This document shows positions 1 through 64,000 of a stretch of 64,000 bases of DNA, piece after piece (position 1 is the first letter of the stretch; every line of letters begins with the position of its first letter). Source of the stretch: Promethearchaeota archaeon. GTDB lineage: Archaea; Asgardarchaeota; Lokiarchaeia; Sigyniarchaeales; SOKP01. The stretch is taken from contig JAEOTP010000016.1 of assembly GCA_016839765.1 (NCBI GenBank), positions 96,001 through 160,000 of the forward strand, in the 5' to 3' direction. The position numbers and the translations under genes are program-made. The notes below the pieces were generated by a model. It was not told the DNA's origin. It worked only from the letters and a program-made list of their open reading frames with translations, and searched no databases.

Positions 1-1863
1 ATACTCCAAATAACAAATTTTCCAGAGAGGGTTAGAGAAAGGAATGAGGAAATACGAGATTACAATAAAGGGATCGAGGAAGGTAAGACCAAAGGAAAGC
101 AAAGAAAATTCATCGAACTAATTAAGGATAGAAGTATATACCGAGTTGATAAGGTACTAGTTTATCCTTGGGCTCATTTAAGCAAATTTCTTAGTAATGA
201 AGCAGTTGCTATGGAAGTATGTCCAAAAATAGCTGAATTTTTAAGTGAAAAAGGAATTAAAGCAAAATTTTCACCTTTTGGGTGGTATAAATCTTTTGAA
301 ATTTCCTGCATTGGACATGAAGTAGCTGAAATGTATAGAGATGTAAAATTGGCGATTACACCTGAAGAAAAAATAAAGAATTCCGTCTTCAAAGTAATCA
401 CGCCTACAGGCAATGAATTAGATATAAAATTCGATGATGAGCATAATGTTCTTCCGTTTAAGGAAGTTAAAGATCAAGATTTCAATATGTTTCTAAAATC
501 TGAACTTGGATCTAGACGGGTGGATAAATCAATTGAACCTGCTCATATCAAAGTGATGAAAGAATTTGAATTAGTTGATTTTGATCCAAATACCGATGCT
601 GGAAATTTAAGATGGTATACGAAAGGAGTTATAATGAAAAATTTGATAAAGAATTACGTTGAGGATAGGCTAATCGATTATGGAGCAATACTTATTGATA
701 CTCCAATAATGTATACAGTTAAGAATAAAAAATTAACTGCTCAAACAGCAAGATTTCCAGCTAGAAGTTATTGGCTTGAGTCTGGAAGTGATAGATATTT
801 ACTGCGATATGCATCAGATTTTCTTTTATTTGATTTATTCTCATCTATGAATTTAAAACCTCAGTATTTTCCTCTAAGAGTCTATGAATGGGAACAATAT
901 GCATTTAGACGGGAACTAGAAGGAGAACTTACTGGATTGCGGAGGTTGCGTGCTTTTATAATGCCGGATATGCATAGTTTATGTAAAGATTTAGATTCGG
1001 CGATAGAGGAATTCAAAAAACAATATTTCTTAATAAAGAATCTTGAAAAAGACTTAGGAGTGAAAACTTTTGTAATATTTAGAGCTACTAGAGATTTCTA
1101 TAGAGAGAATAAAGACTGGATAATAAATTTAATAAAAACAGAAGATGCTCCAGCTTTATTAGAGTTATGGGACGAAAGGTATTATTATTATGTATTAAAA
1201 CTTGAGAGAAATGTTCTTTCTGCTGAAAATAAAGATGCAACATTAGCAACAAATCAGATAGATGTAGAAAGTTGCTTAGACTATATGATAGATACAGATG
1301 GAAAAAAGAGACAAAAATATAATATCTCGTTTATAGATACAGATGGGAAAGTTAAGCATCCTATGATATTACATAATTCTCCAACGGGAGGTATAGAAAG
1401 AGTTCTATGGGGGCTTATTGAATCTGCTGTTCGAAATAAAGATAAATTAGTTCCAGGTTTTAAAACATGGTTATCTCCTATTCAAATAAGAATTATCACT
1501 ATAAGCAATGAACAAAACAAATATGCTGAAAAGCTTTTAAATCTTATAAGTGAAAAATCATATCGCGTAGATTTTGATGATCGCGAAGAAACTGTTGGAA
1601 AAAAGATAAGACAAGCAGAAATAGAATGGATTCCTTATATAATTATAGTAGGGAAAACGGAACAAGCAAATGAAACAATTTCAATAAGAAAACGATTAAT
1701 AGGTAAGCCTTTTGGACCAAAAAAAGCAACTTCAGAGCAAATAAATAATATAAAGGTAAGTAAATTATTAGAAATTCTTGAAGAGGAAACGAAAGGTGCT
1801 CCAAAATACAAACTTCCTAGACCATTTCGCAGATTTTCAACAAAAGTATCTTTTAGAAAATAA
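1..1863 (+). CDS. thrS: Threonine--tRNA ligase, archaeal type (5' end lies outside the window)
   Basis: Frame 1 is open from base 1. It contains the archaeal editing-domain motif VYPWAHLS, class II motifs FRRELEGELTGLRRLRAF and HNSPTGGIER, and a C-terminal anticodon-binding domain. Confidence 0.95.
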   Translation: MLQITNFPERVRERNEEIRDYNKGIEEGKTKGKQRKFIELIKDRSIYRVDKVLVYPWAHLSKFLSNEAVAMEVCPKIAEFLSEKGIKAKFSPFGWYKSFEISCIGHEVAEMYRDVKLAITPEEKIKNSVFKVITPTGNELDIKFDDEHNVLPFKEVKDQDFNMFLKSELGSRRVDKSIEPAHIKVMKEFELVDFDPNTDAGNLRWYTKGVIMKNLIKNYVEDRLIDYGAILIDTPIMYTVKNKKLTAQTARFPARSYWLESGSDRYLLRYASDFLLFDLFSSMNLKPQYFPLRVYEWEQYAFRRELEGELTGLRRLRAFIMPDMHSLCKDLDSAIEEFKKQYFLIKNLEKDLGVKTFVIFRATRDFYRENKDWIINLIKTEDAPALLELWDERYYYYVLKLERNVLSAENKDATLATNQIDVESCLDYMIDTDGKKRQKYNISFIDTDGKVKHPMILHNSPTGGIERVLWGLIESAVRNKDKLVPGFKTWLSPIQIRIITISNEQNKYAEKLLNLISEKSYRVDFDDREETVGKKIRQAEIEWIPYIIIVGKTEQANETISIRKRLIGKPFGPKKATSEQINNIKVSKLLEILEEETKGAPKYKLPRPFRRFSTKVSFRK

Positions 1864-1886
1864 TTTTTATCAAAATTGAGAATATT

Positions 1887-2510
1887 ATGGCGATTAAATG
1901 TATAATTTTTGATCTAGGAGGAGTCATTGTAGAACTTGATTTCAGTCGTTTTTTTAATGAAGTGATTACTCCATCTCCATTAAATAAACCAAGTACTTAC
2001 ATAATGATGGAATTTTTCCGTCAATCCGATACATACCATCAAGGTAAAGTTACCAATGAGGAATTTTATCAATTAGCCTGTGAGTTACTTCAAGTATGTT
2101 CATTAGATCAAAAAGCCTTCTATAATGCTTTTAACAGTATTATAGCAGACATAAATTTGGAAATTTTGGATTTAATAAAAACTGTTAAGAAAGTTAATCA
2201 AGTAAAATTAATGTGTATGTCAAATATTAATGCTAGTCATTGGAAACATTTAAAAAAACAAAATTGGGATATATGGAATTTATTTGATGATTTTATCCTA
2301 TCGCATGAAATTCAAATGACTAAACCAGATCCTGCTATATATCAATTAGCCATTAAAAAAGCAAACTGTAAACCAAAACAAATTCTATTCATTGATGATG
2401 GTTTAAATAACGTCAAAGCTGCTGAGGAAGCTGGAATAAAAGCACTCCGATTTAGCAATATTGAAAAATTAAAAAAAGATCTTCAAATTTATAGCATTAA
2501 ATTGAAATAA
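1887..2510 (+). CDS. HAD-superfamily phosphatase (YihX-like)
   Basis: Motifs FDLGGV, SN, KPDPAIY and FIDD. Confidence 0.9.
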   Translation: MAIKCIIFDLGGVIVELDFSRFFNEVITPSPLNKPSTYIMMEFFRQSDTYHQGKVTNEEFYQLACELLQVCSLDQKAFYNAFNSIIADINLEILDLIKTVKKVNQVKLMCMSNINASHWKHLKKQNWDIWNLFDDFILSHEIQMTKPDPAIYQLAIKKANCKPKQILFIDDGLNNVKAAEEAGIKALRFSNIEKLKKDLQIYSIKLK

Positions 2511-2537
2511 GCATCATTAATAACTACTCTGTAGTTA

Positions 2538-3071
2538 TCACGCTTCTTTCACACTTTCTAAACATGCTTTAGCAATTTTTTTAAAAGCTTGTTCTACATT
2601 TTCTCCTGTTTTAGCAGAAGTTTCTAAATAATCACAGCAATTAAGTCTTTTTACTAAATCTTCTGCTTCTGATCTCTCTACTTGGCGTTTTAAATCCGTC
2701 TTATTTCCAACTATTATCATTGGAATTGACTTTTTTACTGACTTTTTAATACTACTTATCCAACCAGGAAGTTTTAACAAGGATGGTTGACTTGTAACGT
2801 CATATACGCCGAAAGCCCCATTACTGCCCTTGAAATAGATTTGGCGAAGCTTACTAAATTGTTCCTGACCACCAATATCCCAAAGGAGTAATCTAACATT
2901 TGTATTTTCAACTTCTACATCTTTTATTAAAAAATTTGAGCCGATTGTTTGTTTTAATTCTGGATTAAAATAATCCTTTATGTATCTAATCAAGAGGGAG
3001 GTTTTACCAACTCCACCCGCCCCAAAAAGAGTAATCTTAAATTTAAATGTGTTCTTCTGCATTTTAATCAA
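2538..3071 (-). CDS. Rab-like small GTPase (eukaryotic signature protein)
   Basis: GAGGVGKTS, TIG, WDIGGQE, GNKTD, ETSAK. Confidence 0.93.
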   Translation of the reverse strand: MIKMQKNTFKFKITLFGAGGVGKTSLLIRYIKDYFNPELKQTIGSNFLIKDVEVENTNVRLLLWDIGGQEQFSKLRQIYFKGSNGAFGVYDVTSQPSLLKLPGWISSIKKSVKKSIPMIIVGNKTDLKRQVERSEAEDLVKRLNCCDYLETSAKTGENVEQAFKKIAKACLESVKEA

Positions 3072-3300
3072 TATTTTTGAAGTTAAGTTATAAAAAATGA
3101 TTATTTCTAAGCGTTACATTTTTATTAAATACAAAAATGCTTTTGTATATTTGATATATTATATTATAGGTATTTATATGTTTAGCATTAAATATGATTA
3201 GAAGGCATTTAATCCGATATCGAATATTAGTTGTATGTATTTTGTTTAAGATTTTTATTTATTACTCCTCTTACTCATAAGAAAAAAGAGTTATGGCTAA

Positions 3301-4641
3301 TTAGGATTTGTCTGCATGGTCTTTCTTAATTTTCTCTACAATGAGATGTGTTTCCTTTTTTACTGCGTGTGTTGTTTTTTGCCCTATTCTACCGATTTGT
3401 ACCATTATCCATTCAGGACTACCAACCCCATTTGCAAATTCTATCCACACATACATCAAAAAGCCCATTAAACCCGTGAAACCAAGCCATATAAATACAA
3501 AGTATAAGATATTAAAATAGCGTACGAAAAGACTAATAAATGCCCAATGTACAAGAAATAGACTTAGAGAAACTTTACCATAATATACTAGCATCCTAAT
3601 AAAACTATTATCTTTTTCTTTAATATCGATATAGTAAAAAAAGATTGCAATTATAAGTAAAGCCCATCCTAAATTATAGCACATGTTTGAGGATCTGCCT
3701 CTAATTAAGAAATCAGGCATTCCTGGAATGGGTGTTGGTTTTATTATAAAATCTGTAAAAACTTGACCGTTTGCTATTCTTAGCAAATCTAAGAAAGGAT
3801 AATCTTCATATATATATGGAGTATAAATTTGTAAGGGGGTTCCTAGAATAAAAGGATAGATCATGCCCAAACCAATAAGACAAATACCCCAAAAAAGAAA
3901 TATTCTAAAAAGAACTGTATAGGCTTGTTTAGTTCCGTCAATCATTGCAGCATAGAGATATTCACCAAAAATAGTTGAAATAAAGCATATGGATAAGAAC
4001 GGAATTAATGGCGTCATTGGAGCTGGTGAAACTACAATATAATGAACAATTGAAAGGAATAGATTTCCAGCTTCTTTTCCATCATAAAGATATTGCCTTA
4101 TTGTATCCGATGTAAAAATAATGAAAGTCCCTATAATTCCTCTTGTCGCTTTACCTAATTTTAAAGCGTAAAGTGAGATAATCTGTGAAAACCCAATGAA
4201 TACCAAGATATTCCAGTTCCAAATCCAGTCTGGTTTGTTAAAAAGGAAAACCGTAGGAAGATTAAACAAAATTCCTATCACCATTATGACTATACCGCGG
4301 GTAATAATCCCATTTCTAATAACTTTATCTGGTACAACCCCTTGTTTTCTTTTGACACTAAAGATTACACTAAGAGCAGAAAGAAATACAAATAGGGAGG
4401 GGCCGAGAAAATCAAGTAGAGCATACATAAGCCCATAAAGATATATCCATTGGCTATCTAACCAGGCACTGCTCGTGTGAGCCATGAGGATCATGACGAT
4501 TGCGAGCCCCTTTACGAAATCTATGCTCCGAATTCGCCTTGGGGAAGCATAATTCTTCAGATCATCGACTGGGATTTCCTGCTTTAAGTAATCGAACAGT
4601 GCGACTGAATCCATATCTACTTGTTCTTCTTGAACAGACAT
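3301..4641 (-). CDS. Polytopic membrane acyltransferase (DUF1624 / heparan-alpha-glucosaminide N-acetyltransferase-like)
   Basis: RIRSIDFVKGLAIVMILMAH motif, many TM helices, YGKVSLSLFLVH. Confidence 0.75.
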   Translation of the reverse strand: MSVQEEQVDMDSVALFDYLKQEIPVDDLKNYASPRRIRSIDFVKGLAIVMILMAHTSSAWLDSQWIYLYGLMYALLDFLGPSLFVFLSALSVIFSVKRKQGVVPDKVIRNGIITRGIVIMVIGILFNLPTVFLFNKPDWIWNWNILVFIGFSQIISLYALKLGKATRGIIGTFIIFTSDTIRQYLYDGKEAGNLFLSIVHYIVVSPAPMTPLIPFLSICFISTIFGEYLYAAMIDGTKQAYTVLFRIFLFWGICLIGLGMIYPFILGTPLQIYTPYIYEDYPFLDLLRIANGQVFTDFIIKPTPIPGMPDFLIRGRSSNMCYNLGWALLIIAIFFYYIDIKEKDNSFIRMLVYYGKVSLSLFLVHWAFISLFVRYFNILYFVFIWLGFTGLMGFLMYVWIEFANGVGSPEWIMVQIGRIGQKTTHAVKKETHLIVEKIKKDHADKS

Positions 4642-4761
4642 GATTTTTCAAAAAATAGCAATTAATTTTGAGTTGAGAATTAAAAAATAAATTAATATTA
4701 ATATTTATTTTTATACTATTTGAATGTTTATGTATGAAAAATCAAATATCGAGAATGTTAT

Positions 4762-5184
4762 ATGAACATTAAATCTATTTTTGATTATAGGTTGTTAGGG
4801 CTAACAGGGTCAATTTTGTTAATTATATCTCAGTTTTTTTCGTGGTTTTCTGGTTACTCATTAATGGAGAGATATATAATAGCTACATCTGTGGATATTT
4901 CAAATGCATTTTTATATCTTTTTCCTTTAATCAGTGGAAGTATATGTTTAATAGCTACTTTATTAATATATTTTAAATTAGAATATCGAATAAATTCGGT
5001 AATCATTAATTTTGTGGGATTTGGTTTCTTTTTGATTTTTATTTTTGAATTAATTCCTCAAGAAATAGATTATATTACGAGTGCAGGTATTGGTTTTTAT
5101 ATGTCTATAGCAGGTGCTATTCTAATCTTTTTTCATAATTTAAATATCCTTTTAACAAGAGAAAAATCCAAAGAAGGGAGTTAA
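4762..5184 (+). CDS. Small 4-TM membrane protein, unknown function
   Basis: 140-aa ORF with four hydrophobic segments. Confidence 0.7.
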   Translation: MNIKSIFDYRLLGLTGSILLIISQFFSWFSGYSLMERYIIATSVDISNAFLYLFPLISGSICLIATLLIYFKLEYRINSVIINFVGFGFFLIFIFELIPQEIDYITSAGIGFYMSIAGAILIFFHNLNILLTREKSKEGS

Positions 5185-5186
5185 AA

Positions 5187-6080
5187 ATTAAAGAAAGCGA
5201 AAAAGATAATTTAGATAAGAATGATTCTGGAAATTTGGAATCGAACTTTTACTATGCATTAGGACATGATCTTAGAAGAAGGATTATAAAAATTATAGGG
5301 GACAATGAATTTTCTTCTTTTACCGCTCTTAAAAAAGAATTAAAAGTTAGCACTGGCACAATTTATCATCATTTAGATGCATTGTCTCAATTAATTGAAC
5401 AAGGAAAAGATAAAAAGTATTATTTAACAGAATTAGGGCAGCATGCTTATGATTCATTACAAGATAATATTGAAAACATAATTTCTGATTTCTCAAAAAA
5501 AGAATTCAATTCTCCTATTTTAAAAAGTTTAATGTTTTTAACTCCAAAAAAAATTATTAACTATGAGAAAGGTTATAAAATCTATACGGTTATTTTTTCG
5601 ATAGGTCTTTTAATTTTGGGCTTGATTTTTTGTAACTTAAATGCCTTATTTCCAATTTTATTATTTTTTACCAATCTATTCCAATCTTTGCAAACCGCTA
5701 ATCTAAGTTTACAGATATTTTTTAATGTATTTTTTATTATAAACTTTCTACTATATTATTTTATTAATGAAATAATCTGCCGTCTCGTTTATAAGAAAAA
5801 TGAGAATTCTATTAAATTTTTATTGTCTTTTAGTCTTATTTTTTATCCAACCATAATATATTTAGCAATACATTACTTATTTAAGGAATTAGATCTATTA
5901 GATTATTCGGTAATAAGTATTTTGGATAATATTTTAATGATTATATTTCAAGTATGGGCATTATGGCTTCTAACTTATAATTTAATCGTTAATAAGCATT
6001 TAAAAGTTGAAAATGCACTGATTATCTCTTTACTGATTCATTACGGCGGATTTTCAATTATATTGGCTTTATCTATTTAA
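5187..6080 (+). CDS. ArsR-like winged-HTH fused to a multi-TM (Yip1-like) domain. Probable ATT start at 5187; ORF track uses TTG at 5235.
   Basis: ALGHDLRRRII...STGTIYHHL wHTH followed by about 5 TM helices. GGGAG lies 6 nt upstream of the in-frame ATT. Confidence 0.75.
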   Translation: MKESEKDNLDKNDSGNLESNFYYALGHDLRRRIIKIIGDNEFSSFTALKKELKVSTGTIYHHLDALSQLIEQGKDKKYYLTELGQHAYDSLQDNIENIISDFSKKEFNSPILKSLMFLTPKKIINYEKGYKIYTVIFSIGLLILGLIFCNLNALFPILLFFTNLFQSLQTANLSLQIFFNVFFIINFLLYYFINEIICRLVYKKNENSIKFLLSFSLIFYPTIIYLAIHYLFKELDLLDYSVISILDNILMIIFQVWALWLLTYNLIVNKHLKVENALIISLLIHYGGFSIILALSI

Positions 6081-7392
6081 TAATATTGAATTCTTTCTTT
6101 TCCAATACTTTAATAATCTTATTAATTCTCCTTTCAGATGAGGGAAGATCTTTAGTTTTTGTAGCAATAAAACAAGAATAGTAATCAATTTGAGTTTTAT
6201 CATCACCGCTAAGCTTTATTGGGGGGGTAACTATTTCAGGAATATCATTTATTATTTTAGGAATGATAATTTTACTCACATTTTCAAAAGAAGCTGTTCC
6301 AGTATATTCTAGATTTAAAGGACCAAATTTTGAAAATTTATGGAATTGATTTTTGTATAAATCAAAATTATTTTCGTTAAAATTTAAGATAATACCCATT
6401 AAGTTTTGTTTAACAATATTTCTAATTCCTATATATGAAGTGGTTAATCTTGGATTAATCTCGATGAAACTTAATGACTTCTCCTGTTTTTGGATAAAGT
6501 CTATACCAAAATATCCATTAAAGTATGAAAAATTCAGCTTTTCGAAATTCTTTTTTAAAGAGATCGCTATATCTTCCCAATTCTCTACGGGTGTATAACC
6601 TCCAAAATATTTTGACTCATGATGGGAGTTCCTTATGACAATATGTTGATGATTAATACCAATTATAATCGGAGGGCTTTTAGATGATGTATTTAGAATA
6701 TTATTTCCTATTAATGAAACACTCATGTCCCTACCTTCAATGAATTCTTGTAGGATATAACTTCTGGAATGGTCAAGAGTATCTGTAGATTGATTGAAAA
6801 AATTTATAATTTGATTTTCAGTTTCAAAATAATAGATTGATTCTGCTCCAACTCCATCTTCGGGCTTTATTATGATTGGGGCATCAAACTCATTCAGTTT
6901 TCTAATTATGAACTCAATATCAAATCTATCTTGTTTATAAGGTACTAAAAAAGTCATTGGAGTGCAAATTTTCTTCTCTTTTAAAAAATTATAGGTTTTT
7001 AATTTTGAAGAGCCCAGTATAATCCCTTTTAAACCAACACTTAAAACAATCGCATCGTTATCTAATGCGATTTTTGTAAGATTAAAAAGAATATTTAAGA
7101 ATTCTGGAGCGATAATAAAGCAAAATTTACTTTTTTTAACACATTCCTTAAATTTAGTAACGAAATTATCTGAATTTTGGACGATGTTAATAAAATCAGC
7201 TTTTAAACACCTTGATAAAAATTGAATTCGAAAATCTAAAAGAGTTTCAATTTCATAATCTAAATTTTGAAAATCAGCAATAATAGATCTTAGCATGCCA
7301 AATCCTTCAGCAAAGAGTAAGGCAGGAATCTTAACTTGATTGAATCCCCCTCCAGAAACAAATTCAAGGATAAAAATTGTGTTTTTATTCAT
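6073..7392 (-). CDS. ATP-grasp ligase, tyramine--L-glutamate ligase (MfnD)-like
   Basis: EFVSGGG, EGFGML, IIAPE, KPEDGVG, QEFIEG, EINPRLTTSY. Confidence 0.75.
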   Translation of the reverse strand: MNKNTIFILEFVSGGGFNQVKIPALLFAEGFGMLRSIIADFQNLDYEIETLLDFRIQFLSRCLKADFINIVQNSDNFVTKFKECVKKSKFCFIIAPEFLNILFNLTKIALDNDAIVLSVGLKGIILGSSKLKTYNFLKEKKICTPMTFLVPYKQDRFDIEFIIRKLNEFDAPIIIKPEDGVGAESIYYFETENQIINFFNQSTDTLDHSRSYILQEFIEGRDMSVSLIGNNILNTSSKSPPIIIGINHQHIVIRNSHHESKYFGGYTPVENWEDIAISLKKNFEKLNFSYFNGYFGIDFIQKQEKSLSFIEINPRLTTSYIGIRNIVKQNLMGIILNFNENNFDLYKNQFHKFSKFGPLNLEYTGTASFENVSKIIIPKIINDIPEIVTPPIKLSGDDKTQIDYYSCFIATKTKDLPSSERRINKIIKVLEKKEFNIIK

Positions 7393-7528
7393 AATTTTTT
7401 TATAAAATTTTTACTCAGAATTTTATAAATTTAGTTGTAATTAAAAAGTTTTTATAGATTAGTTTTAAAATGATGATTTAATAATCTTAATTAACTTAAA
7501 TTTAACAAAAAAACTATAGAAAAAGATT

Positions 7529-8770
7529 ATGTCTACTTTTTTTACAGAAGAGTCGTTGCAGAGAATACGCTATCTGCATTTTAAAATTAAAAAATTAGAA
7601 GAGGCCTTAGAAAAAGAGGAAGAACACTTCAGTTTGGATGATTTGAATCTTATATTAGAATATACTAAAATATTAAATATTAATTATCAAAATCACAATC
7701 AAGCTGAAATTATAAAAAAATTAGATATTACTCCTAATTATTTAGATCCTCTTGAAAATAATCGCGAAATTGAGATTAAGGATTTAATGTTTGAATGTGC
7801 TCGTGTCTTATCGGTTTTAGCCAAAGCCTACTCTCAATTATCTGAGAAATTTGAAGATGAGGAAGATTGGGAAAATTCAGTTGTTGCTATGTCTGAAAGT
7901 AGTAAGATTTATAAAACAGCAGCTTATTTCAGCACAGCAGTAGTCCTACAGAACGATCTCGGTAAAACACTAAACCCCGAACATCTTGAATTAAATTCGG
8001 AAGAGACTCGCGTATTGGCGCAAAGTGTCGCTGCTTTACGAGAAGAAAACAAAAATAATGTTTACTTTGCCTCAAAACTTTATGCAGGTTTAAGTAGCTT
8101 ATCAAAAAGAATCTTTTATTTAAAGAAACATGATGAAAAGAAAAGGCATCAGTTAAGAGCCCAATTTCATTTTGATATGGGAAAAGCCTGCCATTTAAAG
8201 GCTATTGCTTCATTAGAATCATCAATCACCACAATAAATAAAGAAAAAGTACAAAAATTACAGCAAAAAGCTAATTTTTATTATAAGAAGGCTGAAGAAA
8301 TCTGGGAGGATATGTATAAGGATTTACCTAATTTATCGGAAGAAGAGCAGGATAGTATCCAACTAAATTTATCCATTGTCAAGGATTTATTGAAAAATAA
8401 TGATGTGGAACCTTTAGATTATGAAGAGATTAAAAGAATACAGGATCCAGAACCTATAGTAATTATCCCTGAAAATTTAGCTCCATTTGTTCCCAAAAAT
8501 ATTGTATATTTGACCAAATTTGTGCCTAAAGATTTAAACATTAAAAGATTTAGAACATTCCAAAAGAAGAAATTAGAACAGAAAATTCCTTATAGTAAAC
8601 GAGAAAAATTAAATGATAAAAAAGCAGGAATAGTAAGAACGATTAATGAATTAAAATCTTTAAGAGAAAATAACGAAATTGATATTGAAAAATTTGCAGA
8701 ACTTATGGAGAAATATTCTACTAAACTTAAAATGATTGATACAGCAATTGAAAAATTAGCAAAACAATAA
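7529..8770 (+). CDS. Hypothetical alpha-helical (TPR-like) protein
   Basis: 413-aa ORF with helical-repeat character and no recognisable catalytic motif. Confidence 0.65.
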   Translation: MSTFFTEESLQRIRYLHFKIKKLEEALEKEEEHFSLDDLNLILEYTKILNINYQNHNQAEIIKKLDITPNYLDPLENNREIEIKDLMFECARVLSVLAKAYSQLSEKFEDEEDWENSVVAMSESSKIYKTAAYFSTAVVLQNDLGKTLNPEHLELNSEETRVLAQSVAALREENKNNVYFASKLYAGLSSLSKRIFYLKKHDEKKRHQLRAQFHFDMGKACHLKAIASLESSITTINKEKVQKLQQKANFYYKKAEEIWEDMYKDLPNLSEEEQDSIQLNLSIVKDLLKNNDVEPLDYEEIKRIQDPEPIVIIPENLAPFVPKNIVYLTKFVPKDLNIKRFRTFQKKKLEQKIPYSKREKLNDKKAGIVRTINELKSLRENNEIDIEKFAELMEKYSTKLKMIDTAIEKLAKQ

Positions 8771-8780
8771 GGAAATTTTT

Positions 8781-9254
8781 TTATCTCTCAAAATATAATT
8801 TGCGATTTTTTTTTAATTCAAATTGTCTCTCAGCTTCCTCTTTAAAAATGAGGTCGTATACTTCTTTAAAAACCACTCCTAATAGTAAGACTTCTATAAA
8901 AATGATAAGGCTTGTCATCATAATTTGTAAATTATGTAAATTTCTGAGGAGTAAGGAACTTACTAGAAAAATCTGTGGCACGTAAATCAAAGAAACTATT
9001 CCAATTCTTTTTCCAAATTTAATAATGTATTTATTATCTAATTTGAAGGTTTTATTTAACCTCAAAGCTTCTATCATGTAATAGATGCTAAATAATATAT
9101 TCACAATACTGATAATTATTATAAAATCCCTATCGGATGGCTCTAATGCAATGAAAGGCTTTAAAACAATTGAACCAATTAGAAATGTAATTGAAAAAAT
9201 TAATAATACTAAAGATAATGACAATAGTCCATCATGAAAATCTTTATAATCCAT
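8781..9254 (-). CDS. 4-TM membrane protein, unknown function
   Basis: Four hydrophobic segments and a charged C-tail. Confidence 0.7.
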   Translation of the reverse strand: MDYKDFHDGLLSLSLVLLIFSITFLIGSIVLKPFIALEPSDRDFIIIISIVNILFSIYYMIEALRLNKTFKLDNKYIIKFGKRIGIVSLIYVPQIFLVSSLLLRNLHNLQIMMTSLIIFIEVLLLGVVFKEVYDLIFKEEAERQFELKKNRKLYFER

Positions 9255-9370
9255 CTCCTTTCAAAAATTTAAGGTTATTCTCTCATATTTAAATAGTGTA
9301 AAAATTAAAGCTTTATTAAATGTAAAGGTAAAAATTATATTAATCATTATTGTTTGAGATTTAATACAAT

Positions 9371-11098
9371 ATGGCTCATTTAACCGAAGAAGAAATCGAA
9401 GATTTAAAGAAAATTCATCCTCAAAAGCGCATTTTACGGTTTATTTATCTAGTTTGTGGCAATTTTATCATATTATTGGGATTATTGTTATTATTTACAG
9501 GTTTTGATTTTGGCATCAAATTCGAAGATATTAATATTTCTTTTATCATTGATTTATTATTTATTGTATTTGGTATGATAATCGCGTCAAAATATTTTAT
9601 TGCCCCTTATTATCTTCGTGAAAATTCTCTAAAATTTGTAAATTTACGAAGTTTAAGGGAACCTGTTGATAAAACGGTTAAATTCTATTCTCTTACGATT
9701 TCAAGACTTGTAGCAACAATTTTTATGATTATGGCAGGAGTAATTTCTTTTTTAATTTTTGGTTTAGATGTCGGTCATGAAGTAAAGTATGGTAGTGCTG
9801 TTGTACTTGGAGGACCCTCCTTTTTTTATGTGACTGGACTTCCTGCTTTAGGGTTTGGATTTTGTTTATTATTATATTTTTTATTGAGCTTGTTTAAAGG
9901 AAGATTCTCGAAGTCAAAGAATTTTCTTTTCTTTTATGAAATTAGACCAGGATTTCCATGGTTAACTGAGGTACCAAAGAAGGATATAGAAGCAGTTAGG
10001 TATCAGAATAATCATCTGGGTCCTAAATTAGGATGAATTATGCTTTTATTCCCTTTTATTACCTTACAATTAATGACCGCAATTCCCCTATTTGCTATTG
10101 AAAAAGCAGGACCAGAATATGTATTATCATGGATTTTCATGATTATATCGATATTAGAAATTATTTCCTTAATTCTATTAATTATTTTTCCCCAAAATTA
10201 TTTCGAAATAGCCACAAAAGATAGACTTTATGAGATGTGGTTTTCTCCAATTAAATCTAAACACCAAAAGTATTTTAAAGATGAATTTAGCGATTTTTTA
10301 GACTGTAAGATAAAAGTATCACCTAAGAAAAGTGAGATTAATCAATCGAGTAATTCAAAAGCACCTTCTCTCTCAGAAAGCATTTTTTCTAATTTAGATC
10401 CTAAACAATTTCAACTATTTAGGTTAATTTTTGGTACATTTTTAATAGTTGGAGCAATAGTTATGCTTAGCCAAATGGTTTTATTCGGTCCATGGGTGTG
10501 GTGGATTTCATTGATGTATGGATTTATCCTACTTATTAAAGCTTTTTGTTATGATTTCAGTAATAAAAATGGAGATATGTTTCAGCTTGATGAACAAAAT
10601 AATATTTTCAGATTTAAGCGATTATTTAAATTCAAATTTCATTACATTACTGCATTTAAAGTTAAAGAAATAAAAATTATAAAGTGGTTTAGAAAATTAG
10701 ATTTTTTTGATATCATAGGATTAGGAGGATTGTTAATATTTTTAACCCTACAACAAGCTGAAGGATGGTTTTTAGCAGATACTCCTCAGTTAATTTCTGA
10801 TAACATTTTTAGTACATTTTATATGATTATCGTATTCCTGTTCGTTTTTTTCTATTTGTGTGTCCCTATTGATGTAATCGAGTTTATAACTCCTACAGTC
10901 ACGTATAGAATTAATGTAACTACTAAAATCAAGAAAAAGAACTTATTCTTCAAATATCTATACAATTTAAAAAACTTTCCGAAAGGAATTATTACAAAAG
11001 ATACAAAAAGAACATTTTCAATTAGAATAGGACTTATTGGAGCCTTGATTATAGGTACCTTATTCTATTTTATTATTTTTATTATTTTTATTTTCTGA
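9371..11098 (+). pseudogene. Polytopic membrane protein interrupted by one in-frame TGA at 10034-10036 (split gene, readthrough or nonsense mutation)
   Basis: ORFs 9371-10036 and 10040-11098 share a frame. The junction NHLGPKLG*IMLLFPF runs straight into a TM helix. Confidence 0.6.
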
Positions 11099-11171
11099 AA
11101 TTTTTGTTAAATCTAGTATTTATATATAGATTTTTAAAAAAAGATTAAAGAAAAATTATATTTTAGTTATT

Positions 11172-11456
11172 ATGTCTGACCAGATTAAATTATTATTGTA
11201 TATAAAGAATATGTTATCAGATCTTATTTATTTAAACTGTGTTATCGCGACAGAACTGATTAGAGTAACTGAAAATACTGCTGCTCAAAGACAAGGAGAA
11301 GATTTTTTGAAACAATCTAACTGTAAATCCGAGCATAATGCTATAAATGAAAATATCCTTAATGTTTTAAATAAATATTATAAAACACCAGAAGATAGTG
11401 AAAAAATGGAAAAATTAAAAAGCCACGTTTTAGATCATCTTAAAGAGAAACAATAA
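11172..11456 (+). CDS. Small hypothetical protein, coupled to the IscU-like gene
   Basis: 94-aa ORF with a 1-nt gap to the next gene. Confidence 0.7.
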   Translation: MSDQIKLLLYIKNMLSDLIYLNCVIATELIRVTENTAAQRQGEDFLKQSNCKSEHNAINENILNVLNKYYKTPEDSEKMEKLKSHVLDHLKEKQ

Positions 11457-11457
11457 A

Positions 11458-11904
11458 ATGACCGATAAGAAAGATGAATTTGATGTTTTTGTGAATAAAC
11501 TTCAACAAGAGATAATCGAAAAGGAACTTGAAGATTTTAATCTGTATATTGTCAAATTATTTCATAATCCTCCTAATTGGGGTAAACCTTCAGACGAGAA
11601 AATTACCATATCAAATTCTTTTCAAGGACCTTGTGGTGATTTAATGCAATTCTTTTTAAAAATTGAAAATGATAAAATAGTGAAAGCAAATTTCATTACT
11701 GATGGATGTGGAGCGTCTGTGGCTGCTGGTAGTCAAACCACTTTAATAATAGAGGGAAATACATTAAAGTTCGCCGAAGATTTAACTCCTGAAGATATAG
11801 ATAAAGCTTTAAATGGATTACCTAAGGATCATAAGCATTGTGCTGAATTAGCTGTAAGAACTTTGAAAGGGTTAATAAAAAAATATAGAGAAAAGGAGGG
11901 GTAG
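11458..11904 (+). CDS. iscU: Fe-S cluster scaffold protein, IscU/NifU family
   Basis: Three conserved Cys: GPCGD, DGCGAS, HCAELA. Confidence 0.9.
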   Translation: MTDKKDEFDVFVNKLQQEIIEKELEDFNLYIVKLFHNPPNWGKPSDEKITISNSFQGPCGDLMQFFLKIENDKIVKANFITDGCGASVAAGSQTTLIIEGNTLKFAEDLTPEDIDKALNGLPKDHKHCAELAVRTLKGLIKKYREKEG

Positions 11905-11914
11905 GATAAGTATT

Positions 11915-12637
11915 ATGGTTGCATTAAAGATTGAAAATATTGACATCCCGATAATATCCGATAATATTAATTTAAAAGCATCTATATATTATACTGGAAA
12001 AACTCCACAAAAAGCTCCTTTTATCATTAATCTTGCTGGTTTATTAGATCATAGGGAGAGTTATTTTGTACGATTTTATTCTGAAAAGTTTGCAAAAGCA
12101 GGATATTATGTTTTATCATATGATTATAGAGCTCACGGTGAGACCAAAAAACAAACAGGACATAGATCATGGTACCGAATGGTAATTGATATTTTTAAAG
12201 ATATACAAATCGTGTTAGATTGGCTCATTCAAAGTCAATCCAAAAGACTATCCGATCAAAATATCATCCTTTTTGGAAGAAGTATAGGTGGGGCAATAAT
12301 TTTAACTTATGGGTTTATTGATGTACGTGTTAAGAAATTAATAGCTCTATGTACACGTTATGATTATCAAACTACTAATGTCAAATTTTCAGAAGAAATT
12401 ATAAAAAAAATCAGTCCAAGATATTTTTTAAAGAAAGATGACAAGAATATTGATAGAATTATAATTGCTCATTGTAAAGATGATAAAAGAATTCCATTTG
12501 AAAATATTTATTATATTAAAAATCATTTGAATTTGAATGAAAAAAATGTCCTTATCTATGAAAATGGAGGCCATTCTTTTAAAGGACATAGAGAAGAACT
12601 TTTTGAATCATGTATTGAATTTATAAAAAAGTTATAA
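11915..12637 (+). CDS. Alpha/beta-fold hydrolase
   Basis: DYRAHGE, GRSIGG nucleophile elbow, DKRIP, GGHSF. Confidence 0.9.
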   Translation: MVALKIENIDIPIISDNINLKASIYYTGKTPQKAPFIINLAGLLDHRESYFVRFYSEKFAKAGYYVLSYDYRAHGETKKQTGHRSWYRMVIDIFKDIQIVLDWLIQSQSKRLSDQNIILFGRSIGGAIILTYGFIDVRVKKLIALCTRYDYQTTNVKFSEEIIKKISPRYFLKKDDKNIDRIIIAHCKDDKRIPFENIYYIKNHLNLNEKNVLIYENGGHSFKGHREELFESCIEFIKKL

Positions 12638-12690
12638 GCAAAATTGGTAATTAATTAAATTAGAGAGTTAAAATTAAATGTGAAATTTAT

Positions 12691-13599
12691 ATGGAAAAAA
12701 TCTTAATAGTGGGACCAGGAAGTCAAATTCTTGGGGTAAAAATAGCTGAAGAATTAGGAATTGAGACTGTAGATACTGAGTCTAAAAGCTTTCCCGATGG
12801 AGAGAATTATTTACGCTTAAATATTGAAGATGAGACAATTATTCAAGGAAAAGAAGTAATAATTGTACAATCTACTGGACCAAGTTCAAATGCTGATCAA
12901 AATAAGAGATTATTTGAGCTTGCAATGATGATTGATTCAGTTAAAAGGATAGGTTCTAAAAAAATCATAGTTGTGGTTCCTTATCTCGCTTATGCACGTC
13001 AAGATAAGATATTTAGACCAGGTGAGTGCCCATTTGCTACTACAATTATTAGAATGATAAATTCCTTCAATATTGATGAATTTTACACGGTAGACCTCCA
13101 TGAACCTAAGATTTTAGTTGACTTTTCTTGTAAGGCAATTAACGTTGATTCTATGAAACTTTTAGCGGATTATATTAAAAAATTAGGAGCTAAGGATATT
13201 GTAGTTGTTTCTCCTGACAAAGGAGCTGTTGAAAGATCTAAGGCTTTTGCCAAATATTTTGGAGATGATGTACTCGTCGAATATTTTGAGAAAGTAAGAG
13301 ACGTTAAAACAGGAGATATCGCGATGTCAGGCAAGTTAAGTTTAAAAAATAAAGATGTAGTAATTGCTGATGATATCATATCAACAGGTGGTACAATGGC
13401 TACGGCAATTAAGTTATCAAAAGAAAGTGGGGCAAATAGAGTATATGCTGTAGCTACACATGCCTTAATGCTTCAACAAGCAAAATATAGAATTCTAAAA
13501 GCAGGAGCTGATGAAATAATTGGCACAGATTCTATCGATAATCAATTAGCTAAAGTTTCATTGGCTAAAACAATAGCAGATTATTTAAAATTTGATTAA
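12691..13599 (+). CDS. prs: Ribose-phosphate pyrophosphokinase
   Basis: FPDGE, PYLAYARQD, VSPDKG, DDIISTGGT. Confidence 0.96.
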   Translation: MEKILIVGPGSQILGVKIAEELGIETVDTESKSFPDGENYLRLNIEDETIIQGKEVIIVQSTGPSSNADQNKRLFELAMMIDSVKRIGSKKIIVVVPYLAYARQDKIFRPGECPFATTIIRMINSFNIDEFYTVDLHEPKILVDFSCKAINVDSMKLLADYIKKLGAKDIVVVSPDKGAVERSKAFAKYFGDDVLVEYFEKVRDVKTGDIAMSGKLSLKNKDVVIADDIISTGGTMATAIKLSKESGANRVYAVATHALMLQQAKYRILKAGADEIIGTDSIDNQLAKVSLAKTIADYLKFD

Positions 13600-13605
13600 A
13601 AGGAA

Positions 13606-14148
13606 TTAATAGCTATTAATTATCGTCTTGACGATTTCTCTAGTTTTTTTTTCCAATCTTTTTATTGTTGAATTATTTGTTATCTTAAAATTAGCTTCAT
13701 TCAATACATTAATAATACCAAATCCAATTTCTCTTTTATCTCTTTCAAATATTTCAATAAAATCTTTTGAATCATCGCTTCTATCCCGTTGAGCAATTCT
13801 TTTATATCTTAATTTATCCTTAGCTGCAATTTCGATTAAGGGGAATTTCCAATGTTTCCTAAATATATCAACTTCAGTTATAGATCTAATACCATCAATA
13901 AAAATAATATCCGCTTCTAAATTTTTAATTAATTCAACACATTTTTGAGCGATAATCCCTTCACCTTCCTTTTCTCTTAAATCTTTGGCAATTTTTCCTA
14001 AAATCTCATCAGTTGGTTCAAGGTTTCTAATCTTAGCTTCAATTCTTACAACGTCTCCCATATTTATGATTTTTCCTAAATCTTTAATAGCGTTTATTGC
14101 TGTTGATTTACCTGAGCCAGGAAGCCCACACAATCCAATAACCTTCAT
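13606..14148 (-). CDS. P-loop kinase (UPF0200 / dephospho-CoA kinase-like)
   Basis: GLPGSGKS, MGDVVR, IDGIRS, RDRSDD, RDKRE. Confidence 0.8.
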   Translation of the reverse strand: MKVIGLCGLPGSGKSTAINAIKDLGKIINMGDVVRIEAKIRNLEPTDEILGKIAKDLREKEGEGIIAQKCVELIKNLEADIIFIDGIRSITEVDIFRKHWKFPLIEIAAKDKLRYKRIAQRDRSDDSKDFIEIFERDKREIGFGIINVLNEANFKITNNSTIKRLEKKTREIVKTIINSY

Positions 14149-14254
14149 TGCTCAAATTAAAGTATAATTCAAAATAAAATTAAATCATTATAAAAGAATA
14201 AAAATCTTTAAACTATAATTAATTTGTTAAAAAATTTATTTCACTGATTAAACG

Positions 14255-15505
14255 ATGAATGATAGAAGCAACAAGGATCAAGATTCAAAAAAAAAATCAC
14301 TCAATCAAGACAAATTTGAAGATTCAGGAGAAGATAATAACAATTTAAAATCTATAAGGTTGACGGAATTATCTCCAACTGATAAACTAATACAAAAATA
14401 TGGAATTAATCCTGCGAAAACACCCGTTTTATTGAAGCTTAATGCCTATCGAAGAATGGTTGGATATGCAATGAGATATGCTAATAATGAATTATCGGCA
14501 AAAAATTGGCGCGAAGTTTATGGAATCCTAATTGGATCTATAGATAACAATAAAGAAGTGATTATAAAAGATGCTATTCCAATGATTGTAGGAGACCGCG
14601 CAGGTGTAAGATATGAAAACAAACAATATGTTGATATGGCTCAAATTGATGAATCCGTATATCAAAAGTCCATTCAAGATAAAAAGAACGATTTTATAAT
14701 AGGATGGTGGCATACTCATCCTGGATTTAAGTTTTTTTTTAGTTCTGTAGATTGCTTAACTCAATTAGGGTATCAAATTCCAAATCCATTTGCGGTAGGT
14801 TTAATTTTTGATCATTGTGAATTAAAATCTACAGATTATTATCTAGGAGTTGCTGCACTACGCATGTTAAATCCAGAACAAGAAATGCTTTCTACATACG
14901 ATTTTACAGATTTGAAATTTGAATACCCTAAAAAAGATATGGTGAAAAAAGTTACTCCAATTTTAAAAGATTTAGATAAAAGTATTACAAAAGTCTTAAA
15001 GGAAGTAAAATATATTGACCAAACTTTACGTAAGAGGTATTTAGCTCAATTACAGAGAAATTATGGATTAATTTTAGTACCTAAAAGTGATATTATAGTA
15101 ACTGCTGATGAAGAGGAAGCTGAAGAGGATGAGAGATATTTATATGAATGGGATCCTGATTTCTTTAAAAAAAGTTTTAGGATTCCTAAGTTCAGAGAAA
15201 AAGTGGAAGAGGATATTAAAAAGTATGAAGAATCTTTATTAGAAATCAAGAAAAGTGATGGTGAAGCAAAATTTAAAGAAAAGAGAGAAAAATTTAAGAA
15301 AAAAATTCATGCACTTTTAGCAAAACCAAATGATTGGTATAATAGATGTATTGAAGATTTCACTAAACGTATTGAAATTATTTTTCCTTATTATGATTAT
15401 TTAGATACCAATGAACGTAAGATAATTGAACATTTTGAGTCTAGAAGCTCTGAGTATTATAAAATTTTAGACTATTTAAATTCACGTTCAGAATTTAATC
15501 TATAA
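14255..15505 (+). CDS. MPN+/JAMM metallo-isopeptidase (Rpn11-like) with a long helical C-terminus
   Basis: REVYGILIG (catalytic Glu) and GWWHTHPGFKFFFSSVD (HxH-x7-S-x2-D). Confidence 0.85.
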   Translation: MNDRSNKDQDSKKKSLNQDKFEDSGEDNNNLKSIRLTELSPTDKLIQKYGINPAKTPVLLKLNAYRRMVGYAMRYANNELSAKNWREVYGILIGSIDNNKEVIIKDAIPMIVGDRAGVRYENKQYVDMAQIDESVYQKSIQDKKNDFIIGWWHTHPGFKFFFSSVDCLTQLGYQIPNPFAVGLIFDHCELKSTDYYLGVAALRMLNPEQEMLSTYDFTDLKFEYPKKDMVKKVTPILKDLDKSITKVLKEVKYIDQTLRKRYLAQLQRNYGLILVPKSDIIVTADEEEAEEDERYLYEWDPDFFKKSFRIPKFREKVEEDIKKYEESLLEIKKSDGEAKFKEKREKFKKKIHALLAKPNDWYNRCIEDFTKRIEIIFPYYDYLDTNERKIIEHFESRSSEYYKILDYLNSRSEFNL

Positions 15506-15679
15506 TTAAATTTTGAACCTTTTTAGTTATTTCAATTGAAAGGGTGCATTAATATTTAAAAAAATAATTCTTATATATATAATTTAAAAAAATTTTATAT
15601 TCATTGAAGTATACTTACTATTTACTACTAAACTTTTTTTGATTCAATCATAGTAAGTTTTTATTAACGAGGTTCTTTC

Positions 15680-15997
15680 ATGGTTAATGATACCACACTA
15701 ATAATAAAAAACCGTTCTGATAAAGATAGAACTATTAAAGATGCTATTTTTGCATTTTCTGGAGGGACCAAATCACTAATGATAAAAGGTGAAGGTGATG
15801 AAATTTCAACTGCAGTGGAAGTTGCTGAAATTTTAAAACATCGGATGTACCCAGGTGTAGAAATAGCGAATATTTCACTGGGAAGCCGTCCATATTATTA
15901 TGATAATCGACAAGCTTATAGAGTTAAAAAGAAGGATAAGCAAAAAAAAGATTTAATCTCAAAGATAGAAATAACACTTTCAAAATCGATTCAATAG
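15680..15997 (+). CDS. Divergent Alba-family DNA/RNA-binding protein
   Basis: IKGEGDEISTAVEVAEILKHR and ISKIEITL match the Alba pattern, with an extended basic loop. Confidence 0.75.
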   Translation: MVNDTTLIIKNRSDKDRTIKDAIFAFSGGTKSLMIKGEGDEISTAVEVAEILKHRMYPGVEIANISLGSRPYYYDNRQAYRVKKKDKQKKDLISKIEITLSKSIQ

Positions 15998-16005
15998 TTG
16001 TTTAA

Positions 16006-16170
16006 ATGTCATTTGAAAAATTAGGCCCATTATTGGGGGAAAATAGAACTTCTGCTATATGTGAAATTTGTAAGAATTTCATTTATAAAAGAGTTTATTA
16101 TGATGAGAGTTCAGAAAAAAAACAAAAAGTAATTTTTGTCTGTAAAAATTGTTTGAATAATAATAAATAA
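16006..16170 (+). CDS. 54-aa zinc-ribbon protein (absent from the ORF track)
   Basis: ATG at 16006, MSFEKLGPLLGENRTSAICEICKNF...VCKNCLNNNK*, two CxxC pairs, starts 8 nt after the Alba stop. Confidence 0.75.
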   Translation: MSFEKLGPLLGENRTSAICEICKNFIYKRVYYDESSEKKQKVIFVCKNCLNNNK

Positions 16171-16998
16171 TTAATTCGAATTTAATTGCTTTTCTGCTTT
16201 TCTTTTTTGTCTTTTTTCAATAAGTTTATTCCAGTTAAACGTCATAATAAAGAACATAAGAGTTATTGTAACCAATAACATTATTGCTTCAGTTATTACA
16301 CTTACTTTATCTTCTAAGATAGGAATAAGTGCTAAGATAGGAAGAAATGCATAGAAAAGAGTTGTTATATTTTTTCCTAACCACGCCCAAATAAGACATT
16401 TACGAAAGTTTATGGGCTTTTCTGACATGCCTAAAGCAATCCATAGAGGATCATCGGGAATAGGTAATGCAGCAGCAATAAATATGTACAAATACATACT
16501 TTTTGGATGTTCTACCACTATTTTGCCAAAACCTTGAACATTTTCAAGAGTCTTATTTGCTGCAACTTTTTTTGCACCTTTTCCAATTAAGAAACTGACT
16601 AATTCTCCTAAAGCGCTACCTAATCCACCAGCAAGAGTAATTCCTAAAATTTGCAACCAGAAATATCCATTTAGTAAAATCTCTCCCATTGTTAACCCTT
16701 GATATATATAATTTGAATAAATTGAATTTGAGAATGAAAAGAGTATAAAAGGATACGGTATAGGAAAACCTACACTAGCATTTCCAATCAAGCAAATGAA
16801 AAACGAAATTATAATAGCTAAAAAATAGCTAGTTCCTTCTGTTAAATTAGCAATATTCCTTCTTGCTTGATAAACAAGATTTTCTATTGCTGGGATTGTT
16901 AGAAATAAGACAAGATAGAGGATTATAGCTAAATAAAAAAAAATAAACACAATTGATAACTTTTTTGGTACTTTCATAATTTTTGTTCCCGTTTTCAT
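16171..16998 (-). CDS. DedA/VTT-like membrane protein
   Basis: GGLGSALGELVSFLIG and ALPIPDDPLWIALG motifs, TM helices. Confidence 0.75.
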   Translation of the reverse strand: MKTGTKIMKVPKKLSIVFIFFYLAIILYLVLFLTIPAIENLVYQARRNIANLTEGTSYFLAIIISFFICLIGNASVGFPIPYPFILFSFSNSIYSNYIYQGLTMGEILLNGYFWLQILGITLAGGLGSALGELVSFLIGKGAKKVAANKTLENVQGFGKIVVEHPKSMYLYIFIAAALPIPDDPLWIALGMSEKPINFRKCLIWAWLGKNITTLFYAFLPILALIPILEDKVSVITEAIMLLVTITLMFFIMTFNWNKLIEKRQKRKAEKQLNSN

Positions 16999-17387
16999 CC
17001 AGAAGATTTCGAGATTTTTGTATTTAATCCATTTCTTGCTTTTAGTAATAATTCAAGATTACCTTCTATCTTCCCAATCTTGTTTACTTTATTAGGCATT
17101 AGCATATTTTCAATAACTAAAATTAGTTCATCTGTTTTTGGATTATATATGATGTCGCCTTTCGCTACTTCTTTTTTGGATTTTGGATTAGTGCCTTTAA
17201 AAATTTCAACTCCTGGAAGGGTCCAATACTTTTTCCCCCCAAAATTATATCTCCCTCTTAAAACAAGAGGTAATTTATCTAAAATTGCATCTGCAGATAA
17301 AGGGGCAAAATGTCGAATTATATTTCCTTTTAATTCACAGATTCCAAAAAGATTGATATTTATAGGAATGTCTCCACTATCAGGCAT
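16995..17387 (-). CDS. Cyclophilin-like fold protein (DUF369-like)
   Basis: RHFAPLSADAILDKLP, KGDIIY, VNKIGKI. ATGA overlap with the next gene. Confidence 0.65.
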   Translation of the reverse strand: MPDSGDIPININLFGICELKGNIIRHFAPLSADAILDKLPLVLRGRYNFGGKKYWTLPGVEIFKGTNPKSKKEVAKGDIIYNPKTDELILVIENMLMPNKVNKIGKIEGNLELLLKARNGLNTKISKSSG

Positions 17388-17412
17388 GATTTATTTATAG
17401 AATCAATTTTGC

Positions 17413-17420
17413 TATTTATA
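17413..17420 (-). promoter_or_regulatory. TATA box for the leaderless 17387 gene
   Basis: TATAAATA on the minus strand, about 25 nt upstream of the ATG. Confidence 0.5.
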
Positions 17421-17479
17421 TTATTTCAAATTTATTTTTAAAAAATTTTGTCCCATAATTGTTGGATTTAATAATAAGA

Positions 17480-17487
17480 TTTAAATA
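17480..17487 (+). promoter_or_regulatory. TATA box of the candidate ncRNA
   Basis: TTTAAATA preceded by a purine-rich BRE-like stretch, centred about 27 nt upstream of G17511. Confidence 0.55.
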
Positions 17488-17510
17488 TTCATTTCACCAT
17501 CTTATTTATT

Positions 17511-17985
17511 GGACAATAGTATTGCATTGGAATTGAATACAATTATTACAGTCCACAGTAGAGTAAATTGCGACTATTTAATAAGTTGAAATAACTCAAA
17601 GATTTTTTATTTTTGGTGACTAAGGATTTAATGATTACATTGAATCCAATTGTTTTTTATTATTGATTTACATTTGTTCCTATAGTACTCTATAGAAAAT
17701 TTCATAAGTTTTAATATTTACATCAATTCAGCAAATAATTATATTATACAAATAATTGCTATAAAAGGAAAAGTAGGTTATACTTAGGAGCGATAATAAT
17801 ATGAATTCTTGTCGTATTGAGTAAATTTTTTGATACTCGAGACAATAAATCAAAAATGGCTCTTTAGAAAAATTTCCTAATTTCCCAATAGAGGCTTTGA
17901 TTCAGGAGATCATTCATAGGAAGAAATAGTGCAATTTTCCTTTGATACAATTCTTCTGAGGTTATTGGAGCTACTATTGTCCACC
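17511..17985 (+). ncRNA. Candidate large structured non-coding RNA (~475 nt), family unknown
   Basis: No long ORF. TGGACAATAGTA (17510-17521) is the exact reverse complement of TACTATTGTCCA (17972-17983). Multiple internal stems, upstream TATA box, downstream T8. Confidence 0.6.
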
Positions 17986-18840
17986 TTTTTTTTCTCTTTT
18001 AAGCTGATTGAAATAATTTAAATCTTCAATAGTATCAATATCGTAAAAATTTTTTCTTGAATCTATTTTAAATGGAAATATATTTTGATGTTGCTTTAAA
18101 TATATATTTAATATTTCTCTAATTTCCTCTACTGGATTACTTTTAGAAAGTTTATTTAAAATTTCTAAAAAAGAGTAGTTTAAGACTAATATTGGAATAA
18201 TACGTTTAAGATATATTTCTTTGGGAACTGAATTTATATCGATCTTTTTAATTTCTTTAATTTTAATTTTTGGTTTAGTTTCATCAGATTCTAAAATTGA
18301 TATAAAATTAATTCTCCCTTTACCAGATTTATATAAATGTTTGGCTTGAATTTCTTGGTAAAAAATATAAGGGCTAGTTAGAAGTAATTCAAATTTTTCG
18401 TAAATAAAACTAAAAATTTCTTTTAATAACTCAATATTGAAAATTGTATCCCCAGGAAAAACAATAAATACATTACCCTTCTTGTAAATAATCTTGTTCT
18501 TCATTATGGAAAGTAAAGAAAACATTGGTCCCTTCTTATAATCTTGGCCTGAATTAACTATAAATAATTTATTTTTTAAATTCCGATGCTCTTTTATTAA
18601 TTTATCCAAAAAAGCTTCAATTTTTTCACTTAGATATCCAGTAACAACAGCAATTTTAGATACTCTTAATATACTAAGATCTCTAATTAAATAATTAAGT
18701 ATGGTAATGTTATTAAGAGCATTTATTTTAATTAGTGGTTTAGGAATTTTTTGATTAATTTTACTATATCTAGTTCCTTTACCAGCACATAAAATTATAG
18801 GTATTATACTTTTTTCTTTATTCTTCTTTTGTGGTAACAA
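17974..18840 (-). CDS. Sugar-phosphate nucleotidyltransferase family protein (true start possibly ATA near 18807)
   Basis: ILCAGKGTR...PKPL, PGD, YDIDTIEDL. Confidence 0.85.
   Translation of the reverse strand: MLPQKKNKEKSIIPIILCAGKGTRYSKINQKIPKPLIKINALNNITILNYLIRDLSILRVSKIAVVTGYLSEKIEAFLDKLIKEHRNLKNKLFIVNSGQDYKKGPMFSLLSIMKNKIIYKKGNVFIVFPGDTIFNIELLKEIFSFIYEKFELLLTSPYIFYQEIQAKHLYKSGKGRINFISILESDETKPKIKIKEIKKIDINSVPKEIYLKRIIPILVLNYSFLEILNKLSKSNPVEEIREILNIYLKQHQNIFPFKIDSRKNFYDIDTIEDLNYFNQLKREKKGGQ
17986..18000 (+). terminator. Oligo-T archaeal terminator of the candidate ncRNA
   Basis: TTTTTTTTCTCTTTT immediately follows the terminal helix and ACC. Confidence 0.55.
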
Positions 18841-19735
18841 TTGGATTTCCTTCCATATCTATTATAATTGTATGTTCTTGCTGGGCTACAGGGGCACCAG
18901 TCCTTTCAAGTAATATTGGATAATGATCAAGAATCTTCTTACGTAAAAATCTATCAATTATTCCTTTAATATCCTTTTTTAAAATGCCGTTTTTCTCCAG
19001 TAATCGAGGTGAAAATGGAAGGCGATTAGTTATTTTTTCTACTTTATTCATTAAATCTAGATCTTTATAGGAGAGCCCTTTTTTAATCTTTTTAACAAAA
19101 CGATAAATGTAAGACTGTGCTCCATTTACAACTTTACCAACTCCTGATGTGGTAAAGGGTTCACACGCATAAGCATCACCCGGTTTTAAAACTTGATTAT
19201 GACTGGTATCTTTAAAATTTGGTATAAATGGACCAGCATGCAGATTATATCTTTTTAATTCATGACCTCCGAGATTAGTAATTGGTCTTAAACCATAATT
19301 AATAATTTTTTCAGCAATAGCTTCTCCTAACTCATATAATTTAGTTCCTGGTTTGAAAATAGCAATAGCGGCTTCAAGACCATCATTTGCTGCATCAATA
19401 TAATTTTGAAGGGTTTTATCATTATTAATATTGAATGTAATGGCAGAATCAGCGATATATCCTTTATAATGAGCCCCCAAATCAATTTTTAATAATCCCC
19501 TATCCGGTACAATTGTTTCATCATCAATAGAAGGGCTATAATGAGCAGCAATCTTGTCCAAGGAGATATTTATTGGAAAAGCTAATTCGCATCCTTGGTT
19601 AAATATTTCATCTTCACATTTATTTGCAATTTCTAAAAATAATACTCCCGGTTTAATAATCTTTTTAGCCAATTTTTTTGCATATATTACAGCTTTACCG
19701 GCTTTTTTATATGATTCTATCCATTCTTCAGTCAT
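18818..19735 (-). CDS. map: Methionine aminopeptidase, type II
   Basis: AFPINIS, AAHYSP, KIDLGAH..GYIADSA, NLGGH, EPF, QQEHT. ATG at 19735 preferred over 19756. Confidence 0.95.
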   Translation of the reverse strand: MTEEWIESYKKAGKAVIYAKKLAKKIIKPGVLFLEIANKCEDEIFNQGCELAFPINISLDKIAAHYSPSIDDETIVPDRGLLKIDLGAHYKGYIADSAITFNINNDKTLQNYIDAANDGLEAAIAIFKPGTKLYELGEAIAEKIINYGLRPITNLGGHELKRYNLHAGPFIPNFKDTSHNQVLKPGDAYACEPFTTSGVGKVVNGAQSYIYRFVKKIKKGLSYKDLDLMNKVEKITNRLPFSPRLLEKNGILKKDIKGIIDRFLRKKILDHYPILLERTGAPVAQQEHTIIIDMEGNPIVTTKEE

Positions 19736-19766
19736 AATTAATAAAGAGTTTATCATTAAAATCTTA

Positions 19767-21089
19767 TTAGGGTGTTAATCTATCAGGTGTTCTAGGATAC
19801 ATAACGGATTCTCTAATATCGTCCAAGCCACATAAAAATGTAATCCAGCGTGCTATACCTAAACCAAATCCTGCATGAGGAGGCATACCAAAACCAAAAG
19901 CATTAAGATGAGATTCAAATGAAATTGGATTTAATCCTTTTTCTTCAAGTGCTTCAATAAGTTTTTCTTTGTTATGTACTCGGGTTCCACCTGAAGTTAA
20001 TTCAAGCCACCCCATTTGTAAATCGAATGATTCGCTATATTTTGGATCTTTTGATGGCTGAATGTAAAATGGTTTTATAAGCATTGGCCAATGGGTAATG
20101 TAGTAATAACCTGTGATCTCTTCTCCTAATTTACGATAAGCCTCTGTAGAAATATCTTCACCCCATTCTACGTTAATTTTAAATTCTTTAGTTATTAAAT
20201 CGAGGATTTCATCATAAGTATATCTTGGAAGCGGTATTTCTGGAACGATAGTCTTATTATCCATTTTTAAAATTTTTAAAGCTGGCATTTTATTTTTTCT
20301 TATATCCTTAATGACATTGTGGACCATTTCTTCTAAGATCTTGAGGACATCATTCATATCTGCAAAAGCCATTTCTAGATCTAATGTAAAAATCTCACAT
20401 AAGTGTCTTTTAGTGCGGCTTTTTTCAGCTCTAAAGCAAGGACTTATTTCGAATACTCTTTCATATACACCACTAAGTTGTTCTTTATATAGCTGAGCTG
20501 ATTGTGTTAGAAATGCCTCTTTATCAAAGTACATAATAGGGAATAATTCTGTACCACCTTCAGTAGCCGATCCAATAATTTTTGGGGTTGTAATCTCGGT
20601 AAAATCTCTTTCTAATAAAAAATTTCTAATAGATTTTAAAACTTCTGCTCTAATTTCAAAGATCGCTTGACTTCTTAAAGATCTTAAATCTAAAGCCCTA
20701 TTATTTAACCTTAGATCTAATTCAGAATTAGTTTCTCCAGTCATATCAATGGGAAGCTTTTCAGGAGTTTTGTTTAATATTTTTAATTTCGATGGAATAA
20801 TCTCAATTCCTCCAGGAGCTTTATCAAATCTCTTTACTTTACCTTTTACCATTATACAATATTGATAACCCAACTTAGCTTTATCGAAAATTTCATCCGA
20901 AACTACACCTTTTTTTAAAGTTATTTGCCGTTCTCCATACTTATCTTGAAGATTAATAAATTTTAAGCCACCAAGATCTCTAAAATTTCTCACCCAACCT
21001 CCGAGGATTACCTCTTTATCTATAAACTCTTGAGTTATATCTTTAGTGTAATGGGATTTTCTCCAATCTGCTAATTCATCAAGTGCCAT
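19767..21089 (-). CDS. aspS: Aspartate--tRNA(Asp/Asn) ligase, archaeal type
   Basis: OB fold, [39 protein letters not shown]. Confidence 0.95.
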
Positions 21090-21172
21090 ATTTTTAATTT
21101 TTATGATTATTATTACCTAAATTAAAATTTGAAAAGGAAATTAACAATAAATTTTTTGCTATCTTATAATGA

Positions 21173-22684
21173 TTGATCATGCCAAATCTAATTTGGAGTG
21201 GAAAAAAAGATCAATATAATTTCTCAAAATTAAATTTCAAAAATAAAGAACTTTTACAAAAAAGCAAGCAGGATCTAGGAATTTTGTTTGAAAGATACCA
21301 ACACAAAACATTAGATAATAATCTTGAGAAAGATTGGCAAAATCTTCTTATTTGGGGAGAAAATAACAAAATTATGCATTTATTATTAAAGGATTTTTCG
21401 GGCAAAATCAATCTTATTTATATTGACCCCCCATTCGCAACTGGCGGAAATTTTAATTATAAAATCCATATTGGAGAAAAGAATTTTAGTGAGTCTGCAA
21501 AAGCATATTCAGATATTTGGAAAGAAGGTTTAGAGGCATATTTATCATTTTTGCATGAACGCTTGATGTTAATGAAACATTTACTTTCTGAAAATGGAAG
21601 TATTTATGTTCATTTAGATTGGCATGTTAGCCATTACATAAAGATTATTTTAGATGAAATATTTGGAATTGAAAATTTTAGAAATGAAATAATATGGTCA
21701 TATCCAGCAGCTTCAGTTCAGACAAGAAGATTTTTCATCAGATCTTATGATGTAATCTTATTTTATACAAAATCTGATGATTATATTTTTAATGATAATC
21801 CAAATATCTATATGGAGTACTCAAATCGAGTAAAAAATGCTTTAAAGAAAGATGAGCATGGAATATTTTATTATCGAGGAGGAAGTCATAATGGAAAAAA
21901 GTTATCTCGTAAAGTTTATGTTAAAGAAGGCGGAATTTTTCCCAGAGATGTTTGGAATGATATTCCTTATATTAGAGCTAATACAATGGAATATCAAGGT
22001 TTTTCAACTCAGAAACCAGAAAGATTATTAAAACGTATTATTTTAGCCTCTTCAAATGAAAAGGATCTTATAGCAGATTTCTTTTGTGGAAGTGGTACCA
22101 GCCTTATTGTTGCTGAGAAACTTAATAGACGTTGGATAGGGTGTGATTTAGCAAAACATGCAATTCATATTACTAGGAAAAGAATTCTGGATATTTCTAA
22201 TAGTAATAATCTTTTTAATTGGAAGGAAACTTATGATCATTATTTTCAACCATTTGAAGTTATCAACCTGAATACAGAATTTAATACTGTTAATATTCCT
22301 GAAAACTTTCTAAAGAAAGAAGATGCAAATATCAATATGACCGGACACCCTAAATTTGAGGTAAAGATTTGTAAAGATGGAAAAAAAGTGTGGATTGAAT
22401 TAAAAAATTATAAATTACCTTATATAAATTTAATAAATGATAAGATTAAACCCAAGATCGTCTCATTTCATGACTTGATTGATTATTGGGCTGTAGATTT
22501 TAATCATAAAGATAATTGCTTTAATAATGTATGGTTCTCATATAAAACAGGTAAAAATCGGAAATTACAATTAACTTCTACTCCATATTATTATAAAGAA
22601 TCAAATCAATACCACATTCAAGTAAAAGTTATTAATGTTTTTGGACAAGAGAATATTCAGAAATACTCTGTTAAAATTAGTTAA
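21173..22684 (+). CDS. Site-specific N6-A/N4-C DNA methyltransferase (beta class), no adjacent restriction enzyme
   Basis: IYIDPPF precedes TQKPERLL and DFFCGSGT. Confidence 0.9.
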   Translation: MIMPNLIWSGKKDQYNFSKLNFKNKELLQKSKQDLGILFERYQHKTLDNNLEKDWQNLLIWGENNKIMHLLLKDFSGKINLIYIDPPFATGGNFNYKIHIGEKNFSESAKAYSDIWKEGLEAYLSFLHERLMLMKHLLSENGSIYVHLDWHVSHYIKIILDEIFGIENFRNEIIWSYPAASVQTRRFFIRSYDVILFYTKSDDYIFNDNPNIYMEYSNRVKNALKKDEHGIFYYRGGSHNGKKLSRKVYVKEGGIFPRDVWNDIPYIRANTMEYQGFSTQKPERLLKRIILASSNEKDLIADFFCGSGTSLIVAEKLNRRWIGCDLAKHAIHITRKRILDISNSNNLFNWKETYDHYFQPFEVINLNTEFNTVNIPENFLKKEDANINMTGHPKFEVKICKDGKKVWIELKNYKLPYINLINDKIKPKIVSFHDLIDYWAVDFNHKDNCFNNVWFSYKTGKNRKLQLTSTPYYYKESNQYHIQVKVINVFGQENIQKYSVKIS

Positions 22685-24070
22685 TTATTTTATAAGTTCT
22701 CTTAATAACATCGTAGCATAGGAACCCTTCTGGAGCGAAAATTCTAGTTTTAATTTAAATTTTTCTCGAAATAAATCATCTTCTGTAAATTCTAATAAAT
22801 TTAGACCAATTGGTTTAATAGTTATAGATCTAAAAGCTCCTTTAAATTCATGATCTCTCAACAGATCACTATTAAAAATATCTTCATCAATGTGTTCCTC
22901 TAAAAATATTTCTTCGATTAGATCTTTCACTAATGGAAATTCATCTAATTCCGTATCATAACCAATTAGAGGGAATATAATAGATGCACGCTTTAATTTT
23001 AAAGCTTCCTTTAAATATTTATCATAATTTCCTCCATACTTATAAATTATCTGAGTAGATTGCCCATCGAAATCATCTAAAATACTAATTACATCACCAT
23101 TTATTGGTTTAAATAATGGGAAACCCTTCATAATCCTCATAGTTAACATCCTGTTAAATAAGTAAGATTGAAAAGAGCTAAGTAATAATTTTTTTAGATA
23201 ATTAGGTAAATTATATACAGCCCCTTTGTAATCACTAGGATTTTCAATTAGGTACTTAATCATAATCTTTTCATAATTCAAACTATTGGGAAATTGATTG
23301 TAGGCTTTTTCAAGATCACCGCTTTTTCTTAATTCATTACGAATTTTTTGAGATCGTATCGATTCTGTGGTATATGAATTGACAACATATTCATCAAAAG
23401 CTTCCTTAAATTTGCCTTCTAAGATAAACCTTCCAATAAGATGCGAATTTGGTCTAAATGTACCAAATCTTTGAAGTCCAAAATAATTTGGAAATCCTTG
23501 ATTTTTAAGAATTTTAAAAATTTTGTTAATTTTTGTTAAGATGTTTTTGAATTTTTCAATATTTCTAATTGTAATTATAAAGTGATTACCCCAATTACTT
23601 CCCAACTTTACAGGCTTTCTTGAAGGGTAAATATTTCTTATGAAAATATCTTTAAGTTTTAATTTTCTCAGTTTTTCAATAAAATTTCCCCTGATAGATA
23701 CTTTTTGCACGCTAATTGAACATTTATCTTTTAAACCTGAATAATAAATCGAATCTAAAGGAATTTTTAGAGCTTTACTTATGAGATTAATTGCTTCAAA
23801 TGTTTCTTTATTTATTTTAATCAAGCTAAAGCTTGTGAATCGGTCTTTTGAGTCTTTAGAGAAAGATGAGCTAAGATTATCTTCCTTAATTTCAAGCGTA
23901 TACCGCCCTTTAATAATTTCCTTTACTATAAAATCTTTGAAATCATATTTATAAAGTCCTCCTATTCCTTTTACATTCGAAGAAGAATAAATTTCTATAT
24001 TTACAAATCTCTCAAGTCTTTTTTCCCCGTTGGCAATATGAATTAGTTTATTTTTACCACTTTCATCCAA
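22685..24070 (-). CDS. truD: tRNA pseudouridine(13) synthase
   Basis: DFIVKE, GLKDK, GNHFII, PNYFGLQRFG, FSLQKGSYATMLLRE. Confidence 0.95.
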   Translation of the reverse strand: MDESGKNKLIHIANGEKRLERFVNIEIYSSSNVKGIGGLYKYDFKDFIVKEIIKGRYTLEIKEDNLSSSFSKDSKDRFTSFSLIKINKETFEAINLISKALKIPLDSIYYSGLKDKCSISVQKVSIRGNFIEKLRKLKLKDIFIRNIYPSRKPVKLGSNWGNHFIITIRNIEKFKNILTKINKIFKILKNQGFPNYFGLQRFGTFRPNSHLIGRFILEGKFKEAFDEYVVNSYTTESIRSQKIRNELRKSGDLEKAYNQFPNSLNYEKIMIKYLIENPSDYKGAVYNLPNYLKKLLLSSFQSYLFNRMLTMRIMKGFPLFKPINGDVISILDDFDGQSTQIIYKYGGNYDKYLKEALKLKRASIIFPLIGYDTELDEFPLVKDLIEEIFLEEHIDEDIFNSDLLRDHEFKGAFRSITIKPIGLNLLEFTEDDLFREKFKLKLEFSLQKGSYATMLLRELIK

Positions 24071-24092
24071 AGTATGTAACCTTCATATTTTT

Positions 24093-24467
24093 TTATAACA
24101 ATTTTAGATTTCCAGTGATAACATCAATATCTTTTGACCTTGCTGGACCAATACCCAAAGCTGTTGTAGTACCTGAAGGTAATTGAGTTAATCCCGCATC
24201 CTTGACTAAAAAATATGGGATTTCTTTTTTATCAAGTTTATCTAAAATTTCGTTTAAATAAATCAAATTATCAATCTTAAGAACTACTTTTTTTTGTCCT
24301 GAATTAATCCAATGCTTCCAAACAGACTTATTTGTTCTCCTAACTAAATCTGCTGCTGAAACTGAGGCATGACAGGATTGAGCACATTTTTTACCAGTAC
24401 CCATTTTTAAATCTGTTCTTATTAAAATAACTTGCTTATATTCTTCCACGGTTACTAAACCTATCAA
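24093..24467 (-). CDS. pth2: Peptidyl-tRNA hydrolase Pth2 (likely GTG start at 24449)
   Basis: [39 protein letters not shown]. Confidence 0.95.
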
Positions 24468-24487
24468 TTGTTAAGAAACTAGATGAA

Positions 24488-24997
24488 TTACTCAAATTCT
24501 ATCCGAGTTACTTTCCCAATTAATTCTAATACTAATTCTTCTAATTCTTCTTTAGTAAATAAGATTTCTTCTTTATCTTGAGATCTAATAACAGCCTTAA
24601 ATTCAATATCTCCAGTAGCTAAGAAGATCTCGTTTAAGGAAATTAATTTACTTGGAGCAATTAAAGCTTCTATTACTGGTCTTGGTTTATTCGTTTTTTC
24701 AATAAAAATCAATTCATCTATTTCATATGTTTCTTTTATCCAATTAATTAAATCTTGAGTGATTCTGAGCTTATCTTTTCTTCCTAGAACCAGTATTACT
24801 ACATCTTCAAAATCTATAGCTTTATGAAAAGAAATATCTTTCAAAAAATTAAACTTTTCTTGCTCTTCCAGTGTTAACAAGCCTTTTGCTAAATCTAACT
24901 CAAACTCAGTCAGTTCACCAGTATCTAGCTTTTGTTCACAACTATTGCATAAAAAGCCTGAATTTACACATGTTTGACACGCTGGAAGATTTTTCAT
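24488..24997 (-). CDS. Archaeal NusA-like KH protein with an N-terminal Cys cluster
   Basis: PACQTCVNSGFLCNSC N-terminus, found in the pth2 gene context. Confidence 0.65.
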   Translation of the reverse strand: MKNLPACQTCVNSGFLCNSCEQKLDTGELTEFELDLAKGLLTLEEQEKFNFLKDISFHKAIDFEDVVILVLGRKDKLRITQDLINWIKETYEIDELIFIEKTNKPRPVIEALIAPSKLISLNEIFLATGDIEFKAVIRSQDKEEILFTKEELEELVLELIGKVTRIEFE

Positions 24998-25039
24998 TAT
25001 TTAAACTTAATTTTATATTATTTAAACAATAAATTTCTC

Positions 25040-25234
25040 TTATAATTCAATAACGTCGCACTTTATAGTATTTAGCAGTCTATTTGCTGTATTAGGATCA
25101 GTTTGGTATGTGTATAGGTATTTCTTTGTTCTGAGCTTTAGTTTTACAACATCCTTAATCCTTTTTACTCTACAATGAATCGCGAATTCGGCCAATTCTA
25201 AAAATTTATTTTCATCGAAAATTTCCTTAGGCAT
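25040..25234 (-). CDS. rpl38e: 50S ribosomal protein eL38
   Basis: MPKEI...KF...RVKR...VKLKLRTKKYLYT. Confidence 0.9.
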   Translation of the reverse strand: MPKEIFDENKFLELAEFAIHCRVKRIKDVVKLKLRTKKYLYTYQTDPNTANRLLNTIKCDVIEL

Positions 25235-25437
25235 GATATATCATCCGATATTTAAATGCTTAGAATTCAACTATTTGAATTCTAATTAATTATAAAATTT
25301 GAATTTTTTCATTCAGATACAAAAATTTTAATTCTTTTTACTATTCTTCCATACATCTTTATCTTGTAAATTAAAGATTATTGAATTAAAGCATTTATTT
25401 TTCTAAGCAAATAAAAAAGAAAACGGAGGAAATCGCA

Positions 25438-25602
25438 TTGGCACCTATTGATGACCCTTTCAAAAGAAGAATAGCTAGATATCATTTATTAGAAAAAAGT
25501 GTATGCAGACGATGTGGTGCACTCAATCCAATTAGAGCCAGGAAATGTCGTCGTTGTAGAGGAAAAGATCTTAGGCTAAAAAAAAGAGAATTAACAAAAT
25601 AG
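25438..25602 (+). CDS. rpl40e: 50S ribosomal protein eL40 (absent from the ORF track)
   Basis: TTG start after GGAGG. MAPIDDPFKRRIARYHLLEKSVCRRCGALNPIRARKCRRCRGKDLRLKKRELTK*. Confidence 0.93.
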   Translation: MAPIDDPFKRRIARYHLLEKSVCRRCGALNPIRARKCRRCRGKDLRLKKRELTK

Positions 25603-25771
25603 AGCCTTTTACTAATTTTAACAAAATAAGATTTAATTTTTTATACCTTCAGCTTCTTTTTCTCTTATAATAAATTTTCGTAAACTTTTTTAATTTTATG
25701 ACTTAGAGATCATTATATAACAATTAATTATTGATACAATCAAAACTTAAATTTAGTGAAAGTGAAAAAAT

Positions 25772-27460
25772 ATGGCACAATTAGGAGGTCAACCTATCAT
25801 CCTGTTAAAGGAAGGTACTGAAAGGCAACGCGGGAGAGATGCAATGGAAAATAACATCGCTGCCGCTAAAGCAATTGCTGATGCAGTTAGAACTTCTCTT
25901 GGACCACGCGGTATGGATAAAATGCTCGTTGATCAGTTTGGTGATGTTGTAATTACGAATGATGGAGCTACGATATTAAAGGAAATTGATGTACAGCATC
26001 CTGCGGCAAAAATGATGGTAGAAGTCGCCAAAACTCAAGATTCAGAAGTGGGTGATGGTACAACTACGAGTGTTATTCTTGCCGGTGAACTATTAAAACG
26101 AGCAGAAAAACTTTTACAACAAAAAATTCACCCTACAGTAATTACTGAAGGTTTTCGAAGGGCTGCTGAAAAAGCAATTGAAATCTTAGAAGGAATGTCA
26201 ATTAAGAGTGGAATTGATGACTATGATGGTCTTAAAAATGCCGCAATGACTTGTATGTCAAGTAAAATCGTATCTGAATCAAGAGAAATGCTTGCAGGAT
26301 TATGTATTGACGCTATTAAAGCTATTGCTGAAAAAGATGAAAATGGTAAATGGATAGCGGATATTGAGAAAGTACAAATTCAGAAAAAAGAAGGAGAAAG
26401 CATTGATGATACTACATTGATTAAGGGGATTATATTAGATAAGGAAGTTGTAAGCCCAGGTATGCCAAGAAGCGTGAAAGATGCTAAAATCTTATTATTA
26501 CAAAGCGCTGTGGAAATTGAAAAGACTGAGTTTGAGACTAAACTTCAGATTACAAGCCCAGAACAAATCCAACAATTCTTAGATGAAGAAGAACACATGC
26601 TAAGAAAAATGGTGCAAAAAATCGAAAATTCAGGCGCTAACGTTTTAATCTGTCAAAAAGGAATCGATGATATGGCTCAACACTTCTTAACAAAAGCAGG
26701 GATTCTAACTGTAAGAAGAGTTAAGAAATCTGATATTGAAAAGCTCTCAAAAGCCACTGGAGGTATGATTTTTAATAACTTAGACGACATTACACCAGAA
26801 AAACTAGGTTTTGCTGGTTTAGTAGAAGAACGCAAAGTCATGAACGATAGCTGGATTTTTATCGAAGAATGCAAAGATCCAAAATCAGTTGTAATTTTAA
26901 TTAGAGGAGGAACAGAATTAATCGTTGATGAAGTAGATAGAGCAATCCATGATGCTTTATGTGTAACTAGAGACATTATAGAAGACGAAAAAGTTGTTGG
27001 AGGCGGTGGAGCACCAGAGTTGGAAACCGCAATTCAATTACGTAAATTTGCTCAAACTTTAGGAGGGCGTGAGCAACTAGCAGTAGAAGTTTTTGCCGAT
27101 AGTTTAGATATTGTACCAAAAACTTTAGCGGAAAACGCAGGTTTAGATCAGATTGAAGTCCTCATGAAATTAAGAGCCTCACATCAAGCAGGCAATAAAT
27201 TTGCAGCTATTGATTTAGACACCGGAGATATCATCGATGACATGGTAAAAGTAGGAGTCATAGAACCTACCATTGTTAAAATTCAAGCTATTAAAAGTTC
27301 CACAGAAGCAGCTTCAATGCTACTAAGAATTGACGATGTTATTGCCAGTGCGAAAACTGCAGGACCCCCAGGAGGAATGCCTCCGCCAGGTATGGGCGGT
27401 ATGCCACCAGGTATGGGTGGTATGGGCGGGATGCCTCCGGGTATGGGAGATATGTATTAA
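25772..27460 (+). CDS. ths: Thermosome (group II chaperonin) subunit
   Basis: [31 protein letters not shown]-rich tail. Confidence 0.97.
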
Positions 27461-27676
27461 AGAATTTAATTATTTTTTTTAATTTATTTTTTATTATTAA
27501 TTATTTAATTAATCGTAGTATTAATTAAGGAAATAAGGACTAACTAAATAATCGCTTCTTCTCATTTTTTTAAGTTTCGATTTCGGAGTCCATTTTTGGG
27601 AATTCATTTATACAAAAGTGTTAAAAGTCTAATTATAATCTAATAATATGGAAAAACCTTTTTAAGGTGAAATTTA

Positions 27677-29326
27677 ATGAAAAAAGGAAAAAAAATAATT
27701 GTTGTTTTAATTATCTTTGGGATTATTTTTGCAATAATTCCTTATATTATGATATCGGAACAAAAGGCAGTACAAAAAGAAAATGATCAAAAAAGAGGAG
27801 ATGTAAAAACCTCACAAATCTCGGAATTATGGAGCTACACGACGGGAGAGGGTGGGGTATATTCTTCTCCAGCCCTGGGTGATGTGGATGGTGATGGCAA
27901 ACTCGAAGCGATCGTGGGAAGCTATGATAAAAACCTGTATGCATTAAATGGTGAGGATGGAACTCTGTTATGGAGTTACAAAACGGGAAGTCATGTACAA
28001 GCTTCCCCTACGTTAGGTGATGTAGACAATGATGGTAAGCTTGAAGTAGTAATAGGAAGTTGGGATGAAAATGTGTATGCATTAAATGGCGAAGATGGGA
28101 GTGTGGTGTGGATTTACAAGACAGAGGGTCCAATATTTTCATGTGATGCGGTGTTAGGTGATATAGATAATGATTATAAGCTCGAAGTGATTGTGGGAAG
28201 CTGTGATAAAAAGGTGCATGCATTAAATGGTGAGGATGGAAGCTTATTATGGAGTTTTAAAGCGGAAGATATATTCTATGGCTCTTCTGCGGCGTTAGGT
28301 GACGTAGATAATGATGGTAAGCTCGAAGTGATTGTGGGAAGCTATGATAAAAAGATTTATGCTCTAAACGGCGAAGATGGGAGCATTTTATGGAATTATA
28401 TGACGGGACGTTCTGTGCACTCTTCTCCTGCTCTAGGTGATTTAGATGGTGACGATAAATTAGAAGTGATTGTGGGAAGCGATGATAAAAAGATTTATGC
28501 TCTAAACGGCGAAGATGGTAGTGATATATGGAGTTTTACGACAGAAGAAGGTGTTCATCAGTCTTCTCCGGCTTTAGGTGATATAGACAATGATGGCAAG
28601 CTCGAAGCGGTCGTTGGAAGCACTGATGGTAGGTTCCATGCGCTAAATGGCGAGGATGGGAGCATAGCATGGAGCTATAAGACTGCGAGGTTTGCGTTAT
28701 CTTCTCCTGCATTAGGTGATGTAGATGGAGATGGGAAACTCGAGGCAGTCGTGGGAACTTGGTATGAAGAACAGGTGCGTGCTTTAAACGGCGAGGATGG
28801 TAGTGAAACGTGGAGATATAATCCAGGCACAGGTCCTATATACTCTTCTGCTGCGTTAGGTGACATCGATAGTGATGGGCAGCTCGAAGTAGTCATAGGA
28901 AGTACTGGAAAGGCAGGAGTTCTTGGAAAAGTATATGCTTTAGATCCTCTTCCTTCGGGAGAAGAAATATGCTGGCAGGGTTTATCTGGAGATAGTTTCT
29001 TCTTTAGAAATAAAATAAAACCTATCGACCCGGTTTTACAAATTTTAAATGAAATCTCTGAAAAGATAAGTCAATTGGATGGGTTGATAAATAATAATTT
29101 AGAATCTTGGCGAAAATATATATGTAGAAAACTTATATGCGTTTCGCAATATCTAATTGATAAAATGATCGAAAAGCACGTAAATTTTGAACAAATTCGG
29201 TGTTATTATCTGGATGCTCTGCAACTAAATATATATTTGATAAAAAAGATTGCGAAAGATGAGGAAATTTCAAATATCTGTTCTGAGATTTTCATACTGA
29301 GCGACGAGGTAAAAGAATTAATTTAA
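27677..29326 (+). CDS. Membrane-anchored or secreted FG-GAP/PQQ-like repeat beta-propeller protein
   Basis: N-terminal TM; about 8 repeats of SSPALGDxDxDGKLEVxVGSxDxxxYALNGEDGSxxW; unrelated helical C-terminus. Confidence 0.85.
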   Translation: MKKGKKIIVVLIIFGIIFAIIPYIMISEQKAVQKENDQKRGDVKTSQISELWSYTTGEGGVYSSPALGDVDGDGKLEAIVGSYDKNLYALNGEDGTLLWSYKTGSHVQASPTLGDVDNDGKLEVVIGSWDENVYALNGEDGSVVWIYKTEGPIFSCDAVLGDIDNDYKLEVIVGSCDKKVHALNGEDGSLLWSFKAEDIFYGSSAALGDVDNDGKLEVIVGSYDKKIYALNGEDGSILWNYMTGRSVHSSPALGDLDGDDKLEVIVGSDDKKIYALNGEDGSDIWSFTTEEGVHQSSPALGDIDNDGKLEAVVGSTDGRFHALNGEDGSIAWSYKTARFALSSPALGDVDGDGKLEAVVGTWYEEQVRALNGEDGSETWRYNPGTGPIYSSAALGDIDSDGQLEVVIGSTGKAGVLGKVYALDPLPSGEEICWQGLSGDSFFFRNKIKPIDPVLQILNEISEKISQLDGLINNNLESWRKYICRKLICVSQYLIDKMIEKHVNFEQIRCYYLDALQLNIYLIKKIAKDEEISNICSEIFILSDEVKELI

Positions 29327-29590
29327 TAATAAACTTTATCTTTTTTTTTCTTTTTTTCTTATTTTTATTTATTTATTTAATCAATTTTTAAGCTATTTTA
29401 AATCAAAAAGATGCTGAAATATTCTACCTTTACTAAATAATACTTATAATATATTTTTTCTATTAGTTTTTGAATCATTCTTTTTATTAATTGAGATTAA
29501 ATGTGGATTTTTTGTTTCTCATGAAATTAGAGTAATACTTAAATAACGATTTGTGTTCTCTTTACATTATAGTATAAGGAGGTTAATAAT

Positions 29591-31027
29591 ATGTCTAAAA
29601 AGAAGGATACAGGAGAAAAGCAAGATTATATGAATTTAGACTGGTTAAAGCATCAGTATTATGTTTTAGGGAGAACAATTCAAGATATTGCCGATGATCA
29701 AAAAGTAAGTATGATAAGAATCAGAAAATGGCTCGACAAACTAGAGCCAATCAAGAAAAAAGTTTTACCAAAGGAAGAAGTGGTTATCGAAGAACCAATA
29801 GATATGATTTATTCTCCTTATTGTCCTTACTGTGGCAAGCATGTTAAATCTCATTGGAAAGTATGTGCCTATTGTGGTCAAAGAATTAGAGGAATGGAAT
29901 TGTATCCAATCAAGGAAGAAGCTTTACCGACGGAAGAAGAAGTTATCGAAGAACCAATCAAGGAAGAAGCTATACCAACGGAAGAAATATTTATCGAGGA
30001 GCCAATCAAGGAAGAAGCTTTACCAACGGAAGAAGAAGTTATCGAAGAACCAATCAAGGAAGAAGCCATACTAACGGAAGAAGTAGTTATCGAAGAACCA
30101 ATCAAGGAAGAAATTTTACCAGAAGCAGTAATTAAGGAAGAGCAAATTATTAGTATTCAACCTTTTAAAGGACATAAAAAGGGCGTGGCTTCGGTGGCAT
30201 TCTCTCCTAATGGTGAATATATTGTAAGTGGTTCGAAGGATAGAAACATAAAAATATGGGAGTTCTCCACGGGTAAACTCGTAAGAACGCTTGAAGGACA
30301 TGAAAAAGATATAAACTCTGTTGCCCTCTCTTTTGATGGACAGTATATAGTAAGTGGTTCGAACGATAATACTGTCAAAATATGGAATTTTTCCACAGGT
30401 GAGCTAATTCAAAATCTTAAAGGGCATACATGGTATGTTTCATCAGTAGCTATTTCTCCTGATGGCAAATATGTTATCAGTGGTTCATTTGATAAAAACA
30501 TTAGAATATGGGATTTAAAAACTGGTGATCTCGTGAATACACTTAAGGGGCATAGAAAGGAAGTGAGTTCAGTTACCATTTCTCCCAATGGTAAATATTT
30601 GATAAGCGGATCGAATGACAAAACTATAATAATCTGGGAATTTAATAGTGGTGAGATAATTAGGACAATAGATGGTCATAAAAAACACATTACTTCAGTC
30701 GTGGTGTCTTCTGACGGAGAATATATTGTTAGTGGTTCAAATGATAAATCCGTAAAGGTGTGGGAAATTACTACCGGAAGATACGTTAGATTGCTCGAAG
30801 GGAATACTTGGTGGGTTTTATCTGTAGCCGTTTCTCCTGATTGTAATCATGTCATCAGTAGTTCATTAGATGGAAAAGTTAAAATATGGGATTTAAAAAC
30901 TGGTGAACTCGTCAGAACAATCGAAGGGCATAGAAAAGAAGTAAATTCAATTACCATCTCTCCCGATTGTAAATATATTGCTAGTGGATCCAATGATAAG
31001 ACGATAAAAATTTGGAGCTTTAATTAG
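29591..31027 (+). CDS. Mosaic protein: HTH-like module + zinc ribbon + acidic 16-aa repeats + 7-blade WD40
   Basis: WLKHQYY..RTIQDIA..WL; CPYC..CAYC; PIKEEALPTEEEVIEE repeats; GH..V.SVA.SP.G.Y..SGS.D..IKIW repeats. Confidence 0.9.
   Translation: MSKKKDTGEKQDYMNLDWLKHQYYVLGRTIQDIADDQKVSMIRIRKWLDKLEPIKKKVLPKEEVVIEEPIDMIYSPYCPYCGKHVKSHWKVCAYCGQRIRGMELYPIKEEALPTEEEVIEEPIKEEAIPTEEIFIEEPIKEEALPTEEEVIEEPIKEEAILTEEVVIEEPIKEEILPEAVIKEEQIISIQPFKGHKKGVASVAFSPNGEYIVSGSKDRNIKIWEFSTGKLVRTLEGHEKDINSVALSFDGQYIVSGSNDNTVKIWNFSTGELIQNLKGHTWYVSSVAISPDGKYVISGSFDKNIRIWDLKTGDLVNTLKGHRKEVSSVTISPNGKYLISGSNDKTIIIWEFNSGEIIRTIDGHKKHITSVVVSSDGEYIVSGSNDKSVKVWEITTGRYVRLLEGNTWWVLSVAVSPDCNHVISSSLDGKVKIWDLKTGELVRTIEGHRKEVNSITISPDCKYIASGSNDKTIKIWSFN
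29906..30115 (+). repeat. 48-nt in-frame tandem repeat (about 4.4 copies, plus an isolated copy at 29747-29794)
   Basis: Unit ccaatcaaggaagaagctttacc(g/a)acggaagaagaagttatcgaagaa starts at 29906, 29954, 30002, 30050 and 30098. Confidence 0.9.
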
Positions 31028-31238
31028 AAGCAGAATAACGAACTCAAAAAGATACTGATGTCTTGAAATTCACTTTTTCTTTTTGATTATCTATATTAGA
31101 AAGATTAAAAACAAAACTCTTTCTGAGCGTTAGAATTTAGTATGAGCAGATTAGTTTAGTCATAACATTATAGTAATCTTTAAATAAGGATTTGCGTTCT
31201 ATTTAAATTATAATCTATAGATTTTTGGTGAAACTTAA

Positions 31239-31340
31239 ATGAATAGAATATATAGAATAATAGGGATTGTCTTAGTATTAATTGTAATTGTTGTGCTTAT
31301 ATTTGGGATTATAGCGTTTAATTTTCCCGCATCTAATTAG
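31239..31340 (+). CDS. 33-aa single-TM small protein (absent from the ORF track)
   Basis: GGTGA SD at 31227-31231. MNRIYRIIGIVLVLIVIVVLIFGIIAFNFPASN*. Confidence 0.6.
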   Translation: MNRIYRIIGIVLVLIVIVVLIFGIIAFNFPASN

Positions 31341-31494
31341 ATGTCAAAAAAGAGAGATTAAAAGAATTAGGTATATAAGTAATTCCGTGATATTCTCAAA
31401 TTTTCAACAAATTTTCTTTGATTCTATTTTAATTAGAGAAATTAAATTTGATTATCATAAACTTTAATGGTATCATATCATTTTTTAAAAAAAG

Positions 31495-32298
31495 ATGAGA
31501 TTTATAGATTTATCAATTCCAATCATCGATTATGATGAAGCAATATATGATCCTGCTCCTTATGCTCCACATATTACGTATAAAGATCATAAAAGAGGGG
31601 GTTTAGAAATGGGAATATTATATCCCAGACTAAAACCAGAAAAATATCTTCCTGAGGGTGGAGCTTGGGCTGCTGAAGATATCACTTTATCCACTCATAG
31701 TGGAACACATATGGATGCACCTTGGCATTATGCGCCGACTCAGGATAAGGAAATTAGAGAAAAAAAAGCAATGACAATTGATGAATTTCCATTAGAGTGG
31801 GGTATGGGTGCCTTGATAGTTTTAGATGTTACTGATTTAGAAGAAGGTTATATAATGAAACCCGATGACATTGACAAGAAGTTAGAAGAAATTAGCCATA
31901 AATTAAAGGAAGGTGATATTTTATGCATTCACACTACAGCGCCTAAATTTGCGGGCACTAATGAGTATTATCAGCATGGTGTTGGAGTAGGAAGAGAGGC
32001 AACACTTCATATTATTAGGCAGGGTGTTCATGTGGTTGGGACAGATGCTTGGACTTGGGATGCTCCTTTCATTTATACTGCTAAAAGATGGAAGGCTTCA
32101 CTGAAAGCGAAAGATCCAAATCCATCAATTATATGGGAAGGACATTTTGCTGGAAGGGAATTAGGATATTTTCAAATGGAAAAATTATGGAATTTGGATA
32201 AAGTTCCTGCGGTGGGTGCGACGATTTATTGCTTTCCAGTAAAAATTGCCAGGGCAAGTGCTGCTTGGGTACGAGCGGTGGCAACAATACCAGAATAA
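31495..32298 (+). CDS. Cyclase-family metal hydrolase (kynurenine formamidase-like)
   Basis: HSGTHMDAPWH, VGTDAW, MEKL, VRAVA. Confidence 0.9.
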   Translation: MRFIDLSIPIIDYDEAIYDPAPYAPHITYKDHKRGGLEMGILYPRLKPEKYLPEGGAWAAEDITLSTHSGTHMDAPWHYAPTQDKEIREKKAMTIDEFPLEWGMGALIVLDVTDLEEGYIMKPDDIDKKLEEISHKLKEGDILCIHTTAPKFAGTNEYYQHGVGVGREATLHIIRQGVHVVGTDAWTWDAPFIYTAKRWKASLKAKDPNPSIIWEGHFAGRELGYFQMEKLWNLDKVPAVGATIYCFPVKIARASAAWVRAVATIPE

Positions 32299-32327
32299 AA
32301 TAAGAAAAATAAAAATTTATTTTTTGA

Positions 32328-34568
32328 TTATTCTTGAAAGATTTCCTCAACCATAGAATGGTCCTCTTTGAAATGGACTAAAGCTCCACTCCAATCTTCT
32401 AGAACAGTCTTATATTTTAATTCAAATCTTTCAACAAATTCTCTCAATTTTGCTCTTATTTCGGAAGTTTGTTTCCCTTTTATGAATAATGCCCCAAATA
32501 TTCGTTTGCCATACTCAAGTACTATTGTAATATCTCCGTGATCAATAGTCTTCAGTAAATCTTGGGATTTAGTTGTCTCTTTTATGAAAGAGGTTATAGC
32601 TGAAACCATACCTGAAACCAATCCAGCATCATGAACAACTTCTCTTACAAAACTATAATCGAAAACTCCTCTTCCATCATCGTAAATAATATAGAGTCCT
32701 TGTTTTTCAACTCTTTCAAATACATAACTAAATTCGGGTTTTAAAATATCGATAAAATCATTGCTAAAAAGATATTTAAGAGTAAAATAAAACCTCTGTT
32801 TTTCTTTTTCTTCAAATGGAATAAGCTCCTTAAGAAGCTTATCCTGTTCAAGAGAATTGAGTAAAGACTGTACTTCCTCCCTTTCTGATCTAACAGCATC
32901 CTGAGTTATATTTTCACTTTTGCTTATTAAATATTGAATGTCTCCTTTTTTATAGTCATCTATTGTGATGAAATCAGTAATTGAAGAGAAAATGAGTTTC
33001 TCTAAATGTTTATCATCAACTTTTAAGTTTTTGGTCTTGAACTCTTTCCGTAGATAATGTATAATTAGGCCCCAAATGATTATATTAAAAATATATCGCG
33101 TATATGTATATGGAACCGCTAAGATAAAGAAAAAAACTCCACGTAAATCTGCCTCTAAACCTGCTGTTCTTAAGGTATAAAAATTAAAGCCAAATATTGT
33201 TGTATAACTAGTTTGTCCAGTTATCCAATACGTGTCTGGACTCAAATAAATTAAAGCATATAATTCTAAACTAACAAATAAAGCTGAAAGAAATATTAGG
33301 ACGGGAAGATAAGAGACAATTGCTGTTAATATACTTCTCATATACTTAAAACACAAAACTAAAAAGAAGGCCGCTAGAGCAAGAGAAGCAATGACTAAAG
33401 TAATGAATGAAAAAATATTCATGACATCAAATCCAAGAGAGTTTCCCAGAGTTACACTTGGTGCAATAAATTTAGCTGAATCTTGTATAATCTGGTAATT
33501 TGGGAAGATAAAACGATAAACTGGATAAAATAATACATAATTTAGGACAAAGTATATGAAAAAAGCTAAACAGGCAAAAACGATTCCATAATAGAAATTT
33601 TTTGTATCAAATGCTTTTTTTTTCTGTTTCCTATGTTTCCACCAATCAATTATTTTTATAAATATAAGTATGGATATCGGCTCAAAAATCTTCAAAAACA
33701 GAACGAAAATGACAGACGCCATAATAAAATATGCGAAGAAGTAAATGATTATTGTTATAGACTCTGTTGTTCCTTTTTGAATCGCATCAACTATGAATAA
33801 AATGATTGATAAAACTGAAATTGGAGCACCTACAGTATATAAGCTTTTATATGTTTGAGTTCTTATAGATTCTCCGAAGTATCTTCCTTTTAATGCGATT
33901 TGTGAGCTAAATAGCAGTTCAATACTAAATATAAAAGTAGCAAGATATACAAATAAGATTTCAAGAAACCAGCCTAGAGCGGTTTCACCACCAGTTAACG
34001 AAACGGTCTCCAGATTTGTAATACTAAGTATTAATTGTAGAAGAAATAATGATATTGGTAATAAAACAATGAGTAACTTTAAAATTTCTTTTTCTCTGCT
34101 CCAATCACTTTTCTTTAGCTCATCTCTAATTCGGTTATAAGGGCTCTCCGTTAATTGATAAGTTAATGCTTCCAGAGATTCCTTTGTGGGTGATTTCTCT
34201 TTTCTTAAACGATTCCAAACCAGTATTATAGAAATAAAGGGAGCTACAAGAAATATAAAAGGCAATGTAACCAGAGGGTACGAGCCAAACAATGAGATCA
34301 ATGATAAAAAGTGAGAAACTATATACCCTACTCCCAAAGCCGTGTTTCCTTCTTCTCCGGATTGGAGTTCAAGTTCTATTGGTGCCGTTTCTAGTTGAAA
34401 GACTATAGGTAAAACCCAGTAGACAATATAGAACACAATTATTCCAAGTAAAATTCGACCATACAATTTCCCTATTATCTTCTTTTTTATAAAGAAATAA
34501 GGGATAGATATTACAAGGATAGGGATGATATTCAATAAAATTGTAAATACAATTTCAATGGCACTCAT
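32328..34568 (-). CDS. Large polytopic membrane protein with a C-terminal cytoplasmic longin-like domain
   Basis: More than 12 TM helices, then GLYIIYDDGRGVF...LVSGMVSAITSFIKE...IDHGDITIVLEYG...FE.KY..VLEDWSG. Confidence 0.75.
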   Translation of the reverse strand: MSAIEIVFTILLNIIPILVISIPYFFIKKKIIGKLYGRILLGIIVFYIVYWVLPIVFQLETAPIELELQSGEEGNTALGVGYIVSHFLSLISLFGSYPLVTLPFIFLVAPFISIILVWNRLRKEKSPTKESLEALTYQLTESPYNRIRDELKKSDWSREKEILKLLIVLLPISLFLLQLILSITNLETVSLTGGETALGWFLEILFVYLATFIFSIELLFSSQIALKGRYFGESIRTQTYKSLYTVGAPISVLSIILFIVDAIQKGTTESITIIIYFFAYFIMASVIFVLFLKIFEPISILIFIKIIDWWKHRKQKKKAFDTKNFYYGIVFACLAFFIYFVLNYVLFYPVYRFIFPNYQIIQDSAKFIAPSVTLGNSLGFDVMNIFSFITLVIASLALAAFFLVLCFKYMRSILTAIVSYLPVLIFLSALFVSLELYALIYLSPDTYWITGQTSYTTIFGFNFYTLRTAGLEADLRGVFFFILAVPYTYTRYIFNIIIWGLIIHYLRKEFKTKNLKVDDKHLEKLIFSSITDFITIDDYKKGDIQYLISKSENITQDAVRSEREEVQSLLNSLEQDKLLKELIPFEEKEKQRFYFTLKYLFSNDFIDILKPEFSYVFERVEKQGLYIIYDDGRGVFDYSFVREVVHDAGLVSGMVSAITSFIKETTKSQDLLKTIDHGDITIVLEYGKRIFGALFIKGKQTSEIRAKLREFVERFELKYKTVLEDWSGALVHFKEDHSMVEEIFQE

Positions 34569-34666
34569 CTTAAATACTCTAGTTTTTTTAATTAAAATTA
34601 AGTTATTTTTAAATTAATTTAAGCAATTTTTCATATATTATTTTAGGTATTTTTTAAAATCTAAGA

Positions 34667-35776
34667 TTGAATATTATGAAGATGAATAAAAAATTAGGGA
34701 TTGTTGTTCATGAGGATTTCGCGTTAAAGCATATATCACCTTATCCAAAACCTGCATTTATATCCTTTGAAAGTCCATTAAGAATTAAATCTGTAATTGA
34801 ATATTTAAATAAAAAGAAATTTTTTGATGATAATCGTATCATTAAGATAGTACCAGAATCTATTGATGACAATGTCCTTCTTTTAGCTCACTCACAATAC
34901 CATATTGATTCAATAAAAAAAATTTCAAATATGGGTGGTGGTTTATTAGACGAGGATGTTTTTGTCTGTGATGATACCTTTGAATTAGCCAAAAAAGCGG
35001 TAGGTGGAGCTATCCAAGCACTTAAGAGTATTATTAATAAACAAGTCAATTATTCCTTTGCTTTCATAAGACCGCCAGGACATCACGCTTTCAGAGAAAA
35101 AGCATCTGGGCTATGCATTTTCAATAACATTGCAGCTTCAATTCTATATTTAAGAAAAAGATTGAATTATGAAAGAAAAATAGCTATAATTGACATTGAT
35201 AACCATTTTGGGGACGGATTGGCCCAATATTTTTATGATGATCCAACAGTACTTTATTTTTCAGTCCATGAATTTGATTTTTCTCAAGCAGATTTAGGAT
35301 TTTTAGATGAACTTGGTACTGGAAAAGGATTAGGTAAAAATATTAACTTTCCTATTCCTGAAAATTTGAGTGATGATCAATTTTTGGAGATTTTAGGCTT
35401 TCTTATTCCTATTTTGAAAGAATATGATCCAGATTTAATTATAGTTGCTGCTGGATTTGATATGTATTTTGCTGACCCTATAGGTAATTGTTGCTTAACT
35501 ACTACGGGATATTATAATTTCACAAAGGATCTTATGAATGTAGCAGAAGAAATTTGTGATGGAAAAATATCTTTCATATTGGAAGGAGGTTATAGTATAA
35601 TAGGTTTACAATTTTGTGCCGATGCGATATTATCAGCACTTCTGGATAAAGAATTTGAAGCACCTGAATTTGAACAAGATTTTTTTTCAATTGGAATAAA
35701 CATTGAAGAATTTAATAAGATTAGGGAAACACTAAAATCACAATTGAGTCCATTTTGGAATTGCTTAAAAATATAA
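34667..35776 (+). CDS. Histone deacetylase / acetoin-utilisation family Zn deacetylase
   Basis: RPPGHHA, GLCIFNN, DIDNHFGDG, AGFD, LEGGY. Confidence 0.93.
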   Translation: MNIMKMNKKLGIVVHEDFALKHISPYPKPAFISFESPLRIKSVIEYLNKKKFFDDNRIIKIVPESIDDNVLLLAHSQYHIDSIKKISNMGGGLLDEDVFVCDDTFELAKKAVGGAIQALKSIINKQVNYSFAFIRPPGHHAFREKASGLCIFNNIAASILYLRKRLNYERKIAIIDIDNHFGDGLAQYFYDDPTVLYFSVHEFDFSQADLGFLDELGTGKGLGKNINFPIPENLSDDQFLEILGFLIPILKEYDPDLIIVAAGFDMYFADPIGNCCLTTTGYYNFTKDLMNVAEEICDGKISFILEGGYSIIGLQFCADAILSALLDKEFEAPEFEQDFFSIGINIEEFNKIRETLKSQLSPFWNCLKI

Positions 35777-35809
35777 AATTTTTTCTTATTAGAAAAAAGT
35801 TTAAAAAAA

Positions 35810-36214
35810 TTAAACTAAATCTTGAAGTTTTTGAGCAAAGCTCTGAATAGAGAATAGAGCATCTCTAGGTGTAATTTGGGGATTTATATAACAAATTAAT
35901 GCTCCTGTGCCACCTATAGGAATAGGTGCTATAATTATATGCCCTTGACCTTTGATATTAGTACCTATTTTACGTTCTTCAGTATTTTCGACAATCATAT
36001 ATTTAATACCTTGTATTGAGATACTTGTCATACCCTTTTGACCCAATTCTAATTTAGTTTGAAGCAATTCATTTATTTTGCTAAGATCTTGAGTTATATC
36101 CCAATTTTGAGTCTGGGTGATTAAATTTCCTGATTTACCAACAACAGCTGTCCCAAAAACGTTCTGTTCTTCATTTAATAAATCGTTTATAATCGATTCT
36201 ATTTCAGATGACAT
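35810..36214 (-). CDS. Profilin (Loki-type actin regulator)
   Basis: TQTQNWDI and SISIQGIKYMIVENTEERKIGTN..G.GH...PIPIGG closely resemble characterised Lokiarchaeal profilins. Confidence 0.9.
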   Translation of the reverse strand: MSSEIESIINDLLNEEQNVFGTAVVGKSGNLITQTQNWDITQDLSKINELLQTKLELGQKGMTSISIQGIKYMIVENTEERKIGTNIKGQGHIIIAPIPIGGTGALICYINPQITPRDALFSIQSFAQKLQDLV

Positions 36215-36302
36215 TTTTCACTAAACTTTTAATTATAATTTTATTATATAACTATACAAACAATTCATATAAAAAATTAATTTTTATAAATCGGTGAATT
36301 AA

Positions 36303-36866
36303 TTGGCATTCAGATTGTTTAAAAAAGCAGTTGTAATGGTTTTACGTGAAAAAAAGCAATTTACCGTATTTTGTCTGATGTACACTGTTTTAATCTTTTG
36401 GACAAGTTTTTCAATTGAATTAATAATTGAAAGTGGTGGCTTAGGGATGGCTTCAGCATCATTTTTTATAGCTTTAGGAGTTGGAATATTCTTATCCCTC
36501 CTTTATGGGTGGATAATAGTGAGAAGAAACTCAAAAATTATAGCTACCCTTAAATGCATAGGTTGGACGAATGGAGATATAAATTCTCTCGTTTCTGGAT
36601 TTATTTTGTTTACCACAATTTTAGGTTTTATATTAGTTATTGAGGTTTTATTTCATTATGCAGCTATTGTTGGATATTTAGAAGCGGCAGCAGCAGCATT
36701 AAATGGAAGTACATATGATATTGCAGAATTACCGTTGGTCAGTTTATTACCAGTTGTAGTCACATTTATTATATTCTTATCATTCCAAATTATTGCGATA
36801 TTATTAGCTAATAGGAAGATATTAAAAGTTAGACCTATAATCGCATTAAAAAGAGTAGGTGAATAA
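36303..36866 (+). CDS. Minimal FtsX/MacB-type ABC permease
   Basis: RNSKIIATLKCIGWT motif and C-terminal KILKVRPIIALK; 4 TM helices with no large extracellular domain. Confidence 0.8.
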   Translation: MAFRLFKKAVVMVLREKKQFTVFCLMYTVLIFWTSFSIELIIESGGLGMASASFFIALGVGIFLSLLYGWIIVRRNSKIIATLKCIGWTNGDINSLVSGFILFTTILGFILVIEVLFHYAAIVGYLEAAAAALNGSTYDIAELPLVSLLPVVVTFIIFLSFQIIAILLANRKILKVRPIIALKRVGE

Positions 36867-36880
36867 TGAGGTGATAAAAA

Positions 36881-37573
36881 ATTCCAGTAGATAAAGATAC
36901 CATGATTGAAGCTATTGATCTAAATAAAGAATACCGTAGAGCTGGTGCAATTATTCGAGCCCTGGCAGATGTCAATTTGACAATTAAATCAGGAGAGTTT
37001 GTAATTGTGCAAGGTCCAACCGGATGTGGAAAATCTACGCTTTTAAACGTTCTTTCAGGTTTAGATCTCCCCGATAGTGGAAGAATTATTTTTGATGGAG
37101 AAAATATTGCTCGCGCAACCGAAGACAGACTTAGTAAAATAAGAAGACAAAAGGTTGGTTTTGTTTTTCAAGACTTTAATCTTGTACCTACATTAACAGC
37201 TGTAGAAAATGTTATGGCGCTTTTATGGCCTACTGTTTTACGTGAAAAAGAAATTGAAAACCGTGCCATAGCTGCTCTTAGAGATGTACATTTGCTCGAA
37301 AGGAAGGATCACTACCCCGTACAATTATCAGGGGGTGAAAAGCAAAGATGTGGACTTGCTCGAGCTATTGTGCACCGCCCAAGAGTTATACTTGCAGATG
37401 AGCCAACAGGTAATTTAGATCCAGAATCAGAAAAGCAAGTTATGGATTTATTGAAACAAATTAATAAAGACATGGAAACAACCATAATTGTCGTTACACA
37501 TCGAGCATCATTAAACTCATACGCAGACAAAGTCGTACAAATGGAGAAAGGTGCAATAATTAAGATTCAATAA
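36881..37573 (+). CDS. ABC transporter ATP-binding protein (LolD/MacB-like). Probable ATT start at 36881; first ATG at 36902.
   Basis: GPTGCGKS, LSGGEKQR, ILADEPTGNLD, VTH. GAGGTGA lies 6 nt upstream of the ATT. Confidence 0.9.
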   Translation: MPVDKDTMIEAIDLNKEYRRAGAIIRALADVNLTIKSGEFVIVQGPTGCGKSTLLNVLSGLDLPDSGRIIFDGENIARATEDRLSKIRRQKVGFVFQDFNLVPTLTAVENVMALLWPTVLREKEIENRAIAALRDVHLLERKDHYPVQLSGGEKQRCGLARAIVHRPRVILADEPTGNLDPESEKQVMDLLKQINKDMETTIIVVTHRASLNSYADKVVQMEKGAIIKIQ

Positions 37574-37814
37574 CATTTAGTATATTCAAAATTTAGTTTA
37601 TTTTCAAATTTTTCTATTTTTTAATAAGATACCTAAACTACAATTTTAACCCTTTATATTAACATATAAAGATTGGACTAAAACAAAATTATAAATATAA
37701 AAATCGTGTTTGAATTAGTAAGTAAATATCAATTGTTTTCAATATAACTTTTTATTGAGGATATTCTCATGGGATTCAACGTAAAAATTCTTTATCTTAA
37801 GGAGTTGATTTAAA

Positions 37815-38549
37815 ATCGGCATTAAACGTGTTATATGGAGTGGGATCGTTGGAATGGTTTTTTTAGTTCCTTTATCGTGGATATCTTTTTCACTTTTAGA
37901 TTTAACTAATAGTATAACTGGGGGATTGGTTGACGACTTAAATGAGGTAGTCGCTTTATTAGGAGGAGGGCCATTAGGGTTCCTCATAAGCGCTTTACTG
38001 GGAGTAGTAATGATTTTATTATTTCCGATTCACTGGTGCTTAACATATCGTCCAGATGATGTCCTTTTAATAATCTCAGTCATCTTACCATGGATTTTGA
38101 CTTGTACGATTACCAGTGCGATTTCTGCGCATTCTCCTAGAGGAGGAATTCATACAAGTTTAGCAATCGGTATTGGTTATATCATATTGGGTTTTGCCTT
38201 CTATTTCATTTTACCTTTAATAATTAATATGTTTGTTCCTGGATTTGGATCTTTTGCTCCTGCAATAATAGATGGTCTCTCTACAGGCTTAACAGATCTA
38301 TCGTATCTCCTAGCGGTTTTTACGGCGGTTCTGGAGGGAAGTTTGGTTGGTGCTGTGTTTGGAGCGTTTATTGGAAGTTTAAAATATAAGCCTGCAGGAG
38401 GAAAAGCAAAAGTTAAGAAAAAAGAAGTAAAAGCAGAAGAAATAGGTGAACCTACGTTAGATGGAACTGATTTTTGCACTAATTGTGGAGCTAAAGTACC
38501 CCCAGGAGTCGATTTCTGTACGAACTGTGGTTCCAAGATGAATAGATGA
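37815..38549 (+). CDS. Membrane protein with a C-terminal double zinc ribbon. Probable ATC start at 37815; first ATG at 37854.
   Basis: About 5 TM helices and FCTNCG...FCTNCG. The in-frame extension GIKRVIWSGIVG completes TM1. Confidence 0.8.
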   Translation: MGIKRVIWSGIVGMVFLVPLSWISFSLLDLTNSITGGLVDDLNEVVALLGGGPLGFLISALLGVVMILLFPIHWCLTYRPDDVLLIISVILPWILTCTITSAISAHSPRGGIHTSLAIGIGYIILGFAFYFILPLIINMFVPGFGSFAPAIIDGLSTGLTDLSYLLAVFTAVLEGSLVGAVFGAFIGSLKYKPAGGKAKVKKKEVKAEEIGEPTLDGTDFCTNCGAKVPPGVDFCTNCGSKMNR

Positions 38550-38675
38550 CATATAATTTTAAATAATAATTTTTTATTTTTTAAAAGGTAAACAGAACCA
38601 TTTCTAAAAAGGACATTTTAAATTAGTATATTATTATATATATCATAATCTAAATTTTAAGGTTGGATTAAAACT

Positions 38676-39683
38676 ATGTCAAAACAAGTTAAAGGGGTTA
38701 TAATTTCTCGTTTAATCGTAGTATTGGCTATAATTTTAGTCCCTATTAGTACTTTCTTAATTTATGTGTTTGTAGATTTTAATTTGTGGTATTCAACTGA
38801 TCAAATCTTAACATTCTGGATAATAAAGATAGTCTGCCCATTAGTTTTTAGTATATCTTGGTTATTTATTTTAATATTATTTGCTAATCGTCTAGCAAAT
38901 ACCATGGATTCATTTGATGAAGTAATTGGTGTTGTGCCGTCAAGATTAAAGTTCTTTTATGGTATTAATGCAGTTTATATTCTTTTTATATTTGTATTTC
39001 CAGTAATAACTCCTATTATTTCAGTTTTAAGTTTTGCTTCTTTTGCATGGCGTTTAACTACATTTAGAAAGGAAAATTGGGAGGATGATACAAAAGTTTC
39101 TTTTTTAACAAAGTTTACAATGGGGTTTTTTGCTTTAATTCCAATTTTTTGTACAATAAGTATTATACATAAATATTTAGATTTACCAATATTTTTATGG
39201 AATGAAATTTGGGTGCCTATTCTTCCTTATCTTTTTGACATTTCATATTCTCTATTCACAGCATTAGCCATTGGATCTTTAATTATTTTATTTTCAAATT
39301 CAGGAATAAGTGAATACGAACAGATCTTTGTTGATACTACTAAACAAAAGAAATATTGGAATGTCAGAATTTTAGAAGCATTTCTATTTGCATTTTTCTT
39401 ATTTTTAGATTTATATGATTACGAAGTCATTGAGTTTTTTTACATTGCTGGATTTGTTATAATAATATTTATATCTATTGTAAATTTTATTAGAGGAAAA
39501 TCTAAATATAAAGGATTCAAGAGCCATTTATTTGGATACTTAATAGCAGCAGTTTTTATTGGATCAAATGTAGTATTTACCTCTGATTCTGTGCTCTCTT
39601 TTAATTTAAGAATTTATAGTTTGTTAATTTCGGCAATCTTGTATATTGTTGTGCTAATTTATACTTTTTATCAAGTTGAGTAA
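38676..39683 (+). CDS. Polytopic membrane protein, unknown function
   Basis: 335 aa with about 9-10 TM segments. Confidence 0.75.
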   Translation: MSKQVKGVIISRLIVVLAIILVPISTFLIYVFVDFNLWYSTDQILTFWIIKIVCPLVFSISWLFILILFANRLANTMDSFDEVIGVVPSRLKFFYGINAVYILFIFVFPVITPIISVLSFASFAWRLTTFRKENWEDDTKVSFLTKFTMGFFALIPIFCTISIIHKYLDLPIFLWNEIWVPILPYLFDISYSLFTALAIGSLIILFSNSGISEYEQIFVDTTKQKKYWNVRILEAFLFAFFLFLDLYDYEVIEFFYIAGFVIIIFISIVNFIRGKSKYKGFKSHLFGYLIAAVFIGSNVVFTSDSVLSFNLRIYSLLISAILYIVVLIYTFYQVE

Positions 39684-39986
39684 TTATAAAAAAGTAATTT
39701 ATAGCGTTTCATATTCTATTTTCTTTTTACTTTAGAAAGGAAATAGTTATAGTAGTTTAAATTGAAAACAATGTGTGTTATATCTCTTCAGATTCTAAGT
39801 TGAATATTTTTTATATTAAAGAGAATAATAGGAAATATAACCTAGTAAAATAGTACAGAGTTATAAACTGATACTTTCTGTTTTTTTAAATTTCTACTCA
39901 ATTAGAATATAAACTATTAAAAACCAGTATTTTATTTATAATTTTAAGCTATAATTTATTTAATAAAATAATTAGTGTGTGAGAGA

Positions 39987-42116
39987 ATGAAAAAATTAAA
40001 TGGAAAAACCTTAATGGTTATTACATTGTTCTTCGCATCACTATTTGCAACACCTGCTATGGTGGTTGGATCAACTCACGATGATGGCTTCAAGCTTGAT
40101 CAATTTGGAGATGGAACCGATATAATTGGTGGCTTTCAACAAGGTTTTGGATCATTATTTGGGGGTTTAGGTTACGGGGGTCATTTAATAGGAAGAGTAT
40201 TTGAAATCCTTTTTTTTGAAGGAATTAAAAACTTTAGTAAATCACAGATGTTACCAGGAGTCTATGTATTAAATGCTACTCTTGAAGATGCCCTTAAGAG
40301 TGAATCTAAAACTTTTTCTAACAAAGAAGAATATTATTTACTTCCTTTAGAATATGCTTTACCTTATAATACATTTTTTGCAGATGAGGGATATGCATAT
40401 TGCGAAGTCGTGAAGGATGGAACCTATGATTTTAATTTAAAGGCTGGAGCAGCAGTAACTTTAGTTATCTGGGATAACGATGGTTCTTTTATTGAGGCAG
40501 TTACGAAATTAATTAGATTTTTCCAACGAATAATGCCCGTTTTAGAAGGCAAAGAAATTCCAACGCTACGAGAGTTAGAAGATTTAATAGAGGAGGGGAT
40601 TTCATTAATTACATGGTTTTTAATCCATATCAATGATATTTTTACGGGAGATGAATTAATCATGCTTAATCCTATTAGTTGGCAAGAATTAGCAATAACT
40701 CCTCAACCAACTTTCAGTATAACCAAACGGTGGATGGTTTCTGGAGACGATGGTATTCTCGGTAGTGGGGATGATAAAGAATTAAATGAAGCTAACTTCC
40801 CAGGAGTGGCAAATCTAATATTAGCAGACTGGTCAGATAGGGCTAATAATTCGAATGATTATTCAATGCAATGGACGTTTTCAAGCGAATCTATAAATCC
40901 TGCAAATGAGACTAGGTGGACGACATTTACCTTTGATCTAATCCAATTATGGGTTAAAAATTTTCATATAGAAATCAATGTTGGTGCTCTTCTTGAGGGA
41001 TTTGCTGGCATGGGAGGTACAGGAATTGGGGCCCCTATCAATGTTGCAGATGTGTTTGGTGGTTGCAACATTGAGTTCTTCTTATTTACGCACCATTTAG
41101 CTGGAGCATTCTTATATAATGACACAATTGTTCCTGATGGGGTCATCACTGCAGAATATGCGAGATTAAATAATACTAATACTGCTGATGGTAGACCTAT
41201 TGATGTGCCTTACAGTTCAGAATTAACACATCGTATAGTATTAAACTCAGTTACAGATTTTGAATTTATTGATCCTTACGTTGACAATGGGGAAATTAAA
41301 TGGGGATTAAATCTTTGGGATGCACTTATTACTCCTGTTCCTCTTGGGGTTGAATTGGATACCTATCTAAATCAACCTCAGGAACATTTAGATTATATAT
41401 ATTTCGGTTTTACGTTTGATCCTAATCCAAAATCTACAGTTACTGCCAGAGATGGTACTCAAGTTAATGTTTTGTATGGTGCGGTTAAATTGGATCAGTT
41501 TTTTGCTCCTTGGAACGATAATGTAAATCCTATTGCTATTAATAACATTGATAAGTTAGATTTATCGATCATTTATGTTTCTACTGTTTTACACTTCCAA
41601 TTAAATGTCGAAACTTATGGAGAGGATCCTGAGAAACCTGAGTTTAGATTAGACCCCGATGATGATTATATAGAAACAGAAGATAAGCTCATGATTGGAG
41701 ATTATCTTGATGGTAAAGTGGGACAACAATTAGAGTTCGTAGATATTGCTGGACCTTATTATGAAGTTGGCAATGATACAGCGAGAAATCAATATGATGC
41801 AAGCACTGCTATTATTCCGGTTGCATTATGGTATCATGAAATGGAAAGACACGACACATTCGAAGATCCATCTGGAGAAATGTATACAACCTTTGCTACT
41901 GATATTTCAATTAATGTAACTTTCAATGTTTTGGTATATGCTGTTTGTTATCCTAAGTTTAATGATGGTAGTGGTGTATGGCATGATCCTACTTTCAGTA
42001 TATATATGATTTTTGAAGCTAAAGGATTCTGGGCAATAATACTTTTAGTTGCAGGTGTTGGTTTAGTTGGTGTAGCAACAATTTTAATCAAAAGGCGAAA
42101 AGACGCCCGATTTTAA
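39987..42116 (+). CDS. Large type I cell-surface protein
   Basis: Signal peptide MKKLNGK..., acidic beta-rich ectodomain with several NxS/T sequons, WHDPTFS, C-terminal TM and KRRK tail. Confidence 0.8.
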   Translation: MKKLNGKTLMVITLFFASLFATPAMVVGSTHDDGFKLDQFGDGTDIIGGFQQGFGSLFGGLGYGGHLIGRVFEILFFEGIKNFSKSQMLPGVYVLNATLEDALKSESKTFSNKEEYYLLPLEYALPYNTFFADEGYAYCEVVKDGTYDFNLKAGAAVTLVIWDNDGSFIEAVTKLIRFFQRIMPVLEGKEIPTLRELEDLIEEGISLITWFLIHINDIFTGDELIMLNPISWQELAITPQPTFSITKRWMVSGDDGILGSGDDKELNEANFPGVANLILADWSDRANNSNDYSMQWTFSSESINPANETRWTTFTFDLIQLWVKNFHIEINVGALLEGFAGMGGTGIGAPINVADVFGGCNIEFFLFTHHLAGAFLYNDTIVPDGVITAEYARLNNTNTADGRPIDVPYSSELTHRIVLNSVTDFEFIDPYVDNGEIKWGLNLWDALITPVPLGVELDTYLNQPQEHLDYIYFGFTFDPNPKSTVTARDGTQVNVLYGAVKLDQFFAPWNDNVNPIAINNIDKLDLSIIYVSTVLHFQLNVETYGEDPEKPEFRLDPDDDYIETEDKLMIGDYLDGKVGQQLEFVDIAGPYYEVGNDTARNQYDASTAIIPVALWYHEMERHDTFEDPSGEMYTTFATDISINVTFNVLVYAVCYPKFNDGSGVWHDPTFSIYMIFEAKGFWAIILLVAGVGLVGVATILIKRRKDARF

Positions 42117-42338
42117 ATCTAAATTTAATCTATTTTTTTTATTTTTTTTTTAATTTTACTATTTTTTAGATTTTCCTTAATTGAATAGTGAATATGACTA
42201 ATTCAAAATTATAATCTTTATAAATATGATCTGTATAGAATCCAAATAGTTACAATTATGATTGATTCAAATGGAAAGAATACCGAAAGTAATAATAGTA
42301 TGTTACATTAAAATAATCACATTTTTAATAATAAATAA

Positions 42339-44180
42339 GTGCAGAAAATGCCAGTAAAAAAAGAAGATAAGTATCAAATAAACGAGAATAAACGATGGTT
42401 TCAAAAATGGTGGCCCGAAGGTGTTCCCAAAAATGTTGTTTTCGAAGAAAAAACTCTAAGTGATTTTTTAGATGAACAAGTTAAAAAATATGCTGATAAC
42501 AACTTTATTTGGTTTTTAGAGACATGGGTGACTTATAAGGAATTTCATGATTATGTAGAGAGATTTGCTACAGCTTTACATAATCTAGGAGTAAAAAAGG
42601 GGGATGTCGTTGCATTACTTATGGGAAATTGTATTCAATATTTAGTTGGATACTTTGCAACTGTTAGATTAGGAGCGATTGCTACAGGTATTAATCCAAC
42701 TTATAAACCATTAGAGATTCTCCATCAATTGAAATTAACTAAAGCTAGAGTATTAATTACATATGATGCTTCCTTTGATGAGAAGAGTAAATCTCGTATT
42801 AAGAAGAATTTGCCATATATAGGAGACATAATAGAAAAATCAAATCTAGAGATTTTCATTTATACAAACCTCGCAGATTTAGCTCATGGTTTAGGCTTTA
42901 AACGTACATTAGGTAAAATGTTAGGTATGATCCCTAAAGGAAAAGTGAACATCCCTGGTGCTCATAATTTTATGGATTTGCTAAATACAGAACCAGGCGC
43001 ACCAAAAGTAGATATCGATGTTAAAACAACTCCAGCAACCTATATAATGACAGGAGGAACTACAGGATTACCCAAAGCAGCAGTGTTAACTCATTTTAAT
43101 TGTGTTTCAAATGCAAAACAATGTATGTATTGGTTAGGTGGTGAAAAGCCTGGTATTGGAAATATGGGAGTTCTTCCATTTTTCCATAGTTTTGGACACA
43201 CAGTTGTTATGAATACTACTATTGCGTTTGGAGGTTGGATAATGCTATTTCCTACACCACCCCCAACTGAAGAATTATTAGAACATATCGAAGAGCTCCC
43301 TGCCCCAGAAGGTTTAGTATATGCTGGAGCAGAGATATTATTTAAACGGATTGCTGATTTTCCTCATTTAGAAAAGTTTCCCCGTCTTATGGGAAAGTTA
43401 AAGTTAAGCGTATCGGGTGCAGGTCCTTTACATGCTCCTGTGAGGGATGCTTTTGAGAAAAGTACAGGCGGTAGGATTGTCGAAGGATATGGACTTTCAG
43501 AGGCAAGTCCAGTAGTGAGTGCGGGAAATTTATTTGGTGAAAGCCCAATTGGTACAATTGGTATGCCATTTCCAGGTACAGAATGGGGTATCTGGCCATC
43601 AGAAGATTTTAATGCAGGTCCTATTTGTTTAGGTAATCCAGATAATAGTAATTTTGGAGAAGACCATACTGGAGAAATTTGTTGTCATGGCCCTCAAGTA
43701 ATGTTCGAATATCTAAACCAACCAGAAGAAACTGCTGAAACTATTAAAGATTATAATGGAAAATTGTGGCTACTAACCGGTGATATTGGTTTTATGAATG
43801 AGGACGGAACCATTGAAATCCGGGATCGAAAAAAACAACTAATTAAAGTTGCGGGACATTCTGTATTTCCAAAAGAAGTTGAGTCAATGTTAATGAAGAA
43901 TGAAGCTGTATCTGAAGCAGCTGTTGCAGGATTACCAGACCCAGCTGGAAAGGTTGGAGAGATAACTAAAGCATGGGTAGAACTTCGACCTGAATATGTA
44001 GGGAAAATAAGTGAGGATGAATTAAAGGAATGGGCTAAGGAAAACATTACCCACTGGAAAGCTCCAGCAATTATTGAATTCATAAATGAGGTTCCAAAAA
44101 GTGTCCTTGGAAAAGTTCAGCGTAGAATATTACAAATAAACGATCCAATTTATAAGGAAAAATATGGAGAAGCTGAATAA
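42339..44180 (+). CDS. Long-chain fatty acid--CoA ligase (FadD-like)
   Basis: MTGGTTGLPK, EGYGLSE, TGDIG, DRKK, PKSVLGK. Confidence 0.93.
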   Translation: MQKMPVKKEDKYQINENKRWFQKWWPEGVPKNVVFEEKTLSDFLDEQVKKYADNNFIWFLETWVTYKEFHDYVERFATALHNLGVKKGDVVALLMGNCIQYLVGYFATVRLGAIATGINPTYKPLEILHQLKLTKARVLITYDASFDEKSKSRIKKNLPYIGDIIEKSNLEIFIYTNLADLAHGLGFKRTLGKMLGMIPKGKVNIPGAHNFMDLLNTEPGAPKVDIDVKTTPATYIMTGGTTGLPKAAVLTHFNCVSNAKQCMYWLGGEKPGIGNMGVLPFFHSFGHTVVMNTTIAFGGWIMLFPTPPPTEELLEHIEELPAPEGLVYAGAEILFKRIADFPHLEKFPRLMGKLKLSVSGAGPLHAPVRDAFEKSTGGRIVEGYGLSEASPVVSAGNLFGESPIGTIGMPFPGTEWGIWPSEDFNAGPICLGNPDNSNFGEDHTGEICCHGPQVMFEYLNQPEETAETIKDYNGKLWLLTGDIGFMNEDGTIEIRDRKKQLIKVAGHSVFPKEVESMLMKNEAVSEAAVAGLPDPAGKVGEITKAWVELRPEYVGKISEDELKEWAKENITHWKAPAIIEFINEVPKSVLGKVQRRILQINDPIYKEKYGEAE

Positions 44181-44241
44181 ATTATCCTATTTAAATTTTT
44201 TTCATTTTTAATTACTTTTTAATAGAATCGAATACTAAATA

Positions 44242-44256
44242 TTATGTCCGACATAA
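44242..44256. promoter_or_regulatory. Palindromic putative operator
   Basis: TTATGTC-C-GACATAA perfect inverted repeat upstream of a wHTH gene. Confidence 0.45.
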
Positions 44257-44392
44257 ACCCAAATGATAATAGATTCGTTAAATAAATTAAAAGTTCTAGT
44301 ATATTAGAAAGTCAATTATTAAAAGTTTCCATTTTTATTAATAATCTAACAAAAAATTCTTTAAAAGCCATAAAATAGGAGGATCTCATAAA

Positions 44393-45259
44393 ATTACTGA
44401 ACTAAACATATTTGTTTTGGATAAATTAATTCGAGAATTTGCTCCCGAGCTTTCTGATATTTACAATATTAGAGAGGATGAATCTGAAGAACAACAAGTA
44501 AAAACTGGACGCCTTCATGAAAATCGCATTTTAGGAATAATGCTAAAATTTTATGTTGATGGTAAGAGAAAGGTTACAACTCGAGATGTGGAATTAGAGT
44601 ATAAAAAGTATTTTAAGGAGATCGCAAGATCTACTATTTCAACTTATTTAAATATGCTAAAAAAAGAATCTACTTTATTCAAAGAAAGGGATGGGAGATT
44701 AGTTTACTATATCTTTTATGAGGATCCTCCAACTAATATCAATCCGTTTTGGTTTACTAGAATTTTTTGCGTTGATCCTGTTTATTTTTTCAGAGCTATT
44801 TATTTTTCAAGTATTTATTCAATAGCTGAAAAAATAGTACAAGAATATGTTATTAATGGAAATTACAAAGAGGTATTATGTAATTTCAAATTTTTAATTG
44901 GCTTGACAGTTTTATATACTCTTAGAAATAAGGTAAACAAATGTGTATTATGCCAATTCGGTAAATATGAAAAGTATGATAATCTTAAAGAAACATTAGG
45001 GATGGCCATAAAAGCGAAAACGGATGTATTACCTGATGAATTATTAGAATTTTTGAAGGATAAATATTCAGAAATACCTTTTTTCGGTGGGATTAATTTT
45101 AGCACTGATCAGCAAGAGGTTAATATGATTAAACAGCTTTTAGAGTTTGCAAATAGATATAAGAAAGATATAGAATTTCAACTTATGGTATTAAATAGAA
45201 GAATCGAAACGAAAGCTATTGAAAAAACCCCAATTGAGTCTAGTGAATTGGATTCGTAA
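44393..45259 (+). CDS. Winged-HTH domain protein. Probable ATT start at 44393; ORF track uses TTG at 44417.
   Basis: IARSTISTYLNML...ERDGRLVYY wHTH and CVLC. AGGAGG at 44377-44382. Confidence 0.7.
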   Translation: MTELNIFVLDKLIREFAPELSDIYNIREDESEEQQVKTGRLHENRILGIMLKFYVDGKRKVTTRDVELEYKKYFKEIARSTISTYLNMLKKESTLFKERDGRLVYYIFYEDPPTNINPFWFTRIFCVDPVYFFRAIYFSSIYSIAEKIVQEYVINGNYKEVLCNFKFLIGLTVLYTLRNKVNKCVLCQFGKYEKYDNLKETLGMAIKAKTDVLPDELLEFLKDKYSEIPFFGGINFSTDQQEVNMIKQLLEFANRYKKDIEFQLMVLNRRIETKAIEKTPIESSELDS

Positions 45260-45305
45260 GAGGAAAAAGCAATTTTACTAATAATTTTATTATAAAAAAG
45301 GAATC

Positions 45306-45833
45306 CTAAAAATTAGAATTATTTATCATTAATCTTGTTAATGCCTCAAAAGTTTCCTCAACATTCTCTCCAGTCTTACTTGAGCATTCAATAAATCCAT
45401 CGGTACCCCTTGATTGAGCAATTTTAATTCCTTCTTTGGGAGTTATCTCACGATTGGAAGCAAGATCAGCTTTACCACCAACAACGATAATGGGAAATTC
45501 ATCTTCTACTTTAATTTCTTTTCGTATAACAGTTAACCAATCATCGATGTGAGCAATAGATGCGTAATTTGTAATATCATACATGAATAAGCCACCTTTC
45601 GCTCCTCTTACATAAGTAGGAAGTAAAAATCTAAATCGTTCTTCTCCACCAAAATCCCAGATTTGTAATTTTACCTTTTTACTTTCGACTTCTAAGCTTT
45701 TAACTTCAAAATCAACTCCAATTGTCATTTTAGAGTCAGATACGAATAGATTAGTTAAAAATCTCTGAGTTAAAGTGGTTTTCCCACATCCTGCATCTCC
45801 AAAAATAACGATCTTAAAGGTGGCGTCATACAT
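45306..45833 (-). CDS. Rab-like small GTPase
   Basis: GDAGCGKT, TIGVDF, KLQIWDFGGEERFR, GGKAD, ECSSK. Confidence 0.93.
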   Translation of the reverse strand: MYDATFKIVIFGDAGCGKTTLTQRFLTNLFVSDSKMTIGVDFEVKSLEVESKKVKLQIWDFGGEERFRFLLPTYVRGAKGGLFMYDITNYASIAHIDDWLTVIRKEIKVEDEFPIIVVGGKADLASNREITPKEGIKIAQSRGTDGFIECSSKTGENVEETFEALTRLMINNSNF

Positions 45834-46096
45834 TTTACTATTCTACCTTTATGCATTCCTGTAATGGATTTTTTTAGTTTTCTTGTCTAAAGTGTATTTT
45901 TAGTTCGTATTATTATTAATTTGATTTCTATAATAAATGATCTTCTTCATATATATAAATCTTCAAATGATACATTAGAAAAATATCTTATACTCTTAAA
46001 AATTTATTAAAAGTTCCTATTAAAAAAATTATCGAATTTGGAAGAGTCGACAAAATTATAACTTTATATTTTTTATTTATTTCATATCATTAATTT

Positions 46097-47419
46097 TTGA
46101 ATCTGAGAATCATGCAGAAGCAAATAGAATGGTCAAAATACTTTAATTTTGATCAAGAAAAAAAAATAAAATTATTGAAAAGTGTGGGAGCAAAAAAGAT
46201 TTATGCCATGGCTTTAATGCCGATTAGAGGTCCACATGGTTTCAGGAAATTAGACTATGAATTTGCTGAGAAGAAATTAGAAGTAAATGAGATAATGAAC
46301 AGATTAGAAGATTATCTTTTTAATGTATTTGGTTTAGTAATAAAAGATACAGATGGAGCATGTGTATGGGATACAGAGGTAGGGTGGAATCCTACAAATC
46401 GTGATATTTTAGGAGAATTTTGTGATGCTGGCAAAGAACGAAATATCCAAATAATGGTTGCTTTTACTAGTATGAATGATGCTTATCAAGGTTCTTTACA
46501 CCCTGAAAGAGTAAGCATCCACGGAAGAAATGGTGAAAAATTGGGTAAAAAATACAAAAAAGGAGATATTTCAACTCATAACGCTTATGAAATGAGAGTC
46601 GACTTACCTGAGGGTATAGCATTTGAGGATTACCAGAAGAAAATCCCTTTTTTGACTAGTGAAATCGATCTAAAAATAGGAAAATCTAGAGATTCAAGGG
46701 GATCTGGATATATTCCAACAGAAAGTTTTATGTGCCCTAATAGCAATCATATTGATTATTTAATAGGATTAACTCGAGAAGTAGTTAAAAATTATCCTAT
46801 TAAAGCTTTTACAGCAGACTATATAAGATATGACGGCCATTTCACTGATTTATGTGCATGTTCTCGATGTGTGACTAAATTTAAAGAAAACTATGGCCAT
46901 AAATCCAAACTATTGAAAGGAAAAGAATGGTATGAGTTTAAAACAGATACGATAGCAAGTTATGCCCAAAAATTACAAAAAACCGTAAAAAATATTGATA
47001 ATACCTGCCTTACGGGTTGGTATAGTCAAGTGGGACCTAAAAATTTAGTAACAATTAAAAGACATGGACAAGACTGGAGCAAACTTTCTTCAATTTTGGA
47101 TATCTCAATTCCTATGGAATACCCTTATTTAGGGGGTACTAGAGATGACGGATTTTTTTGGGGAAAAGTTGGAGATTTCTTCTTTTGGTATTTTCTTAGA
47201 AATATGAAAAAAAGAGCACATGAATATAAAGGTCCTGTTTTAGCAGTTACAAATTCAGTTGAATGTAGTGTGAAGGAAATGCTAAAACAGATGAGAAGTT
47301 TTGATTTTGGCTTAGGTATCGCATTATTTAAATATTTTGGAACGACAGAGGATCAGTGGAGAGCCTTAAAGGAATATGCAGAAAATGAAATTGGTTTAGA
47401 AAATTTAATTTTTAGTTAA
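46097..47419 (+). CDS. Putative TIM-barrel glycoside hydrolase-like protein (GHL10-like)
   Basis: KDTDG, MCPN, DYIRY, CACSRC, QDW, PMEY. Confidence 0.55.
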   Translation: MNLRIMQKQIEWSKYFNFDQEKKIKLLKSVGAKKIYAMALMPIRGPHGFRKLDYEFAEKKLEVNEIMNRLEDYLFNVFGLVIKDTDGACVWDTEVGWNPTNRDILGEFCDAGKERNIQIMVAFTSMNDAYQGSLHPERVSIHGRNGEKLGKKYKKGDISTHNAYEMRVDLPEGIAFEDYQKKIPFLTSEIDLKIGKSRDSRGSGYIPTESFMCPNSNHIDYLIGLTREVVKNYPIKAFTADYIRYDGHFTDLCACSRCVTKFKENYGHKSKLLKGKEWYEFKTDTIASYAQKLQKTVKNIDNTCLTGWYSQVGPKNLVTIKRHGQDWSKLSSILDISIPMEYPYLGGTRDDGFFWGKVGDFFFWYFLRNMKKRAHEYKGPVLAVTNSVECSVKEMLKQMRSFDFGLGIALFKYFGTTEDQWRALKEYAENEIGLENLIFS

Positions 47420-47991
47420 TTGATATTTCTTATCTCTTTAAATCGAAAACAATTTATGATATGATCATTAACTAAACCAACAGCTTGCATGAATGCATAA
47501 ACTATCGTTGAACCTACGAACTTAAAACCTCGTTTTTTTAAAGCTTTACTTATTTTTTCAGAAAGTGTTGTATGTGAAGGTAGTTCATCTAACGATTTCC
47601 ATGCATTATGAATAGTCTTTTGATTAACAAAGTTCCATATATATTTATCAAAAGATCCAAATTCTTTCTGAATTTTGATAAAACTTTTAGCATTCGTAAT
47701 TATTGATTGAATTTTTAAGCGATTTCTTATAATTCCTTTATTCTGAAGAAGTTTTTCTATTTTTTCTTCATCATACAATAAAATTTTGTTATAATCAAAA
47801 TTATCAAATGCTTTTCTGAAATTTTCTCGTTTTTGGAGTATGGTGTTCCAACTTAAACCAGCTTGCATACCTTCTAATATTAAAAACTCAAAGAGCATTT
47901 GATCATTATGCTCAGGAGATCCCCATTCTTTATCATGATATTGTTTCATTAAGGCATTTGAATTAGCCCATTCACATCTTTTCATCATCAT
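47416..47991 (-). CDS. tag: DNA-3-methyladenine glycosylase I
   Basis: RCEW, YHDKEWG, LEGMQAGLSW, GFKFVG, NDH...C. Confidence 0.95.
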   Translation of the reverse strand: MMMKRCEWANSNALMKQYHDKEWGSPEHNDQMLFEFLILEGMQAGLSWNTILQKRENFRKAFDNFDYNKILLYDEEKIEKLLQNKGIIRNRLKIQSIITNAKSFIKIQKEFGSFDKYIWNFVNQKTIHNAWKSLDELPSHTTLSEKISKALKKRGFKFVGSTIVYAFMQAVGLVNDHIINCFRFKEIRNIN

Positions 47992-48089
47992 AAATACTAG
48001 ATTCTTATATTATTTGAACTTATTACCAAATCATTATTATTTTATTTTCTTATAAATTAATAAATTATAATTTTTAGGATGTCTCAAAA

Positions 48090-48449
48090 ATGGAAAAATT
48101 AGCAATTAAAAAGGCTATTCTAGATTATTATCATGAAGGGCATGCAAAAAGCGATCCAGAACTGTATAAAGAAATTCTACATGATGAGTGGAAATTTTTT
48201 CTATTTCATGAGGATGGAAGGCTAAGAATTGTAGATAAACATGAATATATCTCGTGGTATAATCCTGATGAAGTTGATGAGAGATTAACTTGGAAAACGC
48301 AATTTCATTACATTGACGTTACAGAAAATATTGGAGCTGTAAAGCTCAGAATTGAATGCGAGGAAGTGGGCTACATTGACTACTTTAATCTTATGAAAAT
48401 TAATGGAAAATGGTGGATCGTCCATAAAATCTCCCACAAAATTAAATAA
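48090..48449 (+). CDS. NTF2-like (lumazine-binding-2 / DUF4440-like) protein
   Basis: DYYHEG...IDVTENIGAVK...YIDYFNLMKINGKWWIVHK. Confidence 0.8.
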   Translation: MEKLAIKKAILDYYHEGHAKSDPELYKEILHDEWKFFLFHEDGRLRIVDKHEYISWYNPDEVDERLTWKTQFHYIDVTENIGAVKLRIECEEVGYIDYFNLMKINGKWWIVHKISHKIK

Positions 48450-48582
48450 GAGTCAAATTCTTTACTAAGTAATCTAAGCAGCTATTATCAATTTATATAT
48501 GTTAATTATATTAATCTATTTATTAAAATAATTTTTAATTTAGTAGATTAAAAATATAAAGTATCTTTTTTTATAGATAGAT

Positions 48583-49071
48583 ATGAATTATTGTCCTTAT
48601 TGTGGTAGTAATGTAGAATCTTCTTGGAAAGTCTGTGCAAATTGCGGGCATAAAATAGTTGATGAAGAAATTTCTACCATAACCCAAAAAGAACCAGAAA
48701 TACAAACTGAAAAAGTTGAGGTTGAAATTCCTAAATCAGATAAAGTTTATCACAGACCGCAAGCGTATCAAACCTCTCCAACAAGAGCAAATGGAATCAC
48801 TGCTTTAGTAGTTGGAATTATTGGTTTTAGTTGGTCCTTCTCTCTTATAATACTTAGAATTCTTAATTTATATTCAGCGTCTGGTTTTATGGTTGGAAAT
48901 CTATTCACTGTTATGTTGGGTATCATAGCTATTATTTTTGGAATTGTTGGAATTAGTAAAGATGATTCAAAAGGAATGGGAGTTGCTGGTTTGATATTAG
49001 GAATTGCTAATATAATATGCTTAATAATTCGGTTTGTTATATTTTTCATTCCCTGGCCTTCTTACCCGTAG
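48583..49071 (+). CDS. Zinc-ribbon + 3-TM protein (tandem paralog 1)
   Basis: YCPYCG..CANCG and GISKDDSKGMGVAGLILG. Confidence 0.8.
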   Translation: MNYCPYCGSNVESSWKVCANCGHKIVDEEISTITQKEPEIQTEKVEVEIPKSDKVYHRPQAYQTSPTRANGITALVVGIIGFSWSFSLIILRILNLYSASGFMVGNLFTVMLGIIAIIFGIVGISKDDSKGMGVAGLILGIANIICLIIRFVIFFIPWPSYP

Positions 49072-49232
49072 ATATAAATACAGAACTACATTGAATACAT
49101 TTATAGCAAAATGATTGGTTTCTCAATCCGTTTCTTATTTTAAAGTTAAAAAGATTTTATTATAACCACTTACAAAGAAATGTTTCTAATTACTAAAAAA
49201 GAAATATATATTTTGTTTTTCTAGAGATAAAT

Positions 49233-49709
49233 ATGAATTATTGTCCTAATTGTGGTAGTAATGTAGAATCTTCTTGGAAAGTTTGTGCAAACTGTGGTCA
49301 TAGATTAGTAGATGAAGAAACTTCTGTAAAAACTCAGGAAGAACCAGAAAGCCAAGCTAAAAAAGTTGAAGTTGTAACACCCAAACCCTCCTATGTTTAT
49401 GTCAAACCACAAAGAAAATATGGAATCACTGCTTTAATACTCGGAATAATTGGTTTTAGCTTGTCGTTTTTGATTATGGCACTCAGGACTATTGGTTTTA
49501 GTGCACTAGATTACATTAGCATCTTAATAGCTGGCAATGCGATTAGTCTTATATTGAGTATTTTAGCTGTTATTTTTGGAATTCTTGGGATTGCTAAAGA
49601 CGATTCAAGAGGAATGGGGATTGCTGGTTTGATTTTAGGAGTTCTTAATATTATGGGAGTTTTCGTCAGGTTTGGTGTATTTATGGGAGAAATTAGCCCA
49701 TATTACTAA
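49233..49709 (+). CDS. Zinc-ribbon + 3-TM protein (tandem paralog 2)
   Basis: N-terminus nearly identical to the 48583 gene; GIAKDDSRGMGIAGLILG. Confidence 0.8.
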   Translation: MNYCPNCGSNVESSWKVCANCGHRLVDEETSVKTQEEPESQAKKVEVVTPKPSYVYVKPQRKYGITALILGIIGFSLSFLIMALRTIGFSALDYISILIAGNAISLILSILAVIFGILGIAKDDSRGMGIAGLILGVLNIMGVFVRFGVFMGEISPYY

Positions 49710-49797
49710 TAATACTGAATGCTTTTCAAGTAAGACAACAGTTCTCTCAATCCATATCATACTTTAAATGTTTTTCTCTATATTACCGTTAACAACA

Positions 49798-49893
49798 TTA
49801 GTATATTACTGAAACTGTTACAGTTGTATTATATGCAAGTATTTTATCTGAAGTATCTCCTAACTCTTTAATCATAATACCTTTAGCAATTAA
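49798..49893 (-). pseudogene. 3' remnant of a paralog of the Lin0512-family gene
   Basis: Translates as LIAKGIMIKELGDTSDKILAYNTTVTVSVIY*, versus LIAKGILIEALGDSSDKILICNAAVTVSIDTY* in the intact gene. No start; in-frame stop upstream. Confidence 0.8.
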
Positions 49894-49969
49894 ATGGATT
49901 GGAAATGAATTAGTTGCTAACTCAATTCATTTTTTATTTTAAAAGCTCTTTATTATATATTCAGCAACA

Positions 49970-50350
49970 TTAATAAGTATCAATTGAGACAGTAACAGCA
50001 GCATTACATATTAAAATCTTATCAGAACTGTCTCCTAGAGCTTCAATCAATATTCCTTTAGCTATTAACCCTCCATTTACAACCTCAATAGAACTTTGTC
50101 CAAATGGAACTGCTTTAAGCACTGTATCTTCATCAATGCTCTCAGGGTAGGGAGTCCCAATTTTAACATGAACTTTCATTCCTAAAAGCTCTTTTGGCGT
50201 TCTTAAACCACAAATTTCTATTAATCCTGTAAGGCAATTATTAGAGATTGCATTTTTAACTGCTTTAATTGCTGCATTAGTACAATTATCATTATGCCCA
50301 TGCTGGTCTGCTCCCATGGCGAGCTGTACAATAAATCTTTTTTCATTCAT
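49970..50350 (-). CDS. Lin0512-family protein
   Basis: MGADQHG..TNAAIKAVKNAI, VHVKIGTPYP, PFGQ, NAAVTV. Confidence 0.85.
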   Translation of the reverse strand: MNEKRFIVQLAMGADQHGHNDNCTNAAIKAVKNAISNNCLTGLIEICGLRTPKELLGMKVHVKIGTPYPESIDEDTVLKAVPFGQSSIEVVNGGLIAKGILIEALGDSSDKILICNAAVTVSIDTY

Positions 50351-50475
50351 AGTTTATCAAATTGTAGATTTTATACTTATATTTGTATTATCTAAAACTT
50401 TTATTTATTGGTTTTTACTTATTATTAAGGATTAAGTTAGAATTTAAGAATGAAAACAATTGAGATTGATTTTGA

Positions 50476-51591
50476 ATGAATAATAATGTAGAAAAAACTT
50501 ATGAGATCGATGAAAATATTTACCAACGTTTTGAAGCTAAATATCATATGATCTATCGGCGCACCTGGGATAAAAATTTGCTAACATATGGTAAAATGTT
50601 CGAAGAAAACATAGAAAATCATATTAATTCGAAAAAAGAGGGTTATAGTCGGATTGATTTTGCTTTAGTCGCTGCAGGATGGACAGTTTACGAACAATTT
50701 CCATTTGCTTTTGCTTGGGAAAGGAAAGCTGATTATGACATAGGGTATGGTATAAATTGGATGAAATCGAAATATAAAATTGAAGATCGTAAAATATTTT
50801 CTCAATCAATAAAAAAAGCAGCTAAATTTTATGGAGCTTCTTTAGTTGGGGTTGCAAACGTCAATGAAAATTGGGTTTACAAATCGGGTTTTGTACGGCC
50901 CAATCTAACTAGTGAAGCAGAATCAAAAAAAGATGTCAGAGAAGGTCTCAATTCAGGATCTATATTAGAAACACCTATAAATCTACCAGGAGGTATAGAT
51001 AAAGTTGTTGTCATTGCTATTGAAATGGATCAAAATGCTATTTCCAGCGCTCCTGCTCAACCTGCTGCCGCTGCTGCTGCCGTGGCGTATTCAAAAATGG
51101 CATTTGTGATCTCCTGTTTAGGAGAATTTATAAGAAACTTAGGTTATCGAGCTATTCAATGTGGGAATGATACAGCTATTAGTATACCCTTAGCAATCGA
51201 TGCTGGACTTGGGGCTCTTGGAAGAAATGGATTGCTTATAACTCCAGAGTATGGACCTAGAGTAAGAATTTGTAAGGTTTTTACTGATTTACCACTAGTT
51301 TCTGATAAACCAAATTTTAAGTTTATTCAAAATGTAAAAAAAAAGTGTAAGAATTGTTATAAATGTGCTGAAGCTTGTGAAACAAATGCTATAAGTAGGG
51401 AAAGAGAACCTAATTTTATACCGACTTCAATCTCTAATAATCCAGGCGTTAAGAAGTACTATGTGGATGTAGAAAAGTGTTTTGAGTTCTGGATAGAAAA
51501 CTCAAGTGACTGTGGCAACTGCATCGCAGTTTGTCCTTATTCTAAAATTAAAAATTACTTGACGGCTCCGGAATTTTGGGATTCCAAATAA
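50476..51591 (+). CDS. Reductive dehalogenase-like cobalamin / 2x[4Fe-4S] protein
   Basis: IKKAAKFYGASLVG, FIRNLGYRA, SIPLAIDAGLG.LGR.GLLITPEYGPRVR...TDLPL, CxxCxxCxxxC, CGNCIAVCP. Confidence 0.85.
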   Translation: MNNNVEKTYEIDENIYQRFEAKYHMIYRRTWDKNLLTYGKMFEENIENHINSKKEGYSRIDFALVAAGWTVYEQFPFAFAWERKADYDIGYGINWMKSKYKIEDRKIFSQSIKKAAKFYGASLVGVANVNENWVYKSGFVRPNLTSEAESKKDVREGLNSGSILETPINLPGGIDKVVVIAIEMDQNAISSAPAQPAAAAAAVAYSKMAFVISCLGEFIRNLGYRAIQCGNDTAISIPLAIDAGLGALGRNGLLITPEYGPRVRICKVFTDLPLVSDKPNFKFIQNVKKKCKNCYKCAEACETNAISREREPNFIPTSISNNPGVKKYYVDVEKCFEFWIENSSDCGNCIAVCPYSKIKNYLTAPEFWDSK

Positions 51592-51728
51592 GTTAAAATT
51601 TAAATTAGATTCCAAAAATTAGAACCCACAAATTGATGACATAAATTTTATGAGTTATTTTAAATATATTTATCAAAACAGATAAAATTTGTAACCAATT
51701 AATTAATGAAAATCATACAGTTCTGAAA

Positions 51729-53444
51729 ATGAAAATTTTCGATAAAACAGCAGTAGCTCAGTTTTTAGATGAATACATTCCGCAACTTAAAGTCCAGGAT
51801 ATTGAAGTGCTAATCGAGATACCCCCCACAGAAATTGATTATACATATGCATTTCCATGTTTTAGTCTAGCTAAGGTTGAGAAAAAATCACCAAAAGTTA
51901 TAGCAAAGGAACTAAAAAAACAAATCAAATTACCTGATTTCTTGGAAGATATTGAAGCAAATGGACCATATTTAAATATTAAAGTAAAATCACAGTATAT
52001 TCTAAAGGAAATTTTTGAATTAAACGAAGATTATGGCAGATTAAGGTTAAAATTAGGGATTGCAGATGAAAAAAAGAAAAGAGTTGTAATTGAGTATCCT
52101 TCTCCTAATACAAACAAACCTTTACATTTTGGACACGTCAGAAATATGCTATTAGGTAAATCTCTCTCAAATTTACTAGAATACAAGGGACATACTATAT
52201 TTCAGGTTAATTTATATAATAATCGTGGAATACATATTTGCAAAAGCATGCTAGCTTATAAAAAATGGGGTAATAACAAAAAACCAGATAAGAAAAGCGA
52301 TCATTTTGTTGGAGATTACTACGTAAAGTATGGTGAAAAGTTAAAGCAAGATAAGGAATTAGAAAAAGAAGCTTATGAACTATTAAGATTGTGGGAAGCA
52401 GGTGATAAAGCAACAGTAGCTTTATGGAATAAAATGAATAAATGGGCAATAGATGGTTTCAATAAAACTTATGATAAATTAGGAATTTCATTTGAAAAGG
52501 AATATTTTGAGTCAGATCTGTATTTAAAAGGTAAGGAGATAATTTTTGACGCCTTAAACAAGGGAACATTCGAAAAAGTTGAAAATGGAGCTATAATCGC
52601 AAGATTAAAAGAAAAATATAACCTTGAAGATAAAATTTTAGTAAGAAGTGATGGAACTTCAATTTATATAACTCAAGATATTTATTTAGCTTATAGGAAG
52701 AAAGCAGATTTTAATTATGATAAATCAATATATGTCGTTGGAGATGAACAAATTCAACATTTTAAATGGTTGTTTGCCATTTTGGATATGTTAGGGTTTA
52801 AGGAGGATAATTATCATTTGTCTTATGGAATGATAAGTTTACCAAGCGGTAAAATGAAGAGCAGAGAAGGCACAATTGTTGATGCAGACGATATCATTGA
52901 AGAAGTAGAGAACCTAGCTTTTCAAGAAGTGGAAAATAGGTATCCAAACATTCCTAGTGCTGAAAAGAAAAAGAGATCTGAAATTATTGGCCAAGCAGCT
53001 CTGAAGTTTTACATTTTAAAATATAATCCCATTAAGGGTTTTGTATTTAATCCTAAGGAAAGTATTTCGTTTGAGGGTGAAACAGGGCCATACATTCAAT
53101 ATTGCTATGCGAGAATAGCTTCCATTATCAAAAAATCGGAACTTGAAGTAAGCACCAACTTAAACTGGGATTTACTAAGGCATGAAAAGGAGAAATTTTT
53201 AATAAAGCAATTAGTATATTTTCCTGAAACTATTGATTTATCAGAAAAAACATATAATATTCATTTAATTGCTCAATATCTATTGACTTTATGTCAATTG
53301 TTTAATTCATTTTATTCTTCATGTCAAGTAATTTCTGAAGAAAAAGAGCTGGAACGCGCAAGATTGTTATTAATTAAATGTGTACAAATAGTTATTAAAA
53401 TTGGATTGAATATGTTAGGGATTGAAACTTTAGAACAAATGTAA
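51729..53444 (+). CDS. argS: Arginine--tRNA ligase
   Basis: EYPSPNTNKPLHFGHVRN, RSDGT, KMKSREG, GETGPYIQY. Confidence 0.96.
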   Translation: MKIFDKTAVAQFLDEYIPQLKVQDIEVLIEIPPTEIDYTYAFPCFSLAKVEKKSPKVIAKELKKQIKLPDFLEDIEANGPYLNIKVKSQYILKEIFELNEDYGRLRLKLGIADEKKKRVVIEYPSPNTNKPLHFGHVRNMLLGKSLSNLLEYKGHTIFQVNLYNNRGIHICKSMLAYKKWGNNKKPDKKSDHFVGDYYVKYGEKLKQDKELEKEAYELLRLWEAGDKATVALWNKMNKWAIDGFNKTYDKLGISFEKEYFESDLYLKGKEIIFDALNKGTFEKVENGAIIARLKEKYNLEDKILVRSDGTSIYITQDIYLAYRKKADFNYDKSIYVVGDEQIQHFKWLFAILDMLGFKEDNYHLSYGMISLPSGKMKSREGTIVDADDIIEEVENLAFQEVENRYPNIPSAEKKKRSEIIGQAALKFYILKYNPIKGFVFNPKESISFEGETGPYIQYCYARIASIIKKSELEVSTNLNWDLLRHEKEKFLIKQLVYFPETIDLSEKTYNIHLIAQYLLTLCQLFNSFYSSCQVISEEKELERARLLLIKCVQIVIKIGLNMLGIETLEQM

Positions 53445-53451
53445 TTTTAAC

Positions 53452-54384
53452 TTGAAAACTAAGGGTTATTCAATGAAATTTTATGATTTTGGAGAAGTAA
53501 TTGATTCTAAAAGTAAATTTGTACTATTTGGAGTACCATGGGATTATTTAACTTCAATAAAAGCGCCTAATTCAGCAATAGCTCCTCAAAAAATACGTGA
53601 AGTAACCAAAGATTTAGCCTTGACTACTGAAATGGGTATAGAAATACCCAATTTAGAAGTGGTAGATTTAGGAGATGTTCAGATAGAAGCCTTAGAAGTA
53701 GATAAAAATCTTAAAGAAATTAAGAATTTTATTTACCACATTTATAATCAGAAGAGGGATGTTATTCCAATAATGATTGGTGGGGATCATTTCTGTTCCT
53801 TTCCCGTTATACAAACCGTTGGAGATTTATTCGCAGATAAAGATCAATTTGGTATTTTGATATTTGATGCTCATCTTGATCTTTATGAGGAATGGGATAA
53901 GGGAATATATTCACATGCTACTATCTCTCATCGAGTCTTTGATTTAGATTATGTAAATAATAATAATATTTTAATTGTAGGTACAAGAGATATTGATATC
54001 CCAGAATTAAAGATTGCTAAGGAAGAAAAAATTGAACATCTGGATGCATATCAACTTCAAGACTATGGATTAAATAGATACATACAAGAAATTATTAATT
54101 TTTTTACGAACTCAAAAATAAAATTTTTATATGTCTCAATTGACATTGATGTTTTAGAACCCTCGATAGCTCCTGGAACCGGATTTGCAATTCCAGGTGG
54201 TTTATCTTATCGAGAATTATGGACAATTTTAAGACAAGTAGCTAATGAACTTAAAATAGTTGGATTTGATTTAGTTGAAGTTGCACCAAATTTAGATCTT
54301 TCAAACAACTTGACTAGTAATTTAGCTGCTAAATTAATTATAGAGTTCATTTCTTTTATCTCAAATAATTTATATTTTAAGTAA
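53452..54384 (+). CDS. speB: Agmatinase / ureohydrolase family (likely ATG start at 53473)
   Basis: GGDH, DAHLDL, SIDIDVLEP..APGTG..PGG, DLVEVAP. Confidence 0.88.
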   Translation: MKTKGYSMKFYDFGEVIDSKSKFVLFGVPWDYLTSIKAPNSAIAPQKIREVTKDLALTTEMGIEIPNLEVVDLGDVQIEALEVDKNLKEIKNFIYHIYNQKRDVIPIMIGGDHFCSFPVIQTVGDLFADKDQFGILIFDAHLDLYEEWDKGIYSHATISHRVFDLDYVNNNNILIVGTRDIDIPELKIAKEEKIEHLDAYQLQDYGLNRYIQEIINFFTNSKIKFLYVSIDIDVLEPSIAPGTGFAIPGGLSYRELWTILRQVANELKIVGFDLVEVAPNLDLSNNLTSNLAAKLIIEFISFISNNLYFK

Positions 54385-54385
54385 A

Positions 54386-55342
54386 ATGCCAGTTGAAGAT
54401 TTTAAAGAGAAATTGAAGAAAGTAAATCAATTTAAAATAGATAAAAGTGATAATCTTGTTGAATTAATAAAAGCATTAGCGGACACAGGATTTAATGCTA
54501 AGAGATTAGCTAAAGCTTGTGAAATTTATAAAGAAATGGTTGAAGATAAAGATTGTACTAAGTTTTTTGGATTAGCTGGAGCCTTAATACCAGCTGGTAT
54601 GCAGGGAGTAATCTATGATTTTATAAAGCATGATTTTATTGATATTTTAGTTACTACTGGTGCCAGTTTAACTCATGATCTCGCAGAAACACTCGGATTC
54701 CACCATTTACAAGGTGAGTTTAAGATCCATGAATTAAATGATACTAACCTTCATGAAAATCAGTTAAACCGTATTTATGATGTTTTTTTACCTAATGAGG
54801 TATATGAAGGCATAGAAGATTTTGTTTCTGATTTAGTCATACCTGATAATAATATACCGGTTAGCTCTTTTCTAAAAACTCTAGGAGAACAATTACCAGA
54901 TAACAAAAACTCAATATTAAAAATATGTGCAGAAAAGGAGATTCCGATATTTTGTCCAGCATTCACAGATTCGGGTTTAGCATTGCAATTAGGATTCCAT
55001 CATCGAGATTTAAACTTAAACCATTTTAAAGATATGTTAAAAATGGTTGATTTAGCCTGGGATGCTAAAAATGCGGGCGTATGTATCGTGGGGGGAGGCG
55101 TTCCAAAGAATTTTATTTTTCAATCGCTTCAATTTTGTCCCACTTCAGCGATTTATGCAATACAGATTACAATGGATCGTCCAGAACCAGGAGGTTTAAG
55201 CGGAGCAACATTAGAAGAAGCAATTTCATGGGGGAAGGTTAATGAGAAAGCTAAATATTCTACAGTAATTTCTGATGCAACGATAGCTTTACCAATAATA
55301 TTATTATATTTAAAAAAATCAAGAAAGCCAAAACAACCTTAA
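54386..55342 (+). CDS. dys: Deoxyhypusine synthase
   Basis: GFNA, TGASLTHD, CPAFTDS, GGGVPKN, GGLSGATLEEAISWGK, DATIALP. Confidence 0.93.
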   Translation: MPVEDFKEKLKKVNQFKIDKSDNLVELIKALADTGFNAKRLAKACEIYKEMVEDKDCTKFFGLAGALIPAGMQGVIYDFIKHDFIDILVTTGASLTHDLAETLGFHHLQGEFKIHELNDTNLHENQLNRIYDVFLPNEVYEGIEDFVSDLVIPDNNIPVSSFLKTLGEQLPDNKNSILKICAEKEIPIFCPAFTDSGLALQLGFHHRDLNLNHFKDMLKMVDLAWDAKNAGVCIVGGGVPKNFIFQSLQFCPTSAIYAIQITMDRPEPGGLSGATLEEAISWGKVNEKAKYSTVISDATIALPIILLYLKKSRKPKQP

Positions 55343-55359
55343 ATGAAACCCTTAAAACT

Positions 55360-55824
55360 TTAATAAAATAGCCCTTTTAATTTTTGATCAACATTTTGTG
55401 TATCTGAACCAAAAATTTGATCAAGTATTTCCTTAAAATCTTTAAATTGAGAAACTTCGGACAAATTTTTCCTTTCATTTTTCTTTTTAAATTCACTCGC
55501 TACATTAGTCAATAATGGTTTGAGGATTTTCTGTATATATTTATCAATTTTCTTTTCTCCATCAAAAATAGCATAGGATACTAAGGGTTCAGGATTTACA
55601 CTATCTTCTGCTGTAATTTCATCATTAATAAAAGCTATAACAAACTTTTTTCCTTCAAAATATTCAATAGTATTCTGTGTAAAAGCAGTATCTGCAAAAT
55701 TTAAGAGAGCTGTTAATAAACCGCTTCTTAAGTCTGTGTCAATTTTTCCTAATGTTGTCTTATGATAACTTTTTTTAACTAAAGTAAAACCTCTGAATAA
55801 TAAACCAGCTTCTCGGATAACCAT
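55360..55824 (-). CDS. Stand-alone longin-like domain protein
   Basis: DLRSGLLTALLNFA helix within a longin-like beta/alpha pattern. Confidence 0.55.
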   Translation of the reverse strand: MVIREAGLLFRGFTLVKKSYHKTTLGKIDTDLRSGLLTALLNFADTAFTQNTIEYFEGKKFVIAFINDEITAEDSVNPEPLVSYAIFDGEKKIDKYIQKILKPLLTNVASEFKKKNERKNLSEVSQFKDFKEILDQIFGSDTQNVDQKLKGLFY

Positions 55825-55991
55825 TTTTAAGAATTTGAATTAGTTTAGTTTAATGCTTAATATTTACTTCGATATATTTCATTTATTTTAATTATACAAG
55901 TTTTTTATAATAAATGCTTTGAATATTTTACCATTTAATTGGAATTTAGTTTTTAATAAGAAATAATATTTATCGAATATTTCTTAGAGTT

Positions 55992-57176
55992 ATGATTACT
56001 AAGCAAAAAATCAAATCATGTGCTGAAAATATCACGAAAAGTGTTAACATTAAAAATGACGGTGAATTTGTAGTAATAAGGGGTGGATTTCACTGCTATG
56101 AGCTTTTGGAGGAAATTGCATTAAGTGTCCTTAGAAAAGGAGGAATTCCACATATTGTTTCCACAAGTGATTATTTTGAGGAAAATATTTGGCAAGACGA
56201 TAAAATAAAAGCGAAAACATTAGAAAAACCACCATTTCCTTATATTGAAATGATTAAAAATATAGATGCTTACATAGTCATTGAATACCCTGAAGATCCG
56301 TCTATACGAAACGAAGCACCAGAAAATAAGCTTGGCGCATATCAAAAATCAGTAGCCCCATTAAGAGAAGTCTTATATGGATTCAAAGAGGAATATGCAC
56401 CAGGTAAAAAGTGGTGTTATGCTGCTTGGCCTTCAAAAAAAGCAGCAGAATTTTATAATGTTGATTATGAAATATATGAAAAATTCATTGTTGATGGTAT
56501 GAGTATTCCATCAGAAGAATTAACTAAAATCACAACGAATCTGGGAAAGTTTTTTGTTGATGCTAAGAAAGTATATGTTAGTGATGATTTCGGTACAGAT
56601 TTTTGGGTTTCCATAGAAAATCGAGCAAGAATTCTTGATGACGGATTACTTTCTGACGAACAAATTGCCTTAGGAAACTTAGGAGGCAATTTACCTGCAG
56701 GTGAAGTATTTTTTCCTCCAAATGAAAAACAAGGAGAAGGAAAGATATTTTGTCCATTAACAAAAGAACGTTATACTCATAAAATTTTGAAAAATATTGA
56801 GCTTAATTTTAAGAATGGTAAGCTGTTGATGAACAAAGTTACAGCTGATACAAATTTAGATATCTTAATCGATGCTTTTAAACAACGTGAAAAGATAGAT
56901 AAAGTGAATAAAGTTCCAGAAATTAGGACATATAATGTTGCAGAGTTAGGAATTGGATGTAATCCTGTAATTACTAAAGCTATCGGATATATTCTTACAG
57001 ATGAGAAAATAAATGGAAGTGTTCACGTTGCTTTTGGATTTAATAAATCATTCGGAGGAACATCAGTCTCTCAAATGCATTGGGATTTTGTTACAACCCC
57101 AAAGGCAAATATTACTATTGAATATTTGGATGGAACTAAAAAGCAAATAATGGAAAATGGTAGATTAGTGGAATAA
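55992..57176 (+). CDS. Aminopeptidase, M29 (AmpS/AmpT) family
   Basis: NLPAGEVF, AELGIG, LTDEK, HVAFG, HWDFV. Confidence 0.9.
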   Translation: MITKQKIKSCAENITKSVNIKNDGEFVVIRGGFHCYELLEEIALSVLRKGGIPHIVSTSDYFEENIWQDDKIKAKTLEKPPFPYIEMIKNIDAYIVIEYPEDPSIRNEAPENKLGAYQKSVAPLREVLYGFKEEYAPGKKWCYAAWPSKKAAEFYNVDYEIYEKFIVDGMSIPSEELTKITTNLGKFFVDAKKVYVSDDFGTDFWVSIENRARILDDGLLSDEQIALGNLGGNLPAGEVFFPPNEKQGEGKIFCPLTKERYTHKILKNIELNFKNGKLLMNKVTADTNLDILIDAFKQREKIDKVNKVPEIRTYNVAELGIGCNPVITKAIGYILTDEKINGSVHVAFGFNKSFGGTSVSQMHWDFVTTPKANITIEYLDGTKKQIMENGRLVE

Positions 57177-57198
57177 CAATTAAAAAGGAAATTTTACA

Positions 57199-57672
57199 TC
57201 AGGGAACTTCTTCTAAGAATTCTATAATTTTTTCTAAAACTAATTCTTTAAAATTAATTCTATCAGCATTAAAATTATATTTCTTGATAAATGTCTCTTC
57301 CTCTGTTGAAAATCCTATGTATACTAATCCAACAGGCTTATCTATGGTTCCTCCTGTCGGTCCAGCAATTCCAGTAATTCCTATTCCAATATCAACATTA
57401 GAAAGAATTCTTACGTTATTAGCTAATTGCCTTGCCACGGTCTCAGAAACAGCACCAAATGCTTCTATACTTTTTGGATCTACATTTAGTAACTCTATTT
57501 TTGATTTATTACTATAACAGACAATAGCTCTCTCAAAAACATTTGAAGCCCCAGAAATATTAGTAATCATATGTGAAATATACCCACCTGTACACGATTC
57601 TGCGATGGCTAATAAAAACTTCTTTCTCTTGAACTCCTTGATGATGTTTTCAATTCTTTTCAACATTTTCAT
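57199..57672 (-). CDS. pncC: NMN amidohydrolase (CinA C-terminal / PncC)
   Basis: AESCTGG, GAS, YSNKSK, GAVS, TGIAGP.GG..KPVG. Confidence 0.9.
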   Translation of the reverse strand: MKMLKRIENIIKEFKRKKFLLAIAESCTGGYISHMITNISGASNVFERAIVCYSNKSKIELLNVDPKSIEAFGAVSETVARQLANNVRILSNVDIGIGITGIAGPTGGTIDKPVGLVYIGFSTEEETFIKKYNFNADRINFKELVLEKIIEFLEEVP

Positions 57673-57856
57673 AATTATAAAGAAATCTTTTTATCTTTAG
57701 TTTCTCTTTAATTTAATTTAATAAACTGTAAAGATTAAAAGAACTTATTATTATTATAAAATCAATATAAATATAATCATAAATAATAATAATTAAGATT
57801 TTGAATAGTTAAATTTAAATTTAGTATAATACGCGGAAAAGCTAAGGAGTGATTAA

Positions 57857-58402
57857 ATGACCGGTAATAAAGAAAAGAAGGATTTTGTATTCAAAATTAC
57901 TGTGATCGGCGATGGAGGTGTCGGTAAAACATCTTTAATTAAAAAATATACTCAAGGCTCATTTCAAAAACAATACATTAAAACCCTTGGAGCTCAATTT
58001 TCAAAATATGATGAAAAAGTAGAAGGAAATATGGTAAAACTTTTCTTTTGGGATATAGCTGGCCAAGCAGAGTTCAGTTTTATGAGACCTACTTTTTATA
58101 AAGGAAGTAAAGCAGCTATTATTGTTTTTTCACATGCTCTTGGGGAAGAAAAGAGTTTTAGTAATATTACTGAATGGCATGAAGATATTAAGAAATATTG
58201 TGGAAATATTCCTATAATTCTATTTGGTAATAAAATTGATTTAATTGATATAGAAAAATTAGATAACGGTAAAGCAGAAGAGATTGTAGATCAACGAAAA
58301 TTTTTAGGATATTATAAAACGAGTGCAAAGACGGGAACTGGAGTATACGAAGCATTTCAAGCAATAATACAAGAATTACATAATAAATTTAAAGATCAAT
58401 AG
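57857..58402 (+). CDS. Rab-like small GTPase
   Basis: GDGGVGKTS, TLG, WDIAGQ, GNKID, TSAK. Confidence 0.93.
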   Translation: MTGNKEKKDFVFKITVIGDGGVGKTSLIKKYTQGSFQKQYIKTLGAQFSKYDEKVEGNMVKLFFWDIAGQAEFSFMRPTFYKGSKAAIIVFSHALGEEKSFSNITEWHEDIKKYCGNIPIILFGNKIDLIDIEKLDNGKAEEIVDQRKFLGYYKTSAKTGTGVYEAFQAIIQELHNKFKDQ

Positions 58403-58433
58403 GTATTTTCACCTTAAATCCCAATGATTACTT

Positions 58434-58727
58434 ATGTTAGAAGAATTCCGAGAGGGTTATCCAAAAATTTTGTTTTTTTCATCAGCACACTGTGCACCTT
58501 GCAAACCAATAGAAGAAATTTTAAAAAGGATTAATATTTCTATGTTTGGAAAGAAATTATTTATTGAAAAAATTGATGTGGAAAAAAATTATAAATTAAC
58601 CAGCAGTTATAAAATTACTTCACTACCTACAATCATTGTAGCAGACAGACGACTTACAGTAAATATACAAGAGGAAGATATAATTGATGCAATTTTGTAT
58701 GGATTTATTTCGTCAGTAAAAATATAA
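58434..58727 (+). CDS. Thioredoxin-fold protein
   Basis: FSSAHCAPCK and cis-Pro loop SLPT. Confidence 0.85.
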   Translation: MLEEFREGYPKILFFSSAHCAPCKPIEEILKRINISMFGKKLFIEKIDVEKNYKLTSSYKITSLPTIIVADRRLTVNIQEEDIIDAILYGFISSVKI

Positions 58728-58787
58728 AATTTAATAAAAAGTAAATTAAAATTTAAATATAATAAAAATAAAGTAGGATAGATTGAT

Positions 58788-59267
58788 ATGGATCGCCAAT
58801 TACTCTCAAAAATTTTAACCCAAATGAAGGATCATTTGAAAGAAGGAAAAGAAATTGGTGATATGAAAGTTGGAGCTTTACTTGCTCTAGGTCATCAATT
58901 GGAAGCTATCTTTTATTATTTAGGCCATGAACTAGGGACTATTTTAAAAATCAAACAAGGTCAAGATGCTTCGAAAATCCCTATTCTTTTAAAAGAGATT
59001 ATATCAGAATATAATATAGGGAAAGTAGAAATTTCTGAAAGTTCTGATGAAATAGTACAGTTGAAATTAAAAAACCATTCATCTATTAAAGATTTAATTG
59101 GAAAGGGTATTAAAACAGAGGGAAGTTTTTGCTCCTTTGAAGCAGGGTTATTAGCAGGTATAGTAGAAAAAATGAGTAATATTCATTGTTTTGCCCAAGA
59201 AATAAATTGTTGCTTACAAACTGGTAAAGATTACTGTGAATTCATGATAGTTTTCCAAAAGGATTAA
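58788..59267 (+). CDS. V4R-domain protein
   Basis: YYLGHELG, FCSFEAGLLAGI, E..CC..TG.DYCEF. Confidence 0.85.
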   Translation: MDRQLLSKILTQMKDHLKEGKEIGDMKVGALLALGHQLEAIFYYLGHELGTILKIKQGQDASKIPILLKEIISEYNIGKVEISESSDEIVQLKLKNHSSIKDLIGKGIKTEGSFCSFEAGLLAGIVEKMSNIHCFAQEINCCLQTGKDYCEFMIVFQKD

Positions 59268-59365
59268 ATATGAATTTTCTATATTAATTCTTTTATTTAG
59301 ATTAAAGCTTTGAGGGTATTTTTAGTTAAATTTAACAATTTTAAAAAAATAATAAGATAAAGAGT

Positions 59366-60037
59366 TTATATAAAAGTTATATCTTGATAATCTGTATCAG
59401 TCAATTCTTTTTTAGCTACCCCTAAATCCCGAACTTGTTGATTTAGTTTCATAACAGCATCTCTAACAATCTCCTTCTTTTTTGCACCAGTACAAACAAT
59501 TCTACCCGTAGAAAAAATCAAAAATACCGTTTTAGGTTCTTGCATACGATAAATTAGACCAGGAAAAACTTCTGGTTCATACATAGCATATTCCATAACG
59601 ATAGCAGCCATGTTTAAATCTATATTTGTATGTAAGTCACCACTTGCTACAATATTTTGAATTGTTATTTCTGGGTTTGCCACTTTAATTCCTGCTTTTC
59701 TTATATTTTTAACTACTTTATCTACCACGCGTTCTGCTTCTGATGCTCTACGTAATCCGGTTACCACCATTTTCCCAGTTGAAAATATTAAAATTGTCGC
59801 TCGAGGTTTTTCTATTCTCATCACTAATCCAGGAAATCGCTCAGGATTGTATTCAACTTCGGCATGTTTCCGTGCAATTTGATTAAGGTCTATTTTTTCT
59901 GTAATTTCTACAACAACAGTAGCTACAACATTTTCAATTTTGTAGTCTAAATCGCTCTCATAATCAAATTCTTCTTCTTCCTCCGCCTTATCCTCTTCTT
60001 CCTCCTCTTCCTCAAAATCGTTTTCTTCTTCTGACAT
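59366..60037 (-). CDS. tbp: TATA-box-binding protein
   Basis: IENVVA, YNPERFPGL, IFSTGK, YEPEVFPGL, IFSTGRIVCTGAK. Confidence 0.97.
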   Translation of the reverse strand: MSEEENDFEEEEEEEDKAEEEEEFDYESDLDYKIENVVATVVVEITEKIDLNQIARKHAEVEYNPERFPGLVMRIEKPRATILIFSTGKMVVTGLRRASEAERVVDKVVKNIRKAGIKVANPEITIQNIVASGDLHTNIDLNMAAIVMEYAMYEPEVFPGLIYRMQEPKTVFLIFSTGRIVCTGAKKKEIVRDAVMKLNQQVRDLGVAKKELTDTDYQDITFI

Positions 60038-60231
60038 TATTCATCATAAAGTTAAATCTGATTGAAATAAAATGAAAAAATTAAATTAGGTAAAAATGGT
60101 ATTTTTTTTTATATTTTTATTTAAATAAATTATCATTTATAAAGGCATTTATAAATAACTATTTATACAAAATTATTTTACGAAATTCAGTATGAAGATT
60201 TAAAAATAATTTAAAAACATGTTATGAGATA

Positions 60232-60762
60232 TTATATATTTAGATTTTTATCTAATATCTTCTTTGTGATTCTTATAAACGCTTGTTCTACATTTGAACC
60301 CGTTTTAGCAGAGGTAGATATAAATTCCATGTTATACTTTTTAGCAAAATCAATTCCTTCTTTATCTTGAACTTTAATTTTATCATTTAAATCATTTTTA
60401 TTTCCTATTAAAACCAAAGGCTCATTTCCTCTGGCTTGTTTAAAATCTTGGATCCAATCATCAAGTTTGTCTAAAGTTTTTTTCTTTGTACAATCATAGA
60501 CTAACATACCAGCATTTGCACCCTCCAAATAGAGCTTTCTAAGAGATTTAAACGATTCTTGTCCTCCTAAATCCCAAATTTGAGCGGATACTTCCCCATA
60601 TTCTTTAATATTCATCTCTTTTTTTAATAAATTTACTCCCAAAGTGCTTTTATAATTTTCTCTAAATTTATCTTCTATAAATCTATACACCAAAGAAGTT
60701 TTTCCAACATTTGCTTCACCAAGCAAAACGATTTTAATGATATAGTGACCATTTGAATCCAA
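60232..60762 (-). CDS. Rab-like small GTPase
   Basis: GEANVGKTS, TLGV, WDLGGQE, GNKND, TSAK. GGAGG SD before a TTG start. Confidence 0.93.
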   Translation of the reverse strand: MDSNGHYIIKIVLLGEANVGKTSLVYRFIEDKFRENYKSTLGVNLLKKEMNIKEYGEVSAQIWDLGGQESFKSLRKLYLEGANAGMLVYDCTKKKTLDKLDDWIQDFKQARGNEPLVLIGNKNDLNDKIKVQDKEGIDFAKKYNMEFISTSAKTGSNVEQAFIRITKKILDKNLNI

Positions 60763-60934
60763 TTCTGATTAACCTCCTTAAATTCATTTAATTATAACTC
60801 TCTATTATTTTTATAAAAATCATTAACTTACAATATTTCTTGATATTTTCATAATAAAATTTATCCTTATTAATAATTTTCTTCTTGGCTTCAATAAAAT
60901 AAATCCAAGAAAACTTTAACCTGAAAAAAGCTGA

Positions 60935-61288
60935 TTAAAATAAGAGATTTTTTGTATCTACTTTATTATAGATTGCGGTAATAGAATTAATATACTCCTC
61001 ATAAAGATTTTTTATCATCTGAAAACTTTTAGCTTTATTATAAGCAAAAAGAAATAATTGATTCAAACTATAATTATGATTGGATTGATAAATATCTTTG
61101 GTTAAACCAAATAAAGCACTATTTTGATCAATAAAATTACATAAAATATATCTGTTCTCAGTTGTTAAGTTTAGTTCATTTAAAAGGCCATACATTTTTA
61201 AAACTAATGGTCCTTGAAATTTAATTCTCGTGGTTTTAAGTAATTGAAAAAGTTCAAAAAATTTGTTTCTCTTCAATACCGACGACAT
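60935..61288 (-). CDS. Hypothetical protein
   Basis: 117-aa ORF with ATG start and an upstream TATA-like box. Confidence 0.65.
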   Translation of the reverse strand: MSSVLKRNKFFELFQLLKTTRIKFQGPLVLKMYGLLNELNLTTENRYILCNFIDQNSALFGLTKDIYQSNHNYSLNQLFLFAYNKAKSFQMIKNLYEEYINSITAIYNKVDTKNLLF

Positions 61289-61329
61289 AAATAATTAGTT
61301 AGAATTATAATATATTTTCCACAGTAATA

Positions 61330-61346
61330 TCTACGTAATACGTAGA
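61330..61346. promoter_or_regulatory. Palindromic putative transcription-factor site
   Basis: TCTACGTA-A-TACGTAGA perfect 8-bp inverted repeat just upstream of the TATA-like box of the 61288 gene. Confidence 0.5.
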
Positions 61347-61428
61347 AAGTAATTCATTATTTTGGGTATGTGAAAATTAAAATTACTAAAATAGTATTAT
61401 TCAAATTTTCAGGAAATTGAAAAGGCAT

Positions 61429-61701
61429 TTAAAAGGCATAGTCAAAACCTTTAAATTTATTTTTGGGTTGGCTAAACTCATACTCAACTTTTTCTACATC
61501 TGCATATTTTGGGCCCTTCTTTGAGAACTCTAACAATTCATACAATTTATCCTGAGGGCCTTCTGCTTCTATATAAACAGTTCCATCAGGCATATTTTTA
61601 ACAAAACCAGTTAGTCCTAATTTTCTCGCAAATTTTCGTGTAGTATAGCGAAAAAAAACTCCTTGTACTAACCCGTATACTTTTATAGTAAGATTTTTCA
61701 T
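61429..61701 (-). CDS. acyP: Acylphosphatase
   Basis: G.VQGVFFR, GFVKN.PDG.V. Confidence 0.95.
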   Translation of the reverse strand: MKNLTIKVYGLVQGVFFRYTTRKFARKLGLTGFVKNMPDGTVYIEAEGPQDKLYELLEFSKKGPKYADVEKVEYEFSQPKNKFKGFDYAF

Positions 61702-61723
61702 AAAAAATAAGCTTCAAGAATAT

Positions 61724-62857
61724 TTATTTTTTAACCAGATTTTTCATTACTTGAATATTTTCATCTAAATCTTGCCTTGTAATGTTTGGATGAATATCTA
61801 AAGCAAAAATTTCCCTAGTCACCTTCTCTACATTCGGTAAAGAAATTTTGTTATAATCAATCTCCTTTCCGTAAAATGGACAAGACCAAGGACATCCTTT
61901 TGGATAAGCTATTTTTTTTCGAAAGAGCTTAGTCTTGTACAATGGTTTAGGATATAGAACTTTGCTCTTAGGAAATTGTTCAATAAATTGTGATTTATTT
62001 AAACCCATAATTTCAGGGTCAATTCGCCCTATCCAATAATTGAAGGCAGGTTCACAATATTCAGGTATATAAGGAGGAATAATTCCATTGATTTCACTGA
62101 CAGCATCAGATAGATATTGCGCATTTTTATTTCTTACTTCAATAAATTTATCAATTCTTTTTAGCTGCACTTTCCCAATTGCACCTTGGATTTCAGTCAT
62201 TCTATAATTATAACCCAACCGATTGTATACATACCATGAGGGTTCTCCATGGTGTCGTAATAATCGACACTGTTCGGCTAATTCATCATCATTAGTAGTA
62301 ATCATCCCTCCTTCTCCAGTCGTTATATTTTTAGATGGATAAAAACTAAAGCATCCAATATCCCCTAATGAACCAACCTTTTTACCTCTAAATTTTGAAC
62401 CAATTGATTGGCAAGCATCTTCAATAATGTATAAATTATAATCATTGGCTAGATCTTTTAATTCACTCATATCAGCTACCATTCCAGCAAGATGAACAGG
62501 TATTAAGGCTTTTGTTTTATCAGAAATTTTTTGTTTAACTGATTTAGGATCTAAAGTGTAAGTCTTATTATCTATATCTGCAAAAACTGGTATAGCATTA
62601 TTATGTAAGATTGAGCTAGCGGTTGCTATAAAGGTAAATGGAGGAACTATTACTTCATCCCCAGGTCCAATATTTAGAGCAGCTATAGCAATATGTAAGG
62701 CTGCTGTACCAGTATTAATTCCAATAGCATGTTTAACACCTATATATTTAGCATAATCTTTTTCAAAGGATTTTACAGCTTCACCATGAAGTAAGGTCAA
62801 CATTTGGGATTCCATTACTTTAATTACTGCTTTTTGTTCTTCCTCTGCTAAGTTCAT
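61724..62857 (-). CDS. DegT/DnrJ/EryC1/StrS PLP-dependent aminotransferase
   Basis: TGTAALH, FTFIATA, IEDACQS, SFYPSKNITTGEGG, GYNYRM. Confidence 0.93.
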   Translation of the reverse strand: MNLAEEEQKAVIKVMESQMLTLLHGEAVKSFEKDYAKYIGVKHAIGINTGTAALHIAIAALNIGPGDEVIVPPFTFIATASSILHNNAIPVFADIDNKTYTLDPKSVKQKISDKTKALIPVHLAGMVADMSELKDLANDYNLYIIEDACQSIGSKFRGKKVGSLGDIGCFSFYPSKNITTGEGGMITTNDDELAEQCRLLRHHGEPSWYVYNRLGYNYRMTEIQGAIGKVQLKRIDKFIEVRNKNAQYLSDAVSEINGIIPPYIPEYCEPAFNYWIGRIDPEIMGLNKSQFIEQFPKSKVLYPKPLYKTKLFRKKIAYPKGCPWSCPFYGKEIDYNKISLPNVEKVTREIFALDIHPNITRQDLDENIQVMKNLVKK

Positions 62858-62959
62858 AATTTCATCAAATTTGATCTGAATTAAATTTTCTAATTTTAAT
62901 AAAAAAAATTGTAGCCCTCTTAAGAATCTGATTATTTAAGAAAAGGAGATTTGAAATAT

Positions 62960-63598
62960 TTAGAAAATTAAATAATATGTATCATTTATAGTATTATAAC
63001 CAATGATTTCATTCTTAACTAAAGTTTCGATAACACTAGTTAACCATCTTTTACTAGTTTTTATTGATTTTTTAAGCTCTTGAAAACTTAACTCGTCATT
63101 AATAGCTAATAAAAATTGAATCTTGCTTTTTACTTTTAGATGATTAGAGGTTGCTATTTTTTCAAACTTTTTTTGTAAATCATACTCTTTTGTTTTTAAA
63201 TTCGCAACTTCATTACTTAATTTTCCTATAACCTCATCTCTGGTCCTAAAAACATTTAATACTTTTTCTAAAAACATCCGCTCTATATGTTCTTTTAATT
63301 CTTCCTCACTTAATTCAAATTCTAAGGTTTTTTTAAAATCATCCAAAATGCCAATATAATCTTGGCTTTCATCGTATTTGTCTAAGACTAATACGAATAT
63401 TATATCTTTTTCTTCATTATAATAAGAAATAGAATTCCAATTTTTTTCTTCAATTGTTATATGAGATTCTACGAAGTTGTGGGAAATTTGAATCTGTTGT
63501 ACAATATTATCTGGGATATCTACATCATCAGGGTATTTCATATAAATAACTCCTCCAGTAATTTCATCCCATTTAATCAAACAAATACCTAAAGGAAT
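62960..63598 (-). CDS. Asgard hypothetical protein: longin/uDENN-like N-terminus, coiled coil, C-terminal wHTH-like region. Probable ATT start at 63598.
   Basis: GGTGAGG 4 nt upstream of an in-frame ATT gives (M)PLGICLIKWDEITG. The C-terminus reads LSFQELKKSI...LVKNEII.Y. Confidence 0.65.
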   Translation of the reverse strand: MPLGICLIKWDEITGGVIYMKYPDDVDIPDNIVQQIQISHNFVESHITIEEKNWNSISYYNEEKDIIFVLVLDKYDESQDYIGILDDFKKTLEFELSEEELKEHIERMFLEKVLNVFRTRDEVIGKLSNEVANLKTKEYDLQKKFEKIATSNHLKVKSKIQFLLAINDELSFQELKKSIKTSKRWLTSVIETLVKNEIIGYNTINDTYYLIF

Positions 63599-63801
63599 AG
63601 AACCTCACCAAATAAAACCTAATTCCTACTTTTAAATTATAAAAGTTTTTATTAATAAATTTAATTTGAAAATACTAATTTTTCAGTATGCATAACAATG
63701 AATATATCTTAGAAGTATGCTAAATTTGTGTGAGTGACAAGTATTAAATTGACTTAAAAAATAAATAATACAAAAATTATTCTATAAATAGTGAATCTGA
63801 C

Positions 63802-64000
63802 ATGGCTGTTTTTTATGTTTATATATTAGAAACAATTTCTAAAAATAATAGGAAAAGATTTTATACGGGCTACACCAATAACTTAGAAAGAAGACTTAAA
63901 GAACATAAGAAAGGAACTGGCGCTAAATTTTGTCGGGGAAAAAAAGTAATTAGCCTTAAATATGTTGAATCATTCACAGAAAGAAGAAATGCTATGAGAA
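63802..64000 (+). CDS. GIY-YIG nuclease family (UPF0213), truncated by the window end
   Basis: FYVYIL...FYTGYTNNLERRLKEHKKGTGAKF. Confidence 0.9.
   Translation, partial: MAVFYVYILETISKNNRKRFYTGYTNNLERRLKEHKKGTGAKFCRGKKVISLKYVESFTERRNAMR

Follow-up and report, generated by a model that had tools for sequence, protein, structure and literature searches.

A stand-alone, syntenic non-coding RNA gene with a covarying closing helix in a family of Lokiarchaeia

The RNA gene and its neighbours

We analysed a stretch of 64,000 nt from a Promethearchaeota genome (hereafter the window), and the features found at the locus under study are collected in Table 1. Almost certainly, a genuine RNA gene lies on the + strand at 17511-17982/5, measuring 472 nt up to the end of its closing helix (P1), plus ACC. 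The initial annotation had proposed here a large, undescribed Asgard RNA equipped with a promoter, a terminal helix and a terminator of its own, and this is supported by synteny, covariation, single copy number, the lack of an Rfam match and the ends of RNA contigs. The motifs that it quoted (TATA box, inverted repeat, ACC, T8 and internal stems) are all present where it placed them. The gap in question (17401-17973) is indeed the largest ORF-free gap in the window at cut-offs of 50-60 aa, but not at 80 aa, where it ranks second. Other long gaps are 24998-25771, with a 64-aa ribosomal-protein-like ORF (25040-25234) and 537 nt preceding a thermosome gene, and 31028-31494 (467 nt).

Table 1. Features of the RNA locus (window coordinates)
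Feature	Position	Strand	Evidence or remark
Divergent neighbour: cyclophilin-like protein, PF18050	16995..17387	-	separated from the RNA gene in genus g6
Putative archaeal promoter: A-rich BRE-like stretch and TATA box (17480-17487)	17468..17487	+	near-invariant TATA columns in 13 genera, fixed spacing
RNA gene	17511..17985	+	syntenic copies family-wide; RNA contigs 17527-17983 from 4 studies
P1 closing helix, 5' strand	17511..17521	+	compensatory changes in several genera
CA(U/A)UGG motif, near-invariant	17525..17530	+	0-12 nt past P1; main family-wide motif besides P1
Small 5'-domain stem AGUC/GACU	17550..17575	+	35/36 cells paired in 9 close relatives
Internal U-tract, Sm-site-like here (AUUUUUGG)	17603..17616	+	63/80 copies
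10-bp hairpin, clade-specific (GGATTTAATG)	17624..17647	+	10/10 pairs in all 9 closest relatives
Hairpin closed by UGUC/GACA, U-rich loop	17809..17845	+	kept in five genera; 91% of cells paired
3' arm, long irregular hairpin	17886..17971	+	GCUUUGA/UUGGAGC 94% paired in 32 sequences
Conserved 3' hexamer, consensus UCRRWG	17965..17970	+	67/80 copies vs 5% of background windows
P1 closing helix, 3' strand	17972..17982	+	antisense to the last nucleotidyltransferase codons (G-Q-stop)
U8 terminator tract	17986..17993	+	T-tract past P1 in nearly all copies
Convergent neighbour: NTP transferase, PF12804/PF00483	17974..18840	-	last gene after aspS and map

Judged by the archaeal promoter consensus, the stretch upstream of the RNA gene probably acts as its promoter; the distance from TATA box to start is 30-31 nt, and the start is a G (here G17511). 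At the other end, the U8 tract is of the kind at which aCPSF1, its Loki orthologue included, terminates transcription (PMC7515710), and the internal U-tract is possibly a candidate internal terminator as well. A perfect 11-bp helix followed by a T-tract at such spacing was found at 2 of the 2680 TATA-like sites in the source genome (G000), the other being at C67:161471, counted on the minus strand. Folding z-scores are -3.9 on the + strand and -2.8 on the - strand. The genome holds one copy of the RNA gene, and no conserved ORF was found in it across copies.

The RNA gene sits at the 3' end of an aspS-map-nucleotidyltransferase gene run in all genera. Linkage to the cyclophilin-like gene is not obligatory, and in genus g3 the NTP transferase gene is absent from the site while the RNA gene is still there. 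Given this constant position, and given that P1 overlaps the stop codon of the convergent gene in 30 of 65 loci, the RNA could be read as a cis antisense or terminator element for the convergent genes that is stable just as a by-product. We regard this as very improbable: the overlap is about 9 nt or none in many genera, the RNA outlives the loss of the nucleotidyltransferase gene, and 340-630 nt with a covarying helix exceeds what a terminator needs. Nor is P1 a by-product of coding, because the stop codon falls elsewhere in the remaining loci. Near the RNA locus are also genes for a JAB/MPN-domain protein with a long helical tail (14255-15505) and an Alba protein (15680-15997). A tandem array with a unit of about 21 nt was seen downstream of a nucleotidyltransferase homologue in another genome, G107 (L123:2271-2830).

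Distribution across Asgard archaea

At the DNA level, 39 of 41 genomes of the genus gave a match, mostly at both ends of the RNA, and all 29 loci of testable length were syntenic. By walking from the neighbour genes, we found the RNA gene in each of the 13 genera in the Promethearchaeota family to which the source genome belongs, and we extracted 80 complete copies of 343-632 nt; the comparison of syntenic intervals suggested at the outset thus returned an RNA that is conserved at the same site and whose P1 covaries. A profile made from the promoter and the RNA 5' end matched 21 additional genomes of the family at E 1e-7 to 1e-11, with nothing comparable in 48 other Asgard genomes (best E 2.5e-4, partial). 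Outside the family, where the neighbour genes sit in other contexts, no homologues were found at syntenic sites or by pattern search. This absence may reflect divergence, the conserved core being small. It may also be that the gene is a family-level invention, since searches of the sister family, to which the cultured strains appear to belong, did not find the RNA.

In a GTDB-wide pattern search, among the matches listed, all those with the closing helix were on Loki-like contigs with the same neighbours. Matches to viral contigs were chance matches, and the RNA is not virus-borne. Six records (L224, L259, L265, L266, L278 and L290) carry the RNA gene with Loki-type neighbours under titles that name Hermodarchaeota, Thorarchaeota, Odinarchaeota, Hodarchaeota or Nanopelagicaceae; they look mislabelled, or their contigs misbinned. 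Two unusual copies were also noted. One (G003, L269:3171-3960) is a possible 790-nt version with an intact 11-bp P1 and without an immediate U-tract. The other, a second copy in G052 (L190/L271, G052:C87), has the promoter, CAUUGG and the 5' strand of the helix, but a 3' strand to match is missing; it adjoins a second cyclophilin-like gene and resembles a truncated duplicate.

A small conserved core

Family-wide conservation is limited to the TATA box, P1, CA(U/A)UGG, a matching 3' hexamer and, in most genera, the U-tract. P1 is 9-15 bp long across the family. Among 24 genus-level haplotypes, Watson-Crick pairs fill 233 of 240 P1 cells; shuffling the partners gives 196.7±3.6, and none of 20000 shuffles reached 233. 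Related sequences do not count as independent in this test, yet the same changes are seen again in separate genera. Pair 4 is C-G, U-A, G-C or A-U depending on the genus, and pairs 1, 2, 3 and 6 swap too. In part of genus g11, P1 has slid outward, with five tip pairs gained and inner pairs lost, and because this remodelled helix stays at 12 bp, the length of P1 rather than the sequence of the ends appears to matter. A MITE, which had been raised as what dispersed copies would indicate, does not fit a single-copy gene at the same site in 13 genera whose P1 G-U pairs (U-G in genus g5) suit a + strand RNA.

The initial annotation took the ACC-like tail for a trait of stable RNAs. However, ACC follows P1 in 22 of the 80 copies, with TCT in 14, ACT in 12 and TTT in 10, and because these bases vary, an identity based on CCA or an aminoacyl end is unlikely. 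This bears on a tRNA mimic of the tmRNA or YrlA kind, in which P1 would be an acceptor-like stem to which CCA or an amino acid is added, with the GG in CAUUGG standing in for a D-loop. The 5' GG, the helix of about 12 bp, the ACC of the source copy, RNA 3' ends at 17982/3 and the context of CAUUGG, which recalls tRNA D-loops, are in its favour. tmRNA (RF00023) itself shares with the Loki RNA its size, conserved ends around a variable middle and a GG shortly past the 5' strand. Besides the variable bases past P1, the remodelled P1 tip in g11 argues against a mimic, as do the lack of a T-arm, a conserved discriminator, CCA or ACCA end, an ARAGORN call and a conserved tag ORF; SmpB (PF01668) was not found in the source genome, which is 96% complete, nor Ro60 (TROVE) in any of 6 genomes, one of them a single contig. 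We therefore reject tmRNA identity and consider a tRNA mimic improbable. A tRNA-derived gene was likewise rejected: a tRNA-Arg lies beside a distant nucleotidyltransferase homologue in two sister-family genomes only, which we take for coincidence.

Of all k-mers, CA(U/A)UGG is the most enriched (present in 11.1 of 13 genera, with 0.7 expected) and the only strong one family-wide. The linker from P1 to the motif varies from 0 to 12 nt, one genus has CAUUGU, and UGG followed by U or A is almost invariant. No consistent predicted pairing partner for CAUUGG was found; a helix P2, formed with a partner ahead of the U-tract, did not outscore other sequence windows. An exposed UGG(U/A) could serve as a sensor or guide by pairing with the tRNA 3' NCCA end, in the way of the T-box antiterminator bulge and the L15 loop of RNase P, or with another fixed RNA target. 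The near-invariance of UGG(U/A) and its lack of a fixed internal partner suit such a role, to which we give a low but appreciable chance. Against it stand the CAUUGU of one genus and the absence of a T-box stem I and specifier loop. Guide pairing with 16S or 23S rRNA was rejected for want of covariation: the sole 8-nt match in 16S does not covary, with the same rRNA site present in a genome that has CAUUGGA, and the 5' match in 23S appears to be part of the terminal helix of 23S rRNA itself.

The 3' hexamer can pair locally or with CAUUGG (P1b). It is compatible with CAUUGG in 11 genera, the pairs being C-G in 25/26 haplotypes, G-C or G-U in 25/26 and G-U in 26/26. P1b is favoured in genus g8 only, elsewhere the local 3' hairpin wins by 3-10 kcal/mol, and two-sided changes in P1b are few. 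If P1, an internal loop and P1b were to mimic an open promoter, the RNA could be a decoy of RNA polymerase or a basal factor in the manner of 6S or Ms1. Like Ms1 and 6S (PMC6582537), it is stand-alone, syntenic and lineage-restricted with paired ends, and genus g8 has a long closing stem. In contrast to them, the Loki RNA is archaeal and lacks a rod with a fixed central bubble; the loop is asymmetric (0 to 12 nt), there is no long rod fold, and no 6S or Ms1 Rfam match was obtained. A polymerase decoy thus seems distinctly unlikely.

Some 90-110 nt past the start, 63 of 80 copies have the U-tract, against 0-40% for other windows; four genera lack it. An exact match to the Sm-site consensus AU5-6G occurs in some copies only.

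The interior

The interior is weakly structured and fast-evolving. With P1 left out, folding of the interior gives a z of -1.6 in the source copy, and relatives fall mostly between -0.3 and -1.8; its length varies about twofold across copies. The multi-junction interior with a pseudoknot that the initial annotation described was overstated, as was its degree of structure. Of the long-range pairings, ATTGCATTG/TAGTGCAAT is broken even in relatives of about 90% identity and 39% paired in 32 sequences, and AAAGGAAAA/TTTTCCTTT is 41% paired; the proposed junction helices TATGAAT/ATTCATA (55%) and AATCAAA/TTTGATT (57%) are not paired beyond chance either. The 17624-17647 hairpin and the TGTC/GACA stem, both also proposed from the source sequence alone, are kept in relatives. 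The former shows no compensatory changes in the 9 closest relatives, and other clades carry a replacement; the AGUC/GACU stem shows a single A-U to G-C change among 9 close relatives. In the 3' arm, the 5' strand (17886-17900) pairs with 17965-17971 and repeats, in degenerate form, the 5' end of the RNA itself; GCUUUGA/UUGGAGC is 88.5% paired on the 3' alignment. The aligned copies would allow the stems of the 3' half to form, but the covariation of these stems, like that of GCUUUGA/UUGGAGC and the UGUC/GACA hairpin, is not above shuffles, and a model of the 3' half yielded no consensus pairs. Relative to close relatives and RNA contigs, the source genome has a 30-nt deletion at 17730-17731, which takes out one strand of a stem present in other genera.

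These data also bear on whether the RNA is a protein-free ornate oligomer such as GOLLD, ROOL or OLE, which are likewise large orphan RNAs (500-800 nt) and of a type that forms RNA-only complexes (PMC12286853). The size is alike, but theirs are densely structured whereas the Loki RNA interior is loose and divergent, folding near chance without covariation, and the gene is not virus-borne, which makes an ornate oligomer quite improbable.

RNA evidence

Nineteen runs recorded as RNA contain part of the stretch. RNA contigs from four metatranscriptome studies of sediment samples cover 17527-17983 and little else in 4.5 kb; the missing cover on flanking genes is no proof of their silence. Contig depth over the RNA gene is 6-190. 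Since the runs were chosen for containing the gene and contig depth is no measure of expression, abundance of the RNA is no more than suggested. In one run, adapters abut 17527 on the read-2 primer side and 17982/3 on the read-1 side, a layout from which we infer a + strand RNA ending at P1, if the library was dUTP-stranded. Contigs of two studies begin at 17527, i.e., inside CAUUGG and 16 nt past the predicted start, and either a stall of reverse transcriptase before P1 or processing within CA/UUGG would explain this. No circular back-joint was seen among the RNA contigs, which drop rare forms. A BHB consists of two 3-nt bulges around a 4-bp helix, and a BHB-processed circular or permuted RNA was rejected: the linker is 0-12 nt, and a cut at 17526/17527 misfits the geometry.

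Comparison with known RNA classes

The covariance-model check proposed at the outset gave no family match in the RNA gene of the window or in 20 homologous loci; with Rfam 15 at E<=10, nothing was found within the RNA gene except a 17-bit chance match over its 3' end (gathering 88). Literature searches returned no description of this RNA, nor of any large stable RNA in Asgard archaea other than rRNA, RNase P and SRP RNA. The genome's SRP RNA, with helix 8, is on contig C33 (E 5e-16, 71.9 bits, under cut-off), which excludes SRP RNA identity. A retron- or telomerase-type template RNA was rejected as there is no cognate reverse transcriptase: PF00078 was not found in the source genome, and none adjoins the RNA gene.

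The initial annotation had also entertained a highly diverged RNase P/MRP-like RNA. Archaeal RNase P RNA (RF00373) and MRP share with the Loki RNA a closing helix of about 11 bp, an own promoter, a U-tract terminator and a 3' hairpin beside the closing helix; the order of closing helix, 5' hairpin domain, 3' hairpin, GGAGC and closing helix recalls P/MRP topology, and a CCGAC present in about five genera could pair with UCGG. But CR-I and CR-V are absent, and the RNase P-type P4 pseudoknot was rejected, as the CCGAC/UCGG changes are not compensatory and favour a local hairpin. A canonical RNase P RNA with CR-I and CR-V is on contig C6, the source genome has one Pop5 gene (PF01900), and none of the 21 loci has an Rfam match. 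A degenerate, MRP-like RNase P paralogue with a new substrate is thus highly improbable.

Overall, this is a stand-alone, single-copy, family-wide non-coding RNA gene that is present as a discrete RNA. It fits no described family and is new as a family; its mechanism is a proposal.

Proposed mode of action

Few large stable archaeal RNAs are known besides rRNA, RNase P and SRP RNA. Eukaryotes, of which Loki-type Asgard archaea are close microbial relatives, have many long, fast-evolving scaffold RNAs. All genera of the largest Loki family sampled keep the gene, one copy each, a pattern suggestive of a housekeeping function or of global regulation. It is possible rather than probable, in our assessment, that the molecule is an abundant protein-binding scaffold or decoy RNA that acts via its terminal stem and whose U-tract may carry an Sm-like ring. 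Transcription would begin at G17511 and stop at the terminal U-tract, and the RNA ends would zip into P1, which would shield them. A protein would then recognise P1 and the adjacent CAUUGG. The 3' arm would hide the complement of CAUUGG and so leave the motif exposed, while in the alternative P1b fold the motif would be buried, so that the two folds might act as a bind/release toggle. The internal U-tract could bear an Sm-like ring of the archaeal kind, and the variable interior may serve as a loose tether for lineage-specific partners. Such a mode of action would resemble that of Y RNA, 7SK or Ms1/6S.

Several observations support a scaffold or decoy: conservation is concentrated at the joined ends, the length of P1 is kept in the remodelled g11 helix, the weakly structured interior has a roughly twofold length range, CAUUGG lacks a partner while the hexamer is compatible with it in 11 genera, RNA contigs are almost confined to the RNA gene, and either neighbour gene can be lost or relocated. 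The four LSm genes of the source genome count in the same direction, as do the binding of archaeal Sm rings to U-rich RNA and their association with RNase P RNA (PMC3710371). On the other side, no partner protein or target of the RNA was found, and LSm genes occur in all Lokiarchaeia families, with or without the RNA. An LSm paralogue that tracks the RNA was tried and rejected (usually 4 vs 3 matches, the fourth of the source genome being weak, SmAP3-like and near the detection limit). The scaffold reading is further weakened because the U-tract is absent in four genera, because P1b would cost 3-10 kcal/mol in most copies and shows few two-sided changes, and because internal helices do not covary above shuffles.

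Y RNAs and bacterial Yrl RNAs have ends that pair into a conserved stem with an adjacent irregularity, a variable interior and a 3' U tail. All these are shared by the Loki RNA, which differs in being 3-5 times longer and in lacking a T-arm, Ro60 (in 6 genomes) and an Rfam match. Sm-class scaffold RNAs, such as snRNAs and yeast telomerase RNA, carry a single-stranded internal U-tract between stems within a flexible, fast-evolving body; the Loki RNA resembles them in its internal U-tract and in such a body, but its tract is missing from four genera, there are no splice-site or template motifs, and reverse transcriptase was not found. A more specific form of the scaffold reading, an abundant Asgard-specific, Sm/LSm-bound RNA whose two-state terminal switch exposes or hides CAUUGG and so captures or releases a core transcription or translation factor, is unlikely; if true, it would be a convergent archaeal counterpart of eukaryotic 7SK, Y or snRNPs. 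The RNA is a defined molecule with which to ask whether archaeal Sm proteins already build stable ribonucleoproteins. Since the conserved core (P1, CAUUGG and the 3' hexamer) is small, partners could be fished with a short synthetic RNA.

Observations on 5S and 16S rRNA genes

A 5S rRNA with giant insertions was considered because no canonical 5S match was found in the family, where canonical 5S exceeded the cut-off in 2 of 45 genomes (both probably on foreign contigs) vs 12 of 14 in the sister family. A supersized 5S was rejected, as circularly permuted 5S genes are present elsewhere in genomes that also carry the RNA gene (L410, L411, L414, L416-L418 and L420-L425, e.g., L421 at G016:C8), two genomes of the source genus included. 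In genera g1, g4, g6 and some of g11 the break precedes loop C and comes with a short additional stretch; in genera g2, g8, g9 and one g11 genome it follows loop C. Contigs with canonical 5S (L404 and L188, G015:C263, with a divergent 16S as well; L391, G090:C68) look like contamination. In L176-L181, the 16S rRNA gene has a conserved structured leader some 200 nt upstream, and just downstream of the gene lies a tRNA-Ala gene that carries an intron-like insert.
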